From contig JBILDU010000016.1 of the NCBI GenBank assembly GCA_044352465.1, forward strand, positions 1-37,703: DNA of 37,703 nt, in the 5' to 3' direction. The stretch comes from Bdellovibrionota bacterium. Lineage in GTDB: Bacteria > Bdellovibrionota_C > UBA2361. Positions 1 through 37,703 of the stretch are shown piece by piece. Made by a program: the position numbers and the translations under genes. Positions within the stretch are counted from its first letter, which is position 1; each line of letters starts with the position of its first letter. Under the pieces are notes generated by a model, which was not told the DNA's origin, did not search any database, and was given only the letters and a program-made list of their open reading frames with translations.

Positions 1-1473
1 GTGGGTCCCATAGGCCCCGCTTAACAGCTCCCCGCTATGGCCATCGGATTGAGCAAAAAACGACTCACTCCACCGCTGATGCCCCTCCGTCACCCACGCC
101 AAGAGCTCCGCCTCATCCGCGATCGTTGCAAGTTGATGTGGGACCGCCATGAGCACCTCAACCCATTGGCGTGCGGCACGGCTCTCCGGAGCAAAATCGA
201 GCGGTAGTCGCACCGGCGCGAAATCGCTCTTACGAGAACCGTACACGAAGGCGCGGCGGATGTGCTGTCGCGCCGTAAAGGTGAACTCGCGTCCGAACTC
301 GGGAATAGAGTGAACAAAAGCCCGCGCACACAGTTGGGGGAATCGGGAGCGACGAATCCACTTCCCCCCCTCTTTGGTATGAACCATGACCTTACCGCTC
401 TCCAGACCGAGCACGACGACAGCAACCTCATACGGACTAAGGCGGGCGAGATCGGCGCGCATCATTGGGGTCAATACACGATGGAGTGCGGCGCGGAGCG
501 CCTCGGCATAGGCAGCTCCATCGAAAGGCTCGGCGTGGTTGCCAATGAGATCGGGGGGGTCCTCGCTCACCGTAAGCTCGTCACCACCAGAGATACAACT
601 GCGATAAAAACGGTGTAGTTCGAGAGCGACGCCAAGGTTAAGCCGCGCCTGCTCTCCGAGGGGCGCTCCTTTGAAAACCCGTCGTAGGTTCTCCTCCTCC
701 TCGGTGTCAGCGACATACGCTGGGTCATCACCTCGCTTCATCACGATACCAGCAAGAGCGGCCGTCGTCTCATTCAATGCCCCGAAGCTCTCAAGACATC
801 GCCCCAACTCACTTGATTTAACGACTGCAGCGGTCTCACGCTCCGGGCAAGCGAGACCGGGGACCAGGAGATCCGGCGCACCGGAATCGGAAATTTTCGA
901 CAGGTCGACCCGCGCCCCGGAGTAGAAGAGTCGCCCATTCCCGGTGACCCCCAAAAGGTCATCGCCGGTGTGAACGCGGAGCCGAAAGAAGCTCCACAAC
1001 ATTACCCCACCAACGACGACAAGCCAGAGACGCCACGAGCTGACGAGGAGAAAAACGATGCGGAGCGCACCACCGTGTAGAGCAAAATAGGTGCGCGAAA
1101 AGACACTCGGCTCCGAGTCGTCACGGAACTGCGCACTGTACGACGCACCACTGCGTAAGAGAATCTTGGAGACATGGTCGAAAAACTCGACCTCGGCTCC
1201 AGTGCCATGGCGCTGGAGCCACCCGGCGTAACGCTCTTGAGACGCCACAAAGGGACCGGTCCAGGCAAGTTGGGTGGCAAGAAGCTCGCGGCGCACCCGC
1301 GTGATACTCTCCTCGCCCGCCTGATAAGTAGAGAGGGTCGACACCAGGAAGAGGAGCAGTCCCAGGAAAGCGGCGATGGCCACTCCGAAGCGGACCATCG
1401 TGGCACGGGAACGTTTGAGCTCAGCGAACTCTCGCTCGCTCTCATGCGAAATCGAATCCCCGAAAGATGCCAC
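1..1473 (-). CDS. Large membrane-anchored hypothetical protein (>=491 aa, 3'-partial), divergent from the tra cluster
   Basis: Manual translation: GTG at 1473 preceded by GAGG, open frame to base 1 (VASFGDSISHESEREFAELKRSRATMVRFGVAIAAFLGLLLFLVSTL...LRIVFLLVSSWRLWLVVVGGVMLWSFFRL...GAYGTH). 2-3 hydrophobic segments, then a soluble domain. Absent from the ORF track because no stop lies in the window. Confidence 0.85.
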   Translation of the reverse strand, partial: MASFGDSISHESEREFAELKRSRATMVRFGVAIAAFLGLLLFLVSTLSTYQAGEESITRVRRELLATQLAWTGPFVASQERYAGWLQRHGTGAEVEFFDHVSKILLRSGASYSAQFRDDSEPSVFSRTYFALHGGALRIVFLLVSSWRLWLVVVGGVMLWSFFRLRVHTGDDLLGVTGNGRLFYSGARVDLSKISDSGAPDLLVPGLACPERETAAVVKSSELGRCLESFGALNETTAALAGIVMKRGDDPAYVADTEEEENLRRVFKGAPLGEQARLNLGVALELHRFYRSCISGGDELTVSEDPPDLIGNHAEPFDGAAYAEALRAALHRVLTPMMRADLARLSPYEVAVVVLGLESGKVMVHTKEGGKWIRRSRFPQLCARAFVHSIPEFGREFTFTARQHIRRAFVYGSRKSDFAPVRLPLDFAPESRAARQWVEVLMAVPHQLATIADEAELLAWVTEGHQRWSESFFAQSDGHSGELLSGAYGTH

Positions 1474-1675
1474 CAAAACCTCTTCAAATGCAGTGCTACG
1501 CTATTATGGGCACGTTATCGATTATCGGAACATAACGGATTGAATCGCATAGATTTTCGCTCGCAACCGCGCCCCCGACGAAATCGATTTGAACCGCCCT
1601 GAGTAACCTCAATCGCAGCCATCACCATAACATAGGTGATCGGTCGGTGTGTTCGACCGGATATTTACTCATGGG

Positions 1676-2098
1676 ATGACTGCGATGCGAAGCTTTAACA
1701 TTCTGTTTTTAATGGCTTTTTCTTTTACCATGGGGCTCGGAACGGCCGCCCACGCCGATGAGCCTGGGGGCTCCCCTCTCGACGGCAACGGCCCCCGAGC
1801 AGCGCTGGCACCTGCCGAGCGACCCCTCGGAATTGAGGCCGCCAAGGGGGAACGGCTTGCTGCGGCGGTGGGGCATTACGCCCGCGCACGTTCGCTTATT
1901 TTAGCGGCAATACGTGAATTTGATTCAGGAAAAAAGCTTGCCACGCCGGATGTCCTCATCGACAGCGCCGAGTGGCGGAGCTCGCTCATCGACCGGGCGA
2001 CCGAGCTTGAGAAGGTACTCGATCCGCAGCCGCGAATTACGCAGGGTGGAGTGAGATTTCAACCTGATACCCGACTTTTAGGTGAAGCGAATCGCTAA
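1676..2098 (+). CDS. Secreted/periplasmic helical hypothetical protein, first gene of tra operon
   Basis: Signal peptide MRSFNILFLMAFSFTMGLGTAAHA; co-oriented with downstream tra genes; start could be 1676 or 1685. Confidence 0.75.
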   Translation: MTAMRSFNILFLMAFSFTMGLGTAAHADEPGGSPLDGNGPRAALAPAERPLGIEAAKGERLAAAVGHYARARSLILAAIREFDSGKKLATPDVLIDSAEWRSSLIDRATELEKVLDPQPRITQGGVRFQPDTRLLGEANR

Positions 2099-2151
2099 TT
2101 AACGCCGATGAGAGTTTGCAGACTTTCTGCCGGCTATTTGAAACCAACGGT

Positions 2152-2553
2152 ATGGACGACGGATACGTAATTCCAGGACTGAACGAGGACTATACCCTCG
2201 CCGGAGCCAAAATCATGGAATGGCTGTCGGGCTGCACCATGGCGTTGGTGCTCCAAGAGTTGTTGTTTACCAACACGGCTCGGTCGATGCCGCTCATCAT
2301 CGCGATCGTTCTCATCACCACTTTCAGTATGGCGACTGCGCGGCGGAAGTTTCCCGATGAAGAACGGGGTCTTCGGAACGTCGTCATGCTCGCTATTGGT
2401 GTCCCGCCCCCCGGCATCCCTACACCGGCACCGCTCCAACCGTATTGGAGCGGTGGACCGGTGCGCGAATTCCCTGAAGCATCGTATTTCACGCAACTCA
2501 ATCTGGGCGAGCTCTTCACTGAAGAGGCCCGCGCGGAGCGAACGACGTCATGA
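2152..2553 (+). CDS. traL: TraL/VirB3-like inner-membrane protein
   Basis: N-terminal YVIPGLNEDY resembles the TraL 'YxIPxxLD' start; two TM segments; directly upstream of traE-traK-traB-traV order. Confidence 0.6.
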   Translation: MDDGYVIPGLNEDYTLAGAKIMEWLSGCTMALVLQELLFTNTARSMPLIIAIVLITTFSMATARRKFPDEERGLRNVVMLAIGVPPPGIPTPAPLQPYWSGGPVREFPEASYFTQLNLGELFTEEARAERTTS

Positions 2554-2593
2554 GGCAGGGACAGAGGCAAAAGAGGCGGTTGAGGTAACACTT

Positions 2594-3247
2594 ATGGGCA
2601 AGGCGCAAAAACTTCTCAAAGAAGCGAACGTCATCGATGCTCGCAAAGAAAGCGACACCCTCCGGTTGTGGGAAAACTACCGCGATCAAGCGATGCTCTG
2701 GCGCGCCCTCGCGATCATTCAGATCCCCACCACCGCCATTATCGCACTTCTATGCTTCACGCTGTACGCGAACCGTAAAATCGAGCTCAAAGTTCCGGCC
2801 AAGCCGCTCCCGGGTGTCTACGCCGCTCAAGAGATTCCCGACAGCGAGTTTACCGACGTCGCCACTAACTTTATCAACCTCATTGCCACCTACCAGCCTG
2901 CGGTGGCACGGCGTCAATTCACTCATGCACGCCAGATTCTTCAAGAGCCGATGCTCGAGCGATTTAACCGCGAAATGATGGTTACCGAGCTGAAGACTAT
3001 CGAGAGTACCAGTCGCACCCAGATCTTCTTCGTCGATCCGACCAAAACCCGGATCTTCCGCCAGGGCACCTCGGTCGAGATTACCCTCACCGGTGAGCGG
3101 ATGAAGATGATCGCCGGGCGTCAACTGCCCGCGGTCACCACCACGTTCAGTATCGCTATGACGACGATTCCGCGGAACGAACTGAACCCATATGGAATAG
3201 TCATTAACAACGTCGCCTTCGATAATATCGATGCGAACGGAGAATAG
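2594..3247 (+). CDS. traE: TraE-like (VirB8-fold) conjugal transfer protein
   Basis: ATG after GAGGT; one TM helix then periplasmic domain with FINLIATYQP and C-terminal NPYGIVI (VirB8-type NPxG motif); synteny. Confidence 0.75.
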   Translation: MGKAQKLLKEANVIDARKESDTLRLWENYRDQAMLWRALAIIQIPTTAIIALLCFTLYANRKIELKVPAKPLPGVYAAQEIPDSEFTDVATNFINLIATYQPAVARRQFTHARQILQEPMLERFNREMMVTELKTIESTSRTQIFFVDPTKTRIFRQGTSVEITLTGERMKMIAGRQLPAVTTTFSIAMTTIPRNELNPYGIVINNVAFDNIDANGE

Positions 3248-3277
3248 TTACACAGACGGAGCATTACGAGAGGACAT

Positions 3278-4078
3278 ATGAACCGCTTCATGAGAAAGAG
3301 CTTAAAGTTGTTCGCCGTAGCGTTGCTCTGCGGCACCCCGTGGTCGGCGTTTGCTCGCGACGTCCAGTACGAGAACTCCGAAATCCCGGTCTACGTCAGA
3401 CCCGGCGAACCCACGCAGATACTCTTCCCCGGCGATGTCGCCGGCGGAGTCAAACGCAGCCGGTCAGCTCTCTCGCTCGAACACAAAGATACTCAGCTCG
3501 TTATCTTCGCGAGTGAGGCGATAGCGGAAAACGGCGAGGCGATCATCGTCCGACTCCGTGACGGCCGCTCGTATTCGGTGCGGGTGAACAAAGCGGTTGG
3601 CGACGCCAAACGTGATGACGTCGTCCGAATTGAGGACGGGCGTGGCGCGATTATCGCCGATGCGAGTGAGGAGCCAGGATATAAGGAAAAGCGCTTCGAC
3701 TATGCTCCACCAACTCAGGTCAGTGGCCTGATGCGCGAAATGGTTCTCGCCGCGGAATTCGGCAAAAAATCGATCTCGGGCTACCGGATGAGCGAGCAGT
3801 ATAGGGGTGAGACCGTCCTGAACGATGGAACGCTCGAAGCAAAAATCGATAAGATCTTCATCGGACCGAACCTGTGGGGCTACGTCATCGACACGACTAA
3901 TCTGCTCGATCAGAGTCAGCGCATCAATGCGGCGTCGTTTCGTCTCGACGGAACGCGCGCGGTATCGGCCCAGCACTGGGAGCTGGCTGCGCGTCCGATG
4001 AATATCGAACAACAGATATCAGGAAAACACACCGGTAAAGTGTACGTCGTGACGCGCGCCAAGAAAGGTGCCAATTAA
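3278..4078 (+). CDS. traK: TraK-like (VirB9-type) outer-membrane core complex protein
   Basis: GAGGA RBS, signal peptide, beta-rich PGEPTQILFP...GRSYSVRV, C-terminal GKVYVVTR; lies between traE and traB. Confidence 0.75.
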   Translation: MNRFMRKSLKLFAVALLCGTPWSAFARDVQYENSEIPVYVRPGEPTQILFPGDVAGGVKRSRSALSLEHKDTQLVIFASEAIAENGEAIIVRLRDGRSYSVRVNKAVGDAKRDDVVRIEDGRGAIIADASEEPGYKEKRFDYAPPTQVSGLMREMVLAAEFGKKSISGYRMSEQYRGETVLNDGTLEAKIDKIFIGPNLWGYVIDTTNLLDQSQRINAASFRLDGTRAVSAQHWELAARPMNIEQQISGKHTGKVYVVTRAKKGAN

Positions 4079-4088
4079 GGGACGAAGT

Positions 4089-5276
4089 ATGAAGCAGAAA
4101 ATTCAAGACCTGATCCTGCTCCTGAAGAACGATAACCGGGCCAAGTTTGGCGCCGTCGGCATCGTACTTGCGGCGGTGTTCCTGCTGCAATCACCGGAGC
4201 CACGCCGTCGCCCCACCCCCCGCATGAACCAACAGATGGATACGATTGGGGATGCCGGGATGATGTCGCGCGACGAAGCGTACAACGACATCGTGCAACG
4301 ATTCTCAATGGATGTCGAGCAGATCAAGACCCAAACTCAACAGAACTCTGTGGAGATCAAAGAGGTCGTCAAGAACATGGCCGACAACGAGCAGCGTACC
4401 GCCGAGATCTTCAAAAAGATCCTGGAGCGCATGACGGAGAATCAGGCCGCTGCTGGCACAATCACTGCGGGCGGTGCGGTCGCGATGGATGTCAATCCAG
4501 TGGACGTCGGCGAGGCACCAGGCGCTATGACCGAGAGCCTCGCCACGAGTGAGGATTTCGCTCAGTTTGGTGATACTCAAGCGCCGGCCGTGGCACCACC
4601 ACCGCCGCCGCTCCCGTCCAAAGTGGCCTTCATCGGCGCGGGAGACTCGGTGCGAATCAAGCTCCTCGCTGGCGTCAATGCACCGACGGACGGAACCCCG
4701 TACCCGGTGGTTTTCAAACTCATTAGCGACGTCTACGGGCCAGATGGATCAGCTCTACCGCTCGGTGAGGCGCGACTGATCGCCGCTGCCCAAGGTTCAC
4801 TGACCGACTCCCGCGCGCTCTTCCGGATCACGACGCTCAATATCCGCTTGCCCGATGGACGCCGCAAGGTCTATCCGGTCGACGGCTGGATCGTCGGCGA
4901 GGACGGATTACGGGGGATGGAGGGCATTCTCCTTGACCCGATGGGTAAGGCGATCGCTGCAACCGGTATGGTCGCCGGGATCGGAGCGGTCGGCGAAGCC
5001 TTCGCCCAAGGAGAGACGAACACGAGCACCGGTGTTTTGGGGGATCAAAATACCGTGATCAACGGAGATCCATTCGTATTCGCTGGCGGCAAAGCGGTCG
5101 GTGGATTCGCCAAGGGCTGGAGCAAGATACTGGAGAAGCGGGTCGAGCAACTCGTGCCCCACGTCCAGGTGCTCTCGGGGCGTGAGGCCACCGCGGTCTT
5201 TGCCAAGTCGTTACCGGTCCACGACCTCCTCAACGCTCTTGATGAAGACGATGGCGGGATGAGCTCGCTTAACTAG
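4089..5276 (+). CDS. traB: TraB/VirB10-like core complex protein
   Basis: N-terminal TM, coiled coil, Pro-rich linker PPPPPLP, then LLAGVNAP...PVVF...GWIVGEDGLRGMEG and VPHVQVLSGREATAVF, typical of the TraB/TrbI domain. Confidence 0.9.
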   Translation: MKQKIQDLILLLKNDNRAKFGAVGIVLAAVFLLQSPEPRRRPTPRMNQQMDTIGDAGMMSRDEAYNDIVQRFSMDVEQIKTQTQQNSVEIKEVVKNMADNEQRTAEIFKKILERMTENQAAAGTITAGGAVAMDVNPVDVGEAPGAMTESLATSEDFAQFGDTQAPAVAPPPPPLPSKVAFIGAGDSVRIKLLAGVNAPTDGTPYPVVFKLISDVYGPDGSALPLGEARLIAAAQGSLTDSRALFRITTLNIRLPDGRRKVYPVDGWIVGEDGLRGMEGILLDPMGKAIAATGMVAGIGAVGEAFAQGETNTSTGVLGDQNTVINGDPFVFAGGKAVGGFAKGWSKILEKRVEQLVPHVQVLSGREATAVFAKSLPVHDLLNALDEDDGGMSSLN

Positions 5277-5302
5277 GGGATTCAGTTTTACGGAGTGATG
5301 AT

Positions 5303-5773
5303 ATGAAACGCGTAACGATTCACTTACCCGCCCGCGTGATGCTCGCCGCAGCGCTTCTGAGCCTGACCGCTTGCAGCGCCGCGAGCAACGTCTTGAACCC
5401 CTTCTACGAGCCCCCCGCTCCGGTAGCGCTCCTGGGAGAGAAGAACGACCACGCGCTCAATCAGGGGGGTACAAACCAGGAATCGGCCCGCGCGGCTCTC
5501 AACGCCATGACGACGTACCGACGGGCGCAGGACCCCGAGCCGACAAACCCGGTCATCCAACCGGCGGTTGTTCGGCTCATGTGGGTTCCCGATCATCTGA
5601 ACAAGAGCGGTGACCTTGTCCCGGCGCACTACTACTACTTAAAGGTGCTCCGCGATCGTTGGGCGGTCACCGATGCGTTCGAGCTCGAAGGTCAACTCAA
5701 CGGCCCCAATAAGGGCTCGAATCTTCCCTTCGTCTTCGGCGACGAGGCGGGGAAAGAGATGAGAGGCAATTAA
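5303..5773 (+). CDS. traV: TraV lipoprotein
   Basis: Lipobox LTAC; VVRLMWVPDHLNKSGDLVPAHYYYLKVLRDRW matches the TraV 'RxWxxP..GDL...Y....W' motif; follows traB. Confidence 0.85.
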   Translation: MKRVTIHLPARVMLAAALLSLTACSAASNVLNPFYEPPAPVALLGEKNDHALNQGGTNQESARAALNAMTTYRRAQDPEPTNPVIQPAVVRLMWVPDHLNKSGDLVPAHYYYLKVLRDRWAVTDAFELEGQLNGPNKGSNLPFVFGDEAGKEMRGN

Positions 5774-5792
5774 GGCGAGGCGTTGGTAGCGG

Positions 5793-6284
5793 ATGGAGAC
5801 TCGTATGAACGGCCTTCGACTGAGCATCTTCGGTATGATCGGCGTCCTCCTTGGGGCGTGCTCGACCACCGATGTCCCGCAATGGAAGCCGCACAAAGAG
5901 ACCCGCACCTACAGCGTGGCTCCGCGACAACTCCCCCCTGAGCCGACCTACAGTCGACTCCGCTGGGTACGCCCCCCCGAGGTCCTTCCCCATGCGCCGC
6001 GCGGTGGAGACGAAGCTCCGGCGATCGTGCCGGTGATGCATCTGGAGCTTAAGGATACAACCCTTGAGGAGGCCGCCCGCATTTTAGCGTCAGCTGCACA
6101 GTACTCCAGCTACTGCTCGAGCCTCATCGCGAAACAGACGTTGACGCTCAGTCGGCTCGGCACCATTGATGAACTCGGCAGTGAGGTCGAGAAGGCGGCG
6201 CAGATTCGAGTGATTATCGATCACGCTGGTCGACAGGTGAAGTTTTTAGCAAACCATGCGCCTGCGGCGCCGCGTTTGTACTAG
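5793..6284 (+). CDS. Lipoprotein with N0/STN-like (DotD-like) domain
   Basis: Lipobox LLGAC; LELKDTTLEEAARILASAAQY...LTLSRLGTIDELGSEV pattern resembles secretin N0/STN/DotD domains. Start may be the second Met. Confidence 0.6.
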   Translation: METRMNGLRLSIFGMIGVLLGACSTTDVPQWKPHKETRTYSVAPRQLPPEPTYSRLRWVRPPEVLPHAPRGGDEAPAIVPVMHLELKDTTLEEAARILASAAQYSSYCSSLIAKQTLTLSRLGTIDELGSEVEKAAQIRVIIDHAGRQVKFLANHAPAAPRLY

Positions 6285-6347
6285 GTTTTTAATGATCGGG
6301 GCCCGGGGGCACCTGATGAGCGAAAGGTTTTGGATGAGGGGTCAGCT

Positions 6348-9095
6348 ATGAGTATCAACCGAATTACACGCGAGCGGTTGTTTCAAGACGAGAAGCTCTT
6401 TAACTCGCTCTTGCCGTACGCGAAGTACGATGATGATCACAAACTCTTCGTGCACTCCGATGCGTCGTTGTGGTCGATCTGGGATCTCCAACCTCTGTGG
6501 CTCACGAAGACCTCTGACTCGGAAGCCTTCCAGATCTGCGCGAGCATTCAGGAGATGCTCGATGCCCTCGACCACACTATCTCAGCGCAGTTTGTTTGGA
6601 TAACGACGTTCGATGTCGACGACCTCATTTCGGACTCTCTCACCAAATATCCGACCTCTGGTCCGGCGGGCTGGATGGCTCGACGATGGCTCCGCGGATT
6701 GAAGCAAACCTCGCAGAGCGCATCGTATCACCGGCGTCCACGCAAACTCCGCCTCCTCGTGGCATTCCGCTACGATCCGCCGTGGAAGGCGACGGGCATC
6801 ATGCAGCAGATCTCGCGCTCAATCTCGATTTTATTGTCGGGCAAGGTCGGGGTCACCGCGACGCAACGTCGCGCGGAGTATAATACGTACGCTAATAAAT
6901 TTAAGGGTATTATCGACGGAACCTCCGCCAAACTCGGCGACCTCGGATTTCGTCCCCACCGCGTGGATGGGCAGGAGCTCATCAATGTTCTCTATCCCCT
7001 CCTCAATCGCCGCAGCATCAAGTCGGGGAAATTTAAGCGCGGACGCCATTCGGCGATCCCCGTTCCGGTGTACGATCCGGACGATATCTTAGCGAATCAG
7101 ATTTCGGAAACTCCAGCCGAGCACCCGAAGAACGGGATTATCAAGAAAGATGGCCGCGTTTTCCGCTCGGTCTCGATGGTGAAACCACCGAAAAACTGCC
7201 TCCCGCTGATGGTCTCGCCGCTCCAATCGGCGGCCTATGAGAATATCCTCAGCGTCACCTTCTCAAAGGACACCTCGGAAAAACAACTAAAGCGGCTCGA
7301 CGCCCTCGACAACTCGCTCGGCTTCCGCGAGCGCAATCCTATGGGTCGGGGCAATCAAAAGGTTCAACACCAGGTGGCTGCCGTCCGAGCGGCTCGCTCA
7401 GAGCTGTATAACGGCACCGCGCAGATCGTTCGGGTCGGGGTGCATCAGACTTTTATCTGTCAGACCGAGGATGAAGCAGTTCGCGCTGCGGCCGAAGCGG
7501 TTGCAACGTTTCCGCAACTCAACGGCGCGCGCGGCATGGTCCACGAGATCTCGGACATGGCGGTAGCGATCAATTCGCTCCCCGGGTGTTACGACCCCTC
7601 AACCGATGGATCCGGCTGGACGAACGTGCTCAAGTCATCGCTCGGCGTGCGGCTCTTTCCCTTGTGGGGTAATTGGCGCGGAAGCTCAGGCTCGCAGATA
7701 GTACTCCCGAGCCTGTGGAACCGTGAACTGATCGGTTTTGACCTGTACGACTCAAACGTCGCACCGAACGTGCTTATTAGCGGTGTCTCCGGTGCCGGTA
7801 AGAGCTACCTTCTCTGCTTCCTGCTGATCACGATGAATCGCGGCCACTACGCCACCCTCTCAAACGGACAGGTCATTGAGCGGCAACCGATTACCTTCGT
7901 CTTCGACAAAGGTATGACCGGCCAACCGTGCGGTTTCGAGAAGGTCGCTAAGCTCTTCGGTGGGCGTATCTACGAGGCGACCCCGTCACGAGCACCGGCG
8001 ATGAACTTCCTCGCTCGGTTGGGCGAGACTCCACCTGATCCGATGAACGATGACTATAAAGATCTCATCGATATGTCGGCCGATATCGTCTGTGATATGG
8101 CGACCGATGCTCACCGCGCCCCCGATCGCCTCGAGCGCTCGGCGGTGGTCGACTCGATCGTCGAGGCCCATCGGGTTTATCGCAGTGGGCCGATGCGCCG
8201 GGAGTTGATCTTGAGCGATATCGTCTCAGTGCTCCGCGCACCGAAGCGAATCGATGAGAATCAAGATGCGGCGGGCCGTCGGCAGCGCGTCGCGCTCCTC
8301 ATCGGTGATTACTACGGCGATGGAACGTACGCCCGCTTCTTCGATCGACCGGGCTCCTTAAAGCTTAAAGAGCGCTTCATCGTATTCGACTTGAAAGCCC
8401 TGAGCCGTAACCCCGACCTCCAACGGGTGTTCCTCAAGGTGGCGATGCTGTGGGCCGACACGGTCATGAACGACCCGGCGGAGCTCGATACCCGCAAGAT
8501 TCTCGTGTTCGACGAAGCGCACGATCTTATCGGCAAGACCGCAGCGAATACGATCGAGACGGCTTTCCGTCTCTACCGGAAACGTAAAGGTATCGTCATC
8601 GCGGCATCCCAGTCAGGTGAGGACTTTTATGTCGGCTCGGGAGGACAGGCGATCGTCCAAAACAGCGCCCATAAGATCTTCCTGCGCCAAGATCCGAGTA
8701 AGTTCCACTACACGGCGCAAGCGTTCAACTTGACACCGCAGCAAGCGGACGTCATTTTGCGGCTCCGCACCGTCAAAGGGATCGAGTCGCAATTTTACAT
8801 CCTCTCGGATATCGGTGAAGGGGCGCTTGTACTCCCGCTTGAACCAGCTTTCTACTGGGCGAGTACGAACAACGGTGACGACAACCAACTGTTCTCCGAT
8901 GTCCTCGCTCAGACGAACAACGACTTCTGGGCCGCGCTTGAGCGGGTGGTCCGAATCGCCCCGAACGGTGCGAAATCGCTCCAGCAGGCGGTGGCCCGAG
9001 CAAGCGAAATCGGAGCCACGAGCAGCCCCGAGGCGGGAGTCTCTAACATCGTTATGAACCTCATGACCGGTGCCGCCGGGACAGGAGAAAATTAA
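6348..9095 (+). CDS. traC: TraC/VirB4 type IV secretion ATPase
   Basis: ~915 aa; NVLISGVSGAGKS Walker A, FVFDKG, FIVFDL, ILVFDEAH Walker B, RLYRKRKG..IAASQS; position after traV. Confidence 0.93.
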   Translation: MSINRITRERLFQDEKLFNSLLPYAKYDDDHKLFVHSDASLWSIWDLQPLWLTKTSDSEAFQICASIQEMLDALDHTISAQFVWITTFDVDDLISDSLTKYPTSGPAGWMARRWLRGLKQTSQSASYHRRPRKLRLLVAFRYDPPWKATGIMQQISRSISILLSGKVGVTATQRRAEYNTYANKFKGIIDGTSAKLGDLGFRPHRVDGQELINVLYPLLNRRSIKSGKFKRGRHSAIPVPVYDPDDILANQISETPAEHPKNGIIKKDGRVFRSVSMVKPPKNCLPLMVSPLQSAAYENILSVTFSKDTSEKQLKRLDALDNSLGFRERNPMGRGNQKVQHQVAAVRAARSELYNGTAQIVRVGVHQTFICQTEDEAVRAAAEAVATFPQLNGARGMVHEISDMAVAINSLPGCYDPSTDGSGWTNVLKSSLGVRLFPLWGNWRGSSGSQIVLPSLWNRELIGFDLYDSNVAPNVLISGVSGAGKSYLLCFLLITMNRGHYATLSNGQVIERQPITFVFDKGMTGQPCGFEKVAKLFGGRIYEATPSRAPAMNFLARLGETPPDPMNDDYKDLIDMSADIVCDMATDAHRAPDRLERSAVVDSIVEAHRVYRSGPMRRELILSDIVSVLRAPKRIDENQDAAGRRQRVALLIGDYYGDGTYARFFDRPGSLKLKERFIVFDLKALSRNPDLQRVFLKVAMLWADTVMNDPAELDTRKILVFDEAHDLIGKTAANTIETAFRLYRKRKGIVIAASQSGEDFYVGSGGQAIVQNSAHKIFLRQDPSKFHYTAQAFNLTPQQADVILRLRTVKGIESQFYILSDIGEGALVLPLEPAFYWASTNNGDDNQLFSDVLAQTNNDFWAALERVVRIAPNGAKSLQQAVARASEIGATSSPEAGVSNIVMNLMTGAAGTGEN

Positions 9096-9119
9096 GATCG
9101 AGCTTTAAAGGAGTGTACC

Positions 9120-9413
9120 ATGAAAACGAGAGTATCGACCGGCCTGTGGGTGGTCTTGAGCGCGGTGAGTTTGGTAGGATTGACGGGGTGTGCGACCCGA
9201 ACGGTCGTGCGCACCGAAACCGTTGAAGTTCCCTCCGATCGAAGCTACGCCCGGGCGATCCCTGGTGCGGTGGAATATGTTTGGGAGGAGCCGATGGTAG
9301 ATGTCGTCGAAGTTCCCCCGGGGCTCGATCCAGAGGGACACTACTACCGCCCCGCGCACCAACAGGTGCAGGAGATCCGCCAGGGGCGTTGGAAGTACTA
9401 CGGCGAACGTTAA
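9120..9413 (+). CDS. Small lipoprotein with TraV-like C-terminal motif
   Basis: AAGGAG RBS; lipobox LTGC; VEVPPGLDPEGHYYRPAHQQVQEIRQGRW. Confidence 0.8.
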   Translation: MKTRVSTGLWVVLSAVSLVGLTGCATRTVVRTETVEVPSDRSYARAIPGAVEYVWEEPMVDVVEVPPGLDPEGHYYRPAHQQVQEIRQGRWKYYGER

Positions 9414-9462
9414 TTCGCTGGGGCGCGCGCTCGCATGAGCGTACCCCTCGCTGAGGTGATAT

Positions 9463-9912
9463 ATGGGCTTGAATCTCAAAGCGCTGGCTGCACCGTTCAC
9501 GAACCGGGTGCATCTCGTCACGATTGTGTTGAGTGGGATGTTGTTCGGTGCTTTCCGCCTCTCCGGTGGCGAGTTCACGATCAAGACTCGTGACTCGATC
9601 GGAGAGCGTAGCTCCACATCGGCACCGAGCGCTCGAGCCACTTCGGGACGTCGTCCTACCGCTGCTGAGGAGCGAGGGAGTCAGCTCGATGGGTTGCTCG
9701 CGAAATCTCCGCGCATCGAATATGGGAACGGCGAACCGGCCAACCGCGTCCCCACGACGGTCAGGCCTCCAAGTAGGCTCACCGACCAATCGTCAAACAT
9801 CGACGAGCTCGTCGATGTTGGCCGCGAGTCGGCACCCCGCCCAGCCGCCCCGCGCTCTCGAGATAACGGGAGCGGACTGAACGACATCGAGAAGCAACTC
9901 GGCCTACGCTAA
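9463..9912 (+). CDS. Membrane-anchored, largely low-complexity hypothetical protein
   Basis: GAGGTG RBS; N-terminal TM; Ser/Arg/Pro-rich body; C-terminal helix LNDIEKQLGLR. Confidence 0.75.
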   Translation: MGLNLKALAAPFTNRVHLVTIVLSGMLFGAFRLSGGEFTIKTRDSIGERSSTSAPSARATSGRRPTAAEERGSQLDGLLAKSPRIEYGNGEPANRVPTTVRPPSRLTDQSSNIDELVDVGRESAPRPAAPRSRDNGSGLNDIEKQLGLR

Positions 9913-9926
9913 AAAAGGAACATGCT

Positions 9927-10463
9927 ATGGCGAATGCCGAGGGAACCATTCCTATCCCCAAGGTATGGCGCTCCGAGATCGGAGGGCTCATCGTTTTCGG
10001 TCTCTCTCTGATGCTCGGAGTTGGGCTCTCCCAGCTCTTTCCGAATACGATTCTGCGGGGGGAGGTACTCCCGTTGGGATTATCGATCGTTTATCTCAAA
10101 CTCCCCTTGTGTTGGCTTATCCCCTTAAGCTGCTGGATTAACTTGCTTTATCGCATGTACAACGTGCGTTACTCGGCTGATACCCGGGGGATCCAAGCAG
10201 TTTTAGGGATACTTTCCCTGAATCAAAGAATCATCCGAGTACGATACGAGGATGTACGGAGTATCGAAACGGATCAGACCGTTGTTGGGCGCATGCTTGA
10301 CGTGGGAGCCGTGGAGATCGGGACCGCCGGAACCGCTGGGGTGGAGCTCACCCTGGCCGGAATCGGCGCCCCCAAAGAGGTACAAGAGATGATCCAGGCC
10401 GAACGGGACAAACGGCAACGCCTTGGTCAGCGGGGGGTCGGTCAGACGGCCCTCGGGGGATAA
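9927..10463 (+). CDS. Bacterial PH-domain (bPH_2/YdbS-type) membrane protein
   Basis: Two TM helices then RY...GILS...VRYEDVRSIETDQTVVGRMLDVGAVEIGTAG...IGAPKEV, the bPH_2 pattern. Confidence 0.85.
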   Translation: MANAEGTIPIPKVWRSEIGGLIVFGLSLMLGVGLSQLFPNTILRGEVLPLGLSIVYLKLPLCWLIPLSCWINLLYRMYNVRYSADTRGIQAVLGILSLNQRIIRVRYEDVRSIETDQTVVGRMLDVGAVEIGTAGTAGVELTLAGIGAPKEVQEMIQAERDKRQRLGQRGVGQTALGG

Positions 10464-10489
10464 AGACCCAAGAAATTGAAGAGCGACCT

Positions 10490-11692
10490 ATGAATACTCG
10501 AAACGGCCAGAAAAAGATCCTCGCGGCGCTCCTCATCGGAGCGATAGCAGTGCAGCCTGTCGCAGCGCAACAAGAGGTAAATCTTGAGGACCTGCGTCGA
10601 GATCTCCGCCAGGCCGGCTCGCTCCCAGCTGGCTTTGAGCCGCTTGATGATACGGATATCGCCGCCGGCGAGGCTTCGCGCAAACTCGAGGAGGCGGAGG
10701 CGCAGCTTTTAAGACAGATCAATTCAGGCAGTCCAGAGTCAGCCCGAGCGGTGATAGACGATGGATTCGGACCAAATCCGGTCGGCCGAACGAACGAGGA
10801 GACCGCCGAACCTGTGAAAGCAGCGGTGGGAACACGGTTTCTGGAAAGCGTGCGCCCAGTCGATGCAGAACCAGCGATCGAGAGCCCCGCTGAGGTGGTA
10901 GCAGCTCAGGTCGTGGCGCAGGATCAGAAGCTACCAGCCACCCTACCGGCGAGCGAGACCGAGGAACCGATTATCTCCCCGAAACCCTCACGTAAGGGCA
11001 AGGTCGAACCCAAAACTCAGGTAGCCACGATCCGTCGTGCTGCAATGGTCTCGACTGATGGTCCGAGCACCGATGAGGATTCCGTTGCCGAGTTACAGGA
11101 CCTCATCAAGCGCCACGGCAAGATCAAAGCCGACCTGCAACGTCAGACCGATGCGGCATCGAAGTACAAGCGCAAAGCCGATGATTTGAGCTCTCAGTTG
11201 AAAAACTCTGAGGCCAAGGTGAAAGCGTTGGAACAGGAACTGACCGAAGCACGCAACCGCTTAATCATCTCCGAAACGGAGGTCGAGCGGCTCTCCGGGC
11301 TGATGGTAACGACGGTCCGAAGTTCGAAGTCGCTCGCAAAGTTGGGCACGGCGCCGAGCGATGGAGCTGCGGTTGCCCCGCGAGCCGCGGCTATAGTTCC
11401 AAGCCGCCGACCGCTGGAAGCGCAGCCCGCTGAGGAGATGCCGGTGGCAACCGTCGTCGTTGAGAAGGCAAATCTCCGCACCGGTCCGGGTGCCGAGCAC
11501 TCACCGCTGATGTCGGTAACCCGTGGCACACGGCTCCTCGTCGAGATTCGGCGTGGGGAGTGGTACCGCGTGGTCTCTCCGAGCGGAACCCGCGCCTGGG
11601 TATCAGCCGACGTCGTCGCGTTCGGTTCCTCCCCCCAAGGGAGCCCCTCGAGAACGGTAAAGGTGAAAGGCTTCGACCCGTCACTCGAATAG
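10490..11692 (+). CDS. Secreted coiled-coil protein with C-terminal bacterial SH3 domain
   Basis: Signal peptide (…VQPVAA); heptad region; ANLRTGPGAEHSPLMSVTRGTRLLV...EWYRV...AWVS is an SH3b signature. Confidence 0.88.
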   Translation: MNTRNGQKKILAALLIGAIAVQPVAAQQEVNLEDLRRDLRQAGSLPAGFEPLDDTDIAAGEASRKLEEAEAQLLRQINSGSPESARAVIDDGFGPNPVGRTNEETAEPVKAAVGTRFLESVRPVDAEPAIESPAEVVAAQVVAQDQKLPATLPASETEEPIISPKPSRKGKVEPKTQVATIRRAAMVSTDGPSTDEDSVAELQDLIKRHGKIKADLQRQTDAASKYKRKADDLSSQLKNSEAKVKALEQELTEARNRLIISETEVERLSGLMVTTVRSSKSLAKLGTAPSDGAAVAPRAAAIVPSRRPLEAQPAEEMPVATVVVEKANLRTGPGAEHSPLMSVTRGTRLLVEIRRGEWYRVVSPSGTRAWVSADVVAFGSSPQGSPSRTVKVKGFDPSLE

Positions 11693-11731
11693 CCGATTCG
11701 AGGAAAGTGGGTCGCTCTTGAAATCGACTCT

Positions 11732-12274
11732 ATGGCGCAACAACCAGCACAGAGAGGCACAAGAACCGTACGGCTCTTAAGTTCAGCTCTCGGCACCGTT
11801 GCGCTCCTTCTGTTGCTCGGCTCTCCCGTCCCCCAGGTTCAAGCGGTCCGACTACGCGCCGCACCGGCGTTTGTCTACCCTCTGATGGCGCCACGCATAT
11901 CGAGCGGATACGGGGTTCGAAACCATCCCGTCACCAAAGTTCACCGCCACCACTCCGGAATCGATTTGGCCGCTCCAGCCGGCTCACCGATCCGCGCTAT
12001 TCGAGGTGGCAAGGTTATCTTTGCTGACTCACTCGGCCCATACGGGAAACTCATCGTGATCGATCACGGGGATGGATTTGTGAGCCGCTACGGCCACTGT
12101 GAAAGCTTAAAAGCCTCGATCGGCGAGCGGGTCACCGCTGGCGAAGTTATCGCCACCGTTGGCCAAAGCGGACGCACGACCGGCCCCCATCTCCACTTTG
12201 AGGTATTGCTCAACGGGAAACCGTTTAACCCAGAGCACCTGATCCCCGGACTCGGCGCCGAGGCTGAAGGATAA
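11732..12274 (+). CDS. M23 family peptidoglycan endopeptidase
   Basis: HSGID (HxxxD), YGH and TGPHLHFEV (HxH) zinc motifs intact; N-terminal hydrophobic anchor. Confidence 0.95.
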   Translation: MAQQPAQRGTRTVRLLSSALGTVALLLLLGSPVPQVQAVRLRAAPAFVYPLMAPRISSGYGVRNHPVTKVHRHHSGIDLAAPAGSPIRAIRGGKVIFADSLGPYGKLIVIDHGDGFVSRYGHCESLKASIGERVTAGEVIATVGQSGRTTGPHLHFEVLLNGKPFNPEHLIPGLGAEAEG

Positions 12275-12671
12275 GCGGTAAGCCGGAGTGCCCCCCCGGT
12301 CATTATGAAGTCCGACAAGCGTCAGCTTCTCAGCGCAAAGAGCGGAGGAAGCAAAACGTCATAAAACTGGGTCGATTGAGTAAGCGATGGTGGTAGCGGC
12401 GTACCATCTCGTGGGGTGATTCTCCCCCCGCACTGCAGCTTTGAGTCATCCACCGAGGGGGGCGCAAAGCAGCTCGCGCTGCTTGCAACGAAATAACCCC
12501 TTGATACGAATCGATTATTATTTTTAAAATGCCTCACAAAAAACCGGCGCCGAAATGCAACACATATCATCCCCTTCCCCATAACTCTTTATGAAACTGG
12601 GGCGCTTGTCGTAATGCGACTTGTCGTCGGTAAAAAATGGTGTAATTCACTAAATCTGTATCAGGAATAAT

Positions 12672-13076
12672 ATGTTCAAGAAAATAGTCGCGAAAGTTAA
12701 CAACAGCTACACGAAGTTTGGGCAGGTAGTTGGCAGTGCTGTACACGCGCCGACCCGCGCTCAATCCCAAGCGATGCTCTTCACCCTCGGCGTCGGCCTC
12801 CTGGCTGTTGGCATGAGCGGTGGTGTCGTGGCGCAAACCGACCTTGTCGACGTTGAGTACAACGACGTACGGTTGGCGAACGCCGTTGACCGAATCTTCA
12901 CCTACCTTGAAGGTAGCTTCGGGGCGTTGATCATGGTGGCCTCCGGTCTGGGAGCCATCATGAGCGCCGCGTTCGGTCAGTATAAGGCCGCGCTCGGATG
13001 TTTGGTGGTAGCTGTAGGAGCGTTCATCCTTCGCTCAGTTCTCTCCACCTTCTTCAACACCGAGTCGCTCGAGTAA
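12672..13076 (+). CDS. VirB2/TrbC/TraA-like pilin
   Basis: AGGA RBS; long leader, then IFTYLEGSFGALIMVASGLGAIMSAAFG...LVVAVGAFILRS (two hydrophobic helices of T4SS pilins); AT-rich upstream region and own terminator. Confidence 0.8.
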   Translation: MFKKIVAKVNNSYTKFGQVVGSAVHAPTRAQSQAMLFTLGVGLLAVGMSGGVVAQTDLVDVEYNDVRLANAVDRIFTYLEGSFGALIMVASGLGAIMSAAFGQYKAALGCLVVAVGAFILRSVLSTFFNTESLE

Positions 13077-13096
13077 TATCACAGCGATTCTGTGTC

Positions 13097-13130
13097 GAAA
13101 GGGGCGCCCTCGGGCGCCCCTTTCTTTTTT
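13097..13130 (+). terminator. Rho-independent terminator after pilin
   Basis: GAAAGGGGCGCCC-TC-GGGCGCCCCTTTC followed by T6. Confidence 0.92.
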
Positions 13131-13271
13131 GAGGTTTCCCGGCACTGCTCTCAGCCCCCCGCCTCAGCGGAGATCCCAAGTGGTGTTTTTGGCTTCAGGG
13201 AAAGCGGTTGTAAAGTTCCCGAGACGTAGTAAGATCCCCCCGGTTACGTATTTTCGGAACAATTCGTCATC

Positions 13272-15371
13272 GTGGTCCCCGAACTCCCGCCGGAACAAAA
13301 CGGTCCCCGTTCAAACGATCCCCGTAACGGCGGCGACGGTGCTCAAGGGGACGACTATGGCGCCTTCGGATCCACCCAAGGGCTGAGAAACTCGTGGGCC
13401 GCGAAGCTGGAATACGCCATCCAGCATCTCCAACGCCCTCTATTACTGAGGCTCATCCGTGAAATCGAGGAGGACCCTACCCTTTCGGTTGAGGTCCGCG
13501 CTCACATCGCAAACTCCCCGATTAACATCGTCCTACGGGGAGAGCCACTCTCAGCTCCACCACTCTTTGCCTATCTTTATAGGGAGAGCATCCCGGCAGC
13601 GGGGATTATCTCGAGCTTTATTAAGATCGGCGCCGATATCCGCAAAGCTGACTCACTGGAGACCCATCTTCTCGACCTCGTCATTCCCCGCTCGGGGAAC
13701 CCCGAACTCATCCACGAATTAGTCGAGCGGGGGGCGCGGGCTCCACGCCAAGGGGCGCAGTTCTCGATCGATGTCGTTACTGAGGAGTCTCCGAACCGCA
13801 CCTATCGATTCCCTAATCAACGTATTGATCCGGAACCGCGCCGTGAGACCGTCGACTTCCGTGGATTGGTGAAGGCATTAAACCGGCTGTATCAAGATGC
13901 GCCGGAGGATACTCAGCACGAATGTCGTAAGTTGATTCAAGCGACTGGTCGCGTCTACGACGGCTATGTGTATCTGCGTGCCACTGAGGAGGCCACGCTC
14001 CTTTCACCCGAACTACGGGCGCGGACCGCGGTGGGGCGGCGTTTTGTCGAGCTCACGGCCTTGATCTTCGGAGGGAGACATCCGCGGGAGATCGTCGGGA
14101 CGATTCAACGGATCGAAGGCCTGATGGATAACCACCCGGATATCCACCACTGGCATCAAAGCGAACCGGAGCTGGCGCTCCTCGTGGGACATCCGGGGAT
14201 GAATTATACCGATCCGAACGACATCGAGGTCGGCAACGCGACCACCCGCTCCCTCACCTCGATCAATCGAATCTACTTCAAAGGGATTCACTCCCTTGAA
14301 CCGAACGCCCGGGAAACGATCGGCAAACTTGGCTTCCTCACCCACGCATTCAAATTTTTTCGCTACGATACCGAGCAGCGCAGAGTCTGGCTCGGTGACG
14401 GTGGTGCGATCGTTCCGGGCTCCAGTATGCTCGAGCAATTTGGTTTTGAGCGGGTTTCCCCGCGCCCGACCGACCGCCGGGTCGACGAGCCAACCCGCGA
14501 CCATCTCGGCACCGGGTTTGTCATGAAGCCTTTTAGCCCAGTTCTGACATCAGGATGGCTCGCCCGCGAACGGGATCTCGATCCAAGTTTCTATATCGAG
14601 TTTCGCCGCGCCTATATTCTCGCGAGCCATCCAGGCCTGGGAACCCTGCTGATACGTAACTCTTCGCCGCTTTTCGGTCGCGATACGTTCCCCCACTTCG
14701 CCTACTGGGGCCCAACGCCGGTCTCGCGTCGATATCCTCCGCTGGATCTCCTTCATCCCGAACATATGATCGCCTCAGGCCGACTACGTCCTGTTCTCAG
14801 CGCAGAGGGTAAGGACTATCGAACAATCTCCCTTGGGTTAATCCAATCGAAAAGCGTCACCCAACTCGTGAACGGCGTCATCGCCGTCAAAGATGGTCTC
14901 CGGCGCTGGAAGTTCGATACCGATGCGGACAGCGCCTGGGAAATCGATCCTCAAACTGGAGTGCGGTATCCGAGCGGCGCAGGGATGCACCTCTCGGAGG
15001 GCTTCCCTGCCCTCGTTCAGCACCTCGTTGAGCGCTACCGTTTCATCGATGCCGCTGAGTCGAGTGGGTATGATGTCGCCGAACAACTGCCCGACCTGGC
15101 CTTCTACCACCCGTACCTTCCTGCTTGGCATCCCCACACGTACACGCTCACGCCGGTCCCCAATGGCCCTGAGACGACAAGGAGTCAGCTCACGCTCTCC
15201 CGCGAGGTACTCGATGGTCTCAAAAAACTCGCCGATCGGAACCTCAGGCGCTCCGATGTAGCTACGTTAGAGCGACTCGGCGTCATGCAATTTTTAATGG
15301 CGGGCGCCCAAGCCCAAGCGGAGCTGGTGATGGTTCCCCCCGCGGCAAAATCGCTGGGTGCGCAGGAGTGA
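13272..15371 (+). CDS. Large hypothetical protein with degenerate ankyrin-like repeats near the N-terminus
   Basis: 699-aa ORF; IISSFIKIGADIRKADSLETHLLDLVIPRSGNPELIHELVERGA resembles the ankyrin consensus; disordered N-terminus, no signal peptide. Confidence 0.75.
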   Translation: MVPELPPEQNGPRSNDPRNGGDGAQGDDYGAFGSTQGLRNSWAAKLEYAIQHLQRPLLLRLIREIEEDPTLSVEVRAHIANSPINIVLRGEPLSAPPLFAYLYRESIPAAGIISSFIKIGADIRKADSLETHLLDLVIPRSGNPELIHELVERGARAPRQGAQFSIDVVTEESPNRTYRFPNQRIDPEPRRETVDFRGLVKALNRLYQDAPEDTQHECRKLIQATGRVYDGYVYLRATEEATLLSPELRARTAVGRRFVELTALIFGGRHPREIVGTIQRIEGLMDNHPDIHHWHQSEPELALLVGHPGMNYTDPNDIEVGNATTRSLTSINRIYFKGIHSLEPNARETIGKLGFLTHAFKFFRYDTEQRRVWLGDGGAIVPGSSMLEQFGFERVSPRPTDRRVDEPTRDHLGTGFVMKPFSPVLTSGWLARERDLDPSFYIEFRRAYILASHPGLGTLLIRNSSPLFGRDTFPHFAYWGPTPVSRRYPPLDLLHPEHMIASGRLRPVLSAEGKDYRTISLGLIQSKSVTQLVNGVIAVKDGLRRWKFDTDADSAWEIDPQTGVRYPSGAGMHLSEGFPALVQHLVERYRFIDAAESSGYDVAEQLPDLAFYHPYLPAWHPHTYTLTPVPNGPETTRSQLTLSREVLDGLKKLADRNLRRSDVATLERLGVMQFLMAGAQAQAELVMVPPAAKSLGAQE

Positions 15372-15477
15372 TGCGCAAAGAATGTAGGGGGGGTAAAAAC
15401 ATCCGCTATGGAGAGAGCATCTTGCGGCGAAATCGAAACTGTCTGTTGTTGACGGAACCTTTATGACGATTGTACTC

Positions 15478-15648
15478 ATGCCGACACCCACGACCGAACC
15501 GAAGCCGGCTCCGACGACTCCGCAAACCGATCCGCCCGCGACGGTGCCTTACCCCCAGCCGGAGCCCCGTCCGTGCCCGAAGCCGGGGAGTACACCGAGC
15601 GAAACGTGTATCTTCAAAGATTTGGTGTTACCGGATCGCCGATCCTAA
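15478..15648 (+). CDS. Possible small Pro/Thr-rich peptide
   Basis: MPTPTTEPKPAPTTPQTDPPATVPYPQPEPRPCPKPG...; fills the gap between two convergent genes; no clear RBS. Confidence 0.4.
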   Translation: MPTPTTEPKPAPTTPQTDPPATVPYPQPEPRPCPKPGSTPSETCIFKDLVLPDRRS

Positions 15649-15657
15649 CTGGGCTGG

Positions 15658-18090
15658 CTAGCGTACCTTCAGCTTCGCGAGTACCTGCTCTTTAAGCTTG
15701 GGGCTCACCTCCGCAGCGCTCGCTTTCTCAAGGACCGAGCGCTGCGCCGTATCACGTGGATCAAGACGGGCGTATGCAAGCGCCCGCACCAGCGGTTCAC
15801 TATGACGGGTCAACGCTTCAACCTGATCGAGGGTAAAGTCCCACTGATGGGATTTTAAATAGCGTGCGCCCTCGACATTAAATCCATCTATCTCAGTGAT
15901 CCCACTCCGCGAGATGAGGAGTTCCACAACCGCTTTCGAAGAAGGTTCGGTGGCGTACCAGCCTTGAATGAAGGCGGGAGCGGAATCCCCTTCGACCTCG
16001 AGCGCAGAGACGAGCGCGACCGCCTGCTCCCGTGAAAGTACCGCATCTTGTCGAATAAGGTACTCAAGCACGGTCGCGGTGCCCGCCCGTACCTTTTCGC
16101 GGAGCTGCTCCCCCGCTCGCTGGCGGACCCCGGCGAGGGGGAAGCGGAGGAGGTCGGCCCACTGCTCGACCGAGAGAATCTTTGCAGTTGGAAGACCTCC
16201 GATGACAGCGAGTCTGTCCCTCACACCCACCGATCTCCAATCCACGAGTTCATCCTCCGCAAACCATCCGAGGAGACGGGGAAGCGCACCGGAGTCACCC
16301 ACAGCCGCGAGAAACATCCGCTCACCGCCAGGGATTTTGGCGATGAGACCTACGAGAATCTTTACCCGTGCTCGAAGCGATTCCTCTGCAAGACCAGCGG
16401 GCACAAAAGACTGCAGCACCTTCGGCGACAGGTCTCCAGCCAGGAGATGACTTGCCGCCCGAGCCGCGGGATCTCCGAGGTATTGAACCTGTTGTTTCAT
16501 AAGCTCCAGAAACACCGGTCCATACGGCGCCGGCAACTGCGCTACCTCAACCAGCGAATACTCAGCCAGCTCAGGAAAGGCCCGCTCAAGATCCACATCA
16601 GCAGCCAGCGCCACCACCGCTCCCGGATGAAGCGAGCGGACCTCGAGGCTTCGCGGCGCCCGCTCTGGAACGATCTTCGCTAACGCGAGACCCAGTAAAA
16701 CATCGCGGTCGACACCCTCCAACTCATGTTGCCACAAGGGGTTGTAACCAACCCGCAGCAACCGGGTATGCACCGTCCCGCTGGGCTCCGCACTACCCTT
16801 CAAAGCGTCGCTCACGATCACCATCTCCGCCGCGGGGTCGCCCGCCGCAAGCGCCGCCTCAGCCACCTGGCGCATCATCGGTGCCTGACCGCTCGCCCAA
16901 TACACCTGATACGGAATCTGCGGACCGTTGGCTTCTTCACCCCACTGAACGATATTAAATTGAAAGAGAAGCGCCACGACGAGCGCGAGCATCCCTCCGA
17001 AGACCAGCACTGGCGTGCTCGAACCGTTTCGCTCCACCACCTTACGCGAACGCTCGGGCGATACCGACTCAGCGGCAACTGAAGCCACATGAGGTTTCGG
17101 ATCGGGAGCCCGTGTATCGACTTCGCGCTTATCACCCGCGGATTCTACCGTCGGCACGGTGGCAGTCGCGGGGGGCTGCACAACCCTCCCTGAGCTCACC
17201 CGGGGAGGTGCGGTGAAATCTCGGGGGGGCGTCCCCACCGCCCCAGGCGAATGTCCCGAAAAGAAGGCCTCAACAGCACCGCTGACCGGACGCTCCCCGG
17301 GGCTCTCCGCCATCATCGATTCAAGAAAGCGGAGCTGTTCCGCGCTCAAAGCTCCACCGAGCAGGGCGCGCAACACGATGGCTAAACCAAATACATCGCT
17401 TGCGGGTACAGGCACTTCCCCACGCCCGATTTCAGGGGCCAGGTCGTGATAGCGCGCGCCTGCCCCACTCCATGCTGCGAAACCGTAATCGAGTAGCCCA
17501 GGGGAATCCCCCTCAATGATGACGTTATTGGGAACGATATGGCCGTGAACAACCCCGAGTCCTTCAAGATGCCGCACATAGGCGATGAGTCGACGCGCCA
17601 GATGGAGCGGATGCATCGACGATAAACCGTCCGTTGAGGGACTCTCACCGAGGGTTGCGGGGTAATATCGCCGCCGCATCCAGAGCTGTGCTCCACCAGA
17701 ACCTTCGAACTCACCCGCGGCGATGACACCCACCACTCCGTTGAGGGCACCGTGCGTTCGCATGAGAGCTTGGCGCCGCGCAGGATCGAGACCGGGATCG
17801 CTCAGACGAGTTATCGTCATGACCCCCTTCTCAAGCACAAGGGGCCGCACGTCCCAGAGAGCCTCCATAAAGTGAGCTCCCACGAGGACACCTGGTGGAC
17901 GTGGCACGAGACTTAAGACTCGCTCGACCGCTGCGCGTTGTTCAGGAGTGAATTGCTCCGCCGACACGGTACGACCACCCGCACCCGAGCGGCCGTCTTT
18001 AACGACGAAAAGATGTTTCGGCTTCCCCGAAACGATGCTCACGTAATGAACTCCCCGCGGGGGCCAGAGCTCCCCGAATTTCGGTTCCAT
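15658..18090 (-). CDS. Membrane Ser/Thr kinase-like protein (probable pseudokinase) with helical-repeat C-terminal domain
   Basis: VVHGHIVPNN (catalytic loop position), LLDYG, LAPE, SDVFGLA, ERP; Pro-rich linker; one TM; HEAT-like EPLVRALAY. Confidence 0.85.
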   Translation of the reverse strand: MEPKFGELWPPRGVHYVSIVSGKPKHLFVVKDGRSGAGGRTVSAEQFTPEQRAAVERVLSLVPRPPGVLVGAHFMEALWDVRPLVLEKGVMTITRLSDPGLDPARRQALMRTHGALNGVVGVIAAGEFEGSGGAQLWMRRRYYPATLGESPSTDGLSSMHPLHLARRLIAYVRHLEGLGVVHGHIVPNNVIIEGDSPGLLDYGFAAWSGAGARYHDLAPEIGRGEVPVPASDVFGLAIVLRALLGGALSAEQLRFLESMMAESPGERPVSGAVEAFFSGHSPGAVGTPPRDFTAPPRVSSGRVVQPPATATVPTVESAGDKREVDTRAPDPKPHVASVAAESVSPERSRKVVERNGSSTPVLVFGGMLALVVALLFQFNIVQWGEEANGPQIPYQVYWASGQAPMMRQVAEAALAAGDPAAEMVIVSDALKGSAEPSGTVHTRLLRVGYNPLWQHELEGVDRDVLLGLALAKIVPERAPRSLEVRSLHPGAVVALAADVDLERAFPELAEYSLVEVAQLPAPYGPVFLELMKQQVQYLGDPAARAASHLLAGDLSPKVLQSFVPAGLAEESLRARVKILVGLIAKIPGGERMFLAAVGDSGALPRLLGWFAEDELVDWRSVGVRDRLAVIGGLPTAKILSVEQWADLLRFPLAGVRQRAGEQLREKVRAGTATVLEYLIRQDAVLSREQAVALVSALEVEGDSAPAFIQGWYATEPSSKAVVELLISRSGITEIDGFNVEGARYLKSHQWDFTLDQVEALTRHSEPLVRALAYARLDPRDTAQRSVLEKASAAEVSPKLKEQVLAKLKVR

Positions 18091-18237
18091 TCCCCAACTC
18101 TCTGCGAGAAGCTTCCGACGACAAGCCCTGCCGAGGTGGGGCGAATCCCCTGAATTACCTTCGAATTATACCATACGTCCGCAGCGAGCGCATGCCGAGA
18201 AGACGCCTTCCGGCACAAGGAAAGAGATGTCGTGAAC

Positions 18238-19383
18238 CTACTTGCGGCTCTGGATGAGCTCATCCAATTCAGCCTTCACCCGGGGTAGGATTTCTTCGTA
18301 GGAGAAAGCTCCGATAAGCTCTCCACGACGCTTAAAGTTCACGTGATTCGGAGCGCACCATAGCCCGATATCAGCATCATCGGTTTCCCCTGGGCCGTTG
18401 ACCCGGCAACCCATGACGGCGATGGTGATATTCTCATTCGCCGCGAAGGCGGAGAGCTCCTTCACCTTCTCGGCGAGCTCCACAAAGCTTTCGTTCTCAA
18501 CCCGCGAACACGAGGGGCACGAGATGATATTGAGACCCGCCTGTTCAAAACGGGGGACGGACCTGAAGCGACCGGCGTACACGTCCTCGATGATTCGTTT
18601 GCCGAGAACCACCTCTTCGAACTTGCGCGCATATGGGAGCGTGAGGGAGACCCGCACAGTATCGCCGATTCCTTGTGCCAGCAGATTCTCAAATGCGACC
18701 CGGGTCTTCACCTCCCCCATCGGCAACATGCCAGCTTCGGTAACTCCGAGATGGAGCGGAATATTCGGATAATCAGCGGCAAATTTGCGGTTGATATCGA
18801 TGACATCGTTCGGGTCGGAGCTCTTCAGCGAGACCACAAATCGCTCGAAATTAAGGTCGCCCATATATCCGATATGCTCGCCCACTGAGCTCAGAGCCGC
18901 TGAGAGCGAGTCCTCTCCGCGCTCCGACTGAGCGGGGTCGAGGGAGCCAAAGTTGACACCGATGCGCACCGCACAATCGTGCTCGCGAGCCGCGTTCACG
19001 ATGTACTTCACCTTTTCGAATACCGGCACCTCCTTTTCATGGTGATGCAGATGGCCTGGGTTGTAGCGAATTTTTTGGACGTAGGGGGCTACTTTCGACG
19101 CGAGCTTATAGCTCTCCTGAAGATCGACGACGATACGAGCGGTCGTGCGCGGCCGAATCGCCGCAAGTGCCTCGACATCTTTCCGGCTATCGACCGCGAT
19201 TCGGATAATGTCCGCCCCGTGCTCCTGGAGCAGAGCTATCTGCCCAAGCGTGGCTTCGATATCTTGGGTGCGGGTCGCACACATCGACTGCACTGCGATC
19301 GGATGGGCCGAGCCGAGGGCGATATCTCCAACCGGAACGCTGCGGGTCTTACGTCGTTGAATCCGTGATTTCAGGTCGGTCAT
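18238..19383 (-). CDS. ispG: (E)-4-hydroxy-3-methylbut-2-enyl-diphosphate synthase
   Basis: [61 protein letters not shown]; likely start [14 protein letters not shown]. Confidence 0.97.
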
Positions 19384-19530
19384 CGTTCGCCTCACTACAC
19401 TCTGATACTCAATAACTCCCGCGCACCCTGCAAAAGGATTAGCTCTCCATCTTACATAGTGGTATTGAACACGGGGTTTGAGATTTACTACCATTCGGGT
19501 GAAGTTTTTGCACCTCCGGGAGGTCGACCG

Positions 19531-19908
19531 ATGATTCGCGCGCTCTTTTTTGTGTTGATTTGCTTCGGGGGGCTGACTCCCCCAGCTTATGGTGCTGGCC
19601 CAAGCGAAGAGCGGCCTTTCTTGCCGACCTGGAAACTCCTAAATCAAGAGCAAAAGCAACAATTTATCGCTGGATATCTGTTCGGCTGGAACGATGCCGC
19701 CCAGATCACCGCCATCGTCGCCGGATTCGCCAAGGAGAACCCCGAGCAGGCCCAGCGGGGACTCGAGAAGCTACAGAGCTTGTACGACGTCGGCAACCTA
19801 AAGCCGGGAGCCATCGCGCGAGAAGTCGATACTTTTTATAGCAACCCGAGCAACAGCTCGGCTGGATTATCGCGTGCCGTCTCGTTTGCTAAGGGCAACC
19901 TTAAATAG
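19531..19908 (+). CDS. Secreted small helical hypothetical protein
   Basis: GGAGGT RBS; signal peptide; [20 protein letters not shown]. Confidence 0.8.
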
Positions 19909-20020
19909 TCTGGTGTTCATCCCCCGAACCCCCTAAAATTCCAAGGTGGGCGGCAATAGTCGGCGACCCACCGAATTCGGATGGGACACGGTAGTATCAA
20001 TTACGAAAGGCCAAGACGGT

Positions 20021-20560
20021 ATGGTATCACTCGACGACATTAACGAGATCTTCGAACGAATCACTGAACGCTACGAAGATCCGGTCTCGATCGGTGGCCG
20101 TTGCGAGAGCAATGTCTACTACCGCGTTGAATCGCTCACAGAGAGCGACCTTAATACGTGCGCCGAATACGTAGCCCAACGGATTAAGAACGTGGTCACC
20201 CCGAACTCTCCGCAGCTCTTCCTCAAGCTCCCGGGAGGTTACAGCTTTTTCGCTGAACGGCTGTGCGCGATCTTCTACGAGCTCGGCTTTAGTCGGCACG
20301 AGGTTCCCCTGGAGCAATATCTTGAGAGCAAGCTCTCGAACGGACACGGGGAGAAGTACCGGGGCAAGAATGCAATCTTGGTAACCGACGTTATCACCAC
20401 AGCTCGGTCAAGTCTGGAGGCTCACACAAAGGCAACCCTGCGCAACATACCGGTGCTCTGCTGGGCGACCCTTATTGATCGCACCTTCGGGCCAGGTCCG
20501 GTACCGGTTGTATCGGCCTTCACCGGAGCTCCGGTTCGGGTACTTACCCAAGTGGGATAG
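20021..20560 (+). CDS. Type I phosphoribosyltransferase-fold protein (PyrE-like, degenerate PRPP loop)
   Basis: SNVYY, GKNAILVTDVITTARS (vs VxxDDVxTTGxS), LIDR, as in orotate PRTases. Confidence 0.75.
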   Translation: MVSLDDINEIFERITERYEDPVSIGGRCESNVYYRVESLTESDLNTCAEYVAQRIKNVVTPNSPQLFLKLPGGYSFFAERLCAIFYELGFSRHEVPLEQYLESKLSNGHGEKYRGKNAILVTDVITTARSSLEAHTKATLRNIPVLCWATLIDRTFGPGPVPVVSAFTGAPVRVLTQVG

Positions 20561-20672
20561 GCAGAGCTAACTCTATCATCGCTTTATAGTTACAGAGTAA
20601 AGATTCAGGCCAAGCCAACGACGTCGATCTCCCCACTGAGTTAACCACTTTCCTTTGGGGTAGACGTCTCCT

Positions 20673-20717
20673 TGGTAGTTCACCGGGTGGTAGTTCACCG
20701 GGTGGTAGTTCACCGGG
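20673..20717. repeat. Perfect tandem repeat, 3 x 15 bp
   Basis: TGGTAGTTCACCGGG three times with no spacers, between convergent genes. Confidence 0.95.
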
Positions 20718-20808
20718 AGTAACTCGACGTAGGGACCGTGCTGGCGACAGAATCGTTCCCGCGCAAACAAGCGAGCGCGACCAAAGCTCGTCTTTTCTCG
20801 AATTAATC

Positions 20809-21222
20809 TTACGCGACCGGCCCGAGCTGCTCATCCCGCACGAGGAGATCGGCGCAATCCTCCAGGAGCCACGCCAAGCGCTGTTCCGACCCCTCAACCT
20901 CAGCGAGAAGCGAAGCGGCCTGGTAAATGAGAATTTGCGCACGCTGCTTGTACCGCGCATCCCGCTCGCTTGACCCAGGGAAAACCATCACCCGCGCCTC
21001 GTTGTGCCGCTCGACCTTAACGAGCTTACGGATATCGGCTTCGAGACTATCGTCGAGGGTGTTGCCCTTGGTCGAGACCACCCCAGCCGTGACTCGCGGA
21101 GCGGATTTAAGCGAGGTGCTTGCCACACGATGGGAGCGCTGCCGCACAGAGGAGTGGAGCGCAGAGCCCTTAAGAACAGAGCTTTTGACCACAGCAGTTT
21201 TGAGTTGAAGCACTTTTCCCAT
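20809..21222 (-). CDS. Hypothetical protein
   Basis: AGGGAAG upstream of ATG; low-complexity N-terminus (MGKVLQL), helical C-terminus. Confidence 0.7.
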   Translation of the reverse strand: MGKVLQLKTAVVKSSVLKGSALHSSVRQRSHRVASTSLKSAPRVTAGVVSTKGNTLDDSLEADIRKLVKVERHNEARVMVFPGSSERDARYKQRAQILIYQAASLLAEVEGSEQRLAWLLEDCADLLVRDEQLGPVA

Positions 21223-21754
21223 ACTTCCCTTTCAGTTGCGGTGCTTTTACAGCCTTGCTTCGTCAGAGTTCGCTTGTGAGCGTTACTTCAGTAACCAGTC
21301 TCACGACACCGCTGTAGTGAAAACGAGGCGGCTTCGTCAGCATGCCCCAAGCCCAAACGGCCTCTCACCCGAACATCTTATCAACCGAGCCGTAAGAGTC
21401 CGCGCCGCGTCGTTTTTCTCTTTTCCATCCGATTTCCCCGTAGCACGCGTCTTTTGATGAGACGCCCCGAGGCGAACGTTGACTTTTAGCGCGGTCACCA
21501 GGTTTAACCGAATTAAAGTTCGGACGCAAGCGAAAAAGACATTCCGGTTCGATCAACGGACCCTCGCTCACTGAAAAACACAAACGGATAGCCCCAACCG
21601 ACCGGAGGAGACGCTTAGGCGTAGCGCGGACGGCTCGTGGAATTTCCAAAACTTTTCTTCACTCGCGCGGCCTCTTGGCACGGGGCGCTCGATCAGAGGA
21701 AGTCGATGCGAAGCCGCAACCCGCATGAAAAAACCTACGGGAGGGCCACCCGCT

Positions 21755-22312
21755 CTATTTCCGTAGGGGAATTATTTTTGCCCCCACTCGGATGGGCTGA
21801 CCAGCGAATAGATCGGGCGCGTCAGGCTGATCTTGATCATCCCGGAGCGCATCGTCGTTGGAGAGTTCGATCGTTGGATGGGAGAGGCGACTCCGCTTGA
21901 CCACATCTTGAAGCTCGTGGTGGGCCGCTTGGGCCGCCTGTTCACGTGCCTTCAAAACGACCAGCTCCCGACTCAAATGGGCCGCCTTGATGAAATCTCC
22001 ATGCTCCGAGACAGCGATCAACTCCTGCTGCTTCACCCGGAGATCCGACTCGACTCGACGCCAATCGCCGTAGAAACGATCCCGCAGCGCCAGGATAGCA
22101 CCCGTTAAGGCGCGGGTATTCGGATTATCGACCGCCGCAGACAGCTCGCGAAGGAGGTCGGCGTTTACCTCGCGCCATTGGCCAACCTGAAGTTCCGCAA
22201 ACTCGCTCGGCTCAGCGCCATTGACCCGCCCCATCGTGGAGTAGAGCCTTAACGCTTTGCGGCTCTTTTGGACGAGGAGTGCTACACGGGAACGAAGGGT
22301 CTCATTTTCCAT
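21755..22312 (-). CDS. Helical/coiled-coil hypothetical protein
   Basis: Likely start MENETLRSRV; amphipathic helices; ends AKIIPLRK. Confidence 0.75.
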   Translation of the reverse strand: MENETLRSRVALLVQKSRKALRLYSTMGRVNGAEPSEFAELQVGQWREVNADLLRELSAAVDNPNTRALTGAILALRDRFYGDWRRVESDLRVKQQELIAVSEHGDFIKAAHLSRELVVLKAREQAAQAAHHELQDVVKRSRLSHPTIELSNDDALRDDQDQPDAPDLFAGQPIRVGAKIIPLRK

Positions 22313-22570
22313 AGCCGACGATGATATCGCACCCCCGCACAATTGCAAACCAAACCGCAGAGCCAGCCACACCTGACACCGCCCAACATTAAACAGCCGA
22401 TCTAAAATAGAACAACGCATCACCAACGCCCGGTTGCGCGTTCTGCGCGAGAGGTGCTCTGGCCTCGTCGGTAAGCCGCCTCTCGGCAATTTCTCTCCAG
22501 CGAAAGGGGCAAATTGTGCCGCCGCCGATCCTCACCAGCTCGTATCAACGGCTTATCGAGTGCGCGCACT

Positions 22571-22586
22571 TGGCACGAACGTTGCT
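22571..22586 (+). promoter_or_regulatory. Sigma54 (-24/-12) promoter
   Basis: TGGCACG-AACG-TTGCT is an exact match to the TGGCACG-N4-TTGCW consensus, in an intergenic region. Confidence 0.8.
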
Positions 22587-22596
22587 CTTTTGTCCC

Positions 22597-22846
22597 AATG
22601 AGAGAACATCGGTGGTGAAAGAGCTTGGGAGTCCTCCTTTACCACACATAAAAGAGACATCGTCCCCCCAAGCGATGGATCTCACCGATGGGCGAAAGGT
22701 ATCGGCTGGAGGAACCTCGGTTGCGCGATCGAGGGCCACTAGCGAGCAACCATCGCGAGGTTGCTCGATTGAGCTAACGGTGATTAAGCGAGATCAGCGG
22801 GCTCTTTCCTATACTGCCGACCGGGAAACCGGTCGGCTTTTTTTTT
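22597..22846 (+). ncRNA. Candidate ~250-nt structured small RNA
   Basis: Bounded by the sigma54 promoter and a strong terminator; several stems; no credible ORF. 5' end inferred. Confidence 0.6.
22816..22846 (+). terminator. Rho-independent terminator
   Basis: GCCGACCGG-GAAA-CCGGTCGGC followed by T9. Confidence 0.95.
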
Positions 22847-23058
22847 GCCGATTGAATCGTCCGGGTCGATAGTGTTAGCTACTAGCCGGTCCGTTACGTT
22901 TTTTGACCTGCCAGAGGTTTCGTAGCCGGGAGACGAGCGCGGCCGGAACGGCTGCGCAGATACCGGAGCGAAGCGGAGGGATCTGGCTTCGGCCGACTCT
23001 TGAGCGAGCTCAGCCGAATGGAACCCGTAGGCACACCCGATTAAACGAGCGCCCCGCG

Positions 23059-23967
23059 ATGCCCGCACCGGCACTGAGGAATGTATTGCAAGGGAGACCA
23101 GACGCCGTGTTTCGTCGTCGGGCTACTCATCGGCTTCATCAGCTTTCTGCCCCGAGAGGCTGGCGACCTGCGTGGGTCGGATACCTCGTTTGGTGCGCCG
23201 CGTTGATATCCACCCCGTATGCCTACGGCGAGCCGACAATACGGTGGCAAACGATCGCGCCCGATCTTGAAACTACAACGGTGAGCGCTGGCCCTTTGGC
23301 AGCGAGCCTGGTCGTCGTACGGTCATCTTTACAGCGCTTCCGAGTCGGGATTGTCGAGGCGAGCACCTACGGGTCCCCCCGCGCCTCGGTCCGCCGACTC
23401 GTCGAAGCAAGCGGTGCGGCGCTCGGCATCAATGCGAACTTCTTCGATACAGAGGGGCGTGCACTCGGACTCGTCGTCCGCGAAGGATCGGTGCGGCAAA
23501 GATTGCACGGTGGCGGTCGAACCATCACGGGAGTTTTCGCCGTCGATGCAAACGGTCCGAAGATCGAAGGACGGATCGCCTATGCTCCTCACGGTGTGAT
23601 CTCTGCAGTTCAGGCGGGGCCAAGACTCGTCATCAAAGGTGCCCCCGTTACCACGCTCAGCACCTCCGGCGTCTCTTCCCGTCGCGCTGGGGTCTGTATC
23701 GATCAGAAAGGCCGCACTCTCTTTTTTGTTGTCTCCTCAGCGCTGTGGGGGCTCACATTACAGCAACTACAGGAGCTCCTCATTGCGCCAGGGCTCGACT
23801 GTCGCGAGGCACTTAACCTCGATGGCGGGGGGTCCGCCCAACTTTCGGTTGTGCCCGCTCACATCCCCGGTGGACTTAAAACGGCTGAAATCTTCATCCC
23901 GGGTGCGGACGAAGTCCCCGTAATGATCGGCCTCTTCCCCCTGAAGCCCGAGGGAACCTCTCAATGA
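23059..23967 (+). CDS. Phosphodiester glycosidase family protein (NAGPA/DUF2233-like)
   Basis: GINANFF, QAGPRLV, RRAGVCI, ALNLDGGGSAQ motifs; hydrophobic N-terminal segment; start uncertain. Confidence 0.88.
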   Translation: MPAPALRNVLQGRPDAVFRRRATHRLHQLSAPRGWRPAWVGYLVWCAALISTPYAYGEPTIRWQTIAPDLETTTVSAGPLAASLVVVRSSLQRFRVGIVEASTYGSPRASVRRLVEASGAALGINANFFDTEGRALGLVVREGSVRQRLHGGGRTITGVFAVDANGPKIEGRIAYAPHGVISAVQAGPRLVIKGAPVTTLSTSGVSSRRAGVCIDQKGRTLFFVVSSALWGLTLQQLQELLIAPGLDCREALNLDGGGSAQLSVVPAHIPGGLKTAEIFIPGADEVPVMIGLFPLKPEGTSQ

Positions 23968-24092
23968 TTTTAGCTTTTTCTAAGAGCTCGTAGCCCTCAG
24001 GACCATGCGCTCCCCCACCTAAGCCCGGTGCGGTAGATTAAACTTCCCGACTGAGCTACAATGGACTTAAAGTAACCGCCACAAATAGTGCA

Positions 24093-24122
24093 TTGACAGG
24101 GAGCGATCCCTCGACGTACTTT
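24093..24122 (+). promoter_or_regulatory. Sigma70-like promoter with a dyad in the spacer
   Basis: TTGACA-18 bp-TACTTT; AGGGA-GCGA-TCCCT inverted repeat at 24098-24111. Confidence 0.6.
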
Positions 24123-24324
24123 TTATTAACGATTCTCGGAGGTTTTCAGGTAAGTCCGCACAACAAGTGAAGGCTTACCTTGGTGGTTTAATCGCCGTCG
24201 ATTTAACAGCTCCGGTTTAGTCGTTGTATCGGGCGGTCGATTTCTCGTCATTCAGCGCACGACTCGACAAGAGGTGCGACGAGGAGGCTCTCGGTAGTTT
24301 TAAGTGTGGTAGCAAGAGAGGATC

Positions 24325-24816
24325 ATGACCGTTCACATTCTTGATCGAGAGTTTACGGCGAAAGAGGTGCAGAACATCTTGCGCAGCCTCACGGGCGGAG
24401 ATGAAAAGATCGGACTCGCTCTGCTCAACTACTACGCTCGCACCAACCTGGTACCGACAACCGGGAGCACCCTGAGCCGCGGCCGCAAAAAGTACTCGTA
24501 TTCTGACCTCATCTTGTTGTGTTGGCTTTTCCGGATGAAACGCGAAGGGCTGCCGGTGAACCGCTTCCGTCGAGGTATCGACTACCTCAGAAAGCGGGTG
24601 CCGAAACTCCACAAGAATCCGACCGACATGGTGATGCTAACGGACGGTCGGCAACTGTTCATCAAGCACCGCATCCAAGAGAAGGGCCAGATCGCCGAGG
24701 TCATGACCGGCAAAAAGGCGGGTCAGTATGTGTGGGCGTACGCAATCGGCTCCCTCATTGAAGAGGTAGACCGTATTATCGATGCGCAGTCCGACAAGCA
24801 GGTGGCGGCGGCTTAA
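24325..24816 (+). CDS. MerR-like HTH DNA-binding protein
   Basis: GAGGA RBS; FTAKEV...LLNYYARTNLVP...GRKKYSYSDL...MKREGLPVNRFR MerR pattern; C-terminal LTDG motif. Confidence 0.8.
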   Translation: MTVHILDREFTAKEVQNILRSLTGGDEKIGLALLNYYARTNLVPTTGSTLSRGRKKYSYSDLILLCWLFRMKREGLPVNRFRRGIDYLRKRVPKLHKNPTDMVMLTDGRQLFIKHRIQEKGQIAEVMTGKKAGQYVWAYAIGSLIEEVDRIIDAQSDKQVAAA

Positions 24817-24910
24817 GCCCCCGCCCAATCGAAGCTTCAGTTTGGCCGGGATTGCGCCTCAGCGCACCTTTTTCTAGACTGCTAGCCACACGATTCGACA
24901 AAAGGGACGT

Positions 24911-25078
24911 ATGCCGAACAGCTCAAGAAGCAGCACGATAAAGCAGATTTTTGCGCTCCTGATTGAGAAAAAGGCCTGGTGGCTTATTCCGATGATCTCA
25001 GTATTTCTTCTACTCGGAGTGATCGTCGTTGCGACTCAAGGGTCAGCCCTCTCTCCGTTTATTTACGCGCTATTCTAG
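24911..25078 (+). CDS. Small membrane protein, DUF5989/SxtK-like (55 aa)
   Basis: Manual translation MPNSSRSSTIKQIFALLIEKKAWWLIPMISVFLLLGVIVVATQGSALSPFIYALF; KKxWWLxP and SALxPFIYxLF are family hallmarks; below the ORF-track size cutoff. Confidence 0.85.
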   Translation: MPNSSRSSTIKQIFALLIEKKAWWLIPMISVFLLLGVIVVATQGSALSPFIYALF

Positions 25079-25150
25079 TATTCCGATTGAGTACTTCGAC
25101 AGAAGAGCTCTCTCGACCTGAGAACTAGCCCGGGAGTCGGAGTACGCGCA

Positions 25151-25531
25151 TCAAGAGGATCTGGGAGTCGGAGGGTCCGGGACAAAATCGCTGCGGGAAG
25201 ATGCCGCACCCGATTCACCACCGAGAAGTCGCCCTACATGGGTGTGCTTCGCCCGAAATTCACCATCGACGTGATAGAGAAAAGTGATGACTTCAGCCAC
25301 CAGACGATAGGTTTCCGGAGAGATCCGTGAGCCTACCGGTATCTGCGCCAACATATCGGCCAAGGTCGGGTCGCGACGTAACGGCATCCCACTCTCCCGC
25401 GCGAGCTCTATAATTGCTCGGGCTAGCTCCCCGGCACCGCTCGACACGATACGAGGCACAGCGTCGTTCTCGCCGTACTGGAGCGCTACCGCCCGCTCCC
25501 GACCACGCCCAGTCGCATCAGCTGCGCTCAT
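25151..25531 (-). CDS. Stand-alone FlhB/YscU C-terminal-domain protein (YlqH-like)
   Basis: AVALQY....VPRIVSSGAGELARAIIELARESGMP...LADML...ISPETYRLVAEVITFLY. Confidence 0.9.
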   Translation of the reverse strand: MSAADATGRGRERAVALQYGENDAVPRIVSSGAGELARAIIELARESGMPLRRDPTLADMLAQIPVGSRISPETYRLVAEVITFLYHVDGEFRAKHTHVGRLLGGESGAASSRSDFVPDPPTPRSS

Positions 25532-25985
25532 TTCCTTCACGCGCTCGAATCTTTAGAAGCTCACGGGGCAACCGCCACCCACCGGGCTTCGGCTGTTCCT
25601 CGCCCCCAAACAGAAGCGCATTGGAGCGCTCGTAATCGAAGAGGGCATCGATGAAATTTGTGGTTGCACGAGCCGCGTATTCGGCGACGAAATGATTGAT
25701 CGAACGGCTGGCGTGGGCGATGGCCCGATTGAGGTCGCGATCGACCGGCATCATGTTATCGCCGTTCTTGAGAAACACCTCACGAAATCGCTGCAAGAGA
25801 TCCTCCGCCGAGACGTCGTCGGCCCACTCCATCATCTCGATGATGCGGTGTGCCTTCGTGCGCTTGGATTCACGGAGAACAACGAAACGCGCAACAAACG
25901 CGGTACGCCGCGCCCGTATAAGATCATGAGAATCGACTGGAACTTTAAAACGTCCCTGACCGAGTGCCGCACCTAACTGCTCCAT
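25518..25985 (-). CDS. Hypothetical protein coupled to the FlhB-like gene
   Basis: AAGGT upstream of ATG; 155 aa; overlaps the downstream start. Confidence 0.8.
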   Translation of the reverse strand: MEQLGAALGQGRFKVPVDSHDLIRARRTAFVARFVVLRESKRTKAHRIIEMMEWADDVSAEDLLQRFREVFLKNGDNMMPVDRDLNRAIAHASRSINHFVAEYAARATTNFIDALFDYERSNALLFGGEEQPKPGGWRLPRELLKIRAREGNERS

Positions 25986-26354
25986 GACTGCTTTACCTTC
26001 TCAAACTATGCGGGGCGCGCATTTAACACCGGAGCGCCTGCAGAACCTCTCGAGGCACCCCCCTCATTGCGATACGATGAGCTTCTAGCGGTCGGGGCGG
26101 AACGACTATGCTCGGGCCTTGAGACGATTGTGGGCGGGACCCCCTCGAGGCACTATGAAAATCATCGACAGTTCCACCGGCGAACTTTACCGCGAAGTTT
26201 ATCGGGATAACCTCGCGAGGTTTGCGTAGAGGTACTTTTTTATCGTTTACATTCAGAAGGTTACAACGACGAAGGCGATTGATAATTCCGGCCCTGTCAT
26301 GAATAATAAGAGCATCAGAGCGCGCCGTCCCAAGCCTCCCTGATAAGTGCCCGT

Positions 26355-27506
26355 ATGAGCGAATCCTCCATCACCAAGTTGTTTGACGACGTCAAATCCG
26401 GACGGCTGGCGATCCTGCAAGACGATGTTCAAGGGGTCGCTCGCGCGATCCTCGTAGCGCCGGCGCACGAAATCTCCGCGGATGAGGTCAACCGACTCAT
26501 CACCCTCTCCGGCGGAATCGTCTTTGCTGGACTGGCCCCCGAGCGGGCGGCGGCTTTTCTTCTCGATCCGATGGGACGCCCCCGCGTATCGGCCACCGAA
26601 CAGCCATGCAACTTCAGTGGACCTAATTTTTGTATCTCGGTTGAAGCACGGGAGGGAGTCACCACCGGAATCAGCGCCGCCGATCGCGCGGTGACGCTGC
26701 GTATACTGGGTGCTCCCGAGATACATCCCCGGAAACTAGTCCAACCCGGCCATATCTTCCCGGTAGAGGTTCGGGCAGGCGGGGTCTTGGTCAAAAACGC
26801 GCTCCCAGAAGGCGCAGTTGACATCGTATCACTCGCTGGCTTTACCGGCGCTGCCGCTTTTATCGATCTTCTCGACGATGCGGGGAACCTCATCCTCGGT
26901 GATAAGGTGGACGACTTTGCCCACAAGCATTCATTACCGCTTTTTCGCCTGAGCGAGCTCACCCGGTACAGGCTCGAAACAGAGAAGGTAGTCTACCGCG
27001 TTGCCGAGGCCAAACTCCCCACCAAACTCGCGGGGGAACTTCGCTCGATTATCTACAAATCAACTATCCACGGCGGGGAACACCTCGCCCTGGTGAAGGG
27101 GGATATCGATCCGACGGTCCCCCTCCTGACCAGAGTCCAACCTGAAAACACCTTCGCAGACGTATTCGGAGGAGACTCTCCTGCTTCGCGGGAGCAGCTC
27201 CAGCGCTGCTTGGAGGAGATCGGTCGGCGGGGCCACGGCGTCATCGTATACTTGCGCCGACCGTCCTCGGGAGAGCTCCACCACCAAATCGACACGGCCA
27301 CTCAGCAGAGCCCGCCCGGAAAAGCGCTCATGCGGGAGTATGGACTCGGTGCCCAGATCTTACGCGACCTCGGGGCTCGCAAGATCGAGCTCCTGACGGG
27401 CACTAAAAAAGATCTCGTGGGGCTTCAATCTTTCGGACTCGAGATCGTCTCGCAGACCCCTCTTCCCAGCTCAACTCCGCCCCCATCTTCGGAGCAACGC
27501 CCATGA
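26355..27506 (+). CDS. RibBA-like fusion (DHBP synthase + GTP cyclohydrolase II folds) with degenerate catalytic motifs
   Basis: FCISVEAREGVTTGISAADRAVT, PGHIFP, EHLALVKG, REYGLGAQILRDLG, FGLEIV; canonical ENEGD, GHTE and Zn-Cys motifs absent. Confidence 0.92.
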   Translation: MSESSITKLFDDVKSGRLAILQDDVQGVARAILVAPAHEISADEVNRLITLSGGIVFAGLAPERAAAFLLDPMGRPRVSATEQPCNFSGPNFCISVEAREGVTTGISAADRAVTLRILGAPEIHPRKLVQPGHIFPVEVRAGGVLVKNALPEGAVDIVSLAGFTGAAAFIDLLDDAGNLILGDKVDDFAHKHSLPLFRLSELTRYRLETEKVVYRVAEAKLPTKLAGELRSIIYKSTIHGGEHLALVKGDIDPTVPLLTRVQPENTFADVFGGDSPASREQLQRCLEEIGRRGHGVIVYLRRPSSGELHHQIDTATQQSPPGKALMREYGLGAQILRDLGARKIELLTGTKKDLVGLQSFGLEIVSQTPLPSSTPPPSSEQRP

Positions 27507-28771
27507 CCACCATTACGTTCGCCGATGTCGTTCACCAGTCGATCGCTTTCTCAACGGCAGTTCCCTCACAAGCGCTCGCCCTAGAGATTCTCGACAATCG
27601 GTGGTTTCAACGGCTGCGCGACATCAGCCAGACAGCGAATACCCGCCTCGTGTACATGTTCTCAGAGCACTCCCGCTTCGGGCACTGTTTGGGTGTCGCT
27701 TACCTCGCTGAGAGTCTCCTGGAGAAGCTCTCGCACCAGCGTCCACGCGAGGTGGCTGAATATCGCGCTGCGATCGTCGCGGCGGCGATGCTGCACGACA
27801 TCGGCCATCTGGCGCCGGGGTCGCATACCGCGTTTAAGACCTGGTTCCCCGGCCAACCGGATGAACACGAGTTGATGGCGAGCAAGATCCTCCGCGGGGA
27901 TGCCGAACTCCTCAGCATCCTCAGAAAGTACGGGGCCGATCTCCCGGCAGCAGTTGAGGCGATCCTGCGCGAGGATCCAGCTCTCCCCCCGTGGACCTGG
28001 CAGATTATTTCAGGTGGTGGCTGGAACGTTGACCGGGGGAACTGGTGCATGGTCGACAGCATCCTGGCCGGGGTGAGTTACGGCGAATACAACATCCCAG
28101 CGCTTACCGATTCGATCGTCATCACTGATTCGGGACACCTTGCGGTGCGGGAGAATCGCCTCGATGCGATGATGCACTTCGCCGTCTCTCGTCATGCGAT
28201 GTATCGACAGATCTATCAACACCGCGCCATCTTGGCGGTCGACACCCTCAACGTGGCCATCGCGCGGCGTGCCCGCGATCTCGCAGAGGAGATTCCGTTC
28301 GCCGATGAAACGATGCGGGCGGTTCTCGCGGCGAAGACCCCTGACGCACTGACACCGGCGATCGTCTTCGCCATGAGAGAGTCTTGGTGGAAATATCATC
28401 TCTCACGTTGGCGAAGCGGTACCGATGCGATCCTCGCTGACCTGTCGGCCCGGTTGGTTGACCGACAGCTTTTTAAAACGGTACGGGTGCGCGACGATGA
28501 GAATCCCGCCGAGTTACGGGAACGGGCCGCGCAGGCGGTAGTGGCGGCCGGGTACGACCCGCGTTACTACCTCGGGGAGCTCTCCACTGAGGACATGCAC
28601 GCGGGCGACTCCCGTCAGTCGATGCTGATCCTGAAAGATGATGGATTCATTAAACCCCTTACTGAGGCTGACCCTCTTTTTAAGGCGATGGTCTCCTCGT
28701 CCCATGCCGGAGATAAAACCTGGCTCTCACTGCCGAAAGAGGCGAAGGAGCGGCTCGGTCGCGAGAGATAA
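27503..28771 (+). CDS. HD-domain phosphohydrolase (YdhJ/SAMHD1-like dNTPase family)
   Basis: FQRLRDISQ, HSRFGHCLGV, MLHDIGH, HE, VDR, RHAMYRQIYQH; ATGA overlap with the ribBA-like gene. Confidence 0.92.
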   Translation: MTTITFADVVHQSIAFSTAVPSQALALEILDNRWFQRLRDISQTANTRLVYMFSEHSRFGHCLGVAYLAESLLEKLSHQRPREVAEYRAAIVAAAMLHDIGHLAPGSHTAFKTWFPGQPDEHELMASKILRGDAELLSILRKYGADLPAAVEAILREDPALPPWTWQIISGGGWNVDRGNWCMVDSILAGVSYGEYNIPALTDSIVITDSGHLAVRENRLDAMMHFAVSRHAMYRQIYQHRAILAVDTLNVAIARRARDLAEEIPFADETMRAVLAAKTPDALTPAIVFAMRESWWKYHLSRWRSGTDAILADLSARLVDRQLFKTVRVRDDENPAELRERAAQAVVAAGYDPRYYLGELSTEDMHAGDSRQSMLILKDDGFIKPLTEADPLFKAMVSSSHAGDKTWLSLPKEAKERLGRER

Positions 28772-28926
28772 GCAACTTGTTGGGTTTGTTCCAGCCCCTT
28801 GAGGGGATCTCAGGAGCACATTGCCCGGAGTTGGCCCCATAACCGTCTATAGAGGCTCGTGTGAGGCGCGATGGGCGTTCCGTGACGGGCTCTCGAGCAT
28901 AAGGGGGGAACTTCTACGGAGGCCTT

Positions 28927-29373
28927 ATGTCTTTTTGGGGAAACGATGATTCACGGGCACGCGAGCTAGCCCAGCGCAAAGAAGAGGAACGCCGCCGAGC
29001 AGCCCAAGCTGAGAAGGCGCGTGCGGCAAAGGCCGCCGCTGCTCGAGCCGCCGCGAAAATCGAAGCACAAAGAAAGAAAGAGCTCAAAGCGGAACGCGAC
29101 GCTGAGGATAAGAAGCTCCGCGACGAGCTCGTCGAGAAGATGCTCAACGGGGGCAAGGACAAACGCGGGCCGTCAACTTTCCCGACCCTTAACAGAGGTT
29201 TCGGGGGTGATCGAGCCCAGCCAACAAACCAGCAACAATGCTTCCAACACCTGAAGAATCAACCCCACAACCAACCGAATAGTGCTGCACGCGAGGAGGC
29301 GAGCTCAAAGGAGGGCAATGGCGCCACCCCTCGCGGGGGTACCGGCCTCCCACCGCTCCGCCGCCCGTTCTAG
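28927..29373 (+). CDS. Charged coiled-coil/low-complexity hypothetical protein
   Basis: GGAGG RBS; Ala/Lys/Glu/Arg helix, then Gln/Pro-rich tail. Confidence 0.75.
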   Translation: MSFWGNDDSRARELAQRKEEERRRAAQAEKARAAKAAAARAAAKIEAQRKKELKAERDAEDKKLRDELVEKMLNGGKDKRGPSTFPTLNRGFGGDRAQPTNQQQCFQHLKNQPHNQPNSAAREEASSKEGNGATPRGGTGLPPLRRPF

Positions 29374-29492
29374 CTTACATGGAGCACGCTCGTGCCGTTT
29401 CGAGCCTCGTAAGGACATCGATCTAAGGGGGGACATTTTTGTGTAGGCCCCGCCGATCGTACTCCAAAGTCTCCACCAAGGGAAAAAGCCAA

Positions 29493-29525
29493 GTGAAAGA
29501 GGCCCCGATAAGGGGCCTCTTTCAC
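29493..29525. terminator. Probable bidirectional terminator hairpin
   Basis: GTGAAAGAGGCCCC-GATAA-GGGGCCTCTTTCAC between convergent genes. Confidence 0.8.
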
Positions 29526-29590
29526 GTCATTTGCGCCGAGTCTAGATCTCTTTCAGCACTGAGAGAGATCGCTCATTTACCGAAGAGTAA

Positions 29591-30397
29591 TCAATCGAAT
29601 TCCTTCGTGAGGTTCAAACCGAGCTTCTGCAGACGGTCATCAAACTGGACTGCCGTCAGGTTTGTAAACTTTTCCTTGCGCCAAATCCCTCCCATGCCCG
29701 GCGGGGGCTCATCGAAACAAATTTCACCAGAGTACCGTTCATCAACCTTATTATAATACACTCTTGTCGTATGGCCCTTGCTACAACCTGCCCCAGCTAA
29801 AACCATAGGTGGATTAACTTTCCTCGCCTTCTCCGCTACCTCTTTGGTTGCTTTTCTACCAAAAATCTTTTGAATAAGTTTCTTCCATCCCCCTACCCGA
29901 ATGAATCCACTCGGCGCCTCTCCTGGACGAAAGATGAGTTGGTTTACGCGCGGCTGAGGGGAGAACCTATCAAAAGTAACCGGGCTAAAGATTGTTCCGA
30001 GGACAGCAGAGATCATTGCGTAGGTAGGCGCGTCGTTAGAGGGGTTGTTATCGTGAGCAGCAAAGGTGTGACTAGCGGTGTGTAAGTCCGCTGGAGAAAT
30101 GAGAAAGCTTCGTTTCATGTTGTTCGGATCTAAGAGCACATCGAGCGTATTCTCCGTCACCTCGACGTCGATGCTGCCATTCCCATTGGCGCAATTAAGC
30201 GACACGAGCTCTTCTCCTGTAAACGTTGTAAAGATGAAGCCGCACACAATCGGCCCGTCGTCGTTCTTAAGCTCAAACACGAGGGCGTAGTCATCAATCG
30301 GTGAGGCATGCGCTATGTCCGCTCTAATCGTTACCGACAAAAAAAGAGGAAGGAGAAGCGTGATAAAAAACCTAAATGCCATATTTGCCACCTTCAT
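29591..30397 (-). CDS. Secreted hypothetical protein
   Basis: GGAGGA RBS before MKVANM; signal peptide (…IAHA); acidic beta-rich N-domain, basic C-domain starting GGWKKLIQKIFGRK. Confidence 0.8.
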   Translation of the reverse strand: MKVANMAFRFFITLLLPLFLSVTIRADIAHASPIDDYALVFELKNDDGPIVCGFIFTTFTGEELVSLNCANGNGSIDVEVTENTLDVLLDPNNMKRSFLISPADLHTASHTFAAHDNNPSNDAPTYAMISAVLGTIFSPVTFDRFSPQPRVNQLIFRPGEAPSGFIRVGGWKKLIQKIFGRKATKEVAEKARKVNPPMVLAGAGCSKGHTTRVYYNKVDERYSGEICFDEPPPGMGGIWRKEKFTNLTAVQFDDRLQKLGLNLTKEFD

Positions 30398-30430
30398 AGT
30401 TGTTCCTCCCATCCTCACCAAAACTAGTTT

Positions 30431-31090
30431 CTATTCCCCGCTCGATACCGGAGCGACCTCCGCGCTGCTACGGATTTCGCAATACTTCTTCCACTGGTCA
30501 CCACTTGGTGGACTCCATGCCCCAGCGTTCGAGCCTCTACAGTGCATGTTGTGGACATGAGTATCTTTAAGTGCGTCTAAACAGGTGCAACAAAACTTTT
30601 TGTGGAATATTCCCGCACGTGGCTGCAGATACTCGGCCGCTTCCTTTAAGCTTACTTTTACCGTGTCACCCTTGCTATTTCTGTATTCCTTCGGAGTTGT
30701 GATAGCGCCCGAATTAATCTCATTGCCAAGATAATTCCCAAGAGCGACCCACAGCTCGTGTGGAGTAAACCAGTCCGCTCCCCATAATGCCCAGTTGTCG
30801 CCACCGCCAAAGAGACCCTCCAAGGACAAATCGAATTCGGCACCTCCTCGATATTGCGCAATCAGATTATTCATCTGCGCGAGGGACGATGAGATATCTA
30901 TCCATGCTATGCCCTGATAAAGACAGCTCTCGGTATCAGTTCCTTTAGGCGCGTTCTTCAGCGCCTTTGCCGCCGTTCGAAATTTTGGAACCCAATCTTC
31001 GCGACTCTGTGCATAGCTTGGGTTTTCCCTAGCGACCAGAATCGTGAGGATAAAAATGACGGCTATTTGGAAGCAACTTAGTTTCATCAC
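30431..31090 (-). CDS. Secreted Cys/Trp-containing hypothetical protein
   Basis: Signal peptide (…PSYA-Q); CCTC, HVHNMHC; start overlaps the upstream stop. Confidence 0.8.
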   Translation of the reverse strand: MMKLSCFQIAVIFILTILVARENPSYAQSREDWVPKFRTAAKALKNAPKGTDTESCLYQGIAWIDISSSLAQMNNLIAQYRGGAEFDLSLEGLFGGGDNWALWGADWFTPHELWVALGNYLGNEINSGAITTPKEYRNSKGDTVKVSLKEAAEYLQPRAGIFHKKFCCTCLDALKDTHVHNMHCRGSNAGAWSPPSGDQWKKYCEIRSSAEVAPVSSGE

Positions 31091-31401
31091 GCATACTTAT
31101 CTATGAGAAGCTCAAGAAACGTTTCCACGCTTTCTCTAAAGAGCCTCATGTTATTCGGAGATGATTGCACCCATGATTCACAACCGGCGATTAATTTCCC
31201 TAACTCCATTGCCCTGTTCCTGGATTCGAGCGCTGAATCAGGATCACTCGGTGGTACCGTTATCAGGGGCAAAAGCTCACTTAGTGCCGCCCTAATAGTG
31301 TTAGCTGAACAGGTAGAGGTATCAGCCTCAACTCGATTCGGCGCCGCAACGTGGAGGGAGAGTACGAGCAGGGCGATGCCTAGAAGCTTTCTTAGACGCA
31401 T
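31087..31401 (-). CDS. Small secreted helical protein (two Cys)
   Basis: Likely start MRLRKLLGIALLVLSLHVAAPNRVEA signal peptide; first of a three-gene operon. Confidence 0.7.
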   Translation of the reverse strand: MRLRKLLGIALLVLSLHVAAPNRVEADTSTCSANTIRAALSELLPLITVPPSDPDSALESRNRAMELGKLIAGCESWVQSSPNNMRLFRESVETFLELLIDKYA

Positions 31402-31697
31402 AGACTCTCTTACCGAAGTTCCCTTACTGCTTCCTATCAACGGTGGTCGACGGCGCTCCCCATTGGGAGTTCCAGACGAAAGGGTATCCAAATTGGATTC
31501 ATAAGGTCTCCCCGTTTTGGTCCCAAGACCTTGATCGTCCAAAAAAAAAACGTTAGGAAAACCCGCTAAAGTGAGGCCAATATACGAAGATCTCGTAGGG
31601 TCAGGTGACCAAGGGTGCGTTACCGATACGGAGGCCGTGTCGCGCTAAGCTGGCGCCAGTATCGGAAATATTTCTCAATGGGTTACGAAGACCGTGT

Positions 31698-31870
31698 TGC
31701 CCTCTGTACCGGGGCTACTCGGGGCAGATAGAGGTATTTGGTGTGGGATGATGGAGCGCCCCTGGGCCAGCACCGTGCGGTATGGATAACCCCGGCGCGG
31801 GGTGGAATCGGATGGTCGTGTCCCGCTAGTACTGGTGCCAGGGGAGCAGTAGCCCCGGTACAGGGGAAAA
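31698..31870 (+). repeat. 173-bp inverted-repeat element (MITE/REP-like), copy 1
   Basis: TGCCCTCTGTACCGGGGCTACT...AGTAGCCCCGGTACAGGGGAAAA; 16-bp perfect subterminal inverted repeat; near-identical to four other copies. Confidence 0.95.
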
Positions 31871-31912
31871 TCCTGATGGTTTTATCGGTCGTTTCGTGAG
31901 GGCGATACTAGA

Positions 31913-32938
31913 TTAAAGTATCCGTACGCTCTTCCGCTCTAAGCTCCCGAGCAGAATCAGTCTCTCCCGGAGATTTTCCTTCTCCCGCTCGAGCTGGAGT
32001 AGTGCGGCTGGGCTCAGCTCTATCTTCCCCGCGATCGCGTTCTGAAGCGCCTCCCGAAACGGCTGGTTGTCGAGGTTCTCAGCGACGGTAAGAAATACGC
32101 CGCACCCCCCAGCCGCCATCGCACCGATAAAGTCCTTCCACCGGTCACCTCCAGAGATCCATCGATCGTGGGGGGAGAGTCCGAGCTTCGCTTTGGCGCG
32201 GATAAATCCATCCGGTTCAGGCTTTCCCTTCCCCGATGGCAGGTCGGAGGAATAGACCCGATATTCGATCGGAAGGTATCCGTCGAGTCCCAGCGCGGAG
32301 ATCTCAAGGTCGGCGCTCTCCTTCGGAGACCCGGTATAGATCGAGACCTTACCCCCCATCTTTATCGAGAGCTCCTTTACGAACTCGATCGCTCCGGCAA
32401 GCTCCTTAAATTCCCCGGAATCGATAAGATGCTTAAAGTGACCCCGGCGCAGATCTTTGTACACTCCGATGAATTCGTCATCGCTTATCGAGCGGCATCG
32501 CTCTGGGAGAGCCCCCTCCTCGCTCAGGATCGAGCGCACGATAAGGGACATCTTCGTATCGGCGTTTCCGAGCGCCTCTTTATTGATTCGCCGAACGATA
32601 GACATCGCGAGCCGAGCATCGGAAATCCCGGTCGATTCTCGGTAAAGCTCCTGCGCCGCGAGCATAATACACCGCACGATCGGGCGCTCACTATTGAGAA
32701 GAAACCCATCGAGGTCGAGGATAGCGCCCCGGTACTCGCTGGTGTTGACCTCGAACGGGGTCGTATGGATCTGGTAGTTTCCCGAATTCAGGATAGTGCG
32801 GTGAATCTTTACCTGGATATCGAGTTGGGTAGGCTGCGGTATACGGGCCGGTCCAAGTGCACCGAAATCGGGATCGAGATTGCTGTACGAAGCTGATTCG
32901 TCACGTGATTTTGTATGACTGTTGTCGAGATTAGCCAT
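31913..32938 (-). CDS. HAD-superfamily phosphatase (CbbY/beta-PGM-like) with N-terminal extension
   Basis: ILDLDGFLLNSE (motif I), YTGS (II), GKPEPD (III), GGDRWKD (IV); GGGGGAG RBS. Confidence 0.9.
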   Translation of the reverse strand: MANLDNSHTKSRDESASYSNLDPDFGALGPARIPQPTQLDIQVKIHRTILNSGNYQIHTTPFEVNTSEYRGAILDLDGFLLNSERPIVRCIMLAAQELYRESTGISDARLAMSIVRRINKEALGNADTKMSLIVRSILSEEGALPERCRSISDDEFIGVYKDLRRGHFKHLIDSGEFKELAGAIEFVKELSIKMGGKVSIYTGSPKESADLEISALGLDGYLPIEYRVYSSDLPSGKGKPEPDGFIRAKAKLGLSPHDRWISGGDRWKDFIGAMAAGGCGVFLTVAENLDNQPFREALQNAIAGKIELSPAALLQLEREKENLRERLILLGSLERKSVRIL

Positions 32939-33092
32939 CGTCTCCCCCCTCGCGAGCTGTGAACCACTGTGTCTGAGGTATTCCCCCTGTCTTCTGAAGA
33001 TCGCTCCAGGTATTACCCCCTACCCCACTCTGTTATGGTGTCGAACCGAAGAGCATTACCTCTGCCGCACCGATAATCCTCATAAAAAAGGC

Positions 33093-33283
33093 TGCCCTCT
33101 GTACCGGGGCTGCCCTCTGTACCGGGGCTACTCAGGGCAGATAGAGGTATTTGGTGTGGGGTGATGGAGCGCCCCTGGGCCAGCACCGTGCGGTATGGAT
33201 AACCCCGGCGCGGGGTGGAATCGGATGGTCGTGTCCCGCTAGTCCTGGTGCCAGGGGAGCAGTAGCCCCGGTACAGGGGAAAA
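33093..33283 (+). repeat. 173-bp element copy 2 (33111-33283) preceded by an 18-bp duplicate of its left end (33093-33110)
   Basis: TGCCCTCTGTACCGGGGC-TGCCCTCTGTACCGGGGCTACT...GGGGAAAA. Confidence 0.95.
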
Positions 33284-33288
33284 TCGAA

Positions 33289-33603
33289 ATGAATCAAATG
33301 GAAGGCGATCGCCGCACTCCTCGAATACCCGAAGAACGATTCAAGATCTCTTTTCAAGAGGCGCTTAGGCCAATAGACACAGACAAGATGCGGGAAGGTC
33401 TCCAACTGATGCTCGACGGAATGGGCGATATTCATCATGCCTGTGGTGGTGATGGAAAGTTCGAGATTGGGGAGATTAAATCGACGCCACAAGGACATCA
33501 CTCTATAGAGGTGATATTCCGGGGGCACTTAGGAAATATGCCAGCTCAGGAAATCTCAGAAGCAGTGCAGAAAGTATTTGAGGGTTGGAGTCGAAGAAAT
33601 TAG
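33289..33603 (+). CDS. Integron cassette gene, probably 5'-truncated by element copy 2
   Basis: Stop lies 5 bp before an attC; the frame is open back into the element; no cassette GTTRRRY start upstream. Confidence 0.6.
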   Translation: MNQMEGDRRTPRIPEERFKISFQEALRPIDTDKMREGLQLMLDGMGDIHHACGGDGKFEIGEIKSTPQGHHSIEVIFRGHLGNMPAQEISEAVQKVFEGWSRRN

Positions 33604-33608
33604 TTGCG

Positions 33609-33707
33609 GTATAACAATCAATTCCTGCCGAGAACCGGCGCGGCGATCGCTAGCGAACATGCGAATTGATTAACAGCGCCCGTTCCGGCAGAATTTAACC
33701 GTTATCC
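33609..33707 (+). mobile_element. Integron attC site 1
   Basis: GTATAAC...GTTATCC ends; arms AATTCCTGCCGAGAACCGGCGC / GCGCCCGTTCCGGCAGAATT pair with two extra-helical bases. Confidence 0.85.
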
Positions 33708-33717
33708 TCTCGATATT

Positions 33718-34023
33718 TTAGGCAGCTCGCTTTTGCTTCTTAGTCGGCGCGAACCGAAGCTGTATTCCCACTGCTTCGAGAATTGACGAAAGGCTTGAAA
33801 GCTTAGGATTCCCTTTCTTGGAGAGACTACGGTAAAGATTTTCTCGGTTAAGTTCAGTGGTTCGCGATAGGCCACCTATTCCACCGCGTGCCTCGACAAC
33901 ATCTCGAAGGCCAAGCAGGAACACTTCTTCAGAGTCCTCCAAGCATGCATTCAAATACTCCGCTGCTTCGCGCGGATCTTTAAGTTGTTTCAGCAGTTCG
34001 TCGTGATAACTTCTTGTTGGCAT
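33718..34023 (-). CDS. Addiction-module antidote (HigA-like HTH antitoxin, HI1420 type)
   Basis: LKDPREAAEYLNACLE...LRDVVEARGG...LNRENLYRSLSKKGNPKLSSL; GGAG RBS; overlaps the toxin 3' end. Confidence 0.93.
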   Translation of the reverse strand: MPTRSYHDELLKQLKDPREAAEYLNACLEDSEEVFLLGLRDVVEARGGIGGLSRTTELNRENLYRSLSKKGNPKLSSLSSILEAVGIQLRFAPTKKQKRAA

Positions 34024-34336
34024 TTTTATGCTCCTCCCAAAGTAGCTTTGCTTTTGTAATATCTCGGCTTTGAGTGCTCTTATCGCCACCACATAGCAGC
34101 ACTACTAAAAATTCACCTTGTTTGCCGAAATACACCCGGTATCCCGGCCCAAAAATGATTCGAAGTTCAAACACACCTCCACCAACGCCCTTGCAATCAC
34201 CAAAATTGCCAAGCTCGATTCGGTTTAGTCGGGCTCTGATAATAGCGCGTGCTTTAATATCCCGAAGGTCTGATAGCCATTCGGCGAACGGACTTTTTCC
34301 AGCCCGGCTTTCATATATTACTATCGTCCACTTCAC
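33980..34336 (-). CDS. RelE/ParE-family addiction-module killer toxin (HigB-like, HI1419 type)
   Basis: PFAEWLSDLRD...GNFGDCKGVGGGVFELRIIFGPGYRVYF...LLCGGDKSTQSRDI; GTG 34336 favoured as a leaderless start (TTG 34342 alternative). Confidence 0.93.
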   Translation of the reverse strand: MKWTIVIYESRAGKSPFAEWLSDLRDIKARAIIRARLNRIELGNFGDCKGVGGGVFELRIIFGPGYRVYFGKQGEFLVVLLCGGDKSTQSRDITKAKLLWEEHKNANKKLSRRTAETT

Positions 34337-34342
34337 ATTCAA

Positions 34343-34371
34343 ACTGTAGCTTTAAAGCTACGATATGTCAA
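34343..34371 (-). promoter_or_regulatory. TA promoter with palindromic operator
   Basis: Minus strand TTGACA-17 bp-TACAGT; perfect palindrome GTAGCTTTAAAGCTAC (34346-34361) overlaps the spacer and -10. Confidence 0.85.
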
Positions 34372-34396
34372 TTGAATAAATGGTGGCATTCTGAGA

Positions 34397-34452
34397 GGAT
34401 AACAACAAAATGGTGCCGAGCGCTTTGCGCCGGCTTATTTATGCCGTTAGCC
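34397..34452 (+). mobile_element. Integron attC site 2
   Basis: GGATAAC...GTTAGCC, 56 bp, arms GCCGAGCGC/GCGCCGGC; GAGAGGATAAC (34393-34403) is the exact reverse complement of GTTATCCTCTC (33701-33711), defining the TA cassette. Confidence 0.88.
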
Positions 34453-34485
34453 CGCAGGACTCATACATGGAAACCAAGACATACC

Positions 34486-35076
34486 TGACCTTGCCCCCTA
34501 ATTTGTACCAGCGATAAGTTGGCTTCTCCGATCAATTTCTCTCTTCAACCTCAGTTGTTCAGCCTCCCTGGGGGGTATACCCCCCAGGGAGGAATGCGGT
34601 CGTAGCCCATTGTATTCGTGCCGCCACTTTTCAATTTCCCGGGCAGCGTGGGCGAGACTGACGAACCAGCGGTCATTGAGACATTCCTGCCGAAACTTAT
34701 CGTTAAATGATTCGACGAATCCGTTCTCCATCGGGCGTCCCGGAGTAGTGAAGTGAAGTAGTACACCCCTCCGTTTTGCCCAAGCCCCAAGAGCAGCACC
34801 GCGGAACTCAAGCCCGTTACCTATCCGGAGTACTCGCGGAAGTCCTCGTGTTACAGTGAGGCGCTCCAGGACCCGAGTCACCCGCTCCCCGGGTATAGAG
34901 TGAGCTACCTCGATAGCGGGAGACACTCGGGAGGCATCATCGACGATAGTAAGGCACCGAAATGGACGACCATCTGTACACGCATCGTGTACAAAGTCCA
35001 TCGACCAGACATCGTTCGGCTTCTCTGGCTGCGGCAGCGGCACAGGACAGACAAGGAGCCGCTTCTTGCGTCTTTT
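34486..35076 (-). mobile_element. Truncated IS3-family element (right end plus C-terminal OrfB integrase core, 34498-35076)
   Basis: Terminal TGACCTTGCCCCC; KRRKKR...PNDVWSMDFVHD...IVDD...GNGLEF...PGRPMENGFVESFNDKFRQECLN...YN..RPHSSLG. The second catalytic Asp (DNG) reads GNG; the 5' part is cut at element copy 3. Confidence 0.92.
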
Positions 35077-35249
35077 TGCCCTCTGTACCGGGGCTACTCG
35101 GGGGCGATAGAGGTATTTGGTGTGGGATGATGGAGCGCCCCTGGGCCAGCACCGTGCGGTATGGATAGCCCCAGCGCGGGGTGGAATCGGATGGTCGTGT
35201 CCCGCTAGTACTGGTGCCAGGGGAGCAGTAGCCCCGGTACAGGGGAAAA
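35077..35249 (+). repeat. 173-bp element copy 3
   Basis: Same ends and length; a few internal substitutions (GGGGGCGATA, GATAGCCCCAGCG). Confidence 0.95.
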
Positions 35250-35278
35250 GGTCGTCCTCATACGTTCAGCGCCTATCA

Positions 35279-36268
35279 CTAGTAACTTTCGGGCGTAGTC
35301 TGTCCGCGATCTCGTAGTATATCATTACAGGCTGGGAGAATCCTGGGCCATCCGAGCTGTTCACACACTGCTGCACATGTTTCCTCCATAAAGGCGCAGA
35401 GAATATCAATCAGATCCAAAATGAGGGCAAAAATCCTCCCTCCGGGGGTAAGTGAGAGAATCAAGCTTATGATATCAAACAAGCACTGGTAGCCGTTGCA
35501 CTGGTGCGGCATTTCTATGCACGTAACGCAGTTGTTCCAAAAGTCTATTATCTGAATTATTCCGAGCCATTTTAGAACACGCTTGCCCCAACTGCTCTTA
35601 AGGAACCAGTTCCAGTAATCCTTCGTCTTCTCCCAAAGCCCCGGGGCCGGGCCTGCGACAGCGGATTGTATTGCCCCACCTGACCGGAGGCTATTCCCAC
35701 TGATGTTCCCGAGTCCCGCAGTCGCGACCGCAAGTGCCACCTTAACACAGCTAGCTTCTGCTTCGATCACCGCTGCTGATAAGCTTCCGCGCGACGGCCT
35801 ACCGCCGGTCAGTGCATAGACGTCCACCGTTAGAAAATGCACGACGTCGTGATTTTTCATTTCAGGCGGAGTGGTGCTGTGGAATCTGGTGGTGTTCTTC
35901 GTTAGCCATTCTCCCCAACGCTCTGAGCTCCAGTCTTCCTTCAGGCCTCTTTCAAATGGCACTGCTGCAAAATCTAAAAAATTAGCGACTACCCCACTTC
36001 GGGATTCGCCATTGACAGTCACGGCGCCGGATAGGTTAAAAGCCACCACTCCGCTAGAATAGACTGTGCAAGAAGCCTTGAGTGACTCAAGCTCCACGTT
36101 GGGTTTGCCTGCATGCTCTCCGACAGTACTCGGTTCGACTTGCGCTAAGGCACCGCGCGGGCTCACTATTAATGGGGTCGCAATCAGTCCGGCAAGCGCA
36201 AGCCCATGCAAGCTCGCCAAAATAGCCTCGCAGAAGATCTTTCGGACACTTTGGCTAGTCGATTCCAT
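35279..36268 (-). CDS. Secreted hypothetical protein with a Trp/Cys-rich hydrophobic C-terminal domain
   Basis: GGAGGGGAG RBS; signal peptide (…GALA-Q); GLWEKTKDYWNWFLKSSWGKRVLKWLG, then eight Cys among hydrophobic helices. Confidence 0.82.
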   Translation of the reverse strand: MESTSQSVRKIFCEAILASLHGLALAGLIATPLIVSPRGALAQVEPSTVGEHAGKPNVELESLKASCTVYSSGVVAFNLSGAVTVNGESRSGVVANFLDFAAVPFERGLKEDWSSERWGEWLTKNTTRFHSTTPPEMKNHDVVHFLTVDVYALTGGRPSRGSLSAAVIEAEASCVKVALAVATAGLGNISGNSLRSGGAIQSAVAGPAPGLWEKTKDYWNWFLKSSWGKRVLKWLGIIQIIDFWNNCVTCIEMPHQCNGYQCLFDIISLILSLTPGGRIFALILDLIDILCAFMEETCAAVCEQLGWPRILPACNDILRDRGQTTPESY

Positions 36269-36685
36269 GCTCCCCTCCCTCGCGTTTCAACTACATCCTC
36301 TAATTACTCGTAGTTGACGGCGGAATCGGCAAGATACTTGAGGAGTAGGCAATATTTCACCACTAAAGCTATGTTATTCGACGGATTTCCTTGGAGATTT
36401 ATCAGCGGCGCTGCCTCTACTGCTTCGTCCCCCTGTCTTGCCGTGGTCTGAGGTTTAAACCTTTTTAATAGGATGAGTGTACATCAGACCTTGGGTGTTT
36501 CAGGGGGTGTAGGGCCCTACGATGGAGTTTTGGCTCCATACACAGCCTGCTTTTGGGCCGATCGCTGCTCAAGAAGTGCGAGGCGCTTAAGTTTAGTGAC
36601 GCTCCTGACGAACTAATTTTTTGAACTGGGAACGAGGGGGGAATTTACCCCCGCTCGATTTTGCTTAAAAAAGGGGAGCTTGTGC

Positions 36686-37396
36686 ATGGTCCAAGCGTTT
36701 TCTTCGGTAAATCTCACTAGCTGCGCCCGTCGATACCTTGTGCTATGTTATGTCGCCACATTCGGCATGGCTCAACCTGCTTTGGCCTCGCCCACCCCAT
36801 CGAATACGGGCTTAACCGAGTCCTCATTGTCTCAAGAGACTGAGTCTCCGCAATATTGCCCGGGGGGATTTCCGGTTGACCCTAGCACTACTATCGAGTC
36901 CCTTGGTTATCAAATTGAATTAGGGTCTCCCAGTGCGTGGAGCCGTGATCGCTCAAATCCACCAGGCTATGGCAGATTCGTCTACGAACAGTCTTTCTTT
37001 GCCCCCGGCTACAATGATCAAGGCGGACGCGAATATGAACCATACGACGCTCCGTGGTTCAATGCAGCGGCCGACAGTACCATCAAGAATATCTGTAAGT
37101 GGGTAAAGAATGTATTTCGTTGTTTCAGAAAGGAGGAACCGCCCGTCATTACCCCTCCACCGACGAAGACTCCCCGTCAGATCGAAAGGGAGCGGGTGGC
37201 AGCTTGCAAAGCCGTTGGGACAGGAGCTTTAGCGAACTGTATAAGTTGTGCGTGCGCTAAGTGTGAGACCTATGCAGAGACATGGTACAACATCTGCATG
37301 GGTAATTGCATAATGACTGATGAGAATTTCAACTGCGTTCAAGACTGTCTCGCTGACAGAGCGAATGCCACTGCTGGCCTTGACCGTGCGCCCTAG
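36686..37396 (+). CDS. Secreted Cys-rich hypothetical protein
   Basis: AGGGGAG RBS; signal peptide (…PALA-S); IKNICKWVKNVFRCFRK; C-terminal CISCACAKC...CMGNC...CVQDC. Confidence 0.8.
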   Translation: MVQAFSSVNLTSCARRYLVLCYVATFGMAQPALASPTPSNTGLTESSLSQETESPQYCPGGFPVDPSTTIESLGYQIELGSPSAWSRDRSNPPGYGRFVYEQSFFAPGYNDQGGREYEPYDAPWFNAAADSTIKNICKWVKNVFRCFRKEEPPVITPPPTKTPRQIERERVAACKAVGTGALANCISCACAKCETYAETWYNICMGNCIMTDENFNCVQDCLADRANATAGLDRAP

Positions 37397-37457
37397 ATTG
37401 GTTTCAGTAATCGATGGCATCCCTCGAACTGGGAACCGCTTTATAATAGCCCTATGT

Positions 37458-37630
37458 TGCCCTCTGTACCGGGGCTACTCGGGGCAGATAGAGGTATTTG
37501 GTGTGGGATGATGGAGCGCCCCTGGGCCAGCACCGTGCGGTATGGGTAGCCCCGGCGCGGGGTGGAATCGGATGGTCGTGTCCCGCTAGTCCTGGTGCCA
37601 GGGGAGCAGTAGCCCCGGTACAGGGGAAAA
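37458..37630 (+). repeat. 173-bp element copy 4, flanked by a 13-bp direct repeat
   Basis: AATAGCCCTATGT at 37445-37457 and 37631-37643. Confidence 0.95.
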
Positions 37631-37643
37631 AATAGCCCTATGT

Positions 37644-37703
37644 TGCCCTCTGTACCGGGGCTACTCGGGGCAGATAGAGGTATTTGGTGTGGAATGATGG
37701 GGC
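37644..37703 (+). repeat. 173-bp element copy 5 (partial, runs off window)
   Basis: Same left end; two substitutions vs copy 4 (GGAATGATGGGGC vs GGGATGATGGAGC). Confidence 0.9.

Follow-up and report, generated by a model that had tools for sequence, protein, structure and literature searches.

The direct repeats at the end of the window (the whole contig of 37,703 nucleotides from a freshwater Bdellovibrionota bacterium) belong to a type of mobile repeat already known from bacteria, and have accumulated in a single variable gene island. Judging from their sequence, from the same motifs around a transposase gene and from a structural model of its protein, these 174-nt repeats are probably non-autonomous hairpin doublets, similar to REPINs or BIMEs (REPtron/TIRtron-type), of a RAYT-like HUH enzyme that is encoded elsewhere in the genome. 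The original prediction correctly described the element as mobile, non-autonomous and lacking its enzyme within the window, and a cognate transposase gene candidate was indeed found only elsewhere in the genome. Its further proposal, a system assembling heterologous DNA into a repeat-cargo array, found no support.

Organisation of the repeat array

The array (31697-37703) consists of four full 174-nt copies and one cut copy, all co-oriented and differing slightly from each other (Table 1), as was predicted, apart from a length given as 173 bp. The copies start 1413, 1966, 2381 and 186 nt apart and are separated by gaps of 1239, 1792, 2207 and 12 nt; the three large gaps agree with the predicted ones, but the last is not of 13 bp. 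A repeat search returned a family of 183 nt (starts 31697, 33110, 35076 and 37457, 91-100% identity to the reference copy) with a partial fifth copy at 37631-37703. When the five copies were aligned in register, with the fifth taken from another contig (C166:50-223), each was 174 nt long without indels. They were 96-98% alike, and the 13 variable sites were mostly private to one copy, which gives a star-like pattern. Left-end duplications similar to the 'stutter' preceding copy 2 were also observed on C137 and C7.

Table 1. Features of the repeat array and of the segments between its copies
Feature	Position	Strand	Remarks
Copy 1	31697..31870	+	inverted-doublet element, TTGCCCTCTGTACCGGGGCTACT ... 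AGTAGCCCCGGTACAGGGGAAAA
HAD-family hydrolase gene (cargo 1)	31913..32938	-	
Partial left-end duplication ('stutter')	33092..33109	+	18 nt, directly before copy 2
Copy 2	33110..33283	+	
104-aa ORF	33289..33603	+	no family match; between copy 2 and attC-like site A
attC-like imperfect palindrome A	33604..33700	-	GGATAAC ... GTTATAC on - strand; fold z ~-2.3
Toxin-antitoxin pair	33718..34342	-	RelE/ParE-type toxin (TIGR02683) and HI1420-type antidote (TIGR02684)
attC-like imperfect palindrome B	34380..34465	-	GGCTAAC ... GTTATCC on - strand
IS3-family transposase gene, 3' part	34498..35075	-	profile positions 212-369 of 369
Copy 3	35076..35249	+	adjoins the truncated IS3 gene
329-aa orphan protein	35279..36268	-	signal-peptide-like N-terminus, Cys-rich C-terminus
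238-aa orphan protein	36680..37396	+	signal-peptide-like N-terminus, Cys-rich C-terminus
Copy 4	37457..37630	+	
12-nt spacer	37631..37642	+	identical to 37445-37456 (copy 4 left flank)
Copy 5	37643..37703	+	cut by contig end, continuing as C166:50-223

Comparison of any left with any right flank of the five copies gave no match resembling a target-site duplication (TSD), except for 12 nt at copy 4; non-matching flanks had been noted for copies 1-3. The match on both sides of copy 4 is part of a tandem unit and not a TSD, copies 4 and 5 forming a 186-nt unit of element plus flank. The absence of TSDs is as expected, since Y1 HUH transposition (IS200/IS605) leaves none. No empty site for the 174-nt element was found, so that its insertion is presumed and its exact ends are putative. 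All five full-length copies are located inside ~6.1 kb of a 3.13-Mb genome, which by our own calculation has a probability of the order of 1e-10 under uniform placement. Together with the motif counts given below, this excludes chance.

Hairpin structure and terminal motif

Each element pairs a GTAG-tagged motif, CTGTACCGGGGCTACT, with a second, inverted copy of it, and the whole folds as a single long hairpin. The unit of ~23 nt, of which this motif is the core, occurs in two inverted copies with a self-complementary spacer of ~130 nt between them, and the inverted termini of the element are ~20 nt long. The hairpin fold has an energy of -91 kcal/mol (z -2.7) on the plus strand and of -77.5 kcal/mol (z -3.3) on the minus strand, and the element has no coding capacity. 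The single motif alone forms just a 4-6-bp palindrome (GTAG...CTAC/GTAC) with conserved GTAG, whereas canonical REP hairpins, which have 5' GT[AG]G at their foot, are much stronger.

In the whole genome, the 16-nt terminal motif was found at 61 sites with no more than two mismatches, in comparison with none for the reversed control. At some of these sites inverted motifs stand 1.2-1.8 kb from each other: on contigs C3 and C109 with a Y1 transposase gene between them, and on C26 and C153 as ends of two distinct doublets; no DDE-transposase match was found between any of them. The genes lying between doublets of this family are one for a class II aminoacyl-tRNA synthetase (C153) and one for an epimerase (C26). 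A sister family of ~110 nt also forms local co-oriented pairs, 271 nt apart on C116 and 1.8 kb apart on C153, where the pair stands around the tRNA-synthetase gene.

A RAYT-like HUH transposase

The search for an HUH or RAYT gene bounded by CTGTACCGGGGCTACT, advised in the original prediction, led to an intact gene of a 325-aa HUH/Y1 transposase (C3:15533-16510), which is flanked by inverted motif arrays, with nine forward motifs upstream and two reverse motifs downstream. Its paralogue (C109:1278-2267), 82% identical, is adjoined by arrays of a variant motif, and a gene fragment on C146 is adjoined by three motif copies. In all, ten transposase matches were found in this genome, including these two paralogues and more distant ones, and the transposase is multi-copy in some relatives as well (33 matches in genome G030).

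Both the C3 and the C109 genes matched Pfam Y1_Tnp at about the cut-off. Their best NCBIfam model was REP_Tyr_transpos (profile positions 4-144 of 146), although the NF047646 scores of three proteins (39.3, 38.2 and 47.1 bits) were far below the curated cut-off of 80 bits. In an alignment of 26 sequences H61, H63, W101, Y122 and P127 were invariant and N126 was at least 90% conserved; the HuH motif (H61-V-H63) was thus present in 26/26 aligned homologues, and the catalytic-tyrosine motif Y---NP reads YLYANP. The combination of HuH and Y---NP is given as the signature of class 2 TnpA_Y1 in PMC6006769. A sequence-only PDB search with the 325-aa protein gave no match. The AlphaFold (AF2) model of the protein (pLDDT 85) had as its best PDB match 4ER8_A (E 6e-6, TM 0.68 normalised to the target), a structure of the E. 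coli RAYT in complex with a REP hairpin, and the next structures were the TnpA proteins of IS608 and ISDra2.

The layout of the motifs was analysed for 80 homologous loci from other genomes, of which 55 were at least 60% identical. Among testable loci of the latter group, a forward motif was present no more than 350 nt upstream in 35/48 (reverse motif there: 0), a reverse motif downstream in 33/49 (forward motif there: 1), and both in the inverted arrangement in 25/43. For loci with less than 50% identity the motif counts were 0/16 and 1/16. The order of forward motif, gene and reverse motif thus recurs in other Bdellovibrionota genomes. We read the 325-aa protein as a transposase of the RAYT/TIRYT-type HUH Y1 group, predicted to be cognate to the repeat ends.

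Terminal inverted repeats of ~20 nt, the lack of coding sequence and a length of 174 nt are also typical of a classical MITE. Such an element would be a deletion derivative of an insertion sequence that encodes a DDE transposase and shares its terminal inverted repeats, and the Y1 gene would be merely its frequent target or neighbour. This explanation is very improbable, as four of the five copies have no target-site duplication and the match at copy 4 belongs to the tandem unit, while the inverted motifs of C3 and C109 enclose Y1 genes, with no DDE match, in an arrangement that the Y1 gene keeps from genome to genome.

Support for the assembled array

The genome is a metagenome assembly of 170 contigs, and the window ends inside a repeat. 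Its last 73 nt are identical to C166:38-110, and C166 bears the fifth copy followed by alaS, lpxK, waaA and msbA. Another explanation could therefore be that the array is partly or wholly the result of wrong joining of contigs through the shared repeat, so that the order of its segments is not real. In line with this, no Logan contig from four public lake-metagenome runs crosses a whole repeat, the copy 4 flank is repeated at C166:1-37, and the loose ends show further copies, 4/7 of whose flank motifs are absent from this assembly (G000). The duplication at C166:1-37 suggests either that two haplotypes are present or that the assembly graph contains a loop.

On the other hand, every cargo segment is spanned by Logan contigs from the four runs that extend into the repeat at either end (31843-33191, 33254-35135, 35220-37474 and 31581-31724), and the cargo/repeat junctions are therefore reproducible, all of them recurring without differences. 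Private substitutions tie each copy to its own flanks; for example, two variants that only copy 2 carries are both contained in a contig corresponding to 31925-33191. Unitigs common to the copies had 1.6-2.8x the depth of unique flanks in run X1, a ratio that we read as two or three copies and not as the collapse of a high-copy repeat. An artefact thus has only a very small probability as an explanation of the array. Since no Logan contig crosses a whole repeat, the segment order rests on the original assembly, and the tandem junction of copies 4 and 5 and the order across repeats, as assembled, are putative.

The accessory island and the origin of its genes

The GC content of the island is 51-54% compared to 56-60% for the rest of the contig, and it is flanked by conserved genes on one side and by alaS on the other. 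Among 40 relatives, hardly any has the island genes: the HAD gene was found in 2/40 of their genomes at E<=1e-5, and the 329-aa orphan protein in 0/40. The original prediction that genes of the middle segment are cut at the repeats is correct for the IS3 transposase, represented by a 181-aa ORF with a frame that is open right into copy 3 and with its 5' part absent on the other side of this copy. It is not supported for the supposed cassette gene, as the 104-aa ORF, which extends to an attC-like site, begins 5 nt past copy 2. For the ORF entering copy 2 on the minus strand no family was matched, and its translation does not look protein-like by eye.

The predicted gene-capture or shuffling array, in which the HUH enzyme would excise and reinsert repeat-cargo-repeat units, with the co-oriented copies serving as composite ends in an integron-like manner, has several points in its favour. 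The five co-oriented copies are parted by 1.2-2.2 kb of unrelated, accessory, low-GC DNA, and the IS3 gene ends at a copy while its other half is absent. Y1 HUH transposases (IS200/IS605) act on anything between a left and a right end, and composite mobilisation is thus mechanistically possible. In another genome, a contig (G028:C190) alternates elements and genes similarly. However, the co-oriented relatives on this contig lie in successive intergenic gaps between genes of varied, unrelated functions, as fits elements settling in such gaps, and sister elements stand around the tRNA-synthetase and epimerase genes. Because doublets bracket a tRNA-synthetase gene and relatives fill the intergenic gaps of G028, gene capture is not supported. 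Moreover, no cargo segment was seen twice or in a second context, all segments were present in all four runs examined, the proposed test of flank pairing between distant copies revealed no exchanged flanks, and the tandem of copies 4 and 5 is REPIN-like. Cargo 2 has its own attC-like sites inside, which points to a different origin of this segment. Gene capture is thus distinctly unlikely, and we read the cargo as ordinary content of the island, not brought in by the repeats.

A likeness to integron arrays does exist, since in both cases co-oriented, hairpin-forming imperfect palindromes with conserved ends alternate with unrelated segments of one to three genes, and both attC sites and the 174-nt elements would be recognised as folded single strands. 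It could be supposed that the doublets and the RAYT-like HUH enzyme make up a single-strand, integron-like cassette platform, with any DNA from the left end of one doublet to the right end of the next being excised as a single-stranded circle and reinserted; this array and G028:C190 would then be sites that collect and reshuffle accessory genes. We regard this as highly unlikely. The 174-nt elements are without RYYYAAC/GTTRRRY cores and near-identical throughout, unlike attC sites, which are conserved only at their ends. Only two attC-like sites are present, both inside cargo 2, and no integron integrase (TIGR02249) was matched in this genome, which is 95% complete.

Comparison with known repeat systems

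As probable non-autonomous doublets of a RAYT-like enzyme, the repeats resemble the REPIN-RAYT systems, or REPtrons, of P. fluorescens SBW25 and E. coli (YafM/RayT, 4ER8), where GTAG-tagged inverted doublets likewise fold as a hairpin and the repeats likewise stand in inverted orientation around an HUH/Y1 gene with HuH and Y---NP motifs (PMC3333891 and PMC6006769). The structure of the element agrees with a REPIN as described by Bertels and Rainey (2011): inverted REPs, a spacer between them and a predicted hairpin. Near-identical copies without TSDs and tandem clusters with flank are also known for REPINs, and in their ordered clusters the tandem units include flanking sequence (PMC3116915). 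The 12-nt 'spacer' of copies 4 and 5, where the element has been duplicated in tandem together with its flank, thus corresponds to a known REPIN-cluster arrangement.

There are also differences. The protein, at 325 aa, has a C-terminal extension of ~180 aa compared to RAYTs and scores below the curated cut-off, and the single repeat is only a weak palindrome, present at 61 sites and not at hundreds, i.e. in low copy. The spacer of ~130 nt differs from the REP next-neighbour distances of 71 and 110 bp in SBW25, and in P. fluorescens the distribution of REPINs over extragenic space is random beyond ~400 bp (PMC3116915), whereas all five 174-nt copies here are clustered on the kb scale in one 6-kb stretch. 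RAYTs associated with REPINs are expected to be single-copy and vertically inherited; this genome has the two 82%-identical paralogues and 10 matches in all, and G030 has 33.

In several of these respects TIRtrons and their TIRYT proteins are similar. In TIRtrons (Di Nocera et al. 2013, PMC3733652), long RAYT-like genes are likewise flanked by terminal inverted repeats (TIRs) and not by long REP hairpins, and the repeats likewise form moderately abundant families of singles, dimers and clusters. The prevalent hosts of TIRtrons and of TnpA_Y1 subclass 2.1 are delta-proteobacteria in the older taxonomy (PMC3733652; Quentin et al. 2018, PMC6006769), and an NHVH-type HuH motif is present in several relatives of the 325-aa protein. 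By contrast, GGGGCTAC is found here instead of the GGGGWSAS TIR motif given for the main group in PMC3733652. The W and Y motifs are WC and YLYANP, as opposed to W[EQ] and YIELNP or Y[IV]HLNP in the published descriptions, and the median length given for subclass 2.1 in PMC6006769 is 238 aa. The protein is thus no more than a candidate member of the TIRYT/subclass 2.1 subgroup.

With IS200/IS605 elements (IS608, ISDra2) the enzyme shares the predicted Y1 HUH fold. It may also transpose single strands by the same strand-specific 'peel and paste' route, leaving no TSD, and the copies would then be co-oriented for this reason. However, the ends are inverted, in place of a pair of subterminal hairpins on the same strand, tnpB is lacking, and Y---NP replaces Y---Q.

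Possible mechanism

Acting in trans, the RAYT-like enzyme may mobilise the doublets in single-stranded form and without duplicating the target site. A single master sequence would have been amplified recently and locally in the low-GC accessory island, possibly by local hopping of all five copies within 6 kb; at copies 4 and 5 the element would have been duplicated in tandem with its flank, and the co-orientation would reflect strand-specific single-strand insertion. The 5' part of the IS3 gene might have been lost via deletion between two co-oriented copies or by use of a distant end. Such a deletion, or the inter-copy recombination of the original prediction, is a plausible and reasonable explanation for the cut IS3 gene, although we infer it as an extra, unobserved event.

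Significance

What was suspected to be a new gene-capture system belongs to a known class of selfish or regulatory repeat, and REP/REPIN-type elements with HUH transposases are thereby extended to uncultured freshwater Bdellovibrionota. A clean pair emerges, with a 325-aa RAYT-like protein as the enzyme and a 16-nt GTAG-tagged motif as its repeat, besides a paralogue that has a motif variant of its own; this pairing is biochemically testable. The co-oriented clustering around genes on the kb scale is unlike the usual REPIN pattern. If it results from local single-strand hopping, the array would be a natural case for the study of element spread and of the way in which such elements promote deletions in accessory islands.

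Organisation of the repeat array

The array of co-oriented repeats described in the original prediction is real, as seen in a repeat search of the window and in an in-register comparison of the five copies, four of them complete and one cut by the contig end. The copies are each 174 nt long without indels, with 13 variable positions among the five that are mostly private to one copy, and successive copies start 1413, 1966, 2381 and 186 nt apart. The array sits in a ~9-kb island, flanked by conserved genes and with a GC content of 51-54% versus 56-60% in the remaining contig (the genome comprises 3.13 Mb in 170 contigs with 57% GC). Comparison of element orientation with contig GC skew gave no consistent rule over 8 contigs.

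The window ends with 73 nt that recur, without a difference, on contig C166, which carries the complete copy 5, followed by a short ORF, fragments of other repeats, alaS, lpxK, waaA and msbA; judging by this overlap, C166 is most likely the continuation of the window. The start of C166 repeats the left flank of copy 4, which hints at two haplotypes or an assembly-graph loop. Logan contigs from four public lake-metagenome runs cover all segments between the copies (cargo 1, 2 and 3) without differences, entering the repeats by 18-81 nt on both sides, and thus the cargo/repeat junctions are reproducible. None of them spans a whole 174-nt repeat, so the order of segments and the tandem junction of copies 4 and 5 rest on the original assembly. 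The loose ends of these contigs hold further 174-nt copies, with flanks absent from the genome assembly for four of seven flank words, indicating that in the community the family extends beyond this locus. Immediately to the left of copy 1 is a member of a second, unrelated repeat family (~130 nt), which accounts for the branching of the contigs at about 31604-31610 in each of the four runs. Synteny with five related genomes recovered no empty site or ancestral arrangement, since in all five the HD-domain gene and alaS are on separate, short contigs (that of a same-genus relative stops about 570 nt past the HD gene).

Coordinates of repeats, genes and related features
Feature	Location	Remarks
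174-nt element, copies 1-5 (starts)	window 31697, 33110, 35076, 37457, 37643	all + strand
Logan contig coverage	window 31581-31724, 31843-33191, 33254-35135, 35220-37474	four runs
Repeat of left flank of copy 4	C166:1-37	
Match to window end	C166:38-110	identical
Complete copy 5	C166:50-223	
Partial duplication of left end of copy 2	window 33092-33109	18 nt
Left-end stutters	C137:~4263-4274; C7:~46480-46500	truncated/related copies
~130-nt family	window 31492-31626	
~130-nt family	C14:5543-5678	88%
~130-nt family	C86:1250-1371; C106:13830-13926	
~130-nt family	C166:568-649	inverted
attC-like palindrome	window 33604-33700	- strand, GGATAAC...GTTATAC
attC-like palindrome	window 34380-34465	- strand, GGCTAAC...GTTATCC
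IS3-like remnant	C166:732-834	inverted; matches window 34486-34579
Cargo 3 orphan genes	window 35279-36268, 36680-37396	
RAYT-like transposase ORF	C3:15533-16510	325 aa
Forward motifs at transposase	C3:15238-15483	nine
Reverse motifs at transposase	C3:16671, 16703	two
Divergent Y1-type paralogues	C164:789-1745; C144:25244-26182; C45:14541-15491	318-347 aa
Doublets with nested repeats (examples)	G028:C190:5957-6219, 27075-27510, 28907-29205	

Structure of the 174-nt element

Each copy runs from the left end TTGCCCTCTGTACCGGGGCTACT to the right end AGTAGCCCCGGTACAGGGGAAAA and consists of an inverted pair of a ~23-nt unit flanking a self-complementary interior. Taken as single strands, both the + strand (-91 kcal/mol, z -2.7) and the - strand (-77.5 kcal/mol, z -3.3) form a single long hairpin. 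A search of Rfam gave no match in the whole window at gathering thresholds and, at E<=1, two chance-level matches within 31400-37703, both off the repeats; a search of the window for tRNA and tmRNA genes was negative.

A test of whether left and right flanks pair between distant copies had been proposed, and it proved negative. Comparison of left with right flanks revealed neither target site duplications nor flank exchange, the sole match being 12 nt on either side of copy 4, through which copies 4 and 5 form a tandem whose 186-nt unit comprises the element and its flank. Directly before copy 2 its left end is partially duplicated, and two other contigs show comparable stutters at copies that are truncated or related; such left-unit stutters at three independent copies may have been left by imprecise processing of the ends. 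Among the genomes of 40 relatives there was no full-length match to the element, the only matches (in 2 of 40) being at most 46 nt long and limited to the terminal motif region. A 19-nt interior word, too short a query for the metagenome collection, gave ~20-nt chance matches there and no second element among the matches listed.

Terminal motif and its RAYT-like transposase

The 16-nt core of the terminal motif, CTGTACCGGGGCTACT, has 61 sites in the genome at up to 2 mismatches, while its reversed control has none. The octamer GCGATCGC occurs at 281 sites, about six times the single-strand expectation, and a control octamer, GGGATCCC, at 39. Beyond the 174-nt copies the motif is found in doublets of a shorter family, in tandem direct arrays and as solo copies. 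The shorter, sister family comprises six doublets of ~110 nt (on C7, C26, C116 (two) and C153 (two)) and has the left third of the 174-nt element in common.

A HUH or RAYT gene bounded by the element termini, which the original prediction suggested looking for, does exist. On contig C3, arrays of forward and reverse motifs enclose an intact ORF with a Pfam Y1_Tnp match, the proposed partner enzyme of the elements. Ten matches to this protein are present in the genome. One paralogue, on C109, is 82% identical, and the arrays at its flanks consist of a variant motif in which GTGCAG replaces GTACAG; on C146 three forward motifs adjoin a fragment of a C3-type transposase gene. Three divergent Y1-type paralogues, 19-28% identical to the C3 protein, presumably have repeat families of their own.

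The best NCBIfam model for the protein is the REP-associated tyrosine transposase, aligned over profile positions 4-144 of 146, with scores of 38-47 bits that lie below the cut-off of 80; the Pfam Y1_Tnp score is about at its cut-off. In an alignment of 26 homologues H61, H63, W101, Y105, Y122 and P127 are invariant and N126 nearly so, which gives the HuH and Y---NP motifs, the signature of class 2 TnpA_Y1, the RAYT class, according to Quentin et al. 2018 (PMC6006769). A PDB search by sequence alone yielded nothing relevant (best E 1.2). The AlphaFold model built from the same alignment (pLDDT 85) has as its top PDB match 4ER8_A, the E. coli RAYT with a bound REP hairpin (E 6e-6, target-normalised TM 0.68), followed by the IS608 and ISDra2 transposase structures. 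In the ESM Atlas the protein falls among clusters of 295-334-aa proteins, commonest in Myxococcota and Acidobacteriota, and 27 of 30 hits are in clusters carrying Y1_Tnp (33-58% of members in the three clusters shown).

Conservation of the motif-gene-motif layout

The C3 protein family is present in 36 of the 40 genomes of relatives, all of the same order, and in 86 stretches of a species-representative collection, labelled as freshwater Bdellovibrionota and 'delta-proteobacterial' MAGs. The layout was counted at 80 loci binned by identity to the C3 protein, with the upstream search extending over 350 nt.

Terminal motifs around transposase genes, by identity to the C3 protein (counts over testable loci)
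Identity	Loci	Forward motif upstream	Reverse motif upstream	Reverse motif downstream	Forward motif downstream	Both, inverted
>=60%	55/80	35/48	0	33/49	1	25/43
50-60%	8/80	2/8	0	1/4	0	1/4
<50%	17/80	0/16		1/16		0/15

Across relatives the motif reads CTGTA[C/G]NNGGGCTACT with T-rich tails and is a short GTAG...CTAC palindrome, unlike the long REP hairpin. This conserved inverted layout identifies a REPtron, or a TIRtron in the terms of Di Nocera (PMC3733652). In one related genome (G030) the RAYT-like protein has 33 matches and the motif 117, mostly in arrays at contig ends, a pattern that looks like an IS-like burst rather than a single-copy domesticated gene. The C3-type protein group might already be included in the supplementary alignments of PMC6006769 and PMC3733652.

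Cargo segments

Cargo 1 contains a HAD hydrolase gene present in 2 of 40 relatives. Cargo 2 comprises a 104-aa ORF, a toxin-antitoxin pair (RelE/ParE-type toxin and HI1420-type antidote) between two attC-like imperfect palindromes, and the 3' part of an IS3 transposase gene. The palindromes have complementary GGMTAAC / GTTATVC cores on the - strand and fold with z of -1.8 to -2.3, and no integron integrase (TIGR02249) was found in the genome, which is 95% complete. From its sequence, this part is plausible as the 'integron fragment' of the original prediction, and the toxin-antitoxin pair could be a stray integron cassette; that the repeats form a single-strand, integron-like cassette platform is very improbable. 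The IS3 gene and, probably, the cassette gene had been thought to be cut at a repeat. The former indeed is, since 158 3' profile positions are left and the open frame runs into copy 3, while the ORF adjoining copy 2 does not look cut. A remnant of ~100 nt beside alaS on C166, 83% identical to this IS3-like 3' end of the window, appears to be another degraded copy within the island. Cargo 3 holds two neighbouring orphan genes without family match, whose proteins have, by inspection, signal-peptide-like N-termini and Cys-rich C-termini; the 329-aa product of the first was found in none of the 40 relatives' genomes.

Mechanism and classification

By analogy with IS200/IS605 and TnpA_REP, the doublets would be mobilised in trans as single-stranded DNA. 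From what is known of Y1 HUH transposases, the co-orientation could result from strand-specific insertion, and the copies might stem from one master sequence by recent local amplification. The truncation of IS3 may be due to a deletion between co-oriented copies or to the use of a distant end. What is observed is the repeat-enzyme pairing, the REPtron-like layout, the catalytic motifs and fold, the absence of target site duplications, the near-identical copies and the low-GC accessory context. Against a REPIN-like reading, the single motif forms a weak hairpin, the family score is under the curated cut-off, and the 174-nt copies are clustered at the kilobase scale, whereas a random extragenic spread is described for P. 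fluorescens REPINs (PMC3116915). The system also differs from canonical REPIN/BIME-RAYT in its long protein with a C-terminal extension, its short palindrome as the repeat unit, its low copy number and its multi-copy transposase genes in some relatives. It works like REPIN/BIME-RAYT, and its best classification is as a REPtron/TIRtron-type family. A limited search of the literature on RAYT, TnpAREP, REPIN and REP found no mention of Bdellovibrio, which does not prove its absence.

Local co-oriented groups also occur elsewhere. Two co-oriented sister copies are separated by 271 nt on C116, two others lie 1.8 kb apart around a class II aminoacyl-tRNA synthetase gene on C153, and on C26 an epimerase gene lies between a 110-nt copy and a degenerate copy of the 174-nt type. 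In a genome from another family of the order (G028), contig C190 has four homologous, co-oriented pieces of ~200 nt, 75-86% alike and all ending in a common reverse motif, as well as a 44-nt minimal doublet and solo ends; these elements occupy successive intergenic gaps among genes of an RNHCP protein, a polysaccharide deacetylase, a subtilase, a GNAT acetyltransferase and a HEAT-repeat protein. On this contig, the interiors of doublets with the same termini are tandem units of a second, small hairpin repeat (GACGG...CCTTTAGG...GACGG), apparently one repeat family nested inside another. Such grouping would fit the proposal for BIMEs of 'transposition followed by local amplification' (PMC3333891) and the tandem REPIN clusters that incorporate flanking sequence (PMC3116915). 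The gene-capture mechanism originally proposed is not called for, as the sister and G028 elements sit in intergenic gaps beside unrelated genes. The co-oriented groups on these four contigs point to intergenic settling irrespective of the neighbouring genes, and elements of this family thus tend to occupy intergenic gaps, co-oriented and locally grouped, whichever genes are adjacent.
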